The notes: generated by a model not told the origin, from the letters alone. Positions 1 through 64,000 are shown, counted from the stretch's first letter. The stretch is DNA of 64,000 bases from Myxococcales bacterium (GCA_002726535.1 PBTG01000079.1:9615-73614); one strand, 5' to 3'. Made by a program: numbers and translations.

Positions 1-1221
1 GGCATCGAAGTAGTCATCAAAGGTTTCTCCCATCCAGAGGATGGGATGTCTCGCGTCTGGCACATACATCTGCTCGGCCAGTCCGGGATGATGCTGGACC
101 TGGTCATTAGGGGCCTGCGCAAGGCGGGATTTGAGATGTCGGGCTCTGCCCCGCTGATCCGAGGGAGGCTCACTCAAATCCTCAACCGCGCTGAGGTTGC
201 TGGGATGCGCCAGGCGGTCAGGGATGCAGAGCGCAACAAGAAAGAGGTCCTACAGAAAGCAGAGATCCAAGCGGCGGCGACGGTTGCTAACGAGACAAAC
301 AGCGAACTCGAGCAGCTAAAGGGGGAGGTAGACCGCCTTAAGGAATTAATCGAGGACATGGCTCTTCTGCCTGCTGCTCGTGGAGCGCGGGGGCCACAAG
401 GTGCATCAGGAAAAGACGGCGTCAACGGGTCAGAGCTCGACCTTGACAACGCTTCTTTGAGCGATCTAGGGAACGTCTCGGATGAGAGGCCTCTCGAGAA
501 AATGGTCCTGACGTGGACCGACAACATGTGGCGCCCTTCCAAGGTGCCGATCAGTCGGATCAGCAATATCACGCCTGGAGGCGGCGGCGGCGGAGGTGGC
601 GGAGGTGGCGATGCAAGCCTGACCATCCAACAGCGAAGCCGTGACGACCTGAGCGCACCCCCAACGGGCACGATCGAAAACATCTCAACGCTGTCTTTCG
701 ATACAGAGTCCGGCTTCGAGGTTCAGGATCTAGGCAACGGCTCGCTCGAGGCGTTCATCAAGATGAACTCGACGTTCAACCCATGGCAGGTCGACGGCGA
801 GACGACGCTCCAAGCGACGGGCGAGGAGCCAGTCGAGTTCGTGGGCGGCCCTGGTGTGACGATCACGACCGATGCGACCACAGACCCGAAGCAAATTATC
901 TTCGAGGCCAGTGGCGGCGCGGGTGGCGGCATCCCAGAGGCTCCGCTCGACTCGCGCTACTACGTCAGATTCAACGGGACTTGGGTCGACCTGCAAGCAG
1001 CTCTAGCTCATCTGATGGTTGGCGACGGTGGCGCATTCAGGCCCGAAGGGGATGGCGGTGATTTCGCTGCGGGAACGTCCGTCACAACGACAGACCAAGT
1101 CTTCGACGGTGGCGATTTCACTGCCGGCACCTCTGAGGCCACAGATGACCAAATCATCGAAGGCACAGATGTATCCAGCCCCTACTTCGGGACAACTACT
1201 GGCCCTGAAAACTACGGCTAA
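1..1221 (+). CDS. Tail-fibre-like structural protein, 5'-truncated at the window edge (coiled-coil region, collagen-like G-X-Y triplets, poly-Gly tract)
   Basis: The frame of ORF 46..1221 stays open back to nt 1, so the gene starts upstream of the window. Translation shows a charged heptad-like segment, GARGPQGASGKDGVNG triplets and an 11-Gly run encoded by GGN codons at ~577-609. A GGAACC motif follows the stop at 1224. Confidence 0.5.
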   Translation, partial: GIEVVIKGFSHPEDGMSRVWHIHLLGQSGMMLDLVIRGLRKAGFEMSGSAPLIRGRLTQILNRAEVAGMRQAVRDAERNKKEVLQKAEIQAAATVANETNSELEQLKGEVDRLKELIEDMALLPAARGARGPQGASGKDGVNGSELDLDNASLSDLGNVSDERPLEKMVLTWTDNMWRPSKVPISRISNITPGGGGGGGGGGGDASLTIQQRSRDDLSAPPTGTIENISTLSFDTESGFEVQDLGNGSLEAFIKMNSTFNPWQVDGETTLQATGEEPVEFVGGPGVTITTDATTDPKQIIFEASGGAGGGIPEAPLDSRYYVRFNGTWVDLQAALAHLMVGDGGAFRPEGDGGDFAAGTSVTTTDQVFDGGDFTAGTSEATDDQIIEGTDVSSPYFGTTTGPENYG

Positions 1222-1256
1222 CGGAACCCTTACACGACGAGCAAGTCTCGAAAATT

Positions 1257-1541
1257 ATGCCAACCCCAACACCACGTAATCCGATCAGGCCGGCCCGCGG
1301 AAATTACGCGGACTTGCTGGCGAACATTCTCAGCCTTTATGAGGGCGAGCTTTGCTACGCGGTCGACCAGGACATCCTTTACGCAGTGGAGCAAGGCGCT
1401 TTACAGCCAGTCAATGAATTAGCAGTCCCAGGCTCTGACCCCTTGCTGACCAATATTCAAAACGCACAGCCAGGCGATTCCCTTAACTACAACGGCAGTC
1501 AGTGGGTCAGCGGGGGGCCTCAAGACGGCGGAAACTTTTAG
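1257..1541 (+). CDS. Small fibre-associated protein (C-terminal NGSQWV motif resembling fibre C-termini)
   Basis: ORF track. N-terminal NYADLLANILSLYEGELCYA resembles the N-terminal motif of neighbouring fibre ORFs. C-terminal GDSLNYNGSQWV resembles the ...WNG..WVP endings at 36960 and 38520. Confidence 0.35.
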   Translation: MPTPTPRNPIRPARGNYADLLANILSLYEGELCYAVDQDILYAVEQGALQPVNELAVPGSDPLLTNIQNAQPGDSLNYNGSQWVSGGPQDGGNF

Positions 1542-1595
1542 GAAGGCTTTGAGCTGGAAGCCTGAAGGGACCTGATCGATCGGTCTCTTTTTTTT

Positions 1596-3083
1596 ATGGC
1601 TAACCAAATCCGAATAAAGCGCAGGGCGAGCTCGGGCTCGGCAGGCGCCCCTGCATCACTCCTAAACGCAGAACTCGCTTACAACGAAGCTGACAACGTT
1701 CTGTATTACGGCTATGGCGACAACGGCTCAGGCGTTGCCACCTCCGTGGTCTCCGTTGCTGGCAACGGCAACAGCGTTTCACTGGGTACGACCCAGACGA
1801 TCACTGGAGACAAAACGTTCTCGGGCCTCCTAGACGCCACGGGCACCTTCAAAATCGACGGAGTAGAGGTCACCGCTTCTGCTGCTGAAATCAACTATCT
1901 GGTCGGCGTAACGTCAGGCGTCCAGGCCCAGATTGACGGCAACGAAACTCATATAGACAACTTGGCCACCCTTTCTGGCGTTGCCAAAGACGGGGTCGAC
2001 CTTGGCGCGTTTACTGGATCGACAATTGCTGATGACCTAACTATCAAGTCAGCCTTCCAGGCCCTGGAGACAGCCCTCGAGGACGGCTCAGGCCAGGTAA
2101 CCGCTGATAGCGGAACTGCTGAGTACGTCAGCGGCAACCTCAACATCAACGGCGGCACAGGCCTCAGCACGACCGGCGACAACTCGCAGACATTGTCGAT
2201 CGCTCTCGACAACACAGCCGTCACCGCTGCTGCCTATGGCACAGCCGATGCCGTCCCCTCCTACACAGTGGACGCACAGGGACGCTTAACCGCTGCCGCC
2301 GATGTCTCCATCGACATCGTCCACACACAGGTCTCCGACTTCGATGCAGGCGTACAGACCAACACCCTCGACAGCCTGGCTCAGCCTGTTGCTGCGGTTG
2401 TACTGAACGGACAGAAGATCACCGGCCTTGCCGACCCTGTGAACGCGCAGGACGCCGCAACGAAGGCCTACTGCGACGCCACTGCGAACGGCTTAGACGT
2501 CAAGGACTCCGTTCGTGCCGCTACGACCGCCAACGTCACTCTGAGCGGTACTCAGACCGTTGATGGCGTATCTCTGGCGTCTGGTGACCGCGTGCTGGTT
2601 AAAGACAACACAGACGCAAGCGAGAACGGTATCTATGACGTCGTTGACGGTGGCGCGTGGGTTCGTTCTGCGGACGCCGACAACAACCCCGGATCTGAGG
2701 TCACCTCAGGGATGTTCACCTTCGTTGAAGAAGGCACCAACTACGCCGACGCTGGCTTTGTCCTGCAGACGACCGGCGCAATCGTCCTCGACACCACCGA
2801 CCTGGCTTTTGTTCAGTTCTCCGGCGCTGGTCAGATCACCGCTGGGAACGGCCTCGCCAAGAGTGGCAACACACTCGATGTGGGCACTGCTGACGCAACT
2901 CGCATCGTCGTCAACGCTAATGACGTCGACCTGGCCACTCATGGCACCGCCGGCACCTACAACGGCCTGACCGTTGACGCCTACGGACGTGCGAGCAGCT
3001 TTGTTCAGCCAACGACCATCGCTGCTTACGGGATCACCGACGGCCTGACGACAAGCTCCATCGTCGACGGCGGCACGTTCTGA
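1596..3083 (+). CDS. Tail fibre protein (495 aa)
   Basis: ATG at 1596 follows a T-run. N-terminus IRIKRR..P.SLLNAELAYNE.DNVLYYG carries the shared fibre anchor motif. Composition is Ala/Gly/Thr/Val-rich. C-terminal GDRVLVKDNTDASENGIYDVVDGGAWVRSADAD is a classic phage fibre/tailspike tip motif. Confidence 0.6.
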   Translation: MANQIRIKRRASSGSAGAPASLLNAELAYNEADNVLYYGYGDNGSGVATSVVSVAGNGNSVSLGTTQTITGDKTFSGLLDATGTFKIDGVEVTASAAEINYLVGVTSGVQAQIDGNETHIDNLATLSGVAKDGVDLGAFTGSTIADDLTIKSAFQALETALEDGSGQVTADSGTAEYVSGNLNINGGTGLSTTGDNSQTLSIALDNTAVTAAAYGTADAVPSYTVDAQGRLTAAADVSIDIVHTQVSDFDAGVQTNTLDSLAQPVAAVVLNGQKITGLADPVNAQDAATKAYCDATANGLDVKDSVRAATTANVTLSGTQTVDGVSLASGDRVLVKDNTDASENGIYDVVDGGAWVRSADADNNPGSEVTSGMFTFVEEGTNYADAGFVLQTTGAIVLDTTDLAFVQFSGAGQITAGNGLAKSGNTLDVGTADATRIVVNANDVDLATHGTAGTYNGLTVDAYGRASSFVQPTTIAAYGITDGLTTSSIVDGGTF

Positions 3084-3209
3084 TAGATCCGTGAACCGAG
3101 GAACCCTAGTGCTCGGGATGGATCGGCCCTCGCCACTGCGGGGGCTTTTTCTTTGCAACGGGAATCCTAGTTCGAACAGGCCTAGATAGGCCGCAACACT
3201 GACGCCAAA

Positions 3210-3524
3210 ATGGCCAACACTGTCAAGCTAAAGCGCTCTGCAGTAGCGGGAAAAGTCCCGTCGACAGGGGATCTTGCCCTGGGCGAATTAGCTCTCAATA
3301 CGTTTGACGGCAAGGCATACATCAAAAAATCAGCCAACGGTACGGATGAGGTCATTGAGATCGGCTCAGCCAGTACGCCGATGGTGCTCACTACCAAGCG
3401 CGTGATCGACGAGAACGTGGTTGTGGCTAGCGGTGAAAATATTCTCAGCATCAACGACGTCACTGTCGCAAATGGATTCTCGGTTGAGGTCCCGACAGGT
3501 AGTACGTGGATCGTTGTGGGGTAG
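3210..3524 (+). CDS. Short fibre-like protein with the N-terminal anchor motif
   Basis: N-terminus VKLKRSAVAGKVPSTGDLALGELALNTFDGKAYIKK matches the motif of ORFs 1596, 33695 and 37472. Preceded by a GGAATCC..GTTCGAAC element. Confidence 0.4.
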   Translation: MANTVKLKRSAVAGKVPSTGDLALGELALNTFDGKAYIKKSANGTDEVIEIGSASTPMVLTTKRVIDENVVVASGENILSINDVTVANGFSVEVPTGSTWIVVG

Positions 3525-3692
3525 TCCGGGTTCTGAAAGGAACAGGTAGACTAAAAACGTCCTTTACACAGTTCTTGTCTCCAAAACGGACGGTTTAAGT
3601 AACCCCTAGGGCGGCCTGAGAACCCGCTCTTTTTTTATCGTCTTTCGGAAGCCTTGGGCGACCGGGCAGATGCCCACCGCGAAAATCGCCTT

Positions 3693-6617
3693 ATGGCATT
3701 CGGGAAGATTTACGTCGACGAGGTTATCGACTCAAATGGAGACACTCTCGACATTTCAGAACTCACCTCCAACGAGGCGACTAATGCAGCTAAGGGCTAC
3801 TTATCAGCAGCAGACAAGGCCAAGCTTGATGGTGTTGCTGCAGGTGCAGAGGTCAACGCAGTCACAAGCGTTAACGGCTCGACGGGTGCCGTCACTGTTC
3901 AGGGCTTCTCAGGCGATTATGCAGACTTAACTAATAAGCCAACAATTCCAACAATTGACCCAAATACTGTTATCGACAGCGGCTATGTAGCAACTGACGA
4001 GAACTTCACAACGTCAGACCACAGCAAGCTGGATGGCATTGAGACTGCAGCAACAGCAGACCAAACCAAAGCAGATATTGATGCACTAAATATTGACGCC
4101 GATACCCTTGATGGACAGCATGGTTCTTATTATACTGGTTATACAGACACGGCAGTTGCGGGTCTCGTATATTCTTCCCCAGCCACTTTAGATACATTAA
4201 ATGAATTAGCAGCAGCTTTAGGGGATGACCCTAATTTTGCCACTACAACTGCCAACAGTATTGGCACTAAGTTGTCAAAATCTGGCGGTCAGATGACGGG
4301 GAATATAACGTTCTCTGGGTCACAAACTGTTGATGGTAGAGATTTATCTGCTGATGGGGCCAAGCTGGATGGCGTTGCCGCAGGTGCCCAGGTCAACGCG
4401 GTCACATCGGTGAACGGCGCAACTGGCGCTGTCACGGTCCAGGGCTTCTCTGGCGCGTACGCCGACCTAACAGGCAAGCCAACGTTAGGCACTGCAGCAG
4501 CTACAGCATCCAGTGCCTACGCCACATCGACCCAGGGTGCTACGGCCGACAGTGCTCTACAGCCAGGGGACGCCAACCCTGTGATGGTTTCTGCTGTTGG
4601 AGATCTCCCCAGCGCATCATCGAATCATGGAGCAGTGATTCATGTCCACAATGAGGGCGCGATGTACTTCGCTCACTCAGGCTCATGGCACAAGCTGCAG
4701 AACGAGTCCTCGGCTTTCTCTGGGTCATACAGCAACCTGAGCAATAAGCCGACGATCATTGCGAACACCTTCAGCACGTCAGCACCCTCATCACCTAGTA
4801 CCGGTGATCTTTGGGTAGACACAACAGACACCCCTCCGGTCCTGAAGTCGTACAACGGCACAGCATGGGTTGCTGTTGGATCTGCAGGTTCCTCAACGAG
4901 CGCACCTGTGATCAATGGCGTGACGTTGTCAGAAGTTGACAGCTCAGGTGATCGCTTCACTAGCGAGTCCTTCACTGTCGCGGTCAATATGCTCGACGAT
5001 GGCTCTCCTATCAGTCAGAAGGGCGTCAAGGGCAAGGTCACCGCAACATTCGAGCAGTTCCCAGTAAGTAACGCTATTACGGCTGGGACGGTATCTACTT
5101 CCCAGACTAGTGAGGGCAATACGACTAAAGATAGTTCAACCAACCTGACACACAACGAGAGTACGGGGGCAGTCTGTTTCAACGTCGTAGACACAAGCAC
5201 TAATTCGGTTAGGTGCTTTATGTGGTATCCCGAGGGCAGCGGTAGTAGCTACGACGATATGTTAGAGAACAGCGGGAAAGATCTGTTAGCTTATACCAGC
5301 GTCGATAATGACTTTTACGGCACCGGTGAATACAAGCAGGGATTAGCCGGTGTGCAAAATAGATTGGGCACCTGGGTAAATATTATGGGCAGGCACAACA
5401 ATGTACAAGCGGCCTTCGAGGTGTCCGGGCTTCTGTCGGGCAACCCTGTAAGGTCAAACAAGAACGAAGTGTCGACAGATGCCTATATATATGTTTCTAA
5501 TGGAAGATCGTTTACTCGATATGATTTAAACCGACAAAATGGTATTAGTTTGTTTTTGGGAGGCGTTCCCTATAGCGGTGGTGGCGGCCCATACTTCATG
5601 GAAACCTTGAGCGATAGGATATTCATTGTCTCACAAAGTAGCACCAGCGGTTCTCTTTGGACTAAAGAGCTAACAGACGCTGCCAGTGCCAACTTGTCCA
5701 ACGGCAACTACATTTACCAAGATAATAATCAATCGGGCTTCAACCGGTACGACATAACGGGCTGCATTTTTCACAAAGGAAAAGTATTAATAAGTAAGGG
5801 CATTAACGGGGGCGGTATTTACGCATTTACCCCAGGCACCTCAAGTCCTACGATTTCAGGCATACCAGCGGCACCTTCTGGTTATCAAAATACTTACGGT
5901 GCGATCTGGGAAGATCCCCTTGGCAATTTAATACTTAGGACAACACACTTTAGCACCGATTGGTCGACTCAAGCTGCTTTCTACTATTCGAGTAACAACA
6001 ACGGCGCGACATGGGTTGCTAATCACTACCCATACGATTCAAACTTTAATTATGAGTATTGGACCCCAGACCTCTACCTATACGGACGGCGTCAAAAGTC
6101 CAAAAGAATAAAAGGCAGCGGCTTATCTGCCACTGTGACAAAGCAGGTCTACACAATACGCTCTCAGACGCTCACCGTCACAAATGGAGCAGATCTGAGT
6201 TCCCTGAACGTTGGAGACATCGTTAGACCGCCCGGCGAGACGGATCCACTTAAGTACTCAAAGATTGATTCAATCTCTTCGAATGGCAATGGGACGACAA
6301 ACGTTGTAGTCAATGGCTTCAATGATTTCGCTGTAGGCGATGTAATTGAGTCCACCGCATCCACCGGATCTGCTACCTCGACGAGGTTCCTCGTGATCAA
6401 TGCTCAGGGCGCCATTACGACCCATCAAGTCAGCGACCCTGGCTTTGTAACTCAAGGCCCTGGAGCGTCACACACGATCACGTTCCCTGCGACGTTCCCT
6501 ACAGGTAACTCTCCAGATGATGAGCTACCTAGTGGAACAACAATCCAGGTCGACGTCCAGGCCGTCAACTCTGAGGCCTCTGACACCTACGCATCCAACA
6601 CCCTCACCCCTTCCTAA
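3693..6617 (+). CDS. Large tail fibre / receptor-binding protein, paralogue A (frame open from TTG 3654; first ATG 3693)
   Basis: Two copies of a ~50-aa KLDG(V/I)xAGAxVNAVTSVNG(S/A)TGAVTVQGFSG repeat. Central region has Asp-box-like SNNNGATW. The C-terminal 80 aa is nearly identical to paralogue B (..ITFPATFPTG..DDELPSGTTIQVD..NTLTPS). The conserved 5' UTR is shared with 6642-6700. Confidence 0.65.
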   Translation: MAFGKIYVDEVIDSNGDTLDISELTSNEATNAAKGYLSAADKAKLDGVAAGAEVNAVTSVNGSTGAVTVQGFSGDYADLTNKPTIPTIDPNTVIDSGYVATDENFTTSDHSKLDGIETAATADQTKADIDALNIDADTLDGQHGSYYTGYTDTAVAGLVYSSPATLDTLNELAAALGDDPNFATTTANSIGTKLSKSGGQMTGNITFSGSQTVDGRDLSADGAKLDGVAAGAQVNAVTSVNGATGAVTVQGFSGAYADLTGKPTLGTAAATASSAYATSTQGATADSALQPGDANPVMVSAVGDLPSASSNHGAVIHVHNEGAMYFAHSGSWHKLQNESSAFSGSYSNLSNKPTIIANTFSTSAPSSPSTGDLWVDTTDTPPVLKSYNGTAWVAVGSAGSSTSAPVINGVTLSEVDSSGDRFTSESFTVAVNMLDDGSPISQKGVKGKVTATFEQFPVSNAITAGTVSTSQTSEGNTTKDSSTNLTHNESTGAVCFNVVDTSTNSVRCFMWYPEGSGSSYDDMLENSGKDLLAYTSVDNDFYGTGEYKQGLAGVQNRLGTWVNIMGRHNNVQAAFEVSGLLSGNPVRSNKNEVSTDAYIYVSNGRSFTRYDLNRQNGISLFLGGVPYSGGGGPYFMETLSDRIFIVSQSSTSGSLWTKELTDAASANLSNGNYIYQDNNQSGFNRYDITGCIFHKGKVLISKGINGGGIYAFTPGTSSPTISGIPAAPSGYQNTYGAIWEDPLGNLILRTTHFSTDWSTQAAFYYSSNNNGATWVANHYPYDSNFNYEYWTPDLYLYGRRQKSKRIKGSGLSATVTKQVYTIRSQTLTVTNGADLSSLNVGDIVRPPGETDPLKYSKIDSISSNGNGTTNVVVNGFNDFAVGDVIESTASTGSATSTRFLVINAQGAITTHQVSDPGFVTQGPGASHTITFPATFPTGNSPDDELPSGTTIQVDVQAVNSEASDTYASNTLTPS

Positions 6618-6624
6618 GACATCA

Positions 6625-6644
6625 GGGGCTTCGGCCCCTTTTTT
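6625..6644 (+). terminator. Rho-independent terminator
   Basis: GGGGC-TTCG-GCCCC followed by TTTTTT, immediately after the stop of the fibre gene. Confidence 0.7.
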
Positions 6645-6699
6645 ATTGCTTATTCGGAAGCCTTTTGCGACCGGGCAGATGCCCACAGCTCACCCGCAA

Positions 6700-9570
6700 A
6701 TGTCGGATTCCTACGGAAAAATAAAAGTCGACGAGATCGAAAATTCAGACGGAACTCTGCTCGATCTAACGACAGCAGTGACGACAGAAGCGACGACCTC
6801 AACGAAGGGCTACTTATCCGCAGCAGACAAGGCCAAGCTCGACGGTATCGAGGCCGGCGCTGAAGTCAATGGGGTGACTTCTGTCAACGGCTCGACCGGG
6901 GCCGTGACCATTCAGGGCTTCTCTACAGCAAACAATGCCAAGCTCGACGGGATCGAAACAGGGGCTACGGCAGATCAAACTAAAGCAGATATTGATGCGC
7001 TGAACGTTGACGCAGATACCCTTGACGGTCAACACGGCTCTTATTACACAGGCTATGCGGATACAGCAGTTGCAAGCCTTGTAGATTCGTCTCCTAGCAC
7101 TCTTGATACGCTTAATGAGCTTGCCGCGGCACTTGGTGATGACCCTAACTTTGCGACTACGGTAACCAATAGTATTGGCACTAAGTTACCACTTGCTGGT
7201 GGTCAGATGACGGGAAACATAGCGTTTTCCGGGTCACAAACTGTTGATGGTAGAGATTTATCTGCTGATGGTTCTAAACTTGATGGAATCTCTGCAGGTG
7301 CAGAGGTCAACGCAGTCACAAGCGTTAATGGTGCGACGGGTGCCGTCACTGTTCAAGGATTTTCAGGCGATTACGACGACTTGACTAATAAGCCAGACGG
7401 CTCAGGTTCAGGATTAGATGCTGACAAGGTTGATGGTCTTGAAGCAACTAGTTTCTTAAGATCTGATGCTAATGCTACTTATAACGGTGGTATGCTGACC
7501 ATCAGGTCAAATAGTAACGTCGGAAATTACTGGGCAACAGGTATAGAATATGACAGTGGATGGAAGCATACAAACGCAAATAGTTGGGGATTTGCTTTTA
7601 GGAATAATGGAACCAATGGTTTGCAAATTAAAGTCGCTTCTGAAGCAGGAACAAACCAAAGTGCTGCAACTTACAGGGTGCTGGATATTGGTGGCGCTAC
7701 TCAGAGATTAAAATATGACAACTATGATGTTTGGCACGCAGGAAATTCGACCCCCATTGAGAATGCTTTTGGGTCTTCAGCGCCCTCATCACCTAGTACC
7801 GGCGACTTCTGGGTAGACACCACAGACGACCCCCCGGAGCTCAAGTCATACGATGGTACGGCCTGGGTCCCCATGGGCTCCTCAGCTCCAACCGTTAGCG
7901 CTCCAATCATCAACGGCGTCACGCTGGCAGAAGACAACACGTCCGGCGCTCGCTTCACGAGCAAAGGATTTACGGCAACGATCAACATGCTCAACGACGG
8001 CGCCCCTATTAGCCAAAAAGCTGTAAAGGGCAAGGTCACCGCAGCATTTGAAACGTTCCCAGCTATGCCCGCTGCGTCCTCCAACAGCAGCTCGAGTTAT
8101 GCGAACGGATCTTCTCTTACCGTTCTCAACCGCTGGCAGGTCGACGCCGACGGTGTTCGGATACCAGTCAACGAGCCAGGTCGCAGAGGCTTTCTGACCC
8201 TTTACAGATACGCAGCCAATAATTCGACGGCGCAATCTTTCTACTTCTCCGACGACATGGATATGGAATGGTATAACAGTGGCACCCTGCTTCTCAGTGA
8301 TTTCGGAAACCAAACCACGAAGCCGACATACACAAACATCGTACATCCGACTAACAATAACGCGATAACCCTATACAACGCCTACACTAAGGACAGGGCT
8401 TATGTGATGTACTGGGACGCGAATGGTGCCTTCCAGGTTGCCAATCAATTAGGCGGCCAGGTACTCACTGATCCAGACAATCCGAACAGCGAATATTTTC
8501 AATGGAGCAGCCAGACTAATGGGAGCATGAAAAGAATGGACAAGTATCCCAGCCCAACTACGACCACCACTTCTAACGGCGCCAAAAACTCACTCGGTTT
8601 GTATAACGTTGATGATACGTTTGCTGTAGGGAATGGCATCATTGTTGCCGCAGGACGCAGCTCGGGTGGTAACAATTATCGACCCACTATCTTCACCCGC
8701 CCCGTCAACTTCGGCCAAAACTCCGGCCCTACTAGCTACTTTTTCGGGGCATCGTCAAACAGGAACATTAACTTCATTAAGTACGTGAAGGGCTACTTCT
8801 GGCTTGTCGATAATTCAGAATTGTTCCGGTCATCCACGGGAGCACAGAGCAGTTGGACGTCTATTAATACTAGCTATAACGGAAATGGTCAAAAGCTTAA
8901 GGACATAACAGTCGACCAGAACGGGCACCTGGTCGGCGTGTTCGTCCAAAACAGCAACGGCTCCTCCCGGATGATGAAATCCAATAACTTTGGAGCTACC
9001 TGGGTCTTGTACGGCAGCCTGTCGAACCCTCCTACGAGCGAATATCAGTCCGTTTTCGTTGCAAACAACAGGATTTACGCCTCGGTTCACACCCATTCTG
9101 CGACGATAAACTGGGCCAAGGTAAACACTCAGACAGTCACAGTCTCATCGACTGGCGGTGATTACAACGAATTCAACGTGGGTGACCTTGTCAAGCCTCA
9201 AGGCTCAACCGACTCAGGCGACGTCGGCAAGATCGAGTCAATCTCCGGCACAAGTATTGGCCTCGACTCCCAGTATCTCTACCAAGTGGGAGATGTAATT
9301 GAGGCGACCAACTCAACAGGAACCGCCACCGCGACCCGGTATCTCGTGATTAGCGGGACCGGTGCTATCTCGACCCATCAGGCGAGCGACCCTGGATACG
9401 TGACTCTCAACGCTGGCACCTCCCAGACGATCACCTTCCCCGCAACATTCCCGACAGGCGAAACACCTGACGATGAACTGCCCAGCGGAACGACCATCCA
9501 GGTCGACATCCAGGCGACCAACTCCCAGGCCTCCGACACCTATCCATCCAACACCCTCACCCCTTCCTGA
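6700..9570 (+). CDS. Large tail fibre / receptor-binding protein, paralogue B (alternative ATG 6679; ORF track starts 6517 overlapping upstream gene)
   Basis: Its N-terminal KLDG/VNAVTSVNG repeats and C-terminal 80 aa match paralogue A. The central ~650 aa differ and contain Asp-box-like SNNFGATW. The stop overlaps the downstream chaperone start (TGATCATG). Confidence 0.65.
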   Translation: MSDSYGKIKVDEIENSDGTLLDLTTAVTTEATTSTKGYLSAADKAKLDGIEAGAEVNGVTSVNGSTGAVTIQGFSTANNAKLDGIETGATADQTKADIDALNVDADTLDGQHGSYYTGYADTAVASLVDSSPSTLDTLNELAAALGDDPNFATTVTNSIGTKLPLAGGQMTGNIAFSGSQTVDGRDLSADGSKLDGISAGAEVNAVTSVNGATGAVTVQGFSGDYDDLTNKPDGSGSGLDADKVDGLEATSFLRSDANATYNGGMLTIRSNSNVGNYWATGIEYDSGWKHTNANSWGFAFRNNGTNGLQIKVASEAGTNQSAATYRVLDIGGATQRLKYDNYDVWHAGNSTPIENAFGSSAPSSPSTGDFWVDTTDDPPELKSYDGTAWVPMGSSAPTVSAPIINGVTLAEDNTSGARFTSKGFTATINMLNDGAPISQKAVKGKVTAAFETFPAMPAASSNSSSSYANGSSLTVLNRWQVDADGVRIPVNEPGRRGFLTLYRYAANNSTAQSFYFSDDMDMEWYNSGTLLLSDFGNQTTKPTYTNIVHPTNNNAITLYNAYTKDRAYVMYWDANGAFQVANQLGGQVLTDPDNPNSEYFQWSSQTNGSMKRMDKYPSPTTTTTSNGAKNSLGLYNVDDTFAVGNGIIVAAGRSSGGNNYRPTIFTRPVNFGQNSGPTSYFFGASSNRNINFIKYVKGYFWLVDNSELFRSSTGAQSSWTSINTSYNGNGQKLKDITVDQNGHLVGVFVQNSNGSSRMMKSNNFGATWVLYGSLSNPPTSEYQSVFVANNRIYASVHTHSATINWAKVNTQTVTVSSTGGDYNEFNVGDLVKPQGSTDSGDVGKIESISGTSIGLDSQYLYQVGDVIEATNSTGTATATRYLVISGTGAISTHQASDPGYVTLNAGTSQTITFPATFPTGETPDDELPSGTTIQVDIQATNSQASDTYPSNTLTPS

Positions 9571-9572
9571 TC

Positions 9573-9854
9573 ATGAACGAACAACAGCAAAAAGCAGCGC
9601 AGGCTCTATTCGAGACCTACGACCAAAGAGTTCAAGACACGTCCTTAACTGTCGAGGCCGCATGGTCTAACAAGTTGGCAGGCGAGGCCGTGATCAAGAG
9701 ACAAGGCCTTCTCCAGGCCTCTGACTGGACACAACTACCAGACGTTCCGGTAGACAAGCCAGCGTGGGCCACCTACAGGCAGGCGCTAAGGGACATAACG
9801 GAACAACAGGACTATCCGTTGCTGATCGACTGGCCAGAGGCTCCCTCCGCCTAG
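9573..9854 (+). CDS. Tail fibre assembly chaperone (Caudovirales Tfa-like)
   Basis: C-terminal AWATYRQALRDITEQQDYPLLIDWPEAP matches the conserved W..YR..L..I....P..I.WP..P end of the lambda Tfa / tail fibre assembly family. It lies directly downstream of the fibre gene with 2-nt spacing. A terminator follows at 9862-9883. Confidence 0.6.
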   Translation: MNEQQQKAAQALFETYDQRVQDTSLTVEAAWSNKLAGEAVIKRQGLLQASDWTQLPDVPVDKPAWATYRQALRDITEQQDYPLLIDWPEAPSA

Positions 9855-9861
9855 TAATACC

Positions 9862-9883
9862 GGCCCCTTCGGGGGCTTTTTTG
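9862..9883 (+). terminator. Rho-independent terminator
   Basis: GGCCCC-TTC-GGGGGC followed by TTTTTTG, after the Tfa-like gene. Confidence 0.7.
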
Positions 9884-9921
9884 TTGCCCCTTCGGAACCC
9901 TGACGCAGCAGCGGTTCCCGA

Positions 9922-12900
9922 GTGTCTGAAGCAAAGAAACTCGACGCTCGGATGCTCCAGTGGCAGGACCAGTTAAGCGGCCTGACTGAGACAAACAGGG
10001 AGCAAGTAACACGCACATTGGCGCGTTCAATCAGCGGGACAGTGGCCGATCTGAAAGTTGCCTACAGCAAGTTCAACGCATCAGAAGGAACGAGCAACCG
10101 ATACACCATCGAAAGCCAGACGGTGAGATTCAGAGAGCTCACCAAAGCAGCCGAGGGGTTGATAGGCCCAGGAGCGCTAAAGAACATCAAGGCGATCTAT
10201 GAAAACGATCTAAACGACGCCTACTCGCTCGGGACGTCTGCAAGCAGAGATCTCACCAAGATCGTTGATGGCGCGGACACAAGCGCACAAGCAATGATCT
10301 CGAAGATGCCTGTAGCTGCGCAGGCAGCAGCAGGTCAGAACTTGATGCAGTTCTGGGACAAAGAAAAAGCAGCCTTAACCAACAAAGTCAGAGAAGCGAC
10401 CCTCTCCGCATTGCAGCGCGGCAAAGGATGGGCATCAGCTCAAAAAGACATCGCACAGGCCCTTCGCTCAAGTGGCCAGACAATCCTGAGGGGTAGAGAC
10501 GAGCTCAGCGTCACGGCCCGCGGCGGAATCGTGATGAACCTCGAGCAGCGGGCTGATCTGATCGCAAAGACGGAGATGGCTAACGCTTACATCCAGGGCC
10601 AGATATCGCAGTACAAACAAAACGGATACACACACGGCAGATGGTCGGCCACGGGTGAAAGAACTTGCCCGTTTTGTGTGAGTCGTGAGGGCAACATCTA
10701 TACCCTCGACGAGCTCGAAGGCGCGATCCCTGCGCATCCTCGCTGTCGTTGCACGATCGCCCCTGTCCTTGAGGAGAACGTCAAGAACGTCCAGAACGCA
10801 AGGGACCAGGGAGCGTCGGCGGCCCTGAACCTTGACGACGCTGGATGGACGGCAATACGTCAACAACGATTCAACGAATACCAGAAGTTCACCGGCAAGC
10901 CATTAGCTGATCCATCTAGGTGGATGAATGCGCCTACCAGTCGCCAAAAATTTCTAAACCCCAGGGCACAAGGAGACAAGCCCGCGTGGATGCCGTCGGG
11001 GAATGTTGTGCCAAACCTCGAGGGCGCACAGGCCGCCGCGATCAGAGCAAAGGATCTCGAGGCCGCTTCGAAAGAAGACCAGAAGGATCTGGATGCACAG
11101 AACAAAGAGATCGAAAAGCAGAAGCAAGCCGCGAAGCTGGTGAAAGAGCGCAAGGGCGAGGAGTTCACCTTTAAGCGCTTTAGCGACGCTACCGGCGACG
11201 AACCAGGTCCGGACACGAACTGGACTTCCGAGAGGCAGAAGCTGCACGACAAAATTGTTCAGAACTTCCTGAAGGACGGCAAGAAAAGCGCGACTCCAAC
11301 TTTCACCATGTCTGGCGGCGGCCCGGCTTCAGGGAAGGGCTTCATGCTGAAGAAGACCGGCCTAGATCAACCCGGCAAGGTAGTGATTGATGCCGATGAG
11401 ATCAAAAAGCTCATCCCTGAGTACGCCAAAGCCCAGAAGAAAGGCGGCGATGCACAGCAAGCTGCGGCGGGCGTTGTTCACGAGGAGTCGAGCTATCTCG
11501 CCAAGCGAATCATGGGCGAAGCTTCCAAGCGTGGTTTTGACATCGTTCTCGACGGCACTGGAGATAGCGGCATCAAGTCGCTAACCAAAAAGGTTCAGAA
11601 GATGCGCGATGAGGGGTATCGAGTTGAGGGGAAATATGTCAGCGCAGATACGGAGACCGCTGCACAGCGCAACTGGGATCGCTTCCTCAAAACTGGCCGG
11701 CTCCCACCCGAGTGGATGCTCCGCAATGTTCACGCCGACGTCTCGCGCACTTTGCCTAAGGCAATGCAGGACGGCCTGTTCGATGAGATCGAGCTTTATG
11801 ACACGAACAAGTCAGGGGAGCTGCGCAAGGTAGCCAGCCAGAAGGGCAAAAATAATCCAAAGATCCACGACAGCAAACTTTGGGACGACTTCAAGCGCAA
11901 GGGTGAGGCTGGACTTGTCACAAAAGAGCAGGGCGAGCGGCTAATCGAAGCCCGCAAACTGAAGGTGGACGTTAAAGCCAAGAGCAGCCACGGCAAGCAC
12001 AGCAATGCTCGCGCCGAAGGGGCCGAGCCTGGCCCCGATACCGTGTGGACCCTTGACCGCCAGAAGCTCCATAAGGAGATTGTCGACAAGTTCCTCGCCA
12101 ACGGTGCCAAGTCGGCTAACCCGACGTTCACCATGAGCGGAGGCGGCCCCGCTTCAGGTAAAGGCTTCATGCTGAAAGCCACTGGACTCGACAAGCCCGG
12201 AAAGGTCGTTATTGACGCAGACGAGATCAAAAAGCTGATTCCCGAGTATGCGGATGCCCAGAAGAAAGGTGGCAAAGCCCAACAGCAGGCAGCCGGATAT
12301 GTCCACGAAGAATCGAGCTACCTGGCCAAGCGGATCATGGCCGAAGCTGCGAAGCGCAGTTATGACGTCGTACTTGATGGCACAGGCGATAGCGGGATCA
12401 ATTCGCTATCCAAAAAAGTGCAAAAAATGCGTGACCAGGGCTATCGCGTTGAGGCGAAATACGTCAGTGCTGACACCGAGCTGGCTGCGCAAAGGAATTG
12501 GGATCGCTTCCTGAAAACAGGACGCCTACCGCCCGAGTGGATGCTTCGGAACGTTCATGCCGATGTGTCTCGGACACTTCCCGAGGCAATGAAGAAAGGC
12601 CTATTCGACGCGGTGGAGCTGTTTGACACCAATCTGAGCGGCCAACTGCGCAAGGTCGTCAGCCAGAAAGGCAAAAGCAAGCCCGAGATTCTCGACAAGC
12701 AGTTATGGAACGACTTCCAGAACAAGGGAAAAGCCAAGCAGGTCACGCCCGAGGAAGGCGAGGCAATGATCGCCAAGCGAAAGGCCGAGACCGAGGACCT
12801 CTCAAAGACAAGATCTGCAGGCACAGGCAAAACACCCGCAAAGACAAAGCCTTCCCCCACTAAGGCAAAGGAGAGCGACATGGTTGACCGGGCGACGCGA

Positions 12901-15126
12901 ATGAAGACCAGCGACGTCTTGGCTGATCCCTCCCGCTTCCAGTACAAGGTCAACTCGAACAGCAAGACAGGGGAGGTCGGCTCACTGTCCGGGGTCAAGA
13001 CTTGGAACGAGGATTTGGCAGGCGTTCTTTCGGTCTGGAAGGACCCGGCCAACGGGAAGACCTACGTCATCAACGGACACAACAGGCTTGCGCTAGCAAA
13101 GAAGCTCGGCGCCAAAGAGCTCCCCGTTGTTGTCATTAACGCCAAAGACGCCAAGGCGGCAAGGTCGATCGGCGCGAAACAAAACATCGCGAACGGTGAT
13201 GGAACCGCAATTGATGCGGCCAAGTTCATGCGCGACACCAACACAACAGCGCGAAGCCTGAAGGCCCAGGGCCTGAATTTGAAAGGATCTATCGCTTCAG
13301 ATGGCGCTGCCCTGGCGAACCTGCCCGACCATATTTTTAGGGCCGCTCTTGAGGGCCGGCTGTCGATCAGTCGAGCAGCCGCAATTGGTCGAAGTGGCCT
13401 GTCATCCGGGCAGATGAACAGCGCTTACAACGTGTTGAAGACAAAGCCTTCGATGTCTGTGGGCACTCTCGACGAGGTGCTTTCGAATGCCAGAGCTTCA
13501 GTAACACGCACCACAAGCGAAGAGACACTGTTCGGGACAACTACTACTCAGACTTCGACCCTGGTCGAGCGGGCCGATTTGGCCGCGAAGTTAAAGGCTG
13601 ATATGGGCAAAGAGGTGAGGATCCTCGACAAGGCTGCAGGCCGTGCCGATGTATTGAACAGCAAAGGAAACCGGATTGATGCGGGCAAGGCTCAGGTGAA
13701 GGCGGCTGAAGCGCAGGCACGCCTCGAGGTTTTTGAGCTGACAAAAAACAGTCAGGGTTCGAACCTGAACAAGACGCTGAACGAGGCCGCTTCTGCAATC
13801 CAGGATGCCGGTGGACGCTCGGCCAAGGCTCAGGCCACCAAGACCGGGAGAACAGCCGTCGATCAGGCCCTCGACGCAGAAATTGCAGCAATGAAGAAAA
13901 ACAGCAGCGGCTTACTTCGAAGCATCGCTGACCTCAAAGCCGTGGAGGCCGGCAAGGTCGCCCGCCCGCCCGAGCTCGCACTTGCTGCGGAAGCTCCAGA
14001 CTTGACTATCGACAAACGGCCCACGCGGTTGCTCGATCCGAAGACTGCGAAGGCAGGGTCAATCGGAGCTTTAAGGGTTAATCAAATCAAAGCCGACCCG
14101 AAGCGCTTCCAATACAAAGCCGCAACCGTCGCCGCCACTGGTGAGGTGGGTTCACTCGATGGAGTCCAGCGGTTCGACCCCAATCTCGCCGGAGTTATCA
14201 GCGTGTGGAAGGACCCAGCCAATGGGCAGACATACGTTATCAACGGCCACAACCGCCTAGCCGCGGCGAAGCGATTAGGGGCCGACGATATCGCTGTCAG
14301 ATATCTCAAAGCCGACAGGGCTGAGGATGCACGCTCTATCGGAGCACTGGCCAACATTGCCGAGGGCCACGGAACGGCGCTTGACGCCGCGAAGTTCATG
14401 AGAGCTAAGGGCTACTCCGGCACTGACATGAGGGCGCGGGGAATTGCCATGAAAAAAGATGTTGCCCGTGATGGCGCCGCTCTGGCCAACCTCCCCGAAG
14501 AAATCTTTGGGGATGTGGTGAACGAGAACATCTCAATAGAGAAAGCGTCTGCAATTGGATCCGGCGGACTGGACCGAAAGGGGATGGAGGCCGTCTACAG
14601 AAATCTGAGAACCCGGCCGGCGGCATCCGTGAAAACGGTGACCGAGCTTGTCGCGGCTGAAAAGATGTCGATGGAGATGGGGAGCACCGGCTCGCTATTT
14701 GCTGAATCCGCCGATGATCTGGCCTATCAGATGAACCGGGCCGACTTGACCGGCAAGGTTCGCGACGACTTGTTAAAAGAAAAATCACTCTTTAAGGCGG
14801 TAAGCACAAGCCGGGCGGCTCGTGATCTTGAGAAGGCAGGCTCGACTCTTGACCTGGCAGCCAACAGCAAGGCTGCGGCTCAGGCCGAGACGATCCTTTC
14901 CGTGTTTGATCAACTGAAAAACAGCAGCGGCCCTGTGGCCTCCGCCCTTAGCAGTGGCGCCCGAGATCTCGCTGTCGCCAAAACTGCTGCTGAGAAGAAT
15001 GTTGTCCGCCGCAGAGTGATGGATGACATCTCTAAGGCCGTCGATCAGGAACTTGGCGGAAACCTCGGCAGTGTGGAAGAACCACCTTCGGAGGCTCCCG
15101 GCCAGGAATCCCTGTTCGGGTTTTAA
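9922..15126 (+). CDS. Polyvalent virion protein: MuF/SPP1-gp7-like head-morphogenesis domain + 2x zeta-toxin-like P-loop kinase + 2x ParB-like nuclease domain
   Basis: GTG start. aa 240-280 CPFCVSREGNIYTLDELEGAIPAHPRCRCTIAP is the hallmark C-terminal motif of Mu F / SPP1 gp7 minor head proteins. aa ~425-660 and ~702-940 are two near-identical repeats (period 277 aa) with P-loop TFTMSGGGPASGKGF, VVIDADEIKKLIPEY and VLDGTGDSG (zeta-toxin-like). aa ~995-1190 and ~1385-1580 are two repeats with DP.RFQYK...TYVINGHNRLA(L/A)AK(K/R)LGA (ParB/Srx-like). Confidence 0.8.
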   Translation: MSEAKKLDARMLQWQDQLSGLTETNREQVTRTLARSISGTVADLKVAYSKFNASEGTSNRYTIESQTVRFRELTKAAEGLIGPGALKNIKAIYENDLNDAYSLGTSASRDLTKIVDGADTSAQAMISKMPVAAQAAAGQNLMQFWDKEKAALTNKVREATLSALQRGKGWASAQKDIAQALRSSGQTILRGRDELSVTARGGIVMNLEQRADLIAKTEMANAYIQGQISQYKQNGYTHGRWSATGERTCPFCVSREGNIYTLDELEGAIPAHPRCRCTIAPVLEENVKNVQNARDQGASAALNLDDAGWTAIRQQRFNEYQKFTGKPLADPSRWMNAPTSRQKFLNPRAQGDKPAWMPSGNVVPNLEGAQAAAIRAKDLEAASKEDQKDLDAQNKEIEKQKQAAKLVKERKGEEFTFKRFSDATGDEPGPDTNWTSERQKLHDKIVQNFLKDGKKSATPTFTMSGGGPASGKGFMLKKTGLDQPGKVVIDADEIKKLIPEYAKAQKKGGDAQQAAAGVVHEESSYLAKRIMGEASKRGFDIVLDGTGDSGIKSLTKKVQKMRDEGYRVEGKYVSADTETAAQRNWDRFLKTGRLPPEWMLRNVHADVSRTLPKAMQDGLFDEIELYDTNKSGELRKVASQKGKNNPKIHDSKLWDDFKRKGEAGLVTKEQGERLIEARKLKVDVKAKSSHGKHSNARAEGAEPGPDTVWTLDRQKLHKEIVDKFLANGAKSANPTFTMSGGGPASGKGFMLKATGLDKPGKVVIDADEIKKLIPEYADAQKKGGKAQQQAAGYVHEESSYLAKRIMAEAAKRSYDVVLDGTGDSGINSLSKKVQKMRDQGYRVEAKYVSADTELAAQRNWDRFLKTGRLPPEWMLRNVHADVSRTLPEAMKKGLFDAVELFDTNLSGQLRKVVSQKGKSKPEILDKQLWNDFQNKGKAKQVTPEEGEAMIAKRKAETEDLSKTRSAGTGKTPAKTKPSPTKAKESDMVDRATRMKTSDVLADPSRFQYKVNSNSKTGEVGSLSGVKTWNEDLAGVLSVWKDPANGKTYVINGHNRLALAKKLGAKELPVVVINAKDAKAARSIGAKQNIANGDGTAIDAAKFMRDTNTTARSLKAQGLNLKGSIASDGAALANLPDHIFRAALEGRLSISRAAAIGRSGLSSGQMNSAYNVLKTKPSMSVGTLDEVLSNARASVTRTTSEETLFGTTTTQTSTLVERADLAAKLKADMGKEVRILDKAAGRADVLNSKGNRIDAGKAQVKAAEAQARLEVFELTKNSQGSNLNKTLNEAASAIQDAGGRSAKAQATKTGRTAVDQALDAEIAAMKKNSSGLLRSIADLKAVEAGKVARPPELALAAEAPDLTIDKRPTRLLDPKTAKAGSIGALRVNQIKADPKRFQYKAATVAATGEVGSLDGVQRFDPNLAGVISVWKDPANGQTYVINGHNRLAAAKRLGADDIAVRYLKADRAEDARSIGALANIAEGHGTALDAAKFMRAKGYSGTDMRARGIAMKKDVARDGAALANLPEEIFGDVVNENISIEKASAIGSGGLDRKGMEAVYRNLRTRPAASVKTVTELVAAEKMSMEMGSTGSLFAESADDLAYQMNRADLTGKVRDDLLKEKSLFKAVSTSRAARDLEKAGSTLDLAANSKAAAQAETILSVFDQLKNSSGPVASALSSGARDLAVAKTAAEKNVVRRRVMDDISKAVDQELGGNLGSVEEPPSEAPGQESLFGF

Positions 15127-15141
15127 AAAGTAAACTGAACC

Positions 15142-15381
15142 ATGATCGATCTCAGTAATCAAGCGATTCGCGAAAGTTTCGATGCCATGCTCGAAGCCGT
15201 GTCAGAAGTGATTTCACCGGAGGAGCTAGTGATCTGGCATCACCGGATCGAAAACTGTGACAACCTCAGCCAGGCTGCAGAGGTGACCACCCAGATGATC
15301 GGCCGGCCGATGTCAGACGAGGAGCGACAGGAGGCTGACGAGGTCCGCCAGTCGCTAATCCTGTACGGAGAGGATCTTTGA
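15142..15381 (+). CDS. Hypothetical small acidic protein
   Basis: ORF track. The ATG lies 16 nt after the stop of the polyvalent gene. No recognised motif. Confidence 0.35.
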   Translation: MIDLSNQAIRESFDAMLEAVSEVISPEELVIWHHRIENCDNLSQAAEVTTQMIGRPMSDEERQEADEVRQSLILYGEDL

Positions 15382-15398
15382 TGAGGGCCGTTAGTACC

Positions 15399-15437
15399 GG
15401 TTCGAACCTTGACAGGTCCGGTCCGGAAAGGTAAGTT
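15399..15437 (+). promoter_or_regulatory. Sigma70-like promoter preceded by GGTTCGAACC palindrome
   Basis: GGTTCGAACC-TTGACA-N17-TAAGTT, then an AGGAGG RBS and ATG 15467. Confidence 0.45.
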
Positions 15438-15466
15438 ATGCACGACGCCCTCAGGAGGCAAAACCA

Positions 15467-15667
15467 ATGGCTCTCTATGCCGACGAGATGGAGAAGATTG
15501 TCACCCAAGTAGCTCGCGGTGAAGAGCCACAGGTCCGCGAATCGAAAGATGCGGCGGAATTCCGTGAGGGGGTCACCAACGAAATCGAAGAAGCCCGCAA
15601 GATCGCAGAAGAGCGCGGCCTCGACTTCATGGTCGAGATCATTAACGAGACTCCAGAGATGTGGTGA
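15467..15667 (+). CDS. Hypothetical small acidic protein
   Basis: ORF track. Strong RBS AGGAGG 8 nt upstream. Preceded by the TTGACA-N17-TAAGTT promoter at 15409-15437. Confidence 0.4.
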   Translation: MALYADEMEKIVTQVARGEEPQVRESKDAAEFREGVTNEIEEARKIAEERGLDFMVEIINETPEMW

Positions 15668-15738
15668 TTGGCCTGAGAAGTCAATGCCTGAGTGAGCTTT
15701 TCATCTGACGGAACACTCAGGCAGTACCAAACTGACCA

Positions 15739-15984
15739 GTGACTCAGTCCGTAAACATCCTGCGAATCGTTTTTAATTCCGGCCGAGTCGTCGAAGAGCG
15801 TGGCGGAGAGGACATGATCATTGCTCTGTTTGCGCGAGACATTGAGGGCTTGATCGATTACATCATGGCTATCGATATGAGTGATGGGAAAGTGAATATC
15901 TACTGCGACGAAGACGACCAGCGATTTAATAACACTGAGGTCTTGATGTCGACGGATGTCCTCAGGTGGAACCGCCGGAGCTGA
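15739..15984 (+). CDS. Hypothetical protein
   Basis: ORF track only. Confidence 0.3.
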   Translation: MTQSVNILRIVFNSGRVVEERGGEDMIIALFARDIEGLIDYIMAIDMSDGKVNIYCDEDDQRFNNTEVLMSTDVLRWNRRS

Positions 15985-16117
15985 TTGTTACGAAACGCGA
16001 CAAGCTGGGGTAGAATGAAGCGCAGATGGTCCTCTTCGGGCATAATGAGCGCAGATCAGTTGAGCATCTCTTCGAGCTCCTGGTCGAAATCAATTCGTCC
16101 ATCTACAGATTTTTCTC

Positions 16118-16309
16118 ATGGCTACAGCCACCTGCATTGCAGCGACCCTGCTCGCTGTCCTATCGGTCCCATTTGCTGTTGTTCTCTGGCTAACCGAGAG
16201 CAAGTATCAGAAGGCGCGTCGCTGGCACAAGGCCGGCGCGACCTACAAGTTGATCGGAGAGCGTCTCGGATGTCACGCAACGACTGCTAAGCGCTGGAGC
16301 CTTGCTTAA
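16118..16309 (+). CDS. Small protein with predicted N-terminal TM helix and C-terminal HTH-like segment
   Basis: N-terminal IAATLLAVLSVPFAVVLWL is hydrophobic. GATYKLIGERLGCHATTAKRW resembles an HTH. A different-frame ORF (15985..16290) overlaps it, so the assignment is uncertain. Confidence 0.3.
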   Translation: MATATCIAATLLAVLSVPFAVVLWLTESKYQKARRWHKAGATYKLIGERLGCHATTAKRWSLA

Positions 16310-16400
16310 CTGCTCTGAAGGGGCAACGGTTGCAAGCGATCCGGGTAGAATGACTTATCAGCATTAGAACCTTGATCATCTTCGTCTTGCAGAACTTGAT

Positions 16401-16793
16401 GTGAAAATCGAACCCTCCCTGCAGATCATTCCTGGAGGCTCTGCCTTCAAGTCTCACGGCGGTCGGTTTGGCTATCGCGTCATCGGCCCTGTCTGCAGGC
16501 TCTACGACCGAAACGAGCTGCCCTGGCCATCCTGCAGCCTGAGTTGGAGAGGCAAGCAGCCAAGCTGGAACCGGGTCGGAAAGCGCTTGATTCCAGACAT
16601 GGCGGCGGCGAGATGTCCCAGCTACCAGGTCGAGGGTGTCGACGCTTACGGCAACACCTGGACACAGTCAATGACCCTTTACGAGGAGAAGCTCGTCAGT
16701 GATCTCAAACATTGGTGGATCACAAGGAAGCCTCAGAGTCAGGGCTATCCCGAACTTCCGCCCCAATCGCTCGGAGACTCCGATCATGTTTGA
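16401..16793 (+). CDS. Hypothetical protein
   Basis: ORF track (GTG/TTG start). No motif. Confidence 0.25.
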   Translation: MKIEPSLQIIPGGSAFKSHGGRFGYRVIGPVCRLYDRNELPWPSCSLSWRGKQPSWNRVGKRLIPDMAAARCPSYQVEGVDAYGNTWTQSMTLYEEKLVSDLKHWWITRKPQSQGYPELPPQSLGDSDHV

Positions 16794-17058
16794 CGACTTG
16801 ACCGATCATGGTTCGAATAGTTATAAAGATTTCATCGAGGCAATTTTGCTCGATACAAGCCACGACCTGCCTGCCGGCTCAGAAGCAATGTCCCTCAAAG
16901 AACTCAACATTCAGATCGATTGCGAGCTTCTTGAGGAGGCCCTGAGCGACTTCCTTCAAATTCCACTAGCCCGCCGCTCTGCCGCTATTGCTGATTTCGC
17001 AGAAGCTGACCCAGCCCTCGCGAAGAAGCTACACCTCGAGCTTCTTTTTCAGTCTTGA
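16786..17058 (+). CDS. Hypothetical acidic protein (internal ATG of ORF 16699..17058)
   Basis: The ATG at 16786 overlaps the stop of the upstream ORF (ATGTTTGA), suggesting translational coupling. Confidence 0.3.
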   Translation: MFDDLTDHGSNSYKDFIEAILLDTSHDLPAGSEAMSLKELNIQIDCELLEEALSDFLQIPLARRSAAIADFAEADPALAKKLHLELLFQS

Positions 17059-17249
17059 CTGATCAGCATTCGAACAAGTACAGGGCCATGAGTCAAATCG
17101 CCAGCCGCAATCCAGTCGTCCATCTATTGAGCGAACAGCTCGATACAGCTCTTGACGCTTACGGCCAAGACCAAAGCGAGGTCAACCGGTATCAGGTAGC
17201 CGTCGCCTCACAGCGTCTCATGAGCGCTGCTCGTGAGCTGGGGGTTTGA
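17055..17249 (+). CDS. Hypothetical protein
   Basis: ORF track. Start/stop overlap with neighbours (ATGA). Confidence 0.3.
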   Translation: MTDQHSNKYRAMSQIASRNPVVHLLSEQLDTALDAYGQDQSEVNRYQVAVASQRLMSAARELGV

Positions 17250-17932
17250 TGTTCCGCTCCCTGGTCGGGGCCTCCGCCTGCTTTGCCTGCCTAGCCCCCC
17301 TGCCTCACAGTTCCCCGCCTGTCCAGCCGCCACCGCCAGGGGCAATCAGGACCATGTCATTTCAGCAGCTTACGGAGAGCGAACAAACAGCAATAGTGGC
17401 CCGCGCTCTCAGCCCACTCCTCGATGCAATCGCCGATGTAGAGGGTGGCTCTCAGAGTCTCAACGCTGCAAATAGGGGCCGCGCTGGCGACACCCCCGGC
17501 GGATGCCTCAGCGTCCTCGGGCGCAACTGCACCGACATGACCGTGGGCGAAGTGATCCAGGCTCAGCGCTGGTCAATCTTTGCCGTCGGCGCTTATCAAT
17601 TCGTCCCCTGCACGCTCAAATCGTTGATCGCTAAAAGCGGATTTAATTCTGCGCGTCGTTTTGACAAGGTCACTCAGCAAGAGCTAGCCGTTTTAAACAT
17701 TAAATACATGAGGCCGCAGGTCTGGGCCTATGTCCTGGGCGAGCCCGTAAGTGCTTACCGTGCGGCTCTCGAGATGGCCAAGGAGTGGGCATCGGTCGGA
17801 CACCCTTCCGACAATCGGTCTTATTACGCGGGTGGCCGCGGCGGCAACAAAGCCAAGATCTCGACCTCGTTTGTCAGCCAAACATTGAGGGACGTTCGCG
17901 GAACACTGTCTCGGCCTCAGGTGATCCGATGA
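17246..17932 (+). CDS. Hypothetical protein with weak lysozyme-like (GH108-type EGG..D.GG) motif
   Basis: Translation contains DVEGGSQSLNAANRGRAGDTPGGC, a weak resemblance to the EGG...DPGG signature of GH108-type phage muramidases. I did not see the catalytic residues. Confidence 0.3.
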   Translation: MMFRSLVGASACFACLAPLPHSSPPVQPPPPGAIRTMSFQQLTESEQTAIVARALSPLLDAIADVEGGSQSLNAANRGRAGDTPGGCLSVLGRNCTDMTVGEVIQAQRWSIFAVGAYQFVPCTLKSLIAKSGFNSARRFDKVTQQELAVLNIKYMRPQVWAYVLGEPVSAYRAALEMAKEWASVGHPSDNRSYYAGGRGGNKAKISTSFVSQTLRDVRGTLSRPQVIR

Positions 17933-18204
17933 GACTTGATGATGAGTTCGGGCGCTTCCTGGCCTTTGCCATCGCCATACGTCGCCGTGACGAGGTAGCG
18001 GTCAAACAGTTCGCGACCAAGATGGCCACAGAGTTGGTCGAAGATTTTGAGATACAAGAGGCTTTAAAGAACACCACAATCAGAAACGCTGAGGGGCGCC
18101 GCCGCCAGGAAGAGAAACTTGAAACCGAGATGACTCAATACATGAAGCAGCTCGGCTCGTTAGTTGATGAAGATGGAATGGACTGGCTGAGAGAGCAGAT
18201 CTGA
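17929..18204 (+). CDS. Hypothetical protein
   Basis: The ATG overlaps the upstream stop (CCGATGAGAC). Charged, probably helical. Confidence 0.3.
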   Translation: MRLDDEFGRFLAFAIAIRRRDEVAVKQFATKMATELVEDFEIQEALKNTTIRNAEGRRRQEEKLETEMTQYMKQLGSLVDEDGMDWLREQI

Positions 18205-18216
18205 TATTCGGAACCC

Positions 18217-18699
18217 TTGAGGGATTCCAGACGTGCTCCTGTGACCTACTACGAAACCAGCGCGGTCCCTGACATCTCAACGGTCTGGGGCGAAAATGCA
18301 GCTCCCCTAAGCCAGACCAGAGAAGAGACAAGAGAGGACCTGCGCCGCATCCTGAATATCCCAGTAAGTCTTGAGGGCCTAGGCAATCTGACCCGTCAAA
18401 TGAACGCAACCGCTGAGCTTTCTGGCTCCGCCGCTGCAGGCATCGAAGCAAATATCGGGGAGTACAAAACGCTCGAAACCAGCCGAACCGCGATCCAGAA
18501 CAAAGCTTCGTGGGATGGGAGCGCACCACTGAAAAAAGCAGACGTCGTGGAGTACGACACAAGCCTTCTCGCCAGACCTGACGCGATCATCGCCCAGACG
18601 CAGGGGATCAACGCCCGCATGGGCCAGCTCGAAATGGAGATTCGCGTCTCATTAGGTCTGACGCCTGGACATGGCACCGCTCGCCTGTATCGCAGCTAA
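18217..18699 (+). CDS. Hypothetical virion/morphogenesis protein
   Basis: ORF track. Preceded by GGAACCCTTGA at 18200. Its stop overlaps the next start (TAATGG). Confidence 0.35.
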   Translation: MRDSRRAPVTYYETSAVPDISTVWGENAAPLSQTREETREDLRRILNIPVSLEGLGNLTRQMNATAELSGSAAAGIEANIGEYKTLETSRTAIQNKASWDGSAPLKKADVVEYDTSLLARPDAIIAQTQGINARMGQLEMEIRVSLGLTPGHGTARLYRS

Positions 18700-19172
18700 T
18701 GGCATCCCCACTCGCACAATTCGCTAACGCTCGAATCCTCTTCAAAGCCTCAGGCGCTCGCACTAACGGCCGAGACGGATTCAAGGTTGCGGAGGGTCAG
18801 TCTTATTTGATCCAAGCCTTTTTGAAACGCAGGTCCACCCCAGGACTGCTCGACGACCGACTAGGCCTCCCGGCAGTCGATGGAATGCCACTGCAATGGC
18901 AGGGGTATGTCATCAACTTTGCGCCAGTCAGCAGCGCAGAGTCCGCCGTCTTTCACTCGATCGACTTGGCAGGCTTGGCCTTCGACGAGTCGATGGCTCT
19001 TCCCGCAGAAGTACGAAGAGACTCGAAGGGCACTCTGCATGTTCCGGGTCATGAGCTGATTGAGATCAGATTCACCGACAAGGCCGGAAAGTTTGGAAGC
19101 GAGGGCATTGGCGGGATCATCCGAGGCGTTCTTGGCGACTCGCTATTCCTCGAAGGGGGACAAATCGGATGA
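18699..19172 (+). CDS. Hypothetical virion/morphogenesis protein
   Basis: ORF track. Coupled to its neighbours. Confidence 0.35.
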   Translation: MASPLAQFANARILFKASGARTNGRDGFKVAEGQSYLIQAFLKRRSTPGLLDDRLGLPAVDGMPLQWQGYVINFAPVSSAESAVFHSIDLAGLAFDESMALPAEVRRDSKGTLHVPGHELIEIRFTDKAGKFGSEGIGGIIRGVLGDSLFLEGGQIG

Positions 19173-19714
19173 CCAATATTCGCGCAACAATTGGGTTCGA
19201 AGTCACGTCCGACATCGAGGGAAAGCTGCGCCTAGCAACAGAACAAGCGTTTGCTCAGGTTGCTGGTGAGCTGACTGGACGCCTTGATGCGGCCGTGTCA
19301 GGTGACCATTGGCCATGGCCTGACGCAACACCTCGCTTCGGCGGCTCCAGGGATCTTCAATCTGCTGCTGATAACTGGAACACGTACCTGACAGGCAATG
19401 GCATGGGTCAGCGGCCAAAATCCGTGGCGGGCTCTCCTCGTTCGATTGTCGACAGCGGCAACCTCAAGCAATCCAGAGACTTCAGCCTGAATCGCGCCAC
19501 CTTGCAAGCCGAATGGAACTGGAACGCCGACTATGCGGCTGCGGTTCATGAAGGCGCATATATCCACCCGTTTGGCAACCGAAATAAAATCGTGCAAATA
19601 CCAGCGAGGCCCTGGACTCAGGCCGTGATCGAAGGCAACACGGTCGCCACGGGTATTCCGGTTTATCCCATAGCTGCAAACCTCAGGAAGTACATCAAGC
19701 AAAGGGTCGGCTGA
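19169..19714 (+). CDS. Hypothetical virion/morphogenesis protein
   Basis: ORF track. ATGA overlap with the upstream gene. Confidence 0.35.
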   Translation: MTNIRATIGFEVTSDIEGKLRLATEQAFAQVAGELTGRLDAAVSGDHWPWPDATPRFGGSRDLQSAADNWNTYLTGNGMGQRPKSVAGSPRSIVDSGNLKQSRDFSLNRATLQAEWNWNADYAAAVHEGAYIHPFGNRNKIVQIPARPWTQAVIEGNTVATGIPVYPIAANLRKYIKQRVG

Positions 19715-19747
19715 CCTCGGAACACTGGGCCAGTTCCCGGCTAACCC

Positions 19748-20296
19748 ATGGCAAAGCTGCCCTTTAAGACTGAGCCCAAGACCGAAACTCGAGAGATTGG
19801 GAATGAGGATATCGGGATTCTCGAGTTCCCTGTCCTCAACGATCTGACGGTACGTGAGCAGGCTTTCATCACCGACAAACTGACGGCTAACTCCACATTT
19901 TTGGAGATTGCGCGAATCGCTAACAAGATTTCCAGGGCCACGAAGATGCAGCCCATTGCTGCTCATGCGTTCGTCACTAGGTGCGTCACCTTCCAGATGC
20001 TCGGCAAGGGGACTTTTGACGAGAGGGACGAGAACATGAGAATTAAATATGCTCGCGAATTGGAAGAGCTGGGCGCATACCTGCTTAAGTCGCAGTGGGA
20101 GCGTCAAGTGGTGACGGCAGCCGCTTTGATTCGATACCGCCTGAAGGGGATGGAGGAGTTCAGCGCTGAGGATGCACGGGACCTGAGCCAGACCTTGCTA
20201 ACTGAGATTTACGCTTTCTCGCTGATAGAGACCGGCCAAGCAAGCGACCCAGAAGAGGAGCTGGAATCAGACGTGGCAACTGCCCTGGGAAAGTAG
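19748..20296 (+). CDS. Hypothetical protein
   Basis: ORF track. Preceded by the CGGAACACT..GCTAACCCATGGCAA element also seen at 30543-30586. Confidence 0.35.
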   Translation: MAKLPFKTEPKTETREIGNEDIGILEFPVLNDLTVREQAFITDKLTANSTFLEIARIANKISRATKMQPIAAHAFVTRCVTFQMLGKGTFDERDENMRIKYARELEELGAYLLKSQWERQVVTAAALIRYRLKGMEEFSAEDARDLSQTLLTEIYAFSLIETGQASDPEEELESDVATALGK

Positions 20297-20466
20297 AAGA
20301 CGGCAGCTATACGGAGCCAGAGCCTCTGAGCTGGGGAGATCTATTCTGGAGGGCAAAGCGCCTCTGGCCAGGCGACCCTCAGTTCTCAACCGAGAATTTT
20401 GGTGAGCTTCCGTCGCAATACGTTCTCCGAGCAATTGAAAAAGGCCAAGAGCTTCGGCGGCGCGAG

Positions 20467-20928
20467 TTGCATGAGGCGGAAATTGGTGTGGCCAACCTCA
20501 CGGCCCTGACTGCCAACCTGAATCGCGACACAAAAAAGAGCAGGACCCCTTACAAGGCGGCTGACTTCTGCTTCTTTGCCAACAGTGCGGAGCGCAATGA
20601 TCCGGATGAGATCAACGCTGCGGCATATTTCGCATTACTTGAAAGCAAGCAGCTTCCGACCTGGGCTCTATTCATTTACTCAGAGATGAAAAAAATAAAT
20701 ACATCCATGGAGCCTCCGGAGCCTTTAGCGGCCATTGGAGATGGATTCCTGCTACTTGCACCTGAGCAGGTTAATGGTGGCATAGAGGGTCTTCTGATTG
20801 CGGAGAAGAGAGTCTCGGGTCAGGTTGTAGAGGTTAAAATAGGCCGCATAAAAGCTAAAATTACATGTCCAGAATTTGAGGAAATGCTGCTAGCTCGCGA
20901 GCACGTTTTTGTCAGTATTGATCGGTAG
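20467..20928 (+). CDS. Hypothetical protein
   Basis: ORF track only. Confidence 0.3.
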   Translation: MHEAEIGVANLTALTANLNRDTKKSRTPYKAADFCFFANSAERNDPDEINAAAYFALLESKQLPTWALFIYSEMKKINTSMEPPEPLAAIGDGFLLLAPEQVNGGIEGLLIAEKRVSGQVVEVKIGRIKAKITCPEFEEMLLAREHVFVSIDR

Positions 20929-21294
20929 CTGGCGTAATACTTGTCCAGTACTTAGCCAATGCCGGATCTCTATTTCGCGCCAATCTGAGTGAAAATCCTG
21001 TTCACGAAACCATGAAATCCAGTCCCGTGATCCCTTGTTAGCGTTGCAATGTCGACAGGCTGGGATGCAATTACTTGTCATGTCCTTGCCGCCGTGGGCC
21101 TTAGGTTTCACATGATCAATAGTGAGCGATTTATCATCGATAGGTGTGGCATTGCAGTAGGCGCAGCGGTCACCCCAAGCGGCTTTGATTGCACGTCGCC
21201 AGAGTCGACGCGCTTCGGCGGATGTCATGGCTTCTAAGTGGTAAAGGTGTTCAGACGGTGACTCCCTAAGCGGGAGATTTTGCTGTGCAATCAC
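20890..21294 (-). CDS. HNH endonuclease
   Basis: CAYCNATPIDDKSLTIDHVKPKAHGGKDMTSNCIPACRHCNANKG gives the full HNH motif (C..C...DH..P...GG....N....C..CN..K). It is the only minus-strand gene in the structural region. Confidence 0.8.
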   Translation of the reverse strand: MIAQQNLPLRESPSEHLYHLEAMTSAEARRLWRRAIKAAWGDRCAYCNATPIDDKSLTIDHVKPKAHGGKDMTSNCIPACRHCNANKGSRDWISWFREQDFHSDWREIEIRHWLSTGQVLRQLPINTDKNVLAS

Positions 21295-21382
21295 TTAGAA
21301 GTTCGAGCCTTAACCGTTGACAGATGCTTGAAAAACATGTGGACCCTCTGGGCTGTCTGCCCAAGGATTCCGGGCGTCATCA

Positions 21383-21856
21383 GTGATACAAAATCATTCA
21401 ATCGGAAGCCTGTTGAGACGTGATAAAAGACCCATGGCATTCGTTGAAATCGATTCCGCGGAAATCATTTATGACGTCCTGGCGTCTGATTCAGCCTTCT
21501 CGGCTTTGATCGGTTCGCTTGAATTCGAAGATGGGAATCAAGACGCTCTCTTAGTCGCTTTGGCCTCAAAACCTCTCGAAGGTATTGACGGCGCGTCTGG
21601 GCTGCTAGTTGTTATCGATAAAGATCCTCAAGTGACATCAAAGCGATTGCTTACTACTCAAGTAGTGATCGATCGAATGTTCACGATCCGTCTGATCCAG
21701 TTCCCGAGCGTCTCCCGCAACCTGCGGGCCGCTACTGAGCGACTCCTCCACATCTTCCCTGGCGCAACAGCGATTCCTCTTGCTGGCCCTGACCTGCTGT
21801 CTGGCGACGGCCAATCAGTCATAAAGCTGCCATCAAATCCTGTTGCACAGACCTAG
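21383..21856 (+). CDS. Hypothetical protein
   Basis: ORF track. Followed by a 20-bp imperfect palindrome at 21857-21876. Confidence 0.35.
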   Translation: MIQNHSIGSLLRRDKRPMAFVEIDSAEIIYDVLASDSAFSALIGSLEFEDGNQDALLVALASKPLEGIDGASGLLVVIDKDPQVTSKRLLTTQVVIDRMFTIRLIQFPSVSRNLRAATERLLHIFPGATAIPLAGPDLLSGDGQSVIKLPSNPVAQT

Positions 21857-21932
21857 TCACGGTTCGAACTGTGACTACTCCGGAACCCTGAAAGGACCGG
21901 GGAATTGATCACCCTTTTACTCACTCATTGCA

Positions 21933-22517
21933 ATGGCAAATTTTTCATCCGCGTTCGGCTTCAAGGTCTACTTAGTCCCTTGCCTGGCCACAGCGGTCAA
22001 CGTAAGCAGCGTGACTGGCGGTGTTGGCGCAACTGGATTCATCGCCCTGGGCGCATCAGAAGCCAACGTTGTGGCAACTGATGCCGTGGTCACCGAGGGC
22101 ACAGTGACCGAAATCAATGTCGGCGGTTCTGACATCGTTGCAGGCGCTGTGACCCCAGTCGAACTGCTCGGATTGACAGACGCTTCTCTGTCTACCGACA
22201 CCTCGTCCGAAGAAGTTGTGACCTACTCCGACGACTCCGGCTACGGCCAGAGCGTTGCGACTTCCAAGAGCTGGTCAATCAGCCTTTCTGGAGTGACCGA
22301 CTTCAATGATGCCGGCTATCAGGTCATGCGTCTCGCAGAGAAGAACAACGTGGCCGGCGGCATTCGCGTCAAGATCGGCCGAACGACTCCTGCAGGCGAG
22401 CAAATTTACGGCTACGCAACTCTTCAGAGCTTCTCCGAAAGTGTCGAGGCTGGCTCGATTGTGACCTACACAATCGAAGCCGCTGGTTACGGCGCACTGG
22501 GTCTCGGCCTTGCTTAG
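21933..22517 (+). CDS. Putative major tail protein
   Basis: 194 aa, Gly/Ala/Thr/Val-rich. KSWSISLSGVTDFNDAGYQVMRLA is reminiscent of siphovirus major tail proteins. It lies two genes upstream of the tape measure gene. Preceded by CCGGAACCCTG at 21872. Confidence 0.45.
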   Translation: MANFSSAFGFKVYLVPCLATAVNVSSVTGGVGATGFIALGASEANVVATDAVVTEGTVTEINVGGSDIVAGAVTPVELLGLTDASLSTDTSSEEVVTYSDDSGYGQSVATSKSWSISLSGVTDFNDAGYQVMRLAEKNNVAGGIRVKIGRTTPAGEQIYGYATLQSFSESVEAGSIVTYTIEAAGYGALGLGLA

Positions 22518-22676
22518 CTGACTGGAGGGGCTGAAGGTGCGCTGAGAACCCTCAACGGTTCAAGCGTCACCACCTCCACCGGTTTCGCCAATCAGGACAC
22601 CAATGGTGTTCTGGTTGACATCACCGGCCCTAACGGGGCTATCGGAACCGCTGACATCGTTACAGGCGGCGACCTC

Positions 22677-23081
22677 ATGACAAACCTTGAGGTCATTCGC
22701 ATCTCTAACGACAAATTCAGAGTTGGTGACACCATCACCTTCACTGAAAACGGCGGAACCGGTGTTGCAACTGCAATCGTCTCCGCTATTCATGAAGGTC
22801 AAAAAATTGGCGTCATCTCTGGCGCCGTGGCCTTCAACACCGACAACCCGTTCACCGCTGCTGACACCTCTGGTGTTGCTGTCACCTTCATTCCTTCGGC
22901 TGGCGTCAGCGGCCAGCTTGGAGCCGGCCTAGCCGGAACAGTTACAACCTCAGGCCCAACGCTGCTCGACAGCGTTCAGCTCACAGATGGCGGCTACGGA
23001 TTCATGATCGACGACATCATCGAGGTCAACGAAGTTGGCGGACAAGGTGAAGGCCACTTCCGCGTTACTTCTCTCGCTTAA
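22677..23081 (+). CDS. Hypothetical protein between major-tail and tape-measure genes (possible tail assembly chaperone or C-terminal extension)
   Basis: Its position matches that of tail chaperone genes. Its frame is also open upstream to the TAG stop of 21933..22517 in the same frame. Confidence 0.3.
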   Translation: MTNLEVIRISNDKFRVGDTITFTENGGTGVATAIVSAIHEGQKIGVISGAVAFNTDNPFTAADTSGVAVTFIPSAGVSGQLGAGLAGTVTTSGPTLLDSVQLTDGGYGFMIDDIIEVNEVGGQGEGHFRVTSLA

Positions 23082-23149
23082 ACTACCTAACCTCAGCCCT
23101 TAGGAAGAACTACGGCATACTCAAGGCTCGCCAATTGGCGGGCCATTTT

Positions 23150-23180
23150 TATTGGAACCCTAGTCGGAATCTAGGGGCCT
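23150..23180 (+). promoter_or_regulatory. GGAACCCTAG motif copy upstream of tape measure gene
   Basis: TTGGAACCCTAGTCGGAATCTAGGGGCC contains GGAACCCTAG plus an inverted CTAG..CTAGG pair. Lies 25 nt before GTG 23185. Confidence 0.3.
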
Positions 23181-23184
23181 ACGA

Positions 23185-27417
<4,233 letters not shown>

Positions 27418-27429
27418 TCGGAATGCTGA

Positions 27430-27449
27430 GGGGTCGAGAGGCCCCTTTT
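27430..27449 (+). terminator. Terminator-like hairpin
   Basis: GGGGTC-GAGA-GGCCCC followed by TTTT, after the tape measure gene. Confidence 0.4.
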
Positions 27450-27451
27450 CA

Positions 27452-27799
27452 ATGTTTGATTTCTCATCCCCTGAGTCCTCGCTGCAAATGCTGCAAGACG
27501 CAAGACGGGCGAGCCCTGGAGGTGGTCCTGGTATTAGCGAACTGCCGCTAGACGAGCAGTCGGAGTATGAGCTGAAGTGTTCGCTCGCCTACGCATATTC
27601 CGTTGCTCGGGTGGCCCTTAACGAATACGGGGAGGATGTGGCGATGTTGGCTAAGGCTGAGTTTGACCGGGTTTGGTTAGCGCTGATTGATGTCGATGAA
27701 GAGTTTAAAAAGAACGTGATATCGGGAACTGCGCGGCCTCCTATTGGAGCGGCCAAGCCTTACCAGGACTTCGCCAAGGGCAAAACTTCGGAACTCTAG
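27452..27799 (+). CDS. Hypothetical tail-module protein
   Basis: ORF track. Follows a terminator-like hairpin at 27430-27449. Confidence 0.35.
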   Translation: MFDFSSPESSLQMLQDARRASPGGGPGISELPLDEQSEYELKCSLAYAYSVARVALNEYGEDVAMLAKAEFDRVWLALIDVDEEFKKNVISGTARPPIGAAKPYQDFAKGKTSEL

Positions 27800-27818
27800 G
27801 GGCAGTAGTCAGCCCCTC

Positions 27819-28220
27819 ATGTCAGCGATCGGCGTAGCTTATGCCTCACAATCAGGCGGCGGGACTTACAACGTCGTCATAGATCTATTTAGCGGCGGAG
27901 AGGTAGCGAGGGCCTATGAATCCACCGCTCAGTTCTCTAGGGGCGTATCTGGGCAGCAAATAATCACAGGCCGCCCAGGTCGCCAAAAATTCATCTGGGC
28001 CATCTCTGGCCTTCTCGCGGAAGCCGACGCCAAAGAGCTCGACGACATGTTTAAGGCGTGGGATACAGACAGAAGCGCAGGCCTTGCGGCAGCCGTAGGC
28101 ATTACGGACGAAACCCTGTTCGACACGTTGACTTCGAGCGCAGTTTTCTCTACGCCTCCCTCGTTCATCAGAACAGGGCCAAACCACCTAACAGCCTCCT
28201 TTGGATTGGCGGAGGTTTGA
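27819..28220 (+). CDS. Hypothetical tail-module protein (internal ATG of ORF 27744..28220)
   Basis: The ATG at 27819 avoids overlap with the upstream gene. Confidence 0.35.
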   Translation: MSAIGVAYASQSGGGTYNVVIDLFSGGEVARAYESTAQFSRGVSGQQIITGRPGRQKFIWAISGLLAEADAKELDDMFKAWDTDRSAGLAAAVGITDETLFDTLTSSAVFSTPPSFIRTGPNHLTASFGLAEV

Positions 28221-28222
28221 CC

Positions 28223-30541
28223 ATGAGTTATTTAATTAATGCAACTCGCCCAGCATCACTAAAGCTAAACGACGCCGAATACATCGACCAGCTTGAATCT
28301 TTTCAAGTGTCTGATACGTCGTCATACAGAAACGGAATTGTGACCACGACAGGGACAATCCTTCTCGGCACCGTCGGAGGCTCAGACCTGCAGGATTATG
28401 AGCGGGATGATTTTCAACGTGGGTCCACTGTTCGATTTGAGGTGACATACCCAAGCGGCAACACTGCACTACATCCAAGGGGCCGGCTAAATGTCATCAG
28501 CTCTGCATACGATCCAGAGCTCGAACGGATCACCCTTGAGGTCGGTTGCGACTTGGTCGTGGCAAAAATGCTTGATAACGACTCTGTAGTGCTTCCATTC
28601 GAAGCGGTCCCCCTAGACGAAACATCGAAAACCTTTGAGGGCATTGCGTCAAGTCTTGCGGCTGTAGGCGGCCTGATATGGCAGGCAAACGATGGCTCTA
28701 TTCAACAGACAACGTTCTTTGACGGCGATTCCTATGGCAATTATCAGCAGGGATCGTTCGTCTCGGTTCGCGGCGTCACAGCTCTGACCGTTCAACCCTT
28801 AGCAGCGACTGAAGCAATACCGGATCAAATCGAGCTGAGCTACCAGTTCCCGACCGACGAAAGGGCAAAGAACAATCAAGGCAAAGTTGACACTGTGACA
28901 ACAGAGTCTGACTACTTCATCAAATATCCGGCCACGGTTTTCGAGCGGATTAAGGGCGCAACTGTAGATATCAAAGTCATCGTGGGAGGCGGGCCGGTCA
29001 CCATTCCTGCGATAACGACTCCGGAAATCCAGACGGGCTGCGGAAACGCTCCCATTCCTCCTCAGTTCAGACCTTCTGAAACGATCAATATTCCCGGCTC
29101 GGAGCAAACAAAACAGATTCCTGCTCCATGCAGCGTTGGCTATGAGACAAAGTCTGTTCCTCAGTACATCCCAGCGAAACGGAAAGAGGTTCGAACGACT
29201 ACCTACGACGGCCCGGCAGCTCAAACGTCGATGACAGAGAGCCAGATTGAAGGCCCTGTGATTGAGCTGAATTCTCAATATTTTGCTGACAAATTCGCTT
29301 ATTGCGGAGCAACTTACGCGAACAGATGTCTGCCATCTCCATGCGCTTTGTTCGGCACCTACACAGTCGTTCTGGGCAAGCAGCAGACCCAATACATCTA
29401 CGGCAAATCAGCAGAGGTAAGAAAGACAATCACCACAACTTGGAGGCCCAAGCTCGCGGCGGCGCAACCTGACGACTGGAGGTCGGGAGTTGTTAGAGGT
29501 GTCGCGCAAGACTTCAATCAAGGCCTGGCAATTACAGCCATCGGCCTTTACAGGCATCAGATCGTCATCAGAGAATTCCGAAAGGAGAAAAACGCCAATA
29601 TCCAGGAGACAACTACGTTTACCTCCGCAGTTTCTCGAGGGGGCGGCATTGGCGCAGCAATCGACGCCAAGAAAGGGATCAAGACATCTGAAATCAGGCG
29701 CTCAGTGACGTCGGTAGCGGCTGAGATTCGCCCTGACTCGCTCAATGCTGCAACCACTTCTGTCACAACAGAAAAGACGACCGTCGAGATGCACGGCCAG
29801 GTTGGCGGCTATGTCAATGGCGCAGGCCCCTACATCCTCAAAGAGGACATCCCCGTTCCTCTGCTTTACAACTCCTCAAATAGCGTTAAACACGCGGCGA
29901 ATTTTTACGGCGATTACTTGGCCAGATTTATTGAGGGTGATGCGCGAGGCCTGTCAATCGGAGAAGCCCTAAGTGAATCCTGGGCTGCGAGCTGGACGCC
30001 AAATATGCCCTTCAGGTATTACGACCCTAAAAGCCAAAAATTAATGGCGCTTAGGGCTGACGCCTGCTCGTGGGGCGCTGATTCAGGTGGTTGTGTGGTT
30101 GTCATGAATGGGATCTGGGTTGCCGACATGTCTGGAACTGTGACCATTCCTTCGAACCTTCGAGGCAACGCCACGCCTGACATGACCGCGGACGATCCGA
30201 TAGCTCCAACACCTCCGCCGGTTGATGAGCCGTCAGTTATCGGCGACGTCGTCATAAACAAGCGGTTCAACTTCCACGTCGACGTCTACATCACGTCAAA
30301 GATGCTTTGCAATCCTTCAGGGAATGATGGCGTCAGGGTCCCAACTCCTGGCCCCCAGAGCGTCACTCTCGGGATGACGTGGGTGGTTTTCTGCAGGGGT
30401 CGCATCGTTCGGCCTGGTGCTCTCATAGCGCTCGAAAACGATGGATCAATTCCGGTGACGCATCACTACAACGTGGTCGTTGATGAAGCGCTTGTCGTTA
30501 TCGATGACGACGTCCTGTTCCCGGACATTGTTCAGCCGTAG
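28223..30541 (+). CDS. Tail tip / distal tail structural protein (772 aa)
   Basis: ATG at 28223 with GGAGG 8 nt upstream. Large protein immediately after the TMP module, which is the position of distal-tail/tip proteins in siphoviruses. Confidence 0.45.
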   Translation: MSYLINATRPASLKLNDAEYIDQLESFQVSDTSSYRNGIVTTTGTILLGTVGGSDLQDYERDDFQRGSTVRFEVTYPSGNTALHPRGRLNVISSAYDPELERITLEVGCDLVVAKMLDNDSVVLPFEAVPLDETSKTFEGIASSLAAVGGLIWQANDGSIQQTTFFDGDSYGNYQQGSFVSVRGVTALTVQPLAATEAIPDQIELSYQFPTDERAKNNQGKVDTVTTESDYFIKYPATVFERIKGATVDIKVIVGGGPVTIPAITTPEIQTGCGNAPIPPQFRPSETINIPGSEQTKQIPAPCSVGYETKSVPQYIPAKRKEVRTTTYDGPAAQTSMTESQIEGPVIELNSQYFADKFAYCGATYANRCLPSPCALFGTYTVVLGKQQTQYIYGKSAEVRKTITTTWRPKLAAAQPDDWRSGVVRGVAQDFNQGLAITAIGLYRHQIVIREFRKEKNANIQETTTFTSAVSRGGGIGAAIDAKKGIKTSEIRRSVTSVAAEIRPDSLNAATTSVTTEKTTVEMHGQVGGYVNGAGPYILKEDIPVPLLYNSSNSVKHAANFYGDYLARFIEGDARGLSIGEALSESWAASWTPNMPFRYYDPKSQKLMALRADACSWGADSGGCVVVMNGIWVADMSGTVTIPSNLRGNATPDMTADDPIAPTPPPVDEPSVIGDVVINKRFNFHVDVYITSKMLCNPSGNDGVRVPTPGPQSVTLGMTWVVFCRGRIVRPGALIALENDGSIPVTHHYNVVVDEALVVIDDDVLFPDIVQP

Positions 30542-30577
30542 GCCGGAACACTACAGCGACAGAAAAGCTGCTAACCC

Positions 30578-31291
30578 ATGGCAATCACTGCAAAAATATC
30601 CGCAGCAGAGATCTCGGCACAAGTTGATCAGCGCTTCGTCAACAAGTACGTCGAGGGGATCCTTATCGACGCGAACGGGGTCACTTACAGCCCTGGGACG
30701 ACTGTCGACTCAACCTTTCTCGGCTTCGAGGTGGCGGAGGCCAACGGCTACGAAAGACAAGTGCTTGTCTTCCAAGGGCAGGATCAGACCGCTTACACAG
30801 ATGACGGCGTCGGCTTAGCCACTAAGGGCACGGTTTTCACTCATGACGGAAGTGCCAACGCAATCACTTTCACTCATGCCGCTCTGGTTTGGGGCACAGG
30901 AAATGTGGCCGCTCTTGACGCTGCTACTACTGACCCTGCTGTCGGAGTCGATGGGGTCTATACCGATCTTCCTACCGTCACGGATGGTTCGGGGACAGGC
31001 CTAACAGTTGACCTCACGGTCGCCAACAACGTGTTTGTTTTCTCGCCGTCCCGTTTTGGCCGGAACTACCAGACAGGCGACTCGGTCACCATTCTCGAAA
31101 CCACGATGGAGCAGGCGGGCGCTGTTGCGGCCGGAGCAGGGCTGGCTCAGATGTTGGTTGGCACTGTGAGCAGCAACACAGAGGCAGGGCAGTTAATCAC
31201 CGTTGCGCCTGTCGACACTCAGGTCACCTTGGACGCCGGCAATGAGGCGGCCTTCTATTGGGACTTCAAGCTTTTTGGATTCGCTGACTAA
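30578..31291 (+). CDS. Hypothetical structural protein
   Basis: ORF track. Start context GCTAACCCATGGCAA is shared with 19748. Confidence 0.4.
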   Translation: MAITAKISAAEISAQVDQRFVNKYVEGILIDANGVTYSPGTTVDSTFLGFEVAEANGYERQVLVFQGQDQTAYTDDGVGLATKGTVFTHDGSANAITFTHAALVWGTGNVAALDAATTDPAVGVDGVYTDLPTVTDGSGTGLTVDLTVANNVFVFSPSRFGRNYQTGDSVTILETTMEQAGAVAAGAGLAQMLVGTVSSNTEAGQLITVAPVDTQVTLDAGNEAAFYWDFKLFGFAD

Positions 31292-31554
31292 TGGATTTAC
31301 TTCAAAAAACAATTAAGACCGCCGAAACCGCTCGACTGATCGAGCTTGAAAGAAGGCTTGAGGGGTCAGCTCCTCGCGGAGACTTTGAAGGCAGCGTGAC
31401 CGGCTACTGGAACAAGCTCGATGATTTAGGGGTGGGGATTGTTGATTACAAGGGCAAGCAGTACAAAACCAGATCCATCGGCTTTATGTCGCTGCCTAAG
31501 GGGACAGAAGTCGAGCTCACTTACGCCCAAGGCGTCTATTACGCAAAGTTCTAG
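31291..31554 (+). CDS. Hypothetical protein
   Basis: ORF track. Coupled (TAATGG). Confidence 0.3.
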   Translation: MDLLQKTIKTAETARLIELERRLEGSAPRGDFEGSVTGYWNKLDDLGVGIVDYKGKQYKTRSIGFMSLPKGTEVELTYAQGVYYAKF

Positions 31555-31556
31555 CC

Positions 31557-31769
31557 ATGCCAATCAATTCAACGTCATTCGGCTCAGTTCCGATCCAGCA
31601 AACTGGCAGAGTTGTCCTGGCGCTGGTTTCTGCGCGGCCAGATCCGACAGAGGCACTTAATCCGCCGAGAACCCCTGGGGAGTTGATTGGTTACTACAAC
31701 CCTGGCACCGACAAAGTAGAGCTCTGGACGGCTTCTGCCGGGGGCACTTTCTGGCGAGAGGTCGGCTGA
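31557..31769 (+). CDS. Hypothetical protein
   Basis: ORF track. Confidence 0.3.
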   Translation: MPINSTSFGSVPIQQTGRVVLALVSARPDPTEALNPPRTPGELIGYYNPGTDKVELWTASAGGTFWREVG

Positions 31770-32095
31770 TGCCAGACCCTCGCGAGACACTCGCTCACGG
31801 CACGTTGACGCACGTCTATACCAAGCCTTTGAGCGAGGTGGTCGGTCTATACCCGCGCTCTACTAAGACCCCTTTAAATGAGAATCGACTGGTGAGAGTT
31901 GAGGGGCTATTTCAGCCGCAGAGCCAGGACCCGATCGCTGAGGGCGAGATGATCGTTTTATTTAGCGAAGAGTTTGGAGTCAAAATTGCTCAGATATTTG
32001 TCGCGGTCGATATCAGCGGGACTCTGGAGTGGAAAACAATTCAGCACAGAACTGGGATCAGCAACTCTCAGACCGGCGGACCCTGGAACCCATAA
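31769..32095 (+). CDS. Hypothetical protein
   Basis: ORF track. ATGA-type overlap. Confidence 0.3.
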   Translation: MPDPRETLAHGTLTHVYTKPLSEVVGLYPRSTKTPLNENRLVRVEGLFQPQSQDPIAEGEMIVLFSEEFGVKIAQIFVAVDISGTLEWKTIQHRTGISNSQTGGPWNP

Positions 32096-32134
32096 CCGTC
32101 GGCACCCTAGGCGGACCTGATCGCGTCTTAGGCA

Positions 32135-33658
32135 ATGGTGTGGGGGCAAAATGGAGGGTTAAGAGAATTCTTCGACAAGAACCAAAGGTTAGAAAGCGAC
32201 GCTCGCGATCGCCGCCTCAGCTACGAGAGGCTCACCGATTCGGGCAGCCTAGAAAGTACGGGATATGAGGGAAATTCTTTCGAGACCGAGACCGGCTCTT
32301 TCAACTGCCAGACGGCATCAGATTGCGGCGCTGATCACAGTTGTTCCGGCGGGCAATGCGTGCCCAACAATTCGACCAGCACTACGGCCGCAGGTGACGG
32401 CGCCTCTCCAGGCGGGTCGTCAAGCGGCGGCGGATCGCCAAGCGCGGGCTGCAGTGGTGACATCCCTGGAGACGACTGCATAGAAAAGGGGTGCGCCACT
32501 GGGCCTACATGTGGAGACGGAGGAGAGGAGCCCTTTGGCTGCTGCGGAACGCCTATCTACAGATGCCATGGCGCAGGCCAAACCGGAGAGCCGCAATGCG
32601 AGCCGTGCGAGTTCGAAGAAAAAGAGTGCAATGACTTCTGTGATTCGTGGTTTAAGTCACACGGTTCACTGGCCCCTAACTGCACAAGCGGAGCTACTGG
32701 CCGACCCCTGACGTGTGGCGATTGCAGTGAATGCTTTGCCAGCCTGTGCCGCGAGGCTGACGACGGCCCTTGCTGGTGCAAGCCAGGGAATACTGGCTGC
32801 CCTGACTGCGAAGAATGTCAAAGACCATCCGGCGACTGCAAGGCTGGTGTCGGGGTGTGCAATGACGAGTGCAACTGCTTCGTCACCTGCCCCTGCGGAA
32901 CTCAATACCAAGGCTTCCACACGCAGGAGCATTACGCCACCGGGCTTGCCTGCCCATCTGCGTGCCGCGCCGCCACTTATCAAAAATATTGCGTCGAGGG
33001 AAAAGATAAATCCTGCCCACCCCAGAAAGACTCCTGCAAGGCGGATCCCGGAAATAAGTGCGAGCTCGATTGTTACTGCACCTCTCAAAAGGTTTCATGC
33101 AACGGGACCCACACCTGCCCTGACGGCTACCGCTGCCAAGTCACGGGAACGCTGAACGCCTCACTTGGCGGTCAATGCGAGGACGGAACCGATCCCACAA
33201 ACCTTTGGGCGACAGGTGGCAAAACCATCTTCCTGAGGATCTGCAAGATGGCAGACGACCCCGACTGTCAGGAGTGTGATTGCAATTGTGAGAATGATTG
33301 CCCTGACTGCCACACCTGCGGGGCTGACGGAAGATGTGTTTATGACGAAGGCTGCGACACCCCTTGCGACAATCCCTGCAATGGCGCTTGTTGCGGGCCG
33401 GGCCAGAAATGCGTCCCCGCAGTTCTTTGGCAAGTCATCGACGCCTGCCACTTCCAGGGCGCGACTTTCGCGGCTCCTCAAGGTGTCACCCCTGCGCTAG
33501 TCCATACAACGGACGTCACAAAAGAAGATGCCGTCTGCGATCGCTGGCACACTCACTGCGCTGTCACGGTTCAAGGGGGTCAGGTCGCTCAGCACTTGGA
33601 CTGCCAGAAAGGTCTCAAGCGCATTGGGCCGGCTGGATACAACATCTGCAGCGACTGA
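32135..33658 (+). CDS. Cysteine-rich modular protein (507 aa, ~63 Cys)
   Basis: The N-terminal ~56 aa are Cys-free. The rest is packed with C-x(2-6)-C units (CQTASDCGADHSCSGGQCVP.., CPDCEECQRPSGDCKAGVGVCNDECNCFVTCPCG, CQECDCNCENDCPDCHTCGADGRCVYDEGCDTPCDNPCNGACCGPGQKCVP). GGAACC at 32086 upstream. Confidence 0.55.
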   Translation: MVWGQNGGLREFFDKNQRLESDARDRRLSYERLTDSGSLESTGYEGNSFETETGSFNCQTASDCGADHSCSGGQCVPNNSTSTTAAGDGASPGGSSSGGGSPSAGCSGDIPGDDCIEKGCATGPTCGDGGEEPFGCCGTPIYRCHGAGQTGEPQCEPCEFEEKECNDFCDSWFKSHGSLAPNCTSGATGRPLTCGDCSECFASLCREADDGPCWCKPGNTGCPDCEECQRPSGDCKAGVGVCNDECNCFVTCPCGTQYQGFHTQEHYATGLACPSACRAATYQKYCVEGKDKSCPPQKDSCKADPGNKCELDCYCTSQKVSCNGTHTCPDGYRCQVTGTLNASLGGQCEDGTDPTNLWATGGKTIFLRICKMADDPDCQECDCNCENDCPDCHTCGADGRCVYDEGCDTPCDNPCNGACCGPGQKCVPAVLWQVIDACHFQGATFAAPQGVTPALVHTTDVTKEDAVCDRWHTHCAVTVQGGQVAQHLDCQKGLKRIGPAGYNICSD

Positions 33659-33694
33659 AGATCGGAAAGATAAGGCAGCTTGTGAATAGTTTCT

Positions 33695-36600
33695 GTGGCT
33701 GTTTTTCCTGATCGTATTGTCCAGAAAAACAGCACAGATCCTGCCGGTTCGGTAAGAACTGCTGTCGATCCCGTGATCGGTTCAGACCCAATCATCGGCG
33801 GTGAACTTGTAGTTCAAAGATCTATTGGCAGCGCTCAACTACTCACTCTTGATGCTAATAATACTCCAGTAGTTGTAGGCGTTTCGGCAAATGTTGGAGC
33901 GACCACTCCATCGATCAAGCTGAATTTTGAGGAAGATGGCACCGATACGCCGTATGAATATGTTGTCGGCGGATATCCTTTCGACCCCAGCGGCAAGTTT
34001 GGCAACTGTTATAAACACATTGCCGGCAGCACTTCCCCACGAATCAATCCCCTGAGAATCCAGGCCGAGAATGTGCCTGTCCTAGGGAGCGAAACTTGGA
34101 CATTTAACTTCTGGTTTAAAAGCGATTTTACTTTTGACTTTTACAGCCACTTCGACCCCGCCCCAAACAGCCTGCTAGTTGTTTCGGCGAGAGACTATGT
34201 CCATGGACCTGGAGCTTTCACTGTCACGATTGATGGTGGCACAACTGACACGGGCGGGATCGGCACGGACACAAGTCGCACGGCGGACCTGGCTAAGGGC
34301 GCGATCGTGTTTGGCCTGGGTGGCATGTACGGCGCGACAGAAAGCACCATCCCTCAGATCCCCTCCACAGGCGAGATCGTCACTTCTGCTGCGACTGGTG
34401 TCTGTGACAACAACTGGCACTACATCACCTTCATGCACGAGGGCAGCGGGGTTTACTCCTGTTTCATTGACGGCGAACTGAAAGAAAGAAACATCCTCGA
34501 CAGCCCCGTCAATTACGGCGACTCAGGAACTTCAGGGATCTTGATGCCCTCGGGTCTCGAGTTCGGTGGAGCTCTTCAGATCAATGACAACGACGTATTT
34601 CCTGGATCAGAGTTTTTCGGATTCAACGGCAGGCTTGATGGTGTCACGTTGTATGCCGGCAACGCCATTTTTCGGGGATTGCGTCAGTTCACAGTCCCCA
34701 CCTCTGCTCCAAACGACGACCCAGTACAGCAACCCCTAGACACGCTCAGGACACTCCTCGACACGGGCATCGACGCAATCCCAGGTAATGGCGAAACGCT
34801 TGTCTATAACGCCACGGAGGGCGCCTGGGAGAACTCACCAGCTCCAGCATTCAGCCTCACTGGCAACAACCTTGGAGATATTGGAGACGTCACCATCGCG
34901 GCAGTCGCCTCGCTGACTCAAGGCGAAACGATTACGTGGGATGTCGCGACCTCTAATTGGATCAACAGCCCGATCCTGATCGAAAACACCGACGTCGATA
35001 CGACCCTTACGGGCACGGGATATGTGATCCGCCACGACGGTTTGACCGGCTGGAAATCAGAGCGCCTCGATTACGCCGATCTGAGCAATGCCCCTGCAGC
35101 TCTGAGCGACCTGACACAAGACCTGGATTTAAGTCTCTACAACGTCGTTGACCTGGCCGATGTTGTTGTTACCTCGATTCAACAGGGCGACGTCCTCGCA
35201 TGGAACGACGCTAATAGTCAGTTCGAAAACATTGCTCAGCCACCGGCAAATATCAGCGGAAGCAATCTCGACGAACTTCTCAATGTCAAAACGTTCGCCG
35301 ACGTAAGTCAAAGCGTTTTAAACACTTACACCTGGTTGGCATGGAATGCGATCGACGCCAAGTGGGAGCCGAGAACTCTTGAATACACTGAGGTGTTTGA
35401 TGCACCTGCAGACCTAAGCGATTTCAACAACGACCTAACTCTAAATAGTTTCACCAATGACGCTGGTTATCTTTCAGCGGCAAACCTGTCGACGTTCTCT
35501 CTCAACTCTTTCGGCGATGTAACTATAACCAGCCCTGTCGAATCTCATGTCCTGGTTTACAGGTCCGGTCAGTGGCGCAATGAGGTTGGCCCACCGGCAA
35601 ACATCACGAGCAACTCAATCGGTGACCTTGCGGACGTCACTAAAACTCAGGCAGCCAATACCTTGCCGGCGGTGGTGACCATGGAGGACATGGGCCACCT
35701 GGTCTTTGACAGCCCTCTGCTCGCGTCAAATATCACTTATCAGGTGATGTACGACCACGACCGATTAGGTCTTGGCCTTTCGGCTATTCGTGACTCTGAC
35801 GACACGGGATCCGAGATCTTCGTTAGCCGTGGTGGTGGTGTTGACCTTCGCTCAGACGTCAACTTCTTCCGCCTACGCGGCAAGCCTGATGTAACAACCA
35901 ACAGACCCGAACTCCGTTTCGAGACTGGTGATTCTTTCGCTACCCCTGCGACAGGTCACTACATCTCACTCAAGATGCCCTCCACGGTCCTTGAAGATCA
36001 GACCTATTACTTGCCCCAAGAAGATGGCGACGTCGGCGACGTGCTCGCTACTAACGGAACAGGTGAGCTGTCTTGGATTGCTCGCGCCTCGAACAATGAT
36101 CTGGGCCAACTGAGCGACGTCGATCTGAGCACTCAGTTACCAGTCGACGGCAGCGCGTTAATTTACAACTCAGCGGCCTCGATGTGGGTTCCTGGAGCCA
36201 GCGTCACAGACCTGAGCACGTCAGTTTTGAATGACATCTCGGACGTCTCTTATGGAGGCACACCGGGGACAGGTCAGGCATTGCTATGGAACGGCAGCGC
36301 CTGGGTGCCGAATGACATTGCGGTCTCGCTCGACGACCTGGCTGATGTCACCTTCTCAAACGGGGCGTTCACTGCCACTGGACTGCAGGCGATTGTCCTC
36401 GAGGACACGGCAGGCACTGGGTTCATTGGGTTCACCTCACCCGCGAACTACAACGCGACCGTTCTTTATACGCTCCCCGTTGACGACGGGGCAACAGGTG
36501 AGGTGCTCACCACTAACGGATCAGGGGTCCTCTCCTGGATCGAGCCCGGAGTTGATGAAGCATCCCCTGCGATTGTTTGGGACGTAACAAACGTTGGGGT

Positions 36601-37441
36601 CATTGCTTACGGGTTTACCGGCTCAGGCTTTTCGACTACGACAAGCAACCCGGCCCTTTACGTGGTGCGCGGTCAAAAGTACACGTTTAATAAGACAATC
36701 TCTGGCCATCCGTTCGAATTGGTCGAGGCCGATGGTGTTACCCAGTACACCGCCGGAGCTGTAGAGAGTCAGCCCCTGGCCCTGGGCGAATTGAACTGGA
36801 CGGTGCCGATGGATGCACCCTCAACCCTTGGCTACCGATGCACGGCTCACCCGTTGATGAAGGGGATCATCTATGTCTTAAACGCTGGCGTCGACCTGGC
36901 CTCGTCGAACATCGAAGAGCTCGCCAATGTCTCGTCAACCGCCCCAACCGCGGGCCAGGCTCTTGTGTGGAACGGCACGGAGTGGGTCCCTGGGTCCGTC
37001 CTCAGCTCTGGCAGCGCTACCGGATCAGCGATCAGCCAGTCCGTAACTGAGACACAGGTATCCGATGCGAATGGTTTCTTGACCTTCATCGACCTGGGCA
37101 CCTCTGGAACGTTGATCGATATACAGGCAGGCGCTGAAGCGTGGGTGACTATCTATTCATCAGTAGCGACAAGGGCCGCGGACGCCGCAAGAAGCCTCGA
37201 GGAAGATCCTGCACAAGGGTCGGGAGTCCTTGCGGAGTTCGTTATCCCCGCATCGACAACAGTGCTGACAACGCCGAGCACCAACTACTTCAATTCGGAG
37301 GGACTCATCTCCGAGTCGATCTATGCAGTGGTTCGCAACCCCTCGACAGCAGCCGCGCTCAATAACGTCTCAGTGACTGTCAGGGCGTTCGCGATCAGCG
37401 GTTACACCGCAGTCTCTGGAGGCACTTTCGGCAGCGGTTGA
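33695..37441 (+). CDS. Tail fibre / host-specificity protein (1248 aa) with LamG-like domain, LSDL-type short repeats, an embedded cupredoxin-like domain and a C-terminal shared module
   Basis: GTG start. N-terminal motif DRIVQKNSTDPAGSVRTAVDPVIGSDP..GGELVV. aa ~130-260 WTFNFWFK..WHYITFMHEGSGVYSCFIDGELK fits a LamG/ConA-like jelly roll. Repeated ..LSDLTQDL / ..ADLSDFNNDL units. aa ~958-1062 carries cupredoxin ligand motifs. C-terminal ~110 aa is homologous to two modules in 37472..38635. Confidence 0.7.
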   Translation: MAVFPDRIVQKNSTDPAGSVRTAVDPVIGSDPIIGGELVVQRSIGSAQLLTLDANNTPVVVGVSANVGATTPSIKLNFEEDGTDTPYEYVVGGYPFDPSGKFGNCYKHIAGSTSPRINPLRIQAENVPVLGSETWTFNFWFKSDFTFDFYSHFDPAPNSLLVVSARDYVHGPGAFTVTIDGGTTDTGGIGTDTSRTADLAKGAIVFGLGGMYGATESTIPQIPSTGEIVTSAATGVCDNNWHYITFMHEGSGVYSCFIDGELKERNILDSPVNYGDSGTSGILMPSGLEFGGALQINDNDVFPGSEFFGFNGRLDGVTLYAGNAIFRGLRQFTVPTSAPNDDPVQQPLDTLRTLLDTGIDAIPGNGETLVYNATEGAWENSPAPAFSLTGNNLGDIGDVTIAAVASLTQGETITWDVATSNWINSPILIENTDVDTTLTGTGYVIRHDGLTGWKSERLDYADLSNAPAALSDLTQDLDLSLYNVVDLADVVVTSIQQGDVLAWNDANSQFENIAQPPANISGSNLDELLNVKTFADVSQSVLNTYTWLAWNAIDAKWEPRTLEYTEVFDAPADLSDFNNDLTLNSFTNDAGYLSAANLSTFSLNSFGDVTITSPVESHVLVYRSGQWRNEVGPPANITSNSIGDLADVTKTQAANTLPAVVTMEDMGHLVFDSPLLASNITYQVMYDHDRLGLGLSAIRDSDDTGSEIFVSRGGGVDLRSDVNFFRLRGKPDVTTNRPELRFETGDSFATPATGHYISLKMPSTVLEDQTYYLPQEDGDVGDVLATNGTGELSWIARASNNDLGQLSDVDLSTQLPVDGSALIYNSAASMWVPGASVTDLSTSVLNDISDVSYGGTPGTGQALLWNGSAWVPNDIAVSLDDLADVTFSNGAFTATGLQAIVLEDTAGTGFIGFTSPANYNATVLYTLPVDDGATGEVLTTNGSGVLSWIEPGVDEASPAIVWDVTNVGVIAYGFTGSGFSTTTSNPALYVVRGQKYTFNKTISGHPFELVEADGVTQYTAGAVESQPLALGELNWTVPMDAPSTLGYRCTAHPLMKGIIYVLNAGVDLASSNIEELANVSSTAPTAGQALVWNGTEWVPGSVLSSGSATGSAISQSVTETQVSDANGFLTFIDLGTSGTLIDIQAGAEAWVTIYSSVATRAADAARSLEEDPAQGSGVLAEFVIPASTTVLTTPSTNYFNSEGLISESIYAVVRNPSTAAALNNVSVTVRAFAISGYTAVSGGTFGSG

Positions 37442-37453
37442 CCGGAACCCTAG
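37442..37453 (+). promoter_or_regulatory. Representative copy of recurrent cGGAACCcTAG motif (candidate late promoter -35-like element)
   Basis: CCGGAACCCTAG lies immediately after the stop of 33695..37441 and 20 nt before ATG 37472. Related copies at 1224, 9894, 18200, 21872, 23154, 32086, 38638, 39489, 40342 and 44939. Confidence 0.35.
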
Positions 37454-37471
37454 CCCGAGATTGACGGGCTT

Positions 37472-38635
37472 ATGGCGGACTTCATCGCACGGATCAAACC
37501 AAAAAAGAGCTCCGTATCAGGTGAAGTCCCCACGGCCTCAGACCTCGAAGTCTCCGAGATTTCAGTTAACACCGCCGACGGCAAGCTGTTCGTCAAGCAC
37601 ACCGACGGCAGCATCAAAGAGATCAGTGGATCGAGTGGCGCCAGTGACGGATCAGTCAGAACAAGTGATCCACAAATCACCACAGCAGCGCTCGCTCAGT
37701 ACGCATCAGAAGACGCCACCTTTGGTCAGACCGGCAGGGCTGGGCAGTTCCTGAAAATCGAGGCAAGCTGCGCCTCATGGGTCGTCTTCTATTCGAGCAG
37801 GGCTGCGCGCACTGCTGACGCAGCAAGAGCATCAGACGAGAACCCAGCCCAGGGCGTCGGCGTACTGATGGAGGTTTTCACCGATCAGGCTGAGACCGTT
37901 CTGATCACGCCGTCTGTTCTCTACTTCAACGACGACGTCAACGAAGGCGCCGAGGTCTACGCAAAAGTCGTCAACCAAGACGCGACAACTCAAGCGGTCA
38001 CCGTCACGGCCACCGTGGTCCCTATCGAAGGACGCTCCCTATACGAAGCAGAGGGGACAGCTCGGATCAAGGGCCTAAGTGTCGAGTCGGCATCGCTGGC
38101 CACGAACGCATCAGAGTTTTTAACGCTTAAGCAGACCGCACGATCTGGCCAGTTCACAAAGATCTCGACCTCAGCAGCGGCCCGCGTAATTTTTTACAGC
38201 ACGACAGCAGCGAGAACAGCCGACTCGTCAAGGCAGCAAGGTTCGACTCCCTTGGCTAGCTCCGGCGTGTTGATGGAGGTGGTCACCGCAGGCGCTGAGA
38301 CGTTAGAGATCACTCCAGCAATTCTCTATCAAAACTCTGAGCCAGGCGCAGCCGGCGAGCTCTACGTGAGCGTGACGAACCTGGAGACAATTGCAACCGC
38401 AATCACTGTCACCGTTGACGTCGTACCCATCGAGGGACGCGGTGCATATCTGAGTGAGCTGAATGAACTACTCGATGTCGACACTACGGGCGTAGCTAAT
38501 GGTGACGCGATCGTCTACGACGCAGCAGCATCGAAGTGGGTTCCTGATCAGCTCATCAGCCTGAGCAGCTTGAAAACTGAGGTGGCGGCTGCTTCTGATT
38601 TCGCCGACTTTCAGTCGAGGATCGCGGCGCTCTGA
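37472..38635 (+). CDS. Tail fibre protein with two tandem ~105-aa shared modules
   Basis: N-terminal anchor motif IARIKPKKSSVSGEVPTASDLEVSEISVNTADGKLFVKHTDGS. Two internal repeats (..GQF.KI..S.A..V.FYS..AARTAD..R......GVLMEV.T..AET..ITP..LY.N.....E.Y..V.N.......TVT..VVPIEGR). C-terminal GDAIVYDAAASKWVP. Confidence 0.6.
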   Translation: MADFIARIKPKKSSVSGEVPTASDLEVSEISVNTADGKLFVKHTDGSIKEISGSSGASDGSVRTSDPQITTAALAQYASEDATFGQTGRAGQFLKIEASCASWVVFYSSRAARTADAARASDENPAQGVGVLMEVFTDQAETVLITPSVLYFNDDVNEGAEVYAKVVNQDATTQAVTVTATVVPIEGRSLYEAEGTARIKGLSVESASLATNASEFLTLKQTARSGQFTKISTSAAARVIFYSTTAARTADSSRQQGSTPLASSGVLMEVVTAGAETLEITPAILYQNSEPGAAGELYVSVTNLETIATAITVTVDVVPIEGRGAYLSELNELLDVDTTGVANGDAIVYDAAASKWVPDQLISLSSLKTEVAAASDFADFQSRIAAL

Positions 38636-38669
38636 TCGGAACCATAGGCCGACAGATCAAGCCGGCTTA

Positions 38670-39038
38670 ATGATCAACTCCGTCGAGGACCTGAGAAGCG
38701 CTGGCGTGTTGCCTACTGGTCCTGTTTCTGCTTGGCCGAAACAGCGCAATGTGGCCGGGCCAGGGATGAGGGGCGCCAAGGAACACAAGGCCGATCCCAA
38801 GATCAAGGCAACGGTGGCAGGCCTGGCGAGAGGTCTGGGTAAGACCGCGCTGCAGGGAATCCTCAACGGCAAGGTCAGCCGTGAGGTCAGAGAGGAGCGG
38901 TATGACATTTGTAAGGCTTGCTCGGCATTTCGCAAGCAAGACAAGCGCTGTAGTGAGTGCGGTTGCTTTATGGAGGCCAAGACGTTTATTGCTGGCGACC
39001 CCGACATGCTCTGTCCCCTCAAAAAATGGAGCCGCTGA
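38670..39038 (+). CDS. Zinc-ribbon-like CxxC..CxxC protein
   Basis: CKACSAFRKQDKRCSECGC....LCP cysteine pairs. Preceded by GGAACCATAGG at 38638. Confidence 0.4.
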   Translation: MINSVEDLRSAGVLPTGPVSAWPKQRNVAGPGMRGAKEHKADPKIKATVAGLARGLGKTALQGILNGKVSREVREERYDICKACSAFRKQDKRCSECGCFMEAKTFIAGDPDMLCPLKKWSR

Positions 39039-39041
39039 TCG

Positions 39042-39464
39042 ATGGCTATCAACCCCGCGCCAATGGATCAATGTCTGGTCAAGGCTCGCTGCCTGACTGG
39101 ACCTAATGAGGGGCTGGCATACGACCTCAAGCAGCCCTGCCCGACCGGTCAGCAGTTCGTGCCGGAAGTGTGCGACTGCTTCCCTATAGATACGCCTTGC
39201 CCTGCCGGCATTGGCGGGACCTTGACGTCACGCCTCAGCAGTCGGCTAGGGAACGCAACGGTAACGACTTTCTACCCCACAATTCAAGGCGGAGTGGCTG
39301 GCGGCGGCTCTCGCGTCATCGATGATCAGATACAGGTATTTGATGGGACGGCCTTTGTCGCGGCAGGCGTTACCCCTTACAGCGTTGGCGACGAATACGG
39401 CGGCCAGATCTTGACCAGTGTCGTTCACTCGTTCGCTTTGGCTAGTACGTGTGATCCGACTTGA
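39042..39464 (+). CDS. Hypothetical Cys-containing protein
   Basis: ORF track. CLTGP..CPTGQQFVPEVCDCFPIDTPCPAG. Confidence 0.35.
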   Translation: MAINPAPMDQCLVKARCLTGPNEGLAYDLKQPCPTGQQFVPEVCDCFPIDTPCPAGIGGTLTSRLSSRLGNATVTTFYPTIQGGVAGGGSRVIDDQIQVFDGTAFVAAGVTPYSVGDEYGGQILTSVVHSFALASTCDPT

Positions 39465-39518
39465 TCAGGGTTCGCACTCTAACTGGCCGGAACCATAGGG
39501 GGCAACTTTCTGCCGGGG

Positions 39519-40277
39519 GTGATCCCCGTCTGCACCATGCCCGAAGAGAATCTCAATCTCGACGTCAACGCTGGCGTTGAAACCGCCGAAACAGTCGACG
39601 CATCCCCCTCCACTGAACAAGACAGCTATTCAAAGGAGGAGGTCTCGAAACTGCTAAAGGCTTTACATACCGAGCGCGACGCTCGCAAAGCACAAGAGAA
39701 AGCCCTCAAGGAATCAGCCACCAAGCTGCAATCCCTGGAAGGCATCGATAAGGCCACTTACGACAGGCTTCAGGAAGAATCTGCACGCCGTGCGGAGGCT
39801 GAGGCCACTTTCGAAGCTCGTGAGCTCGATCGCCAAAAGGCCTTCGAGTCGATGCGTCAAGAGGCGGCCGTCCGTGAGCGCAAGCTCGAAGGGCAGATCA
39901 GCCACATGAATCGCCACCGGGCGTTCGAGGGACTCTTCTCCGCTGCAGGCGGTAAGGGCGGAAGATTCCTAGATACAGCGTTCGACGCTGTCGGCAAAAG
40001 CCTACGCCTAGAAGACAACGGCTCATTTACGGTCATCGACCCCAACGGCGACCCCTTGCTCGACGATGAGTCAGGCAAGCGCATCGACCCAAAAGAGTGG
40101 GTTAGCCAGTGGAAAAGCGATGACTTTCTCGGCTTCTGCTTTGAGCCCGAACAGGGCTACGGCACCGGGGCAACCAATCACCCCTCACAGCGTCGCGACA
40201 CAGGGACTATGGGTGATTTCAAAGGTCTAAGCACTAGCGAAATCTTCGCCCGTTCGTTCGGCAACAAGAAGGGCTAA
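39519..40277 (+). CDS. Putative capsid scaffolding protein
   Basis: Acidic N-terminus followed by a long charged coiled-coil-like stretch (KAQEKALKESATKLQSLEG..EESARRAEAEATFEARELDRQKAFESMRQEAAVRERKLEGQ). Lies immediately upstream of the candidate capsid gene. GGAACCATAGG at 39489. Confidence 0.4.
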   Translation: MIPVCTMPEENLNLDVNAGVETAETVDASPSTEQDSYSKEEVSKLLKALHTERDARKAQEKALKESATKLQSLEGIDKATYDRLQEESARRAEAEATFEARELDRQKAFESMRQEAAVRERKLEGQISHMNRHRAFEGLFSAAGGKGGRFLDTAFDAVGKSLRLEDNGSFTVIDPNGDPLLDDESGKRIDPKEWVSQWKSDDFLGFCFEPEQGYGTGATNHPSQRRDTGTMGDFKGLSTSEIFARSFGNKKG

Positions 40278-40493
40278 GCCCAAAAAACGAGTGAGTTCGG
40301 GAGTTGACGTGGGCCACTTGCGCCAACTTCGGCACTCTCTCGGAACCCTAATCACGAGATGGAAGATGCCCTGGTTCTGATTCGGTGCGACGCCGATTCG
40401 GTGGCCTGGGCAGAACGGACCCCTTGAGGTGTGACGCCTCTGTTCCGAACTTCCCAGATCACCAACTCAATGTCACTCTGACAACTCAGAACA

Positions 40494-41417
40494 ATGTCTT
40501 TAACCCTGCTACAGCAAGGCCAGTTCGCCACAACAGGCGAGCAGCTTGCAATCATCTCCGAGCTCGCCGCTGGCGACCTCCTTTCAGTTCTTCCCTTCCG
40601 TTCAATCGAAGGGAACAGCATCCGCTTCCGGCGCGAAGAGGCTCTGCCTGACGTCGGCTTTCGCCACGTCAACGGAACTCTCACCGAGAGCTACGGCGAG
40701 ATCTCGATGCAAAGCGAGGCTCTCCACCTGTATGGCGGCGACCTGCGCGTTGACAAGGCCATCCTGACCCTCGAAGGTCCTGAGGCCCGTGCATGGAACA
40801 TCCAGGCCCGCGTGAGAGCAATGCGCCACAACTTCGAGAAAGTCTTTATCAAAGGATCCGAAGCTGCCTCTAACGGCCTCGAGTTCGATGGACTGCAGGC
40901 CCGTATCGCTGCAACCTCCAGCCAGTACATCGCCAATCAGTCCGGCAACTCCGGCGCCCTCAGCTTCGCAGCTTTGGACGAGGCCCTCGACGCAGTCGAC
41001 GCCACTGGCGGCCAAAAATACTTGGTCATGTCGAAGCAGATGCGTCGTGCCCTGACCGCCGGCTCCCGCGATTCTGGCGTCAACGGTGGCATACATATCA
41101 GTACCGACGAGCTTGGGAGACAGCGCACTATGTACGCTGATACCCCGGTGTTGATCGTGGACCGCGACGAGAAGAACGTTGACATCCTGGGCGCTACTGA
41201 AGCAAACAGCACTTCTTCCGTCTACATCGCGTCATTCGGCGACACCGCTCTGACCGGCATCCAGAACGGCGGCATCGAGGTCCGCGACCTCGGAGAAGCC
41301 ACCGACCGCCCTCAGATGGTCACAAGAATGGAGTGGTATTGCGGACTAGCTCTGCTTCGTGGAAATGCTGTCGCACGCCTCGCCAAGGTTGACCCAACTC
41401 TGGCCGCTGTCGCCTGA
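40494..41417 (+). CDS. Putative major capsid protein
   Basis: 307 aa. Sits after a scaffold-like gene and before a ~107-aa gene. Sequence (GLQARIAATSSQYI..ALSFAALDEALDAVDATGG..KYLVMSKQMRRAL) is reminiscent of lambda-E-like capsid proteins. Assignment is by position and composition only. Confidence 0.4.
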   Translation: MSLTLLQQGQFATTGEQLAIISELAAGDLLSVLPFRSIEGNSIRFRREEALPDVGFRHVNGTLTESYGEISMQSEALHLYGGDLRVDKAILTLEGPEARAWNIQARVRAMRHNFEKVFIKGSEAASNGLEFDGLQARIAATSSQYIANQSGNSGALSFAALDEALDAVDATGGQKYLVMSKQMRRALTAGSRDSGVNGGIHISTDELGRQRTMYADTPVLIVDRDEKNVDILGATEANSTSSVYIASFGDTALTGIQNGGIEVRDLGEATDRPQMVTRMEWYCGLALLRGNAVARLAKVDPTLAAVA

Positions 41418-41485
41418 TCACCTTCCTGATCCGTCCGGGGTAGACGTCACTACCCCATCCCTACATTCTTTCGCTAACCAAAAAA

Positions 41486-41809
41486 ATGGCAGCACAATCT
41501 ACCGGCATGATGAAGCGGCAAGGCTTCCTTGTCGACGAGGCCACAATTCTCGCTAACGGAGTGGCCAAGTCTTTGACCGGCGGCGCTAAGGCACAAGGCC
41601 TGAACATCGGCGCTTATTTCTCCTCCGACGCTGCGGGATCCGTTTCCGTAGCCGATCAGGTCGGCACCGTTCTCGCCACGATCGCCGCACCTTCAGGCGG
41701 CGGCAAAGTGATCGTTGAGCGTGGACGCTTTGAGGTCTACGACGCAACCTCTGTCGTCCTCGACACGACCAGTTTGAGCGCAGGTTCTGTGCAAGTTTCC
41801 TTGTACTGA
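41486..41809 (+). CDS. Hypothetical protein (possible head decoration/accessory)
   Basis: ORF track. Followed by a strong terminator at 41829-41854. Confidence 0.3.
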   Translation: MAAQSTGMMKRQGFLVDEATILANGVAKSLTGGAKAQGLNIGAYFSSDAAGSVSVADQVGTVLATIAAPSGGGKVIVERGRFEVYDATSVVLDTTSLSAGSVQVSLY

Positions 41810-41828
41810 TCCGAACAACAACAACAAA

Positions 41829-41854
41829 AAGGCGCCTCTTCGGGGGCGCTTTTT
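41829..41854 (+). terminator. Rho-independent terminator
   Basis: GGCGCCTC-TTCG-GGGGCGC followed by TTTTTT, at the end of the structural block. Confidence 0.7.
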
Positions 41855-41889
41855 TATTGGGAATACTTCCCTGACTCCGTAGTTACCCG

Positions 41890-42129
41890 ATGGACTGTCA
41901 GAAGTGTAATAAGTGCGGGGCGACTTTTTTCCCAAACGGTGAGGGTGGCTACCACCTCAGGTGGGCAACCGGCAAAGTCGGGAGAGCTGAGGGCCTGGCC
42001 GGGTTGGTTTGCATTCCGTATGGGAACGACGAGTGCATCAACCCAATGCGCCACGTCGCGACGGGCGACACCTGGGCGAAGAGGCTGGCTGAACTCGAGC
42101 GCCTTGAGAAACGAAACGGTTTGAGTTGA
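41890..42129 (+). CDS. Small zinc-ribbon-like protein
   Basis: CQKCNKCG...CIPYGNDEC. Confidence 0.35.
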   Translation: MDCQKCNKCGATFFPNGEGGYHLRWATGKVGRAEGLAGLVCIPYGNDECINPMRHVATGDTWAKRLAELERLEKRNGLS

Positions 42130-42155
42130 CACTTTGGGGTAGGAACGTTTATAAC
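42126..42155 (+). promoter_or_regulatory. Sigma70-like promoter (TTGACA-N17/18-TATAAC), copy 1 of a repeated early promoter family
   Basis: TGAGTTGACA...TTATAACT, with AGGGGGA and then ATG 42182 downstream. Confidence 0.5.
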
Positions 42156-42181
42156 TGAAACGTGTTCAGGGGGACAGCCCG

Positions 42182-42484
42182 ATGTTTATGCTCTCGACAG
42201 ATACAGCCGACACTCGCATCTTGGGCTACACGCTGAACTGTTCGGTGGGTATGGAGGTGTTCAGCACCATGGAGGAGGTTCTCCTGAGAGTCCACGGCGT
42301 CCCTGCTGACCAGCTTTGCTGGGCCTCGCTGGCTGACGCTCTAATCGATCTGACCTGGAGACAGGAGCAGTGGGGGGAGGGCACCATCAGCCAGACCCTC
42401 GGATATTGGGGCGGCGACGGCGTCAAGCGGATCACCATCAACAATCCGATGGGTGTTCGCCTCGAATGGGATGACGTGCTTTGA
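42182..42484 (+). CDS. Hypothetical early protein
   Basis: Preceded by the TTGACA-N17/18-TATAAC promoter at 42126-42155 and an AGGGGGA RBS. Its TGA stop begins the next promoter copy. Confidence 0.4.
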   Translation: MFMLSTDTADTRILGYTLNCSVGMEVFSTMEEVLLRVHGVPADQLCWASLADALIDLTWRQEQWGEGTISQTLGYWGGDGVKRITINNPMGVRLEWDDVL

Positions 42485-42523
42485 GTTGCACGAGTTGACA
42501 AACGGGGCAACATGCCCCATACT
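42483..42523 (+). promoter_or_regulatory. Sigma70-like promoter with palindromic operator in spacer (copy 2)
   Basis: TGAGTTGCACGAG-TTGACA-aacGGGGCAacaTGCCCC-CATACT. The 6-bp arms GGGGCA/TGCCCC lie between -35 and -10. The leading TGA is the stop of gene 42182..42484. Confidence 0.55.
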
Positions 42524-42548
42524 TAAAAAGTCGAGATCAAGCGAACCA

Positions 42549-42734
42549 ATGGCCCAAACCATCACCAACAACAACGAAGCCCTAACGGAGGCCCTGACCC
42601 TAGCCATCAACGCCCCTACAGAGGAATTGAAAAATGAGCTAATTGGGATTGCTGAGGGGATAGCTCAGCAGCTCACGGAAGACGAAATCGAGGCTTGCAA
42701 GGCAGCAGCAAAAGCCAACAAAACCAACTTTTGA
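42549..42734 (+). CDS. Small early protein (61 aa; internal ATG of ORF 42453..42734)
   Basis: The ATG at 42549 lies ~26 nt downstream of the -10 of the 42495-42523 promoter. The upstream part of the ORF track entry covers the promoter itself. Confidence 0.4.
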   Translation: MAQTITNNNEALTEALTLAINAPTEELKNELIGIAEGIAQQLTEDEIEACKAAAKANKTNF

Positions 42735-42753
42735 TCTGGACGGACACAGACCG

Positions 42754-42942
42754 ATGCTTGACCTCTCCCAGATCGAACAAAGCTCCACCCGCTTCCGTTA
42801 CGAGTCCAAGGCCAAAGCCGAGGCATTGCTAGCCATGGCAATCGAGACCGCTCTCGAGTCCGAAAGCTTCGACCTGTTCGACGACGGCTACGGCTTCCGT
42901 GTCCGCATGTTCGAAGATGGCGAGTTCTGCTGTTGCCTGTGA
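42754..42942 (+). CDS. Hypothetical protein
   Basis: ORF track. Confidence 0.3.
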   Translation: MLDLSQIEQSSTRFRYESKAKAEALLAMAIETALESESFDLFDDGYGFRVRMFEDGEFCCCL

Positions 42943-43392
42943 GCTAAGGCTCGAAGGTTTCGCCGAACTCGGTAAGGATCGACATCTGATCCTCTCGGGG
43001 TTTTGGCTCCAGCTCTTTCGGTATATCAACGACAACATCCTCGAAGCGGGTTCGGCAGAAGTAGGGGACATCTCGACCTGAGCCAGAGGTCTCAAACCAC
43101 AGTCGCCCCTTGAGTTCGCCCCTACTCAAATTTTTCACCTGCCCAGAAGTTCTGCACCTTACTCACTTTTAGCGTGAGTGAAAAGCTGAAGCCTATGGGC
43201 CGAACCCACCAACACAAGCCGTCAGATTCGACGCAGGTGGTGAGAATCGGCTCGGGAATATCCGCCCTCCTGCCCTGCTCATTCCGCTCTAGGCGGCCCA
43301 GGTCTGTGCAAATTATATCGTAACCGGCCAAACACTTGGGCGATATTCTTCGGGTCATGGCCTGGCCAAGTTCTTCAGAGTGTTCCGACGGG

Positions 43393-44085
43393 TCAGCGGG
43401 CGATGATGCTCCACCCCGTCCCAGGTCCCTCGACCTGCCAGCGCCTTCCCCAGTTTTTCTCGCTGTATCGAACTGCTTGGCCTGCCGTGATCCAGGTATC
43501 GACGTAGCCACCCTCCACGAGGTTGGCTTCACCGAAGGGATCGTTCACAACCGCTGACTCGCCCTCAAGGCCAATCACACAGGACCAGTGACCGCCGCCC
43601 GAAGGGGAGGAGACATGGCCTTTATGCAGCCAGCCACAGGGAACGGGGAAGCCCTGACGGATCTGATCCTCGAGCGTTTCCCAGCTTGCATCGGTGACGA
43701 ATTCGACGTCTAATCCGTAAGAGCGGAGCGCTGAGATCTGAGCGCTCGAATCCGTTGTATCTCCGTAATGCTCGACGGTCTCCAGATATTCGAGATCGCC
43801 GTTAGGGCCGCTGAGAGTCCCTGGGCGCAGGTACTCGAGCAGCATCGCGCAAGTAGTTGTGAAGCATTGCCTATATCCATGAGGCCCGTTGTCGAGCTGG
43901 ATCATGTGGCGCACTTTCAGGACGCGATCGGATGACTCGAGACCGTTCCTATAGATACGTGCGAACTCATCCAACTCCTCGAGCGTTAGCAGGTCCTCGA
44001 GGTATTCGAAGGCCTGGACCTGATGGGGCTCACCCTTGTAATAGGTGGCCGCATTAACCAGAGAGATCGAGTTGTCGGCTGCCAT
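43393..44085 (-). CDS. Papain-like cysteine peptidase (C39-like/CHAP-like), candidate endolysin
   Basis: Catalytic-type Cys context QCFTTTCAMLLEYL and His context GGGHWSCVIGLEGESAVVNDPFG match the C39-like peptidase pattern (Q..C...M; GH.VV..G.....V.DP). Confidence 0.45.
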   Translation of the reverse strand: MAADNSISLVNAATYYKGEPHQVQAFEYLEDLLTLEELDEFARIYRNGLESSDRVLKVRHMIQLDNGPHGYRQCFTTTCAMLLEYLRPGTLSGPNGDLEYLETVEHYGDTTDSSAQISALRSYGLDVEFVTDASWETLEDQIRQGFPVPCGWLHKGHVSSPSGGGHWSCVIGLEGESAVVNDPFGEANLVEGGYVDTWITAGQAVRYSEKNWGRRWQVEGPGTGWSIIAR

Positions 44086-44131
44086 GGTCGTCTCCGAATC
44101 ACGCCAGGGTTCCGATCAGATCGTCAGCCGC

Positions 44132-44482
44132 TTAACGCCACCTGCGGTCCTGCTGCTCTCGAAGTCTTCTCAGTTCGACCGCTTGATCGTTTACGTGAAA
44201 ATCCATCCGCTCTGATAAATATTTAACGTCTTTTTTAATCTCCGACATGCTGTCGAAGAGGCGATTCATTGCACCTTCAAAATCGTGCTTCGTGATGTAA
44301 TCCTCAGCTACCTTAAGCTCAACAGAATCAATTTTTTGTAAGGCCGTTTCTGCGACCGCTCTGGCCTCCTCCGTTCTCTTAAATGTAAAAGCGCCCCAAC
44401 CGAGAACACTAGAACAAACAGCAGCAATGACGAATTCAGGTAACACGGACTGAAGACAGTTAACCAAGGTTTCCGGCTTCAA
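44132..44482 (-). CDS. N-terminal TM + coiled-coil protein (i-spanin-like / lysis-associated)
   Basis: LPEFVIAAVCSSVLGWGAFTF hydrophobic helix, then a charged helical region. Adjacent to the peptidase gene. Confidence 0.35.
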   Translation of the reverse strand: MKPETLVNCLQSVLPEFVIAAVCSSVLGWGAFTFKRTEEARAVAETALQKIDSVELKVAEDYITKHDFEGAMNRLFDSMSEIKKDVKYLSERMDFHVNDQAVELRRLREQQDRRWR

Positions 44483-44651
44483 TTAATGAAAAAGGGGACT
44501 TAGCCCCCAATTTCTCGAATGAGTCTTTGCGCCTGTTTTTTGTCGATACCTTCGGGCGCATTTCGCAAGCATCGAATCATTACTTCCTGATCGCTAATGG
44601 GCAGCCGCTTGACTCGCCCATTGCTGCCAATAGGGCTCTCTACTTTCTCCA

Positions 44652-44900
44652 CTACTCAGAAAAGCGACGGCGCGGGGCCTTCTTCTTGGGCGCCTCTTCG
44701 ACCTGCTCAGCAGCAGGAGTTTCCTTCACTTCCTCGACGACTGGCTCTTCTTTCTTGGGGGCCTCATCGACGCCGTTTTTCTTGGTCGTGATAGCGCCGA
44801 GCTCTAAAGCCTCGAGGGCATCGGCTGGGTGGTAAAACTCGACGACGTTGCCGGCTAAGTCGTAGTAGGTGGGCTGGGCCATGGTGGGCTGTGAAATCAC
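44652..44900 (-). CDS. Hypothetical protein with Lys/Pro/Glu-rich tail
   Basis: ORF track. C-terminal EAPKKEEPVVEEVKETPAAEQVEEAPKKKAPRRR. Confidence 0.3.
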   Translation of the reverse strand: MISQPTMAQPTYYDLAGNVVEFYHPADALEALELGAITTKKNGVDEAPKKEEPVVEEVKETPAAEQVEEAPKKKAPRRRFSE

Positions 44901-45059
44901 TTCGACTCAGTGTTCCGAGCCTCTCCGTTTTGACCTGGGAACCCTGTTATGTGAAGTCCTGTTGAGATGGGGAGGGGGATAGTGTGTTGAGACTTATGGG
45001 GAGACTTTTAAAACTACCCCTAGTCTATGACTGGGATCTAAGCGAATCAAAGCCCTCTT

Positions 45060-45098
45060 TTAACCGGCTGGTCCTGAGTTCGAATCTCAGGCGACCCA
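45060..45098 (+). other. Partial tRNA 3' end (T-arm + acceptor 3' strand); putative attP core
   Basis: CTGAG-TTCGAAT-CTCAG is a perfect T-stem/T-loop (45074-45090). It is followed by a 7-nt acceptor strand GCGACCC and discriminator A. No complementary 5' acceptor strand or anticodon arm exists upstream, so only the 3' part of a tRNA is present. It lies ~200 nt upstream of the integrase. Confidence 0.5.
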
Positions 45099-45107
45099 TT
45101 CACCATG

Positions 45108-45132
45108 ACCCCCTGGAAATAGGGGGTTTTTT
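45108..45132 (+). terminator. Rho-independent terminator directly after the tRNA-like segment
   Basis: CCCCCT-GGAAAT-AGGGGG followed by TTTTTT. Confidence 0.65.
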
Positions 45133-45295
45133 AATGCCTGACTGGCGGGTTCGGAAACGAATAGGGCCTCGCCTGCCTGTTCGAAGCCGTACAGATATGG
45201 CCTCGAAAACCCTGTTCCGGACAGTTTGGGGTGAACGAGTCACACCATTCTTCTCCCCACATCTCCGGTAAACTGAAAAAGCTGAAAGGCCACAG

Positions 45296-46789
45296 ATGGC
45301 AGCCTCAAAGAGACCGCTCGACCAAGCCAATGGGCAGCTTGCGGCCGTGGGATGCAGGTGGCGGATCCGAGAAGAGAGACGAGTAAATCATTACTACGTC
45401 CGAGGCACGCGAGGCGATGACCGAGGTAAGTCTCGACCAGCTCGCAGTTTTCGCGTTGATGAGCCTGGCGACCTCGAGCGACTGACCACCGCCTTGCTGG
45501 GCTGGGAGAAACAAGCCCAAAAGAGACACAGCACTCTTCACCTGGCCAGCCTTGAGCTCGATCCCGATATTGCTCCCAAGGGAAGTCAGCAGACCTGGGG
45601 GTGGATCCTTGAGCTCTACAGGCCGCTCCTCGCCCCAGGCGGCAAGCTCTCGAAGCAACTTGGAGCGTTCGGCGTCATGGGAGAGGGCGGCTATTTCTCG
45701 AAGCGTTTCACTCCACAGACGGTGGTGCGGACAGAGCACCTCGAGCAATTTGGTCTTTACACGGTCGAGTCGCTAAAGCTGAACTACCTAAATCCGGCCG
45801 TACCGAAACAGGCGAGGGAGTACAGCCGATCGGGTTTCGCCGACGCCAAGCAAATTGTCTACGACATGAGCAAGCGGGGCATCGCCGCCGCGACGCCAGC
45901 GCTCAAAGCTCAGTTAAAACTGTTGCGCAGCGAGGCGGGGGTAGCTCCGGCAGCGCCTCGATTCATGCCTACCGATGAAGAGGCTGTCGATTGGATTGAT
46001 CAGCTAATGGAACTCGATCCTTTTCGGGGAAAGTTTTTTGCTTTCGTCTACACCTTCGGCCTTCGCCCTCACGAGGTTTGGCACATTAATTCCTTCCCCG
46101 GCGAGGTGAATGTCGAAAACATTTGCACTCCCAATGTCATCGAAGTGGGGACATTTGAGGGAGATGAAGAGACGAAAACAGGCTTTCGCTTCGCAGTCGC
46201 TTGTCCTGCTGAATTGATCGACCGATGGAAGTTAAGCGACCTGGAGGTGATCAAGGGGTGGCACGAAGAGCTTCTTGATCGCCACAAGATTAAGACGATC
46301 GAGCTATCAGATGGCCAAACTATCTATGCGAACAATCGCGCCCTAGGTAGCAAAGTTGCTCACTGGCTAAATAATAAAACCAAACCTGATATGGAGGTGC
46401 CCGTGAAACTGTTCGGACGGATCGACTTCACGATGAAGCGGGGCCAGACGCAGAAGGCTCCAAAAAAAGGACGGGTTCAGGCGTACACGATTCGTCACAT
46501 GTGGGCGCTACGCGCTAAGCGGTTGACAGCTTGGAGTACCGCAGCGAAAGCCGAGGCGATGGGTCACAGCGAATCCGTTCATTCCAAGCGCTATCTCGTC
46601 GAGGAACGTAAAGCGGACAAACTGCGGTCTTTAATCGATGCAACCGCGCCACCTGTCGAAGTAATTCCTCAAGCACCGGCAGAAGACGACGGCATTGCCA
46701 AGCTCCGCAAAGCGAAGGGCCTGCTCGATCAAGGTTTGATCACTCAAGAAAAATTTGATCTGCTACAGGACAAAGTGCTTGGCCTTTAG
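45296..46789 (+). CDS. int: Tyrosine integrase
   Basis: C-terminal IRHMWALRAKRL...AKAEAMGHSESVHSKRYL gives the R...H..R....Y catalytic signature. LRPHEVWHINSF supplies the first Arg. Adjacent to the att-like tRNA fragment. Confidence 0.85.
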   Translation: MAASKRPLDQANGQLAAVGCRWRIREERRVNHYYVRGTRGDDRGKSRPARSFRVDEPGDLERLTTALLGWEKQAQKRHSTLHLASLELDPDIAPKGSQQTWGWILELYRPLLAPGGKLSKQLGAFGVMGEGGYFSKRFTPQTVVRTEHLEQFGLYTVESLKLNYLNPAVPKQAREYSRSGFADAKQIVYDMSKRGIAAATPALKAQLKLLRSEAGVAPAAPRFMPTDEEAVDWIDQLMELDPFRGKFFAFVYTFGLRPHEVWHINSFPGEVNVENICTPNVIEVGTFEGDEETKTGFRFAVACPAELIDRWKLSDLEVIKGWHEELLDRHKIKTIELSDGQTIYANNRALGSKVAHWLNNKTKPDMEVPVKLFGRIDFTMKRGQTQKAPKKGRVQAYTIRHMWALRAKRLTAWSTAAKAEAMGHSESVHSKRYLVEERKADKLRSLIDATAPPVEVIPQAPAEDDGIAKLRKAKGLLDQGLITQEKFDLLQDKVLGL

Positions 46790-46980
46790 ATCAGGCCGAG
46801 ACGTAATTCGACTCGCTGGATATGCCAAAGAAAGACGCCCCGGCTGCTGAAGGGGTTCTTCTTCCTGTAGTGAATGCCTTCGTCAAACATCCCGCTTGTC
46901 TTCATCCGGCGCAGAGTTTTTTCGTGGACTCCGAGCATTTCGGCCATCTGATTGGTCGAGATCCACATGGTTGCAGCCAT
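46786..46980 (-). CDS. xis: Excisionase-like HTH DNA-binding protein
   Basis: ISTNQMAEMLGVHEKTLRRMKTSGMF resembles AlpA/Xis-family HTH. Convergent with and overlapping the integrase end by 4 nt. Confidence 0.5.
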   Translation of the reverse strand: MAATMWISTNQMAEMLGVHEKTLRRMKTSGMFDEGIHYRKKNPFSSRGVFLWHIQRVELRLGLI

Positions 46981-46982
46981 GC

Positions 46983-47507
46983 TCAGTCCCCCAGGCTGCG
47001 ATCTTTATTCCCCTGAACGCCCATGTCGCCCTGATATCGACCTGTCTGCGAATAGTTCGAATCAGGTGCCGAGTCCAGGGCACGAACGCGCAACTGGCAG
47101 AGCTCGAGACCTGGATAGATCGGGAGCACCTGGAACCTCCTGACGTTTTGGAACTCGAGGGTGATGCGGCCTGACCAGCCCGGATCGATGTAGCCGGCCA
47201 GCGCGTGCTGCCAGCCGGCGCGAGCTGCAGAACTCCGGAGACAGACTTCGGCCTCCATCCTGTCGGTCAGCATGACGACTTCCTGGGTATGGGTCAGGAT
47301 CCACTCGCCTGGGTCGACCAGGAAAGGGTTGCCGACGTGAAGGCCTGAAATATCCACCTCGTAGGTGCCGCCGCCTGGCGATTCGACGACCAGGGCTGTT
47401 CCGATACGAAGGTTTACAGAAGCAGGGTTAACGAGCGCATAGTCAGCAGGGCTCAGCCCACCATTGCGCATCCATTCCCTGAGCTGGCGGTCTACGAGGG
47501 TTGCCAT
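46983..47507 (-). CDS. dcd: dCTP deaminase family protein
   Basis: PASVNLRIG near the N-terminus and AGYIDPGWSGRITLEFQNV (G.IDPG..G..TLE..N) are the dCTP deaminase/dUTPase-superfamily signatures. Confidence 0.8.
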   Translation of the reverse strand: MATLVDRQLREWMRNGGLSPADYALVNPASVNLRIGTALVVESPGGGTYEVDISGLHVGNPFLVDPGEWILTHTQEVVMLTDRMEAEVCLRSSAARAGWQHALAGYIDPGWSGRITLEFQNVRRFQVLPIYPGLELCQLRVRALDSAPDSNYSQTGRYQGDMGVQGNKDRSLGD

Positions 47508-47601
47508 GGTGAACTCTTGATGGGCTCAGTATATCTCGGTTCGTATCAGCATCACGCAAGGGTTCGAACCCGCATAACCTAATCCTAGCTTTTCTCTGGC
47601 C

Positions 47602-47763
47602 ATGATTTACGACGTCTGCGTCACCTGTGACGGCCAAAGGTATGAAACCGTAATCGAAGCCAGGGACATGGATCAGGCCATTGCAAGCGTTTGCAGCGCC
47701 TACGGGGAGTGCGAGATTTCGAGCATCGCCACCCATCTCCACTACGGATCCAAGCCCTCGTGA
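47602..47763 (+). CDS. Small Cys-containing ORF (53 aa; below ORF-track size cutoff)
   Basis: ATG at 47602. Translation MIYDVCVTCDGQRYETVIEARDMDQAIASVCSAYGECEISSIATHLHYGSKPS. Its TGA stop (47761-47763) is the first triplet of the TGAGTTGCAC promoter element, the same arrangement as the other cassettes. Confidence 0.25.
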   Translation: MIYDVCVTCDGQRYETVIEARDMDQAIASVCSAYGECEISSIATHLHYGSKPS

Positions 47764-47802
47764 GTTGCACCTGTTGACAGCCTAGGGTATTCACTGCATA
47801 AT
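47761..47802 (+). promoter_or_regulatory. Sigma70-like promoter (copy 3, divergent spacer)
   Basis: TGAGTTGCACCTG-TTGACA-N17-CATAAT. It has the upstream TGAGTTGCAC box but lacks the GGGGCA palindrome. Confidence 0.5.
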
Positions 47803-47825
47803 TAAATCGACAGCGAACGAGACCA

Positions 47826-48647
47826 ATGACCGCTTTCACCACCCCCGCCGAAATCGTCTCCGCCCTCACTAATCGGATCCGCACCTGCCTGTTAGGTCAG
47901 GGCTACCGCCAGGCCGAGGCCGCTCAGCAGTACGTCGGGCTGAAGGAATATGAAGCCCGCCGGAAGCTTGGCCCCCTGGTTGCCGCCAGGATTGAGAACT
48001 ACTTCGGCCACACGCTTAAATCTGCCGACATTGATTTCCGCACCATCCAGAAGATCACCGAGGCCACCGTCAAGAACGCCACCGTGCTCCTCGAAGATCG
48101 CGTCTGCCGCAACATCGGCGAAGGCGAGACCCTTACCGAGATCAGCCTCGAGCTAGGCCAGGAGAACCTGATCGAGGGCGTTGTCTGCGGAGAGACCGCC
48201 CAGGGCGAACGCTTTCACATCGATGTCCACATGCTGTGGAACTACCGCTACGGAGAGAACAGCGCTAACGGCGTTTTGACCATCTATCCGCAGTTCAGAG
48301 GCACCCGCCAAGGCGTGCCCATGGCCGGGAAGCCTCAGCAGTCCATCGCAACCGCTGCAAAGGAAGCTGCCAAGGCCGAGCGCGAGGCTGCCAAGGCTGC
48401 GCGCCGCGCAGAGCTCCGGGCAAAATTCGCCAAGGCTCCCGAGCGCCTGGCTCGTGAAATGGAGAAGGACCTCAGAGACTGGTCAGACACCCACCCCACC
48501 GCGCCGCAGTGGGCGTTCATCCGCGACGCCGCCCGCGCCCTGACCGCAGAGCAGCTCAGCGAATGGTTCGCCGCTGGTGCCCGAACCTCCGGCGACATTG
48601 AGTCGAAGCTCAAACGCCAGTTCCGAGACCGTGTTTTGATTGCCTGA
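47826..48647 (+). CDS. Hypothetical early protein (273 aa)
   Basis: Downstream of the promoter at 47774-47802. C-terminal Ala/Lys/Glu-rich helix. No recognised domain. Confidence 0.45.
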   Translation: MTAFTTPAEIVSALTNRIRTCLLGQGYRQAEAAQQYVGLKEYEARRKLGPLVAARIENYFGHTLKSADIDFRTIQKITEATVKNATVLLEDRVCRNIGEGETLTEISLELGQENLIEGVVCGETAQGERFHIDVHMLWNYRYGENSANGVLTIYPQFRGTRQGVPMAGKPQQSIATAAKEAAKAEREAAKAARRAELRAKFAKAPERLAREMEKDLRDWSDTHPTAPQWAFIRDAARALTAEQLSEWFAAGARTSGDIESKLKRQFRDRVLIA

Positions 48648-48687
48648 GTTGCACGACTTGACAGATGGGGCACCTTGCCCCCATACT
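48645..48687 (+). promoter_or_regulatory. Sigma70-like promoter with palindromic operator (copy 4)
   Basis: TGAGTTGCACGAC-TTGACA-gatGGGGCAccttGCCCCC-ATACTT. The leading TGA is the stop of 47826..48647. Confidence 0.55.
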
Positions 48688-48711
48688 TAAGGAGTCCCCG
48701 AGAGAAGCCAA

Positions 48712-49041
48712 GTGAACACCACTAACACCACCACCATCGAGCAACTGACCAACGGCCAAGGCGTCAACGCCCTTTGTGCTCTTACCGGTGCGCAGATCGT
48801 TTACGACGACAACGCCAACAAAGTCACGATGGTTTTCAAAAAGCAGGCCGGCCCACGCGGTGCAAAGCTCACCCACCTACAGATCGCCTACAACACAGGC
48901 ACTGATCTTTACGACATCACCGCTTACAAGCTGAACAAAAAGACCTTCCAAATGCCCACCGTCAAAGAACTGGACGGTTGCTACGGCGACATGCTCAATG
49001 AGGTCTGCGAGCGCATCACTGACCTCTGCCTGCGCTTCTGA
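48712..49041 (+). CDS. Hypothetical early protein
   Basis: Downstream of the promoter/operator at 48658-48687, with a GGAG RBS. Confidence 0.4.
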   Translation: MNTTNTTTIEQLTNGQGVNALCALTGAQIVYDDNANKVTMVFKKQAGPRGAKLTHLQIAYNTGTDLYDITAYKLNKKTFQMPTVKELDGCYGDMLNEVCERITDLCLRF

Positions 49042-49093
49042 TCAAACGGGTCCTTCTGGACCCCTCTCTTATCACTATTCGAACCCTGATCTA

Positions 49094-49258
49094 ATGGCTC
49101 TCATTTTTTACACCGCTGTTCACGTCTGCAAGGGCCAGCAAATTGTCCAGGCCGAGACCACATTGCAGGCAGCGCAGAAGGCGGCCGCGTATTGGCGCCT
49201 GAAGACCACGGCTGGCATTGACGTCTACCGCCACGACACCGAAATCGTTCTCACCTGA
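49094..49258 (+). CDS. Hypothetical small protein (internal ATG of ORF 48998..49258)
   Basis: The ATG is preceded by TTCGAACC 16 nt upstream. Confidence 0.3.
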   Translation: MALIFYTAVHVCKGQQIVQAETTLQAAQKAAAYWRLKTTAGIDVYRHDTEIVLT

Positions 49259-49262
49259 TGCA

Positions 49263-49430
49263 ATGGCCAATTACAGCACCTACGTCGCCCGCCTGCGCAC
49301 CGAGAACTTGATCAAGCTGATCGAGGCCACGACCCGCCACCAGGCAGGTCTCAAGCTTCCCCTGACGCAGGCCCGCAATATCGAGCAGCTACAGGAACTG
49401 CAGGCCGAGCTCTTCCGCCGGATTGCTTGA
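49263..49430 (+). CDS. Hypothetical small protein (internal ATG of ORF 49218..49430)
   Basis: Its stop TGA is the first triplet of the next promoter copy. Confidence 0.3.
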   Translation: MANYSTYVARLRTENLIKLIEATTRHQAGLKLPLTQARNIEQLQELQAELFRRIA

Positions 49431-49471
49431 GTTACACCTCTTGACAGATGGGGCACCTTGCCCCCACAATT
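49428..49471 (+). promoter_or_regulatory. Sigma70-like promoter with palindromic operator (copy 5)
   Basis: TGAGTTACACCTC-TTGACA-gatGGGGCAccttGCCCCC-ACAATT. Confidence 0.5.
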
Positions 49472-49492
49472 GATTCAACAGCAACCAACCCG

Positions 49493-49780
49493 ATGACACG
49501 CTCAACCCAACGCACCCCCGAAGAGCTCGCAGCATTCAAGGCCGCCAACCTCGCCAACTCAACCTGCAAGGGTGGCCCGGTCATCGTCGAACCTCGCAAG
49601 GCCCCGAAAAAGTTTACGGTCACTTGGACGACACCTGAAGGCCAGTTCGGTTGGATCACAGTTCATGCCGTCAAGACTGCCGAAGCTGCGGCCGAGACAT
49701 TCTTCGCAGCCCGCAACCGTGGCCAGGTCCCGACCAACGCAGATATCGAGCTGATCAAGAGGGGAGGTCAGGAGATCTGA
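49493..49780 (+). CDS. Hypothetical early protein (internal ATG of ORF 49448..49780)
   Basis: Downstream of the promoter/operator at 49441-49471. Its stop TGA begins the next promoter copy. Confidence 0.4.
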   Translation: MTRSTQRTPEELAAFKAANLANSTCKGGPVIVEPRKAPKKFTVTWTTPEGQFGWITVHAVKTAEAAAETFFAARNRGQVPTNADIELIKRGGQEI

Positions 49781-49819
49781 GTTGCACGAGTTGACAAATG
49801 GGGCAACATGCCCCATAAT
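49778..49819 (+). promoter_or_regulatory. Sigma70-like promoter with palindromic operator (copy 6)
   Basis: TGAGTTGCACGAG-TTGACA-aatGGGGCAacaTGCCCC-ATAATT. Near-identical to copy 2. Confidence 0.55.
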
Positions 49820-49841
49820 TAATTCATACGCAACCAATCCG

Positions 49842-50030
49842 ATGACCTACGTCACTCAGCGCCAGTTCCACTCAGTCACCAAGAACGGTGTTTCGATGGG
49901 CATGGTTTTCATCGACCGCGAGGCGGCTGACAAGAACGCCGAGAGCATGAACAAGATCTGGAAGGGACAGCACACCTGGGGCGTCATCTCCTGGAACGCC
50001 GACGACTGCTTCACCAACGAGAACGCTTGA
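49842..50030 (+). CDS. Hypothetical early protein (internal ATG of ORF 49782..50030)
   Basis: Downstream of the promoter/operator at 49791-49819. Followed by the terminator at 50049-50075. Confidence 0.4.
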   Translation: MTYVTQRQFHSVTKNGVSMGMVFIDREAADKNAESMNKIWKGQHTWGVISWNADDCFTNENA

Positions 50031-50048
50031 AACCTGACACACGCCCAG

Positions 50049-50075
50049 GAGGTCCTAGAAGGGGCCTCTTTTTTA
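50049..50075 (+). terminator. Rho-independent terminator ending the early plus-strand cassette array
   Basis: GAGGTCC-TAGAAG-GGGCCTC followed by TTTTTT. Confidence 0.55.
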
Positions 50076-50105
50076 TGGGTGCTTGTTCTTACACGAACAA
50101 CCCTC

Positions 50106-50426
50106 CTAAGGCTCTTCTCGGTCCATGTAGGGGGCTCTCAGCCTCATCTCTCCGCCAAGCAGGGTCGCGCCCTCTTTTTTCTCCGTGAATTTGAAGTCGG
50201 CCGATGTGTCATCAGCGTCCCATTGCATTCGAAGCTGTTCGGTCTGGTGATCCACGCCGCGCATGACTAGATCGGTGCGCCAATCGGCCCAAACGTCGAG
50301 CCAATTGCTGACGATCATTTTGAGCCATCTGTTGTTTTTGTATTTACCTGAATTCCACAGGCGCCAGATCGTTTCGACCGTCAGCGCCTGAAGCAGCTCC
50401 TGCCAGGTGAAGACCCGCGAGCTCAT
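50106..50426 (-). CDS. Hypothetical Trp-rich protein
   Basis: ORF track. Confidence 0.35.
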   Translation of the reverse strand: MSSRVFTWQELLQALTVETIWRLWNSGKYKNNRWLKMIVSNWLDVWADWRTDLVMRGVDHQTEQLRMQWDADDTSADFKFTEKKEGATLLGGEMRLRAPYMDREEP

Positions 50427-50603
50427 TTGTCGGTGTGGGATTTATGGGGGAATACCTCGCGAGCCATGGCCAAAACCTGCTCGACGATCCCGTTCCCTTT
50501 GAGCGGGGTATAGGGGAGGACCTCGCTCACGACGAGGAGGAGCAGTCCCAGAATTGCAGCGGTTTCCATGAAAAATGGAGCGATATTCGCGTCAGGGTTC
50601 CGA

Positions 50604-50891
50604 TCACTTGATCAGTCGGACGTCGTACACCCGAAAAACCTCGGCGACGATTCGATCGACGTCTTGAGGGCTGAGTCCCTCAGGTTCCAGATCGAGATAA
50701 TCCCGAACAACCATCTCAGGGCTGAATGCGATTCCGGCGCCCAAAAACATCTGGTCAAGACGCTTGCAACAGGGGGCCACGTAAAGGCTTAGCAAGTTTT
50801 GCCCGATCTTCCGGGCGACAGGTTCGACGATCGACTTGTTAATGACCAACGCCCCGAAGCCACCGAGGAGGCTGTAGACAAAGCTCTTCAC
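50604..50891 (-). CDS. Hypothetical protein
   Basis: ORF track. Its start overlaps the upstream gene end. Confidence 0.3.
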   Translation of the reverse strand: MKSFVYSLLGGFGALVINKSIVEPVARKIGQNLLSLYVAPCCKRLDQMFLGAGIAFSPEMVVRDYLDLEPEGLSPQDVDRIVAEVFRVYDVRLIK

Positions 50892-51283
50892 TCCTCTTCC
50901 TCGTCCTCGAAAGTCACATCAACGGAGACACCAGCGCCTAGGACGAGGCTCCCGAACCACTCAGCAATATCGTCATTTTCCCAGCCGTGGTCCTCATAGA
51001 GCGCGTTTGCCGCGACCTCGAGAGCTGGCCCATGTGACTCATCGAATCCGCCGGTCTGCTCGGCTTCCGCCTTGACAGAAAGAGTTGACCTCAGCAGCTC
51101 GAGCTCCACGAGGTCATCCCACTGATCCCCAAGCGCAACATCAAAACGCAGCCTCTCAGGGTCGATCCTGGAGAGGATTGCACGCATCAACGATGAGAAT
51201 TGTTCGGTGAATTTTTCAATATCTGCCAAGCCTTTTTCTGAGATCCAGATGGCCACCTGATAGGCCCTGCTCGGTTCGCTCAT
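50888..51283 (-). CDS. Hypothetical acidic protein
   Basis: ORF track. C-terminal EDEEEE. Translationally coupled to the primase (ATGA overlap). Confidence 0.35.
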   Translation of the reverse strand: MSEPSRAYQVAIWISEKGLADIEKFTEQFSSLMRAILSRIDPERLRFDVALGDQWDDLVELELLRSTLSVKAEAEQTGGFDESHGPALEVAANALYEDHGWENDDIAEWFGSLVLGAGVSVDVTFEDEEEE

Positions 51284-52821
51284 GGTGTAGCTCCTGCTGT
51301 TGGAGTCTTCCGAGAGAGCCGCTCAATGCTCTCGACGGTGTCGGATATTTCGCGCTCGGCATTGTTCCTGATATGAGACAGCACCTCAGGCACTGGCGAC
51401 AGCAAGGACCGCAGCTCATGGAACTCGTCCTCGGGTAGCGAACGAATAGCGGAGCCGAATACGGCCGAGACAAGGCCAGGCTCAACAGATGCCTCGAGGT
51501 AGAGGATCAGATTCCACGCCAGGTAGTACGGAGGAACCTCAAAAGTCATTCCACGCAGGCTGTCCCGCGACTGGGGCAACAGCAGGTAACAACGAACCGC
51601 CCTCCTCTCAACCCACTTGCGGGCGTCACGCTCCTGCTTAGTGACCACGGGAGCGGCGGGCCTGACCTTGGGAGCTTGGCCCAGGATTTCAGCCGCTCGG
51701 CGCTCGACGTAGGCGCGTTGACCGCCGACAGGCAGGACTGAGAGAATGCGCTTAACGCCACGCTCCGCGACCTGGACCGACTCGATGTCCTCGAGATTGA
51801 CTTTGCCTAGCTCACGACCCAACCACCACTTCACCCAGTTAGGAGCCGAGGCGATCATCTCCTTCATGACGTCGACACCCTTCTCCTGGGTCACGCTGTC
51901 GGGGTCTTCACCCGCAGGCATGGACAAAATGCGAAGGGTGATCGTCTCCGATAAGACCATCTCCCTGAGTTTCTCGAGGGCCTTGTAGGCAGCCTTCTCT
52001 CCAGCAGCGTCACCGTCGAAACACAGGGTGACGACCTTTGCTCCACAACGCCGAACCAGGCTGTTGATCTGGTCATGGCTTAGTGCTGTGCCAGAACATG
52101 CGACCACGTTGGTCAGGCCTTCTTGATGCAGCTTGATGACGTCGAACTGGCCCTCTGTGATGACCACCTCGCGAGACTTGCGGATCGACTCAGCGGCATG
52201 ATCAAGGCCAAAGATGAGCCTGGATTTGTCGTACAAAAGGTCGCTAGGAGAATTCTTGTATTTGGGCATCTGGCCAGCCAGGGCACGGCCGGTGAATGCG
52301 ACGGTTCGGCCCTGGACATCACGCAGGGGCACCATCAACCGATCACCCGTGAAGCCGAGACCCCAAGCTTCCGCGGTTGCTTTGCTGATGCCACGCTCCT
52401 TCAGGTAAACGCAGGCGTCCCGATTGGCGAATAACTGATCAGCGAAGAGCTTCTCCTGCTGCTCACGCTTCACGTACAAGAGATGGCGCTGCTTCTGCTC
52501 TTCCTTGAATCGCTCAGAATTCTCGTCGTTCTCGTGCTCGATCTGGATGTTGTGCCGCGAAGCGATGCGCTCGATGGCCTCCTGAAAAGTCAGGCCCCGA
52601 TCCTGCAGCCAGCCCAGGGCATCGACACCGTGCTGGCAGACGTGGCAGTAGGCGAAGTTTTTTTGTGGGCTGATCGATAGAGAGGGTTTGCGGTCCTCGT
52701 GCCAGGGGCAGTGGGTCACATACTCGCGGCCCATGCGAGTTAGCTCGACGCCCTCCATCGCGTCGACGATCGAGGCCTTTTCTTTGACGTGATCGATTGT
52801 TCGCTGGCTGATGCGTGGCAT
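51280..52821 (-). CDS. dnaG: DNA primase (DnaG-like: zinc-binding domain + TOPRIM)
   Basis: N-terminal CPWHEDRKPSLSISPQKNFAYCHVCQHGVDALGWL is the DnaG CHC2 zinc finger. VVITEGQFDVIKL (E-G-x-x-D) and CFDGDAAGEKAA (DxD) are TOPRIM motifs. Confidence 0.85.
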   Translation of the reverse strand: MPRISQRTIDHVKEKASIVDAMEGVELTRMGREYVTHCPWHEDRKPSLSISPQKNFAYCHVCQHGVDALGWLQDRGLTFQEAIERIASRHNIQIEHENDENSERFKEEQKQRHLLYVKREQQEKLFADQLFANRDACVYLKERGISKATAEAWGLGFTGDRLMVPLRDVQGRTVAFTGRALAGQMPKYKNSPSDLLYDKSRLIFGLDHAAESIRKSREVVITEGQFDVIKLHQEGLTNVVACSGTALSHDQINSLVRRCGAKVVTLCFDGDAAGEKAAYKALEKLREMVLSETITLRILSMPAGEDPDSVTQEKGVDVMKEMIASAPNWVKWWLGRELGKVNLEDIESVQVAERGVKRILSVLPVGGQRAYVERRAAEILGQAPKVRPAAPVVTKQERDARKWVERRAVRCYLLLPQSRDSLRGMTFEVPPYYLAWNLILYLEASVEPGLVSAVFGSAIRSLPEDEFHELRSLLSPVPEVLSHIRNNAEREISDTVESIERLSRKTPTAGATP

Positions 52822-52869
52822 TGAGGGGCCGGGTTGTTTGAATTAGAATGCTGATCAACTAAGCTATGA

Positions 52870-54522
52870 CTACAAACAGACCGGGCGATCGCTATCGATA
52901 TAGCAGTGGTCACGGTTAAAGCTGAGGATCGATTCATTGACTGTGATCTGCTTGTCCTGGACTCGCTGACCGTTTCGAACCTTCCCGTGGATCAGGTTCA
53001 CCAGGCCCCGGTCGAACTTCTCGCCGGCTTCCAGGTCTGGCTTTTTGAACTCCATCAGCCACACAGCGGAGGCCAATTGGGCCAGGGCGTCGGTGCCGTT
53101 GATGTGGATGGCTTGAGGGCCTTTGGGATCGTCAGCAGCTCCACGGTTTAACTGGCAGAGCAGGAATAGATCGACCTCGCATTCCTTAGCGGCGCCGTGG
53201 AGGATCTGAGCCCTGACTTCCATCTCCTGACTGCGGTCGCGTGGCCCCTTGGCCGTAGGACGCAGGGCATGAAAATGGTCCAGAAAGACTGCGGAGATGG
53301 AGGGGTCTTTTGCTTTTGCGGCGCGGAGCACCTCGACGAAATCGTCAGCCTCAGCAAGAAATTGGCAGTAGCTCTGAAAGTTCCCGCCGCCGAGCAGTTT
53401 GTCCTCTTGCAGGCAGTTCATCAGATGTAGATAAGCGGCGCTGATCGTCTCTGTCATGCCGATTTTTCCGCGACCCTCGAGGCGCCACTGAGGCAGAAGG
53501 CGGACCATCTCCTCAGGCATCCGGCCGACGCTCTGCAGGTGGCGGGCGTAGTGAGCCAAGAACCTGGCCCCAATCTCTTTCTGATTCAGCTCGCAAGATA
53601 GAAATAAAACATCCGCGCCATTAGCGACCAGGCCGGCAGCGGCTGCAATCGCGAGCGTGGACTTACCCACGCCGGTCCTTGCTCCTATGAGGTGGAGCTT
53701 GCCCGCGTCGTTTTGCTTAACGCCTCCCTGAATGTCCATGTCGAGGGACATGATCCCGGTGCTAACTGGCTCGCAGTGCTCCTTGGTCATCTCCTGCTCG
53801 ACTTGAAACCACGCATCCTCAGCCGAGGCGAATGCGTAGCTATTGCCGATCCGACCGGAGAAAATATCGCGGGCTTCTTGCAGCTCAGCGGTGCATTGTT
53901 CGAGAACCTCGGTCACGTCGACCTCACGCTTGACGCTGCGAATCAACGCCTCGCCTAAGCGGCTGACCTTTTGGCGACCCCAACGAGTGCGGAGAATCTC
54001 GGCAGAAATCCTGAAGTCAGAAGCCGGGACGCCATCGACCTCGAGCTCGATGCCCTGGACCGCACGGGCGAAGTCTTGAAGGGAGGCCGTTGAGATCTTG
54101 CTTTCGATCTGCTCTCGCAGGGATTCGATCAATGCGGCGCCATTGATCAGTTGAACGGAACGGCGGTTCCGGTAGGTGGCGTCGATCTCCTGAGCGACCC
54201 ACTTCGCGTCCTTGTCAGTCCACAGGCTCGAAGGCAGTTCGTCGCTGTACTGCAGACCTAGGAGAGTTCTGAATTCACCCCACTGGTCTCTGTGGTCATG
54301 CTTGCCAGCGAGACAGAAACCTAGGACTAGACGTTCTTGATCTCCGGTACTAGATGCACCGGACTCCTCGCGGCGCTGTTGGCGGTCCTGTTCGAGATTG
54401 GCCTGGACCTCTGCGAGGTTCGCGACTGGCAGCCCTTGCTCGTTGAGTTCGAGGTTCCCCTCGGCGACCGCCTTGTCGATCAGGTTGGCGGCCCAGTCGA
54501 ACTGTTGTGGATTGAGTGTCAT
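52870..54522 (-). CDS. dnaB: DnaB-family replicative helicase
   Basis: Walker A LIGARTGVGKSTLAIAAAAG in a RecA-like C-terminal domain. Total length ~550 aa. Adjacent to the primase. Confidence 0.7.
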   Translation of the reverse strand: MTLNPQQFDWAANLIDKAVAEGNLELNEQGLPVANLAEVQANLEQDRQQRREESGASSTGDQERLVLGFCLAGKHDHRDQWGEFRTLLGLQYSDELPSSLWTDKDAKWVAQEIDATYRNRRSVQLINGAALIESLREQIESKISTASLQDFARAVQGIELEVDGVPASDFRISAEILRTRWGRQKVSRLGEALIRSVKREVDVTEVLEQCTAELQEARDIFSGRIGNSYAFASAEDAWFQVEQEMTKEHCEPVSTGIMSLDMDIQGGVKQNDAGKLHLIGARTGVGKSTLAIAAAAGLVANGADVLFLSCELNQKEIGARFLAHYARHLQSVGRMPEEMVRLLPQWRLEGRGKIGMTETISAAYLHLMNCLQEDKLLGGGNFQSYCQFLAEADDFVEVLRAAKAKDPSISAVFLDHFHALRPTAKGPRDRSQEMEVRAQILHGAAKECEVDLFLLCQLNRGAADDPKGPQAIHINGTDALAQLASAVWLMEFKKPDLEAGEKFDRGLVNLIHGKVRNGQRVQDKQITVNESILSFNRDHCYIDSDRPVCL

Positions 54523-54557
54523 GGAATGAGAAAATGCTGTCGAGATTCGAACAGTGA

Positions 54558-55424
54558 TCAGCTATTGACAGGCCCTAAGCCGGCGGCGATCAGACTGGCC
54601 TTGTGTTCGTCGAGGACCTCATCGGAGAGGTCCGGACGCTTATAGCTCCAACGTGTCCCCGTCCAGTGGAGAAATTCCTCGGAGGGATGCTGAATGCCGG
54701 GCGCCATCACCTCGGAGGCGTCCAGAAAGTCGGCCCACTCGAACATCCTCCAGCCGCTGACGCCGAGCTCCTTGTGACGTTTGTCGGCGGAGATTAGGCA
54801 GAGAATGCAGTCACTGACGGGACGCAGACCCGCACCCTGTCGCGGGTACTGGTTCCGGTAGAACTCGGGGACTTTGCTGAGCGCTGACGCAAATGTTCCG
54901 AGGAACTCATCAGGACCGCCCGCGTAGTTAATGCCCTCTTGGAGTCGCGTCCCCATTTTGGCGAGGTTCGAACGCCGGACCAATTGGGGCCAGGTTTTAG
55001 GGGCACTCTGCTGATAGATGTCCTGCAGTTGAGACCAGATGCCGGCGAGGTCTGTGCTCTCAGGCTCCTCGATTACGGGCTGAGCGGTCCCCGTTTTTGT
55101 AGTGGGGTCTATAGCAGCGGGCTCGGCTTCCTCGACGGGACTGCACTGAGTGGCCACATAGGTCAGAAACTCAAAATATCGCTTGTTTGGTAGTTCCGTT
55201 CGACCAATGCGAGGGCCGCCAGGCTTGCGCACTCCCCTCAGGAAGCTCTGGATGCTCCCAGCCTTTTCAGTCTGGCCGCGCACATAAACCCCATGCGCTT
55301 GGGCCATCAGGAGGACATCTTTGATGTCTGGCTTCTTAGCCTTGCCCTCAGCCTCGTAGATGGCGCTAACGAGCGCTTCCATCTCCGCGAGATACCCATC
55401 AGGGAAAAACCAACTCTCACTCAA
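54558..55424 (-). CDS. Hypothetical replication-associated protein (possible initiator/helicase loader; TTG start, alt ATG at 55382)
   Basis: Sits between the iteron cluster and the helicase gene. No recognised motif. Confidence 0.3.
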   Translation of the reverse strand: MSESWFFPDGYLAEMEALVSAIYEAEGKAKKPDIKDVLLMAQAHGVYVRGQTEKAGSIQSFLRGVRKPGGPRIGRTELPNKRYFEFLTYVATQCSPVEEAEPAAIDPTTKTGTAQPVIEEPESTDLAGIWSQLQDIYQQSAPKTWPQLVRRSNLAKMGTRLQEGINYAGGPDEFLGTFASALSKVPEFYRNQYPRQGAGLRPVSDCILCLISADKRHKELGVSGWRMFEWADFLDASEVMAPGIQHPSEEFLHWTGTRWSYKRPDLSDEVLDEHKASLIAAGLGPVNS

Positions 55425-55525
55425 AGTTTCTGTTCGAATGCTTATAACCTACCCACGTTGTCCCTTTAGTTAATTGCTCTTTCTCTTCTATTCTCTCTTC
55501 TATTCTCTATACATATAAGTGTAAA

Positions 55526-55603
55526 TGGACATTTCATCCACAATCGATGGATAAAACGTCCAAAACTTTGGACAAAACGGCCATGACTATGGACAAAATG
55601 TCC
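55526..55603. repeat. Iteron cluster: 3 x 14-bp direct repeats TGGAYAAAAYGKCC at 21-bp spacing plus a degenerate fourth copy
   Basis: TGGATAAAACGTCC 55548-55561, TGGACAAAACGGCC 55569-55582, TGGACAAAATGTCC 55590-55603, and degenerate TGGACATTTCATCC 55526-55539. Flanked by an AT-rich stretch CTCTATACATATAAGTGTAAATGG and pyrimidine direct repeats TCTCTTCTATTC x2 (55470-55505). Confidence 0.6.
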
Positions 55604-55625
55604 ACGATTTATTGAGCAGAACAGC

Positions 55626-55787
55626 CTAGAGCCTGCCTTCCTTTTCCCATTTCTGAGCCAGTCGATAGAACGTTGATCGACTGATCAATGGCGCGAGCTG
55701 TTTCGATATTTCGAGCAGGGTCGCACCCTCGGCCAGGGCCTCCCTGGTAACCCCGATAATTCGCTGTTCGTACCGCTCCCAGTCCAT
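55626..55787 (-). CDS. Small HTH DNA-binding protein (53 aa; below ORF-track cutoff)
   Basis: Minus-strand translation MDWERYEQRIIGVTREALAEGATLLEISKQLAPLISRSTFYRLAQKWEKEGRL has a canonical HTH (ATLLEISKQL..ISRSTFYRL). The overlapping listed ORF 55609..55956 is an alternative frame with a less protein-like translation. Confidence 0.4.
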   Translation of the reverse strand: MDWERYEQRIIGVTREALAEGATLLEISKQLAPLISRSTFYRLAQKWEKEGRL

Positions 55788-55888
55788 GCCTGTCTGTTTC
55801 GATCACAACCCCCATACCCTTCCTGTTCGAACGTTGACAATTGAGGAGCGCAGGGCTACGGTCAAAACAAGCTTTTGTGGATCCCCCT

Positions 55889-56617
55889 ATGACAAACCAC
55901 ACAAATAACAACAGCATCGGCGACCAGCGCAGAGAGGTCGGCCGTAGCCATTTCACTCAAGTTTTGGGATTCATGCTGAAAGACGTCAGCCACCCTGAAA
56001 TGGCGTTGCTGGCCGATTGGGCGACGAACGAGCCTGGCTGTCTCCACACATCACAGCTCTCACATTTGAGGAACGCCCGCATGAAAATGCTCGGGGTGAA
56101 AAGTCTGGACAGTTTGGGGCGAATCAATACGTCGATTCATGCACTGAAGACTGATCGGAAAGGCTCATTTCGAGCAATGGATACCGCAACCACCACGGCA
56201 CGCATAGAAGAAATCGTCGAGCGTTTCGACCCGGTTCTGCACCCTCAGACAGGACTGCCTCTCGATGCTGGCGATTTGATGATGGTTTATCTCGGCTATC
56301 TCGAGCTTCCTGAGTTGGTGCCGGCTGCTGCTGTCGGCGACCAGGCCATGGCGGAAGCTGCCTCAAAAATCGGTAGTTGGGTTGAAGAGCTGCTCAGCGA
56401 GCGCGGTCTCAAGTTCCGAGACGGCTTGCAGCTCATCAAAGACAAGTGGACAGGATCTGACGCGGGAAGGGATTTGTTTTGTCAGGTGGTGGCCGGGATG
56501 GCTGAATACACCACCGAACAGCTCAGGGTAGATCTAGAACCCATCGCAGCAACGATCTCGAGCCTCATCGATGAGGACATTGTTGCGGCAGACATTGTGG
56601 AAATGGTTAACGCCTGA
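55889..56617 (+). CDS. Hypothetical protein (first ATG of ORF 55841..56617)
   Basis: Divergent from the HTH gene. No motif. Confidence 0.35.
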   Translation: MTNHTNNNSIGDQRREVGRSHFTQVLGFMLKDVSHPEMALLADWATNEPGCLHTSQLSHLRNARMKMLGVKSLDSLGRINTSIHALKTDRKGSFRAMDTATTTARIEEIVERFDPVLHPQTGLPLDAGDLMMVYLGYLELPELVPAAAVGDQAMAEAASKIGSWVEELLSERGLKFRDGLQLIKDKWTGSDAGRDLFCQVVAGMAEYTTEQLRVDLEPIAATISSLIDEDIVAADIVEMVNA

Positions 56618-56659
56618 ACCGATGGGGTAGACTATGGGGAATCAAAACCGATTGCCCCT

Positions 56660-57586
56660 ATGACTGATTCCTGGTCAGACAAGCAAAAAAAGCTGGTCTT
56701 CAACACGGTCGCCATTGGCCTCTCACCGGCTGATCAAGCTCTGTTCGAAGCCGTATGTCTCTCCTCCGGTTTAGACCCTCTCCGCAAAGAGGTCTACGCG
56801 GTAGTGAGGGGCGGCAAGATGTCCATCCAGACCGGAATCGACGGTTACCTGAAGTTGGCTAACCAGACGAAAGAGTTGAACGGAATGGAGGTCTTGTTCT
56901 TCGATGAGAACGGCAGCGAGTCAGAGGTATGGGTCAAGAAGACTCCCCCTGCTGCTTGCTTGGTCCGTGTTTACCGCAAGGGCGCCGCCTATCCGTTCAC
57001 CGCCTCGTGTCGGTTCGAGGCTTACAGCCAGAACAACAACATGTGGAGGAAGTTCCCCGAGACGATGCTGGCCAAGGCCACGACGACGCTGGCCCTTCGC
57101 AGGGGGTTCGCTGATGTCATCTCAGGAATCGCTTCCTCAGACGAGCTCTCGCAGGCTGGTTTAGCGGCTCCTGAACTGTTAACCCAGGGCACACCTGAAG
57201 AGCGCCCCCTCGCACCAACGATCACAGCCCCAAAGCCTGGGACTCCATCGAAGCGCCCGCCTATAGCAAAGAAGGTCCCTGCTGCGGCGGCTGCCAAGGC
57301 GTCTGAGCCAAACATCGACGCAGCAGCAGAGAGCCTGGCCAAAAGCACGGGCGGCACCGTTGTCAATGCTTCAATCAATGAGAAGCCAAAGACTCCAGGC
57401 AGGGACGACCTTCAAGCCGTCGCAGAAGAGTGCGGACTAACTGCATCAGCAATCGAAGGGATTCTCGGCCTGATCAGAAATGACTTCGCTTCAGGGATTG
57501 CAACGATCCAGCAAAAATCCGTCGACGAGATCGCCGCGTTGAACAAAAGGTTCGCTCCTGCATCGGCCAGCCTTGAGAATTGGTAA
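56660..57586 (+). CDS. recT: RecT-family single-strand annealing protein
   Basis: SIQTGIDGYLKLANQ...MWRKFPETMLAKATTTLALRRGFADVISG is the conserved RecT core (cf. ..MLAKKAES.ALRRAFPD..SG). Confidence 0.8.
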   Translation: MTDSWSDKQKKLVFNTVAIGLSPADQALFEAVCLSSGLDPLRKEVYAVVRGGKMSIQTGIDGYLKLANQTKELNGMEVLFFDENGSESEVWVKKTPPAACLVRVYRKGAAYPFTASCRFEAYSQNNNMWRKFPETMLAKATTTLALRRGFADVISGIASSDELSQAGLAAPELLTQGTPEERPLAPTITAPKPGTPSKRPPIAKKVPAAAAAKASEPNIDAAAESLAKSTGGTVVNASINEKPKTPGRDDLQAVAEECGLTASAIEGILGLIRNDFASGIATIQQKSVDEIAALNKRFAPASASLENW

Positions 57587-57612
57587 CGCCTGTCGAGTTA
57601 CGAACACACACT

Positions 57613-57638
57613 GCCCAGGACTTGCCTGGGCTTTTTTG
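57613..57638 (+). terminator. Rho-independent terminator after recT
   Basis: GCCCAGG-ACTTG-CCTGGGC followed by TTTTTTG. Confidence 0.7.
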
Positions 57639-57770
57639 TTGCTATGAGTGTGTTTTGGGCGACTTAAGTACACCGCTGGGAATAAAAGATACACCCCCCT
57701 TGCACGCCTTGACTGCAGGGGGCATCATCAGCGAGTTGAGGAATTATCTATCACCTCACCAGCAACCTCG

Positions 57771-57989
57771 ATGAACCATGCCGACCTGTTGTTTTTCCTT
57801 GTCGGGAATTTGCCCTCTGGGCTCGACCCCGTCACGGCTCAATCAATCAGCAGCAGCAACGTCTTTGACGCTGATGATGCGCTAGGCATTAGCTGGGAGA
57901 TGCTGCACTACAGCACTCAGGAGGAGATCGCCAGCGATGTCTCTCACCTCCTAAACGGGATGGATGAGCTGCTTGGTTTTTTGGCTTAG
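57771..57989 (+). CDS. Hypothetical protein (internal ATG of ORF 57648..57989)
   Basis: ATG at 57771 lies downstream of the terminator at 57613-57638. Confidence 0.3.
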   Translation: MNHADLLFFLVGNLPSGLDPVTAQSISSSNVFDADDALGISWEMLHYSTQEEIASDVSHLLNGMDELLGFLA

Positions 57990-58027
57990 TCCAATTACGA
58001 TTCGAACAATTACTACCCAGAAATCAA

Positions 58028-58924
58028 ATGACTAAAACTAAGCTTCATGTCCCAAGTTCGGTCGATCAATTTTTCAACTCGATGGGCCGCTATAAAGTCC
58101 TGGAGCCTGCTCTGGTTATCGAGCTTGCCCGGAAGGTCCAGGCTTGGAGGCAGCACCCGGACGGCCCTGACGATTGTCCGCTAGTCGTTAAACGTCTGGG
58201 CTTGGCAGCGCGAAATAAGTTGGTCGCCCACAACCTTCGTTTAGTCGTAAGGATTTGGCGGGACTGTTACGCCATGCGCGTGACAGCAAAAGATCCCGGT
58301 CTCGCTGATATGTTTCAGCTCTCTGCACAGCAGTTGGTTCGGGCCGCTGAGTTATTCGATCCACTTAAGGGGCGCACTTTTTCAACTTATGCCTCAACGT
58401 GGATCCATAAAGGAATGAAAGAATTTATAGGTGGGCAGCGCCGAACGGTTCGAATCCCGTTGAGTCATTATTTCATTATCAAGGCGGCTCTACTTATCCA
58501 GAGCAATCGCTCTGCGGCCGGCTTGCCTAAATTGTCCATGACAGAGCTAGTGGATGAGATGTCGCAAACTCGGCAGGTTATGCCGACGCCAGAGCAGCTC
58601 GGCGATTGGATTCGGTGCCACGATCTCACTGATCTCAGGTCGTTTTCCGAACGCATCGGGGATGAGAAAACTGAGCTAGGTGATTTGATTGCCAGCCGTC
58701 AGACCGAGGGCGATGACGCCAACGACGCGGTCCAGCGTGCTCGTGATGCCATGGCCGATCTCACGACCATTGAGCGTCGCGTTGTCGAGAAGATGCACCT
58801 GCGGGGCCGTGGTTCGATCGGGTATCGAAGCTGCGCCAAAGTGCTAAAGATCTCTGAGCTTCAGGTCCGCGCTGCAGAGGCCAGGGCTTTCGATCAGATC
58901 AAACTCTCAATCTCGGTAGACTGA
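58028..58924 (+). CDS. Sigma-70 family RNA polymerase sigma factor
   Basis: Region-2-like VAHNLRLVVRIWRD..AELFDPLKGRTFSTYASTWIHKGMKEFI (cf. DLIQEG..GL..A..KFD...G..FSTYA.WWIR) and region-4-like IERRVVEKMHLRGRGSIGYRSCAKVLKISELQVRAAEARAF. Confidence 0.8.
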   Translation: MTKTKLHVPSSVDQFFNSMGRYKVLEPALVIELARKVQAWRQHPDGPDDCPLVVKRLGLAARNKLVAHNLRLVVRIWRDCYAMRVTAKDPGLADMFQLSAQQLVRAAELFDPLKGRTFSTYASTWIHKGMKEFIGGQRRTVRIPLSHYFIIKAALLIQSNRSAAGLPKLSMTELVDEMSQTRQVMPTPEQLGDWIRCHDLTDLRSFSERIGDEKTELGDLIASRQTEGDDANDAVQRARDAMADLTTIERRVVEKMHLRGRGSIGYRSCAKVLKISELQVRAAEARAFDQIKLSISVD

Positions 58925-58974
58925 TGCTGTCCGGATTCGAACCGGCATAAATTAACACCCGATTCAAAAACAGC

Positions 58975-59328
58975 ATGGCCAACATCTCAATAACTGGGAA
59001 CATCGGTCGCGATCCTGAACTGCGTCAAGCAGGCACTAGCCAGGTCCTCAAATTCTCTGTCGCCGACTCCGAGTACATCTACAGCAAGGGGGAGGACGCT
59101 CCAGGCCAATGGTATTCGGCAGAGGTCTGGGGAAAACAGGCCGAGCGCCTCGCCGGAATGCTTGCCAAAGGAACCAAGGTCACTGTCTACGGGCAGCTCG
59201 TTCAGCGCCCCTACACCAGCAAGGCAGGGAAAGAAGGCATCTCGATGGACATCAAAGACGGGCGCGTTTCGATCGTGAGCCCCAAGGGCTCACCCGCGGC
59301 TTCTTTTTCTGACTCTGCCCCCTTCTGA
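58975..59328 (+). CDS. ssb: Single-stranded DNA-binding protein
   Basis: ISITGNIGRDPELRQAGTSQVLKFSVA....W....VWGKQAERLAGMLAKGTKVTVYGQL is the SSB OB-fold pattern (cf. L.GNLGRDPE.R...G..V..FS.A......W..V..FGKLAE.....L.KGS.V.V.G.L). Confidence 0.7.
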   Translation: MANISITGNIGRDPELRQAGTSQVLKFSVADSEYIYSKGEDAPGQWYSAEVWGKQAERLAGMLAKGTKVTVYGQLVQRPYTSKAGKEGISMDIKDGRVSIVSPKGSPAASFSDSAPF

Positions 59329-59355
59329 TCTGCCTGCCCTGTCTGCATTCGAACC

Positions 59356-59787
59356 ATGACTATCGAGCTGATCGATGAGAGCGACGACCTCAACGCCATT
59401 GGCGGAATGATTGGCTCTCTCACGTTGTTCGAAGTCACGCCCCGGATCAATGCGGCCAGGGTTCGCCCTTTCGTTTGGTCCGTTCTGCTCCTCCGCAGCG
59501 CCGTTCGCATTGAGGAAATTGTTTCCTCGATCTCCCCTCATGCTCACCCTGACGACCTGCGGAGCTGGGAGCAGGAAGAGGCGACGCTGAACCACACAGT
59601 CAGGGCAACGCTTGACGAGATGGTTCAGCAAAACATTTTAAGAGTCGGCCGAGAAGGGCTTTACGTCCTGAGCAACACGCCGGAAGCCTCGCGCAGGGCG
59701 ATCTCTGTGACGTCAACCGTTAATGGTCAGCTCCCTGATCACATGCTGGCCGAGATGGGCCGCACTCACTTCGAATTGAACTCATGA
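59356..59787 (+). CDS. Hypothetical protein
   Basis: ORF track. TTCGAACC 8 nt upstream of the ATG. Confidence 0.35.
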   Translation: MTIELIDESDDLNAIGGMIGSLTLFEVTPRINAARVRPFVWSVLLLRSAVRIEEIVSSISPHAHPDDLRSWEQEEATLNHTVRATLDEMVQQNILRVGREGLYVLSNTPEASRRAISVTSTVNGQLPDHMLAEMGRTHFELNS

Positions 59788-60347
59788 CTTACGACCACAT
59801 CAACCCGAATCACTACAAAGGCGGGCGGCGTTTCGAGCCGATCGACGTGATCGAGGACTGGGGTCTCAACTACCACCTGGGGAATGCCTTGAAATACATC
59901 TCGAGGAACGGCAGGAAGCCCGGCGAGGACCCGCGAGAGGGATTGAGCAAAGCAATTTGGTATCTCGAGCGCCTGCAGGATCAACTCGACTGCTGCGACT
60001 GCAACCCCTGCGAGGAGTCGTGCCCGTGCGATCCCTGCGACGAGTGCCCGTCATCTACTCAGGAAGAGGCCGAGTTCAAGGCCCTGGGCGATATCCCTAA
60101 TTCAGTTTTATTTGGGGCTGACGATGACATTCTTACCTCGACAATTCCCCAAAAAAACTGGGGGAAGGATTTATCTAAATTCTCCGACGATTCCGAAATT
60201 ATTTATCAGTCCTATGAGGGCGGCTATGTGTTTGGCCATTTAAAAAATGGAGACGTTCGGATCGTGGGAAAGCGTGGCGCACCCGTCACGACGTTTGACG
60301 GGGACAATGCTCCATCAGAGCATGAACCACTGCTGCATGATTGTTGA
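59784..60347 (+). CDS. DUF3310-family phage protein with C-terminal Cys-rich segment
   Basis: HYKGGRRFEPIDVIEDWGLNYHLGNALKYISRNGRKPGEDPREGLSKAIWYL matches the DUF3310 pattern (HY....IE.IDVI......F..GN..KYI.R...K.....DL.KA..YL). It is followed by CCDCNPCEESCPCDPCDECP. Confidence 0.6.
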   Translation: MTYDHINPNHYKGGRRFEPIDVIEDWGLNYHLGNALKYISRNGRKPGEDPREGLSKAIWYLERLQDQLDCCDCNPCEESCPCDPCDECPSSTQEEAEFKALGDIPNSVLFGADDDILTSTIPQKNWGKDLSKFSDDSEIIYQSYEGGYVFGHLKNGDVRIVGKRGAPVTTFDGDNAPSEHEPLLHDC

Positions 60348-60398
60348 TTGTGGTTAGAATGAGAACCGGAACCCTCGGCCGCAACGCCGGGGTTTTTC

Positions 60399-60779
60399 AT
60401 GCGCGAGATCAGATTCAGGCTGGATCTTCCGTTGATGTCAAAAGCCCGCCCAAGGTTCGGCAAGGGGCGCAGCTACTTGCCGGCCCCGTATCGGGAATGG
60501 AAGGACAAGGCACGCCGTCTGTTGAGATATTTCTGGGAAACAAACGAGCTCGAGACCTTGACTCAGTTCGAGCTCCATGTCGAGGCCCATGGCCCTGGGC
60601 GCTGCGATCCCGATAACCTAATCGGCAGTCTCTTGGACGCGGGCATACCACACAAGCAGACTGCTTGGTCCGGAGCTTGGAAGGACGACCGAGTGACGGT
60701 CGTCCCGTACATCTCCTTTAGATGGGTCAGAGATAAAAAACAATTCTGGGATATTTGCATCCAGATCAAAGAAGAATAA
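60399..60779 (+). CDS. rusA: RusA-family Holliday junction resolvase
   Basis: Size (126 aa), an N-terminal RPRF.KGRSY segment and CDPDNLIGSLLDAGIP...AW.KDDRVT fit the RusA endodeoxyribonuclease pattern (D.DN..K...D.L......DD..V). Confidence 0.55.
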   Translation: MREIRFRLDLPLMSKARPRFGKGRSYLPAPYREWKDKARRLLRYFWETNELETLTQFELHVEAHGPGRCDPDNLIGSLLDAGIPHKQTAWSGAWKDDRVTVVPYISFRWVRDKKQFWDICIQIKEE

Positions 60780-60822
60780 ACAGCATGGGGTAGACTCCTC
60801 AAAGTCCGTCAAACTCCCCCGC

Positions 60823-61770
60823 ATGATCGAAACAGCAAGCGGAACAGAGATCAGGTTCAATCAGCCTGACTCCGCCTATCGAAAGGCTGAGGGCATTAGC
60901 CAGTCAGAGCTCAAGGAGGTCCTGAGATCACCTGCTCACTGGGCCGCCCGCTACGGCCCCGATGCTTCGCCTACATTCCCGTCGATCGCCATGATTATCG
61001 GGATTGCCCTGCATTGTAAACTCCTCGAGCCTGAGATCTTCGACTCTCAGTTTGTCGATCGAAGTTCTTTGGATAAAGAGCTCAATGTCGCAGAGTTGAA
61101 GGCGGCCCTGGATGACGAAGGCATCGAGTACAAAAAGAGCTCCAAAAAGCCAGAGCTCGAAGCCCTGCTCTACCCAGAGGGCAAGCCCATCGACAAGCGC
61201 ACGAGCCTCAGTGGTGACGATTTCGCAATCGTCCAGGGCATGGCAGAAGCCACCCGCGCCCATCCCATCGCCGGCAACTGGTTTGACCCAGGCCGTAAAA
61301 ATTTTCGCAGAGGGAATGAGCTCTCGATGTATGTCGAGCCATCGGCTGACACCTATGGCCTACCAATCAAGGGCCGCCTCGATCGCCTGGAGAAGACGGC
61401 CGACGGTTGGATGATCTTGGATCTAAAAACGACCGACGACGCCAGCCCCAGCGTTTTTCAGAAGAAGTCCTTCTCTATGGGCTACCACATACAGGCTGCG
61501 TTCTATACGGACCTGGTCAAGAAGGTTCTCGACGCCGACAACGTTGAATTTATTTTTTGTGCCATGGAGCGCCGCAGGCCTCACGGCATCGCGCTTTACA
61601 AAGCCAGCGAGGACATGATCGAAATCGGTCGGACTCAATATAAAAAAGCTCTAAAAGAACTGGCTTTTTGCAAGTCCAGGGACTTGTTCCCCGGCTACGA
61701 TTCGAATATCATCGACCTGTCTCTTCCCGGCTGGGCTAGCAATCTTGCGCATGAATCGCCGCTCTTTTAA
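60823..61770 (+). CDS. PD-(D/E)XK-superfamily exonuclease (RecE/YqaJ-like recombination nuclease)
   Basis: GRLDRLEKTADGWMILDLKTT...YHIQAAFY carries the D..(x)n..D/E-L-K motif of PD-(D/E)XK nucleases. Lies downstream of RecT, SSB and RusA. Confidence 0.55.
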   Translation: MIETASGTEIRFNQPDSAYRKAEGISQSELKEVLRSPAHWAARYGPDASPTFPSIAMIIGIALHCKLLEPEIFDSQFVDRSSLDKELNVAELKAALDDEGIEYKKSSKKPELEALLYPEGKPIDKRTSLSGDDFAIVQGMAEATRAHPIAGNWFDPGRKNFRRGNELSMYVEPSADTYGLPIKGRLDRLEKTADGWMILDLKTTDDASPSVFQKKSFSMGYHIQAAFYTDLVKKVLDADNVEFIFCAMERRRPHGIALYKASEDMIEIGRTQYKKALKELAFCKSRDLFPGYDSNIIDLSLPGWASNLAHESPLF

Positions 61771-62303
61771 TGCCCACTAGCGCTGCTGAGAGAATGGCCA
61801 AAACCCGAGCTCGGCGTCGAGGCGAGCTCGAGGCGGTTCGGAAATGCACTGTTTGCGGAAAAGTCCTGAAGCCCACCTCTATAGGAAGGGCGTACGAGCA
61901 AGGCCTCTGTTTCCAACACTGGGCAGAGACTGAGGAGGGTAAAAATTATTTAAAGCAACGCCGCAGTCAGCGGAGATTGGCAAAAACAGGGCCTCAGCCG
62001 TTTCGATATTTTGGATGTCCTCATGGCGAAGAAGGATGGCCCGAGGGTCCGTTCAACCGGATGCGCCTCGCCGTATCCAGTACATACGCAGGCAAGGGCA
62101 AGGCCCGCGGGACTTTGTTTATAGTTTGGTCAGATGACACTGTCACTGCTCACCATGGGATCAGGCAGTCGGATGTAGGGACGATCGAAAGGCGTGCCGG
62201 CGACGAGGTGGATCGTTCAGACCTTGCTTATTTGGCTAGATCCAGCGAGGCATTAACCGAACGGGTCAGGCATTACGGTCACACTGATGTCTATCTGGTT
62301 TGA
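61770..62303 (+). CDS. Hypothetical Cys/His-containing protein
   Basis: CTVCGKVLKP..CFQHW. ATGA overlap with the upstream gene. Confidence 0.35.
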   Translation: MPTSAAERMAKTRARRRGELEAVRKCTVCGKVLKPTSIGRAYEQGLCFQHWAETEEGKNYLKQRRSQRRLAKTGPQPFRYFGCPHGEEGWPEGPFNRMRLAVSSTYAGKGKARGTLFIVWSDDTVTAHHGIRQSDVGTIERRAGDEVDRSDLAYLARSSEALTERVRHYGHTDVYLV

Positions 62304-62371
62304 GTTCGAACAACTTAGGTAGACTGGGCAATAAGCGCTAAATTTACTCAAAAAATTTAATCACCATTCTA

Positions 62372-63004
62372 ATGCACACAGCCCGCCTGGTCTCAGTCAC
62401 TCCTGACGCTGAGAAGCTCATCGCCTACTGCGCCCGAGTCTCCTCCAAAAATCAGGAGAACGAATCGATTGCCGGCCTGCTGCGCTTTTGTATGCGCGAG
62501 GGCCACTTCTCGATCTTCGAGCAGGCCCACATGACCGTCGAGGTCCTGACCACGCCCGAGATCTCGAGGCAGCTCCTCCGGCACCATGACATGCGGTTTC
62601 AGGAGTTTTCCCAGCGCTACCAGGACACCACTGAGCTCGGAAGCTGGGTGATCCCAAACCTTCGCCGGCAGGACCCGAAGAACCGGCAGTCGAGCCACGA
62701 CACCCTCGACCCTGAGTTCAAAGACCTATTGGAGAAGAAGATCGACACCCTGTTCGCGCAGACTTTCGATCTCTACGAGTACATGCTTAGCCAGGGCGTG
62801 GCCAAGGAAACGGCACGGTCGATCCTCCCCATAGGTGGGACACGAACCAAGATTTACGCCACGACCAGCCTCAGGACCTGGATTTTTTACCTGAAGAACA
62901 GGACCGACAAGGCAACGCAGCTCGAGCATCGCCTGGTCGCCGAGTCGATTAAGGGAATCTTCGAGGAACAGTTCCCCGTCATCTATGAAGCTGCGTTCAC
63001 CTGA
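62372..63004 (+). CDS. thyX: Flavin-dependent thymidylate synthase ThyX
   Basis: N-terminal ARLVSVTPDAEKLIAYCARVSSKN together with LRHHDMRFQEFSQRY (ThyX RHR-x7-S motif with RHH variant). Length 210 aa. Confidence 0.8.
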   Translation: MHTARLVSVTPDAEKLIAYCARVSSKNQENESIAGLLRFCMREGHFSIFEQAHMTVEVLTTPEISRQLLRHHDMRFQEFSQRYQDTTELGSWVIPNLRRQDPKNRQSSHDTLDPEFKDLLEKKIDTLFAQTFDLYEYMLSQGVAKETARSILPIGGTRTKIYATTSLRTWIFYLKNRTDKATQLEHRLVAESIKGIFEEQFPVIYEAAFT

Positions 63005-63018
63005 TCACGATTCTTATC

Positions 63019-63228
63019 ATGACTAGCGACCCACTCACGAGCCTGCCCATTCGGGTGATCGAGCACGAAAACAGCGATGAGATCACGATCGAGTGGGATG
63101 AAACCCATCCGCTTTCGGCCGAGCTCCGCCTAGACGAATGGACCTCTGATGAATGGCTGAAAGCCCTGGGGGGTGCTTTAGAGGAGGCGATTCGATTGGC
63201 CGACGAAGCAGAATCAAATGGGGATTAG
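63019..63228 (+). CDS. Hypothetical small acidic protein
   Basis: ORF track. Confidence 0.3.
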   Translation: MTSDPLTSLPIRVIEHENSDEITIEWDETHPLSAELRLDEWTSDEWLKALGGALEEAIRLADEAESNGD

Positions 63229-63439
63229 GCGAGGCCAGGACTGGTCGGCGCTGCTTCAGGCTGCAGAGCTGGAGGCTCCGGGCTATGACGAAGCCGTCGC
63301 CAATACGAATGAGCTAGTGGCCAATAAACAACTGATCGAGCGAAACATCCAAGACGCCAAGTCGAAAGGAGGGCGGAAAAGGTAGAGGTTGCGCTCCTGA
63401 GCGTCGTGGGGTACGATTAATTCGACGGCAGGAAACCCG

Positions 63440-63748
63440 ATGATCACCACCACCAACGTCCAGGCCAACATCGCTGACTTCGTCGAGCGACTGAACGACA
63501 AGTTTCCCGAGCGCCGCTACGGCGTGATGGTTGGCAAAAAGAATGCCCGCATCTTCTGGCAGAACGTCTACAACGGCCAGGTTCGCGAGGGAGCGTCGGC
63601 CTTCTGTTTCGTCCGGCTGGAGGATGGCGCCATCCTTAAGTGTGATAGCTGGAAGGCCCCTGCTAAGGGCGTCCGCGCCTGGCTCGATCAGGTATTGGCC
63701 AACGACCTGCAGGAGGTCGACCAGTACACCGGCTGGCTCTACCGCTGA
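63440..63748 (+). CDS. Hypothetical protein
   Basis: ORF track. Confidence 0.35.
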   Translation: MITTTNVQANIADFVERLNDKFPERRYGVMVGKKNARIFWQNVYNGQVREGASAFCFVRLEDGAILKCDSWKAPAKGVRAWLDQVLANDLQEVDQYTGWLYR

Positions 63749-63803
63749 CCGGCCGGCCTGTCATCCTTCTAACCAACACTGACCTTTGTCGCAAGAAACG
63801 TCC

Positions 63804-64000
63804 ATGGCAAACGCAACTTTTGAGATCGGAACTGAATACGTCATGCTTTGGCCTGGCAATGCCGACGCCCGTACCGCCTGCAAGGTTCTAAAGCGAACAG
63901 CTAAATTCGTAGTCCTGAATATTGATGGATTCGGCCTCAAGCGTTGCACCGTTAGGGCTGCAGCGGATGGCGAATACGCCACCCCTCTTGGCACTGCTTA
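63804..64000 (+). CDS. Hypothetical protein, 3'-truncated at window end
   Basis: ATG at 63804. The frame stays open to the end of the window. Confidence 0.25.
   Translation, partial: MANATFEIGTEYVMLWPGNADARTACKVLKRTAKFVVLNIDGFGLKRCTVRAAADGEYATPLGTA

Follow-up and report, generated by a model that had tools for sequence, protein, structure and literature searches.

A candidate lambda-like replication origin of iterons and an easily melted flank in an uncultured marine siphovirus

In the iteron plasmids RK2, pPS10 and R6K, the iterons that precede rep have two roles, as an origin and as an autoregulatory operator. The origins of phages T7 and T4 consist of a promoter and an unwinding element, are primed by a transcript and contain no iteron array. 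In phage lambda, ori (read directly from NC_001416) holds four iterons of the form TCCCTC-AAAAC-GAGGGA at 20/24/23 bp, followed on the sense strand by AAAAGAAAAAAGAAAAGA (ACAAAAGAAAAAAGAAAAGA). Dimers of the lambda O protein bind imperfect inverted repeats, the iterons are intrinsically bent, and, for unwinding, the AT-rich region and the two iterons closest to it are enough (PMC7466680). Origins of siphovirus-type marine cyanophages are apparently unmapped, and the genome paper of cyanophage P-SS2 mentions neither an origin nor the repeats in its gene gp107 that are described below.

Here, we analysed a 64-kb stretch of DNA (the window), which is a segment of an uncultured marine siphovirus distantly related to P-SS2. 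It carries tailed-phage structural genes and an endolysin, together with a replication/recombination module that holds a dCTP deaminase, DnaG primase, DnaB-like helicase, RecT, a sigma factor, SSB and an exonuclease VIII-like protein (60823-61770, plus strand; residues 84-118 of the latter gave a short match to an Arc-like repressor PHROG). P-SS2 was the closest cultured relative, as judged by its DnaB and by shared gene order. An array of repeats within the minus-strand replication operon has the same order, polarity and CGTTTTG-type centre as the lambda iterons. Judged on its sequence features, the interval 55449-55604 is probably a phage replication origin of the lambda-like type, comprising iterons and an unwinding element. 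The initial annotation of this DNA had proposed an iteron-type origin or an operator array, a proposal now supported by conservation in relatives, by arrays of similar design inside initiator genes, by the likeness to lambda ori and by the easily melted flank.

Anatomy of the repeat array and its flank

Three repeats at 21-bp spacing had been listed in the initial annotation (TGGATAAAACGTCC at 55548, TGGACAAAACGGCC at 55569 and TGGACAAAATGTCC at 55590), along with a degenerate copy at 55526. The three were confirmed, and the degenerate copy is a genuine fourth site that was kept in all 13 lineages described below; the array thus consists of four sites, not three, with start-to-start spacings of 22/21/21 bp. 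Each site is a 15-bp dyad of the form TGGAC-N5-GTCCA with a T-tract centre, in which 4-5 of the 5 arm pairs are symmetric, a feature missed in the earlier description. The nearly palindromic junction noted there between the first two repeats can indeed be seen, as a mere by-product of adjacent dyads. The array had also been placed at the point of divergence from a plus-strand gene. Its actual place is inside the minus-strand operon, in a 201-bp non-coding gap (55425-55625) between HTH53, a gene for a 53-aa helix-turn-helix (HTH) protein, and the gene for a 288-aa protein. The minus strand is the transcribed sense strand at the array, and on it the order runs from HTH53 through the array to the 288-aa gene, the helicase and the primase (Table 1). 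Iteron 1 begins 21 nt past the HTH53 stop codon.

The array was the top tandem repeat of the window in a TRF search (period 21, score 74). A relaxed pattern, TGGNY-N5-RNCCA, matched eight times in the 64 kb, with four of these matches inside 100 bp, while the largest cluster of this pattern in 300 first-order Markov simulations had two members. A chance origin of the four-site cluster is excluded. The periodicity of A/T-tracts across the array reached the 99.5th percentile of the window; a further peak of A-tract periodicity, at 60151, was rejected as ordinary coding sequence. No conserved DnaA box was found, since an 8/9 match at 55534-55542, seen by eye, was not kept in the relative L002.

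On the side of the 288-aa gene, the array is followed by a conserved TATAT box, exactly 6 bp after the last iteron, and by an AT-rich tract. The AT-rich stretch and the two direct repeats of TCTCTTCTATTC (55482-55505) reported earlier were both recovered. The interval 55465-55565 was the least stable duplex of the window at scales of 40, 60 and 100 bp (mean nearest-neighbour dG of -1.07 to -1.18, against a window mean of -1.475), the GC content of the flank being ~30%. In addition, 55449-55508 was the most purine/pyrimidine-asymmetric 60-mer of the window, with 18% purine on the plus strand. We regard the AT-rich tract as a candidate DNA unwinding element and the TATAT box as a candidate first melting point and/or -10-like element. 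A second YYTATATRTA box, at 5482, was set aside: it belongs to an AT-rich portion of a structural gene and is without iterons.

A short motif, CTGTTCGAAC on one strand and TTCGAACAG on the other, with the palindromic core GTTCGAAC, occurs at 55430-55439, immediately ahead of the 288-aa start codon, and a second time at 55823-55832, abutting TTGACA in the divergent control region, with a further copy at 55764-55773 within the HTH53 gene. It was kept at both intergenic places in relatives, and two to three copies were found in the divergent region of P-SS2. Across the window there were 8 matches against 3.4 expected, which is no enrichment. The motif may be an operator of HTH53 or of the 242-aa protein encoded on the opposite strand.

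Table 1 Features of the candidate origin and the surrounding operon (window coordinates).
Feature	Position	Strand	Description
DnaG-type primase	51280..52821	minus	Family match
DnaB-like replicative helicase	52870..54522	minus	42% identical to P-SS2 DnaB
288-aa protein, candidate initiator	54558..55424	minus	N-domain 8-94, acidic linker 95-122, C-domain 126-288
Conserved pre-start element	55430..55453	minus	GGTAGGTTATAAGCATTCGAACAG; ends 5 nt before TTG start; includes TTCGAACAG motif
AT-rich tract (candidate unwinding element)	55449..55509	minus	Purine-rich on minus (sense) strand; 2 x GAATAGAAGAGA at 55482-55505
Conserved TATAT box	55510..55519	minus	CTTATATGTA; family consensus YYTATATRT; exactly 6 bp after last iteron
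Iteron 4	55526..55540	minus	TGGATGAAATGTCCA, centre flipped; adjoins AT-rich flank; the former degenerate copy
Iteron 3	55548..55562	minus	TGGACGTTTTATCCA
Iteron 2	55569..55583	minus	TGGCCGTTTTGTCCA
Iteron 1	55590..55604	minus	TGGACATTTTGTCCA, perfect dyad; farthest from AT-rich flank; invariant in the window, L002 and L010
HTH53	55626..55787	minus	53-aa HTH_23-like; first replication-operon gene; homologue of P-SS2 gp105
Divergent control region	55788..55888		Between HTH53 (minus) and 242-aa gene (plus, ATG 55889)

Conservation in relatives and similar arrays elsewhere

No match to GenBank phages was obtained by megablast of the region or by tblastn of the 288-aa protein. From metagenomic relatives of the 288-aa locus, 24 loci were fetched and their upstream regions read; these include 13 distinct lineages with 53-90% identity in the 288-aa protein. 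The initial annotation had named non-conservation of the iterons in related phages as an outcome that would count against it. Instead, place, number, phasing and register were kept in all 13 lineages. Every lineage carries 4-5 sites at intervals of 20-24 bp. The distance from the end of the last site to YYTATATRT is exactly 6 bp, and from the ends of the others it is 28-30, 49-53, 70-75 and 91-96 bp. The box is followed by a GA-rich tract that carries TAAGAGAG-type repeats and contains 65-77% purine over its first 60 nt, and a conserved GGTAGSYTGTAAGCATTCGAACAG element stands just before the start codon. No such array was found in L025, which at 42% identity in the alignment is the most distant relative.

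The arms of the sites fall into several types. Type A (TGGAC-GTTTT-GTCCA) was seen in the window, L002, L010, L012, L017 and L013, type B (TTCCC-GTTTC-GGGAA) in L014 and L022, and type C (GTCCC-GTTTC/GAAAC-GGGAC) in L023 and L024, between which the site centre flips orientation. Hybrid arms (TTCCC-GTTTT-GTCCA) make up all four sites in L019 and L020 and are mixed with type B in L015, L021, L014 and L027. The 6-bp spacer between the last site and the box likewise varies in sequence among lineages. Because arms and spacer vary by lineage, it is the geometry that is constrained, not the letters; the conservation of this geometry together with a C-GTTTY-G core points to a protein-binding array under selection. 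In the hybrids (L019, L020, L021, L015 and L014) TTCCC was always the left arm and GTCCA the right; no site showed the converse pairing of TGGAC with GGGAA. GTTTT centres accompany GTCCA arms, and GTTTC centres mostly accompany GGGAA arms.

The stretch is sharply mosaic. HTH53 and most of the ~100 bp upstream of it (window 55626-55890) are identical at the DNA level in L002, L010 and L012, with flanks that differ by 2-9%, while the iteron array just downstream of HTH53 is 29-30% different in L010 and L012. The idea of a hypervariable array, raised by this 29-30% divergence against 1.3-6% elsewhere in L010 and L012, was rejected, as no rise was seen in L002 or L017; the divergence in L010 and L012 is a mosaic replacement and not a general hot spot.

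Similar arrays were found outside the family. IMG/VR was scanned with a pattern of three arm5-CGTTTYG-arm5 sites 5-8 bp apart, in which gene context and flank played no part; the likeness in the core was imposed by the search pattern and is not independent evidence. Nine contigs were recovered, and in eight of them the array lies within a gene. Six of these eight genes match the PHROG families 'replication initiation (O-like)' or 'DnaD-like helicase loader', and that of L029 also matches PF04492 Phage_rep_O. Genes for DnaB or a DnaC-like loader adjoin the arrays in L026, L029 and L032. In the five contigs checked for polarity, transcription runs through the iterons into a purine-rich AT tract of strand-skewed repeats. 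The same pattern gave further cases, L041 and L043, in GTDB genomes.

One contig, L027 (IMGVR_UViG_3300020417_002350), has no protein similarity to the window and carries the same cassette at ~188-351: three copies of TTCCCGTTTTGTCCA and one of TTCCCGTTTCGGGAA, a 6-bp gap, CTTATATATAAG, a GA-rich tract and GGTAGGTT. A strong terminator precedes the cassette and an unrelated signal-peptide gene follows it. L027 was the sole result of a cassette scan of IMG/VR, and this case suggests that the cassette moves between phages.

Inside gp107, the gene just before dnaB, P-SS2 has its own set of four 22-23 bp repeats (GGGATGACAGCGAGGCTTCCATGGG; L001 6316-6407), with AT-rich repeats of the TAATAAG type after them. 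The repeat region (L001 6316-6470) corresponds to about 93826-93980 of NC_013021, and our analysis points to it as a candidate for an unannotated origin.

Neighbouring genes and the candidate initiator

The 53-aa ORF that the initial annotation had proposed as an unlisted HTH gene is a real gene: at least 14 metagenome contigs have a gene call for it, and all relatives conserve it. Compared with L017, it has ~11 synonymous changes and two conservative replacements (counted by eye). Its product matches HTH_23/HTH_28 below the Pfam cut-off, the HTH matches being generic, and aligns with P-SS2 gp105 at an hhalign probability of 93%. That P-SS2 homologue gave a weak match to a small-terminase PHROG (E = 9.5e-5). 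The suggestion that the small HTH protein binds the repeats gained no support from co-variation, as its helix 3 is about the same in L013, with TGGAC arms, and in L014, with TTCCC arms. Among the few lineages available, type C arms go with an altered HTH53 helix 3, while types A and B share a near-identical one. We also dropped the idea of a split O protein, with HTH53 as the detached DNA-binding domain of the initiator, since P-SS2 possesses a full two-domain gp107 alongside gp105, its homologue of HTH53.

Upstream of HTH53, the divergent control region contains, as judged by eye, TTGACA (55834-55839), a 17-nt spacer and TACGGT; the adjacent CTGTTCGAAC motif is conserved in P-SS2. A promoter consensus scan found no consensus promoter in this region. 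Transcripts that cross the array probably start here. On the plus strand, the 242-aa protein (55889-56617) is encoded by the first gene of the RecT operon, at the position of P-SS2 gp103, and is conserved without a family match; residues ~53-80 look XRE-like by eye only, and the protein could be a regulator partner of HTH53.

The initiator is most likely the 288-aa protein, acting through its N-domain, with HTH53 as an alternative binder. The N-terminal SWFFPD motif of this 288-aa protein is shared by homologues, which sets the start codon as the TTG at 55424. The AlphaFold model shows a compact helical N-domain with a small hairpin, a disordered acidic linker and a C-domain; the N-domain folded alone with a pLDDT of 86. 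In this predicted form the protein shares the two-domain layout of O-type initiators. Neither Pfam nor PHROGs gave a match for the 288-aa protein, its distant homologues or P-SS2 gp107, hhalign against lambda O was negative, and in fold comparison the protein, N-domain included, matched no solved fold. DNA binding by the N-domain is, for this reason, an assumption. Type C arms go with a changed hairpin region in the 288-aa protein, and types A and B are not separated by its N-domain.

The 288-aa family comprises 39 homologous clusters (34-90% identity), all metagenomic and none annotated; scans of IMG/VR, by single protein and by alignment, and of GTDB genomes, by alignment, found no relatives of either the 288-aa or the 242-aa protein. 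A full-library profile search yielded 36 proteins, of which 30 were aligned as distant relatives (set A6), with only the C-domain in common. The N-terminal region of this set matches the N-terminus of P-SS2 gp107 (hhalign 94%). The C-terminal ~165 residues (54558-54930) form an unnamed domain found in at least 30 proteins of 160-940 aa (hhalign 99.9%), which differ in their N-termini and have no Pfam or PHROG matches; the gene of one member, in L036, lies upstream of a DnaB gene. The repeat pattern of L036, a distant homologue, is different and indistinct. These alignments indicate that N-domains have been swapped on a common C-domain, which would fit a role of the N-domain in origin specificity and of the C-domain in contact with the replication machinery.

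Interpretation and comparison with described origins

In the sequence of events that we infer, the initiator would bind the four dyad sites, whose T-tract centres recur every 21-22 bp, about two helical turns, such that the sites would lie on the same helical face and the DNA would be wrapped or bent. The resulting strain would be relieved by opening of the TATAT box and the purine-skewed AT tract next to it, and the phage's own DnaB-like helicase would be loaded at the opening, with the DnaG primase to follow. Early transcription that starts in the divergent region 55788-55888 would pass through the origin, as transcription from pR does at ori-lambda. In L013 the first iteron directly adjoins the HTH53 stop codon, with no space for a terminator in between. 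In favour of an origin, the array heads the helicase/primase operon. A GC-skew analysis, which the initial annotation had suggested as a check, was run on the window and was uninformative within it, the cumulative skew having no turning point at 55.5 kb.

The strongest alternative, which we consider unlikely, is that the array is solely an operator on an internal promoter, regulated by HTH53 or by an autoregulating 288-aa protein. The TATAT box would then be the -10 element, the last site would lie over the -35 position, and the replication operon would have the GA-rich tract as its 5' leader. The sites are dyad-symmetric with lambda-operator-like spacing, the last one spans about -35 to -21 relative to TATATG, TGGACG of the type A arms matches TTGACA at 4/6 positions, and a small HTH gene is adjacent. 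The L027 cassette, which follows a strong terminator and precedes an unrelated gene, probably has a promoter there for that reason and fits a promoter cassette equally well. However, the consensus scan found no sigma-70-type promoter, the box lacks a T at the last -10 position in every lineage, and the -35-like match is lost in type B and C arms. The array also lies outside the divergent control region, the usual place of switch operators, and HTH53 helix 3 is near-constant between L013 and L014, which differ in their arms. An operator alone would account neither for a flank with the lowest duplex stability and strongest strand skew in the window nor for the same design inside initiator genes elsewhere. 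The evidence favours an origin over an operator, and the operator function is compatible with it as a second one; the array may double as a regulated promoter.

It is very improbable that the array is a partition (centromere-like) or packaging (pac/cos) site, serving a segregation or small-terminase protein. Repeated, phased sites beside a small HTH protein would suit such a site, as would the weak small-terminase match of the P-SS2 homologue of HTH53, but HTH matches are generic, no ParA/ParB-type genes were found among the scanned neighbours, the site belongs to the replication module, a long way from the structural genes, which occupy the opposite end of the window, and the unwinding-element-like flank would go unexplained. 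Least probable of all, and rejected here, is that the repeats act as hairpins in RNA or DNA, either as a terminator or attenuator downstream of the HTH gene or as a structured RNA. Every dyad has the potential for a stem of 5 bp, and the scans gave two weak terminator-like matches and one sub-threshold Rfam miRNA-precursor match (29 bits against a 100-bit cut-off). However, the hybrid arms of all four sites in L019 and L020 match at only 2/5 positions and hence cannot pair, with number, spacing and register unchanged; the 5-bp stems have no conserved U-run after them, and the centre orientation flips between L023 and L024.

Beyond the lambda-like origin proposed here, a broader reading, to which we give little credence, is that of a portable origin cassette served by an unnamed family of phage initiators. 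It would comprise the iterons, a palindromic TATAT box at fixed offset and GA-rich repeats; initiators with an N-domain of no known fold and a C-domain common to at least 30 other proteins; an origin moved out of the initiator gene; swappable half-sites, as in the TTCCC/GTCCA hybrids; and transfer between unrelated marine phages, as in L027. Firing may occur through a purine-rich transcript from the box that acts as an R-loop primer.

An origin candidate of ~160 bp with conserved geometry offers a target for EMSA, plasmid-origin assays and coverage-based measurement of replication in ocean metagenomes. The 288-aa family, known from metagenomes only and unannotated, is marked as a candidate new class of initiators, and the natural arm variants and hybrids form a data set on the drift of initiator-site specificity. 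As iterons with an unwinding element are textbook features, the conceptual surprise is limited.

Compared with T7 and T4 origins, the locus likewise has a TATA-like box followed by an AT-rich tract whose transcript would be purine-rich, favouring a stable RNA-DNA hybrid; it differs in having an iteron array and in the negative promoter scan at this place. Like the origins of iteron plasmids, it has repeats and an AT-rich putative unwinding element just upstream of a putative initiator gene, and a dual role as origin and operator is plausible by analogy. Unlike them, the window encodes no Rep_3/RepA-type protein (by Pfam, and with no WH1-WH2 fold match for the N-domain), and the sites are dyads rather than purely direct repeats.

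P-SS2 shares the gene order of the window in its gp105-gp107-dnaB-primase module, with an extra gene, gp106, whose product is ribbon-helix-helix-like as judged from sequence by eye. In contrast to the window, its repeats lie inside gp107, have another unit and are without a T-tract centre, and homology between gp107 and the 288-aa protein is not demonstrable (hhalign probability 5.5%). The in-gene arrays of other contigs (L026, L028-L031, L033 and L034, and L041 and L043 in bacterial genomes) likewise consist of arm5-CGTTTYG-arm5 sites, in 3-7 copies ~21 bp apart, with an adjoining AT-rich, strand-skewed repeat tract in the same polarity. They are translated as the linker of an initiator (repeated TKRH/DETS peptides), whereas the window array is non-coding and its candidate initiator belongs to an unnamed family.

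The closest likeness is to lambda ori. Both have at least three dyad sites (4-6 imperfect inverted-repeat iterons, 20-24 bp or about two turns apart, with CGTTTTG/CAAAACG-type A/T-tract centres), an easily melted, AT-rich flank with a purine-rich sense strand, the same polarity with respect to early transcription, and helicase-related genes immediately downstream. The array of lambda lies in the middle of its initiator gene, and those of P-SS2 and eight IMG/VR contigs are also in-gene, while that of the window is intergenic. The arms are 5 bp (TGGAC) in the window and 6 bp (TCCCTC) in lambda, and the window has in addition the conserved TATAT box at a fixed 6-bp offset. The 288-aa protein is without detectable similarity to O and gave no match to Phage_rep_O or related replisome-organiser families. 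Finally, this phage encodes its own DnaB-like helicase and DnaG primase, whereas lambda supplies a P-type loader for the host helicase. What distinguishes the origin candidate of the window is its intergenic position, the TATAT box at fixed offset, the hybrid half-sites and the unnamed initiator family.
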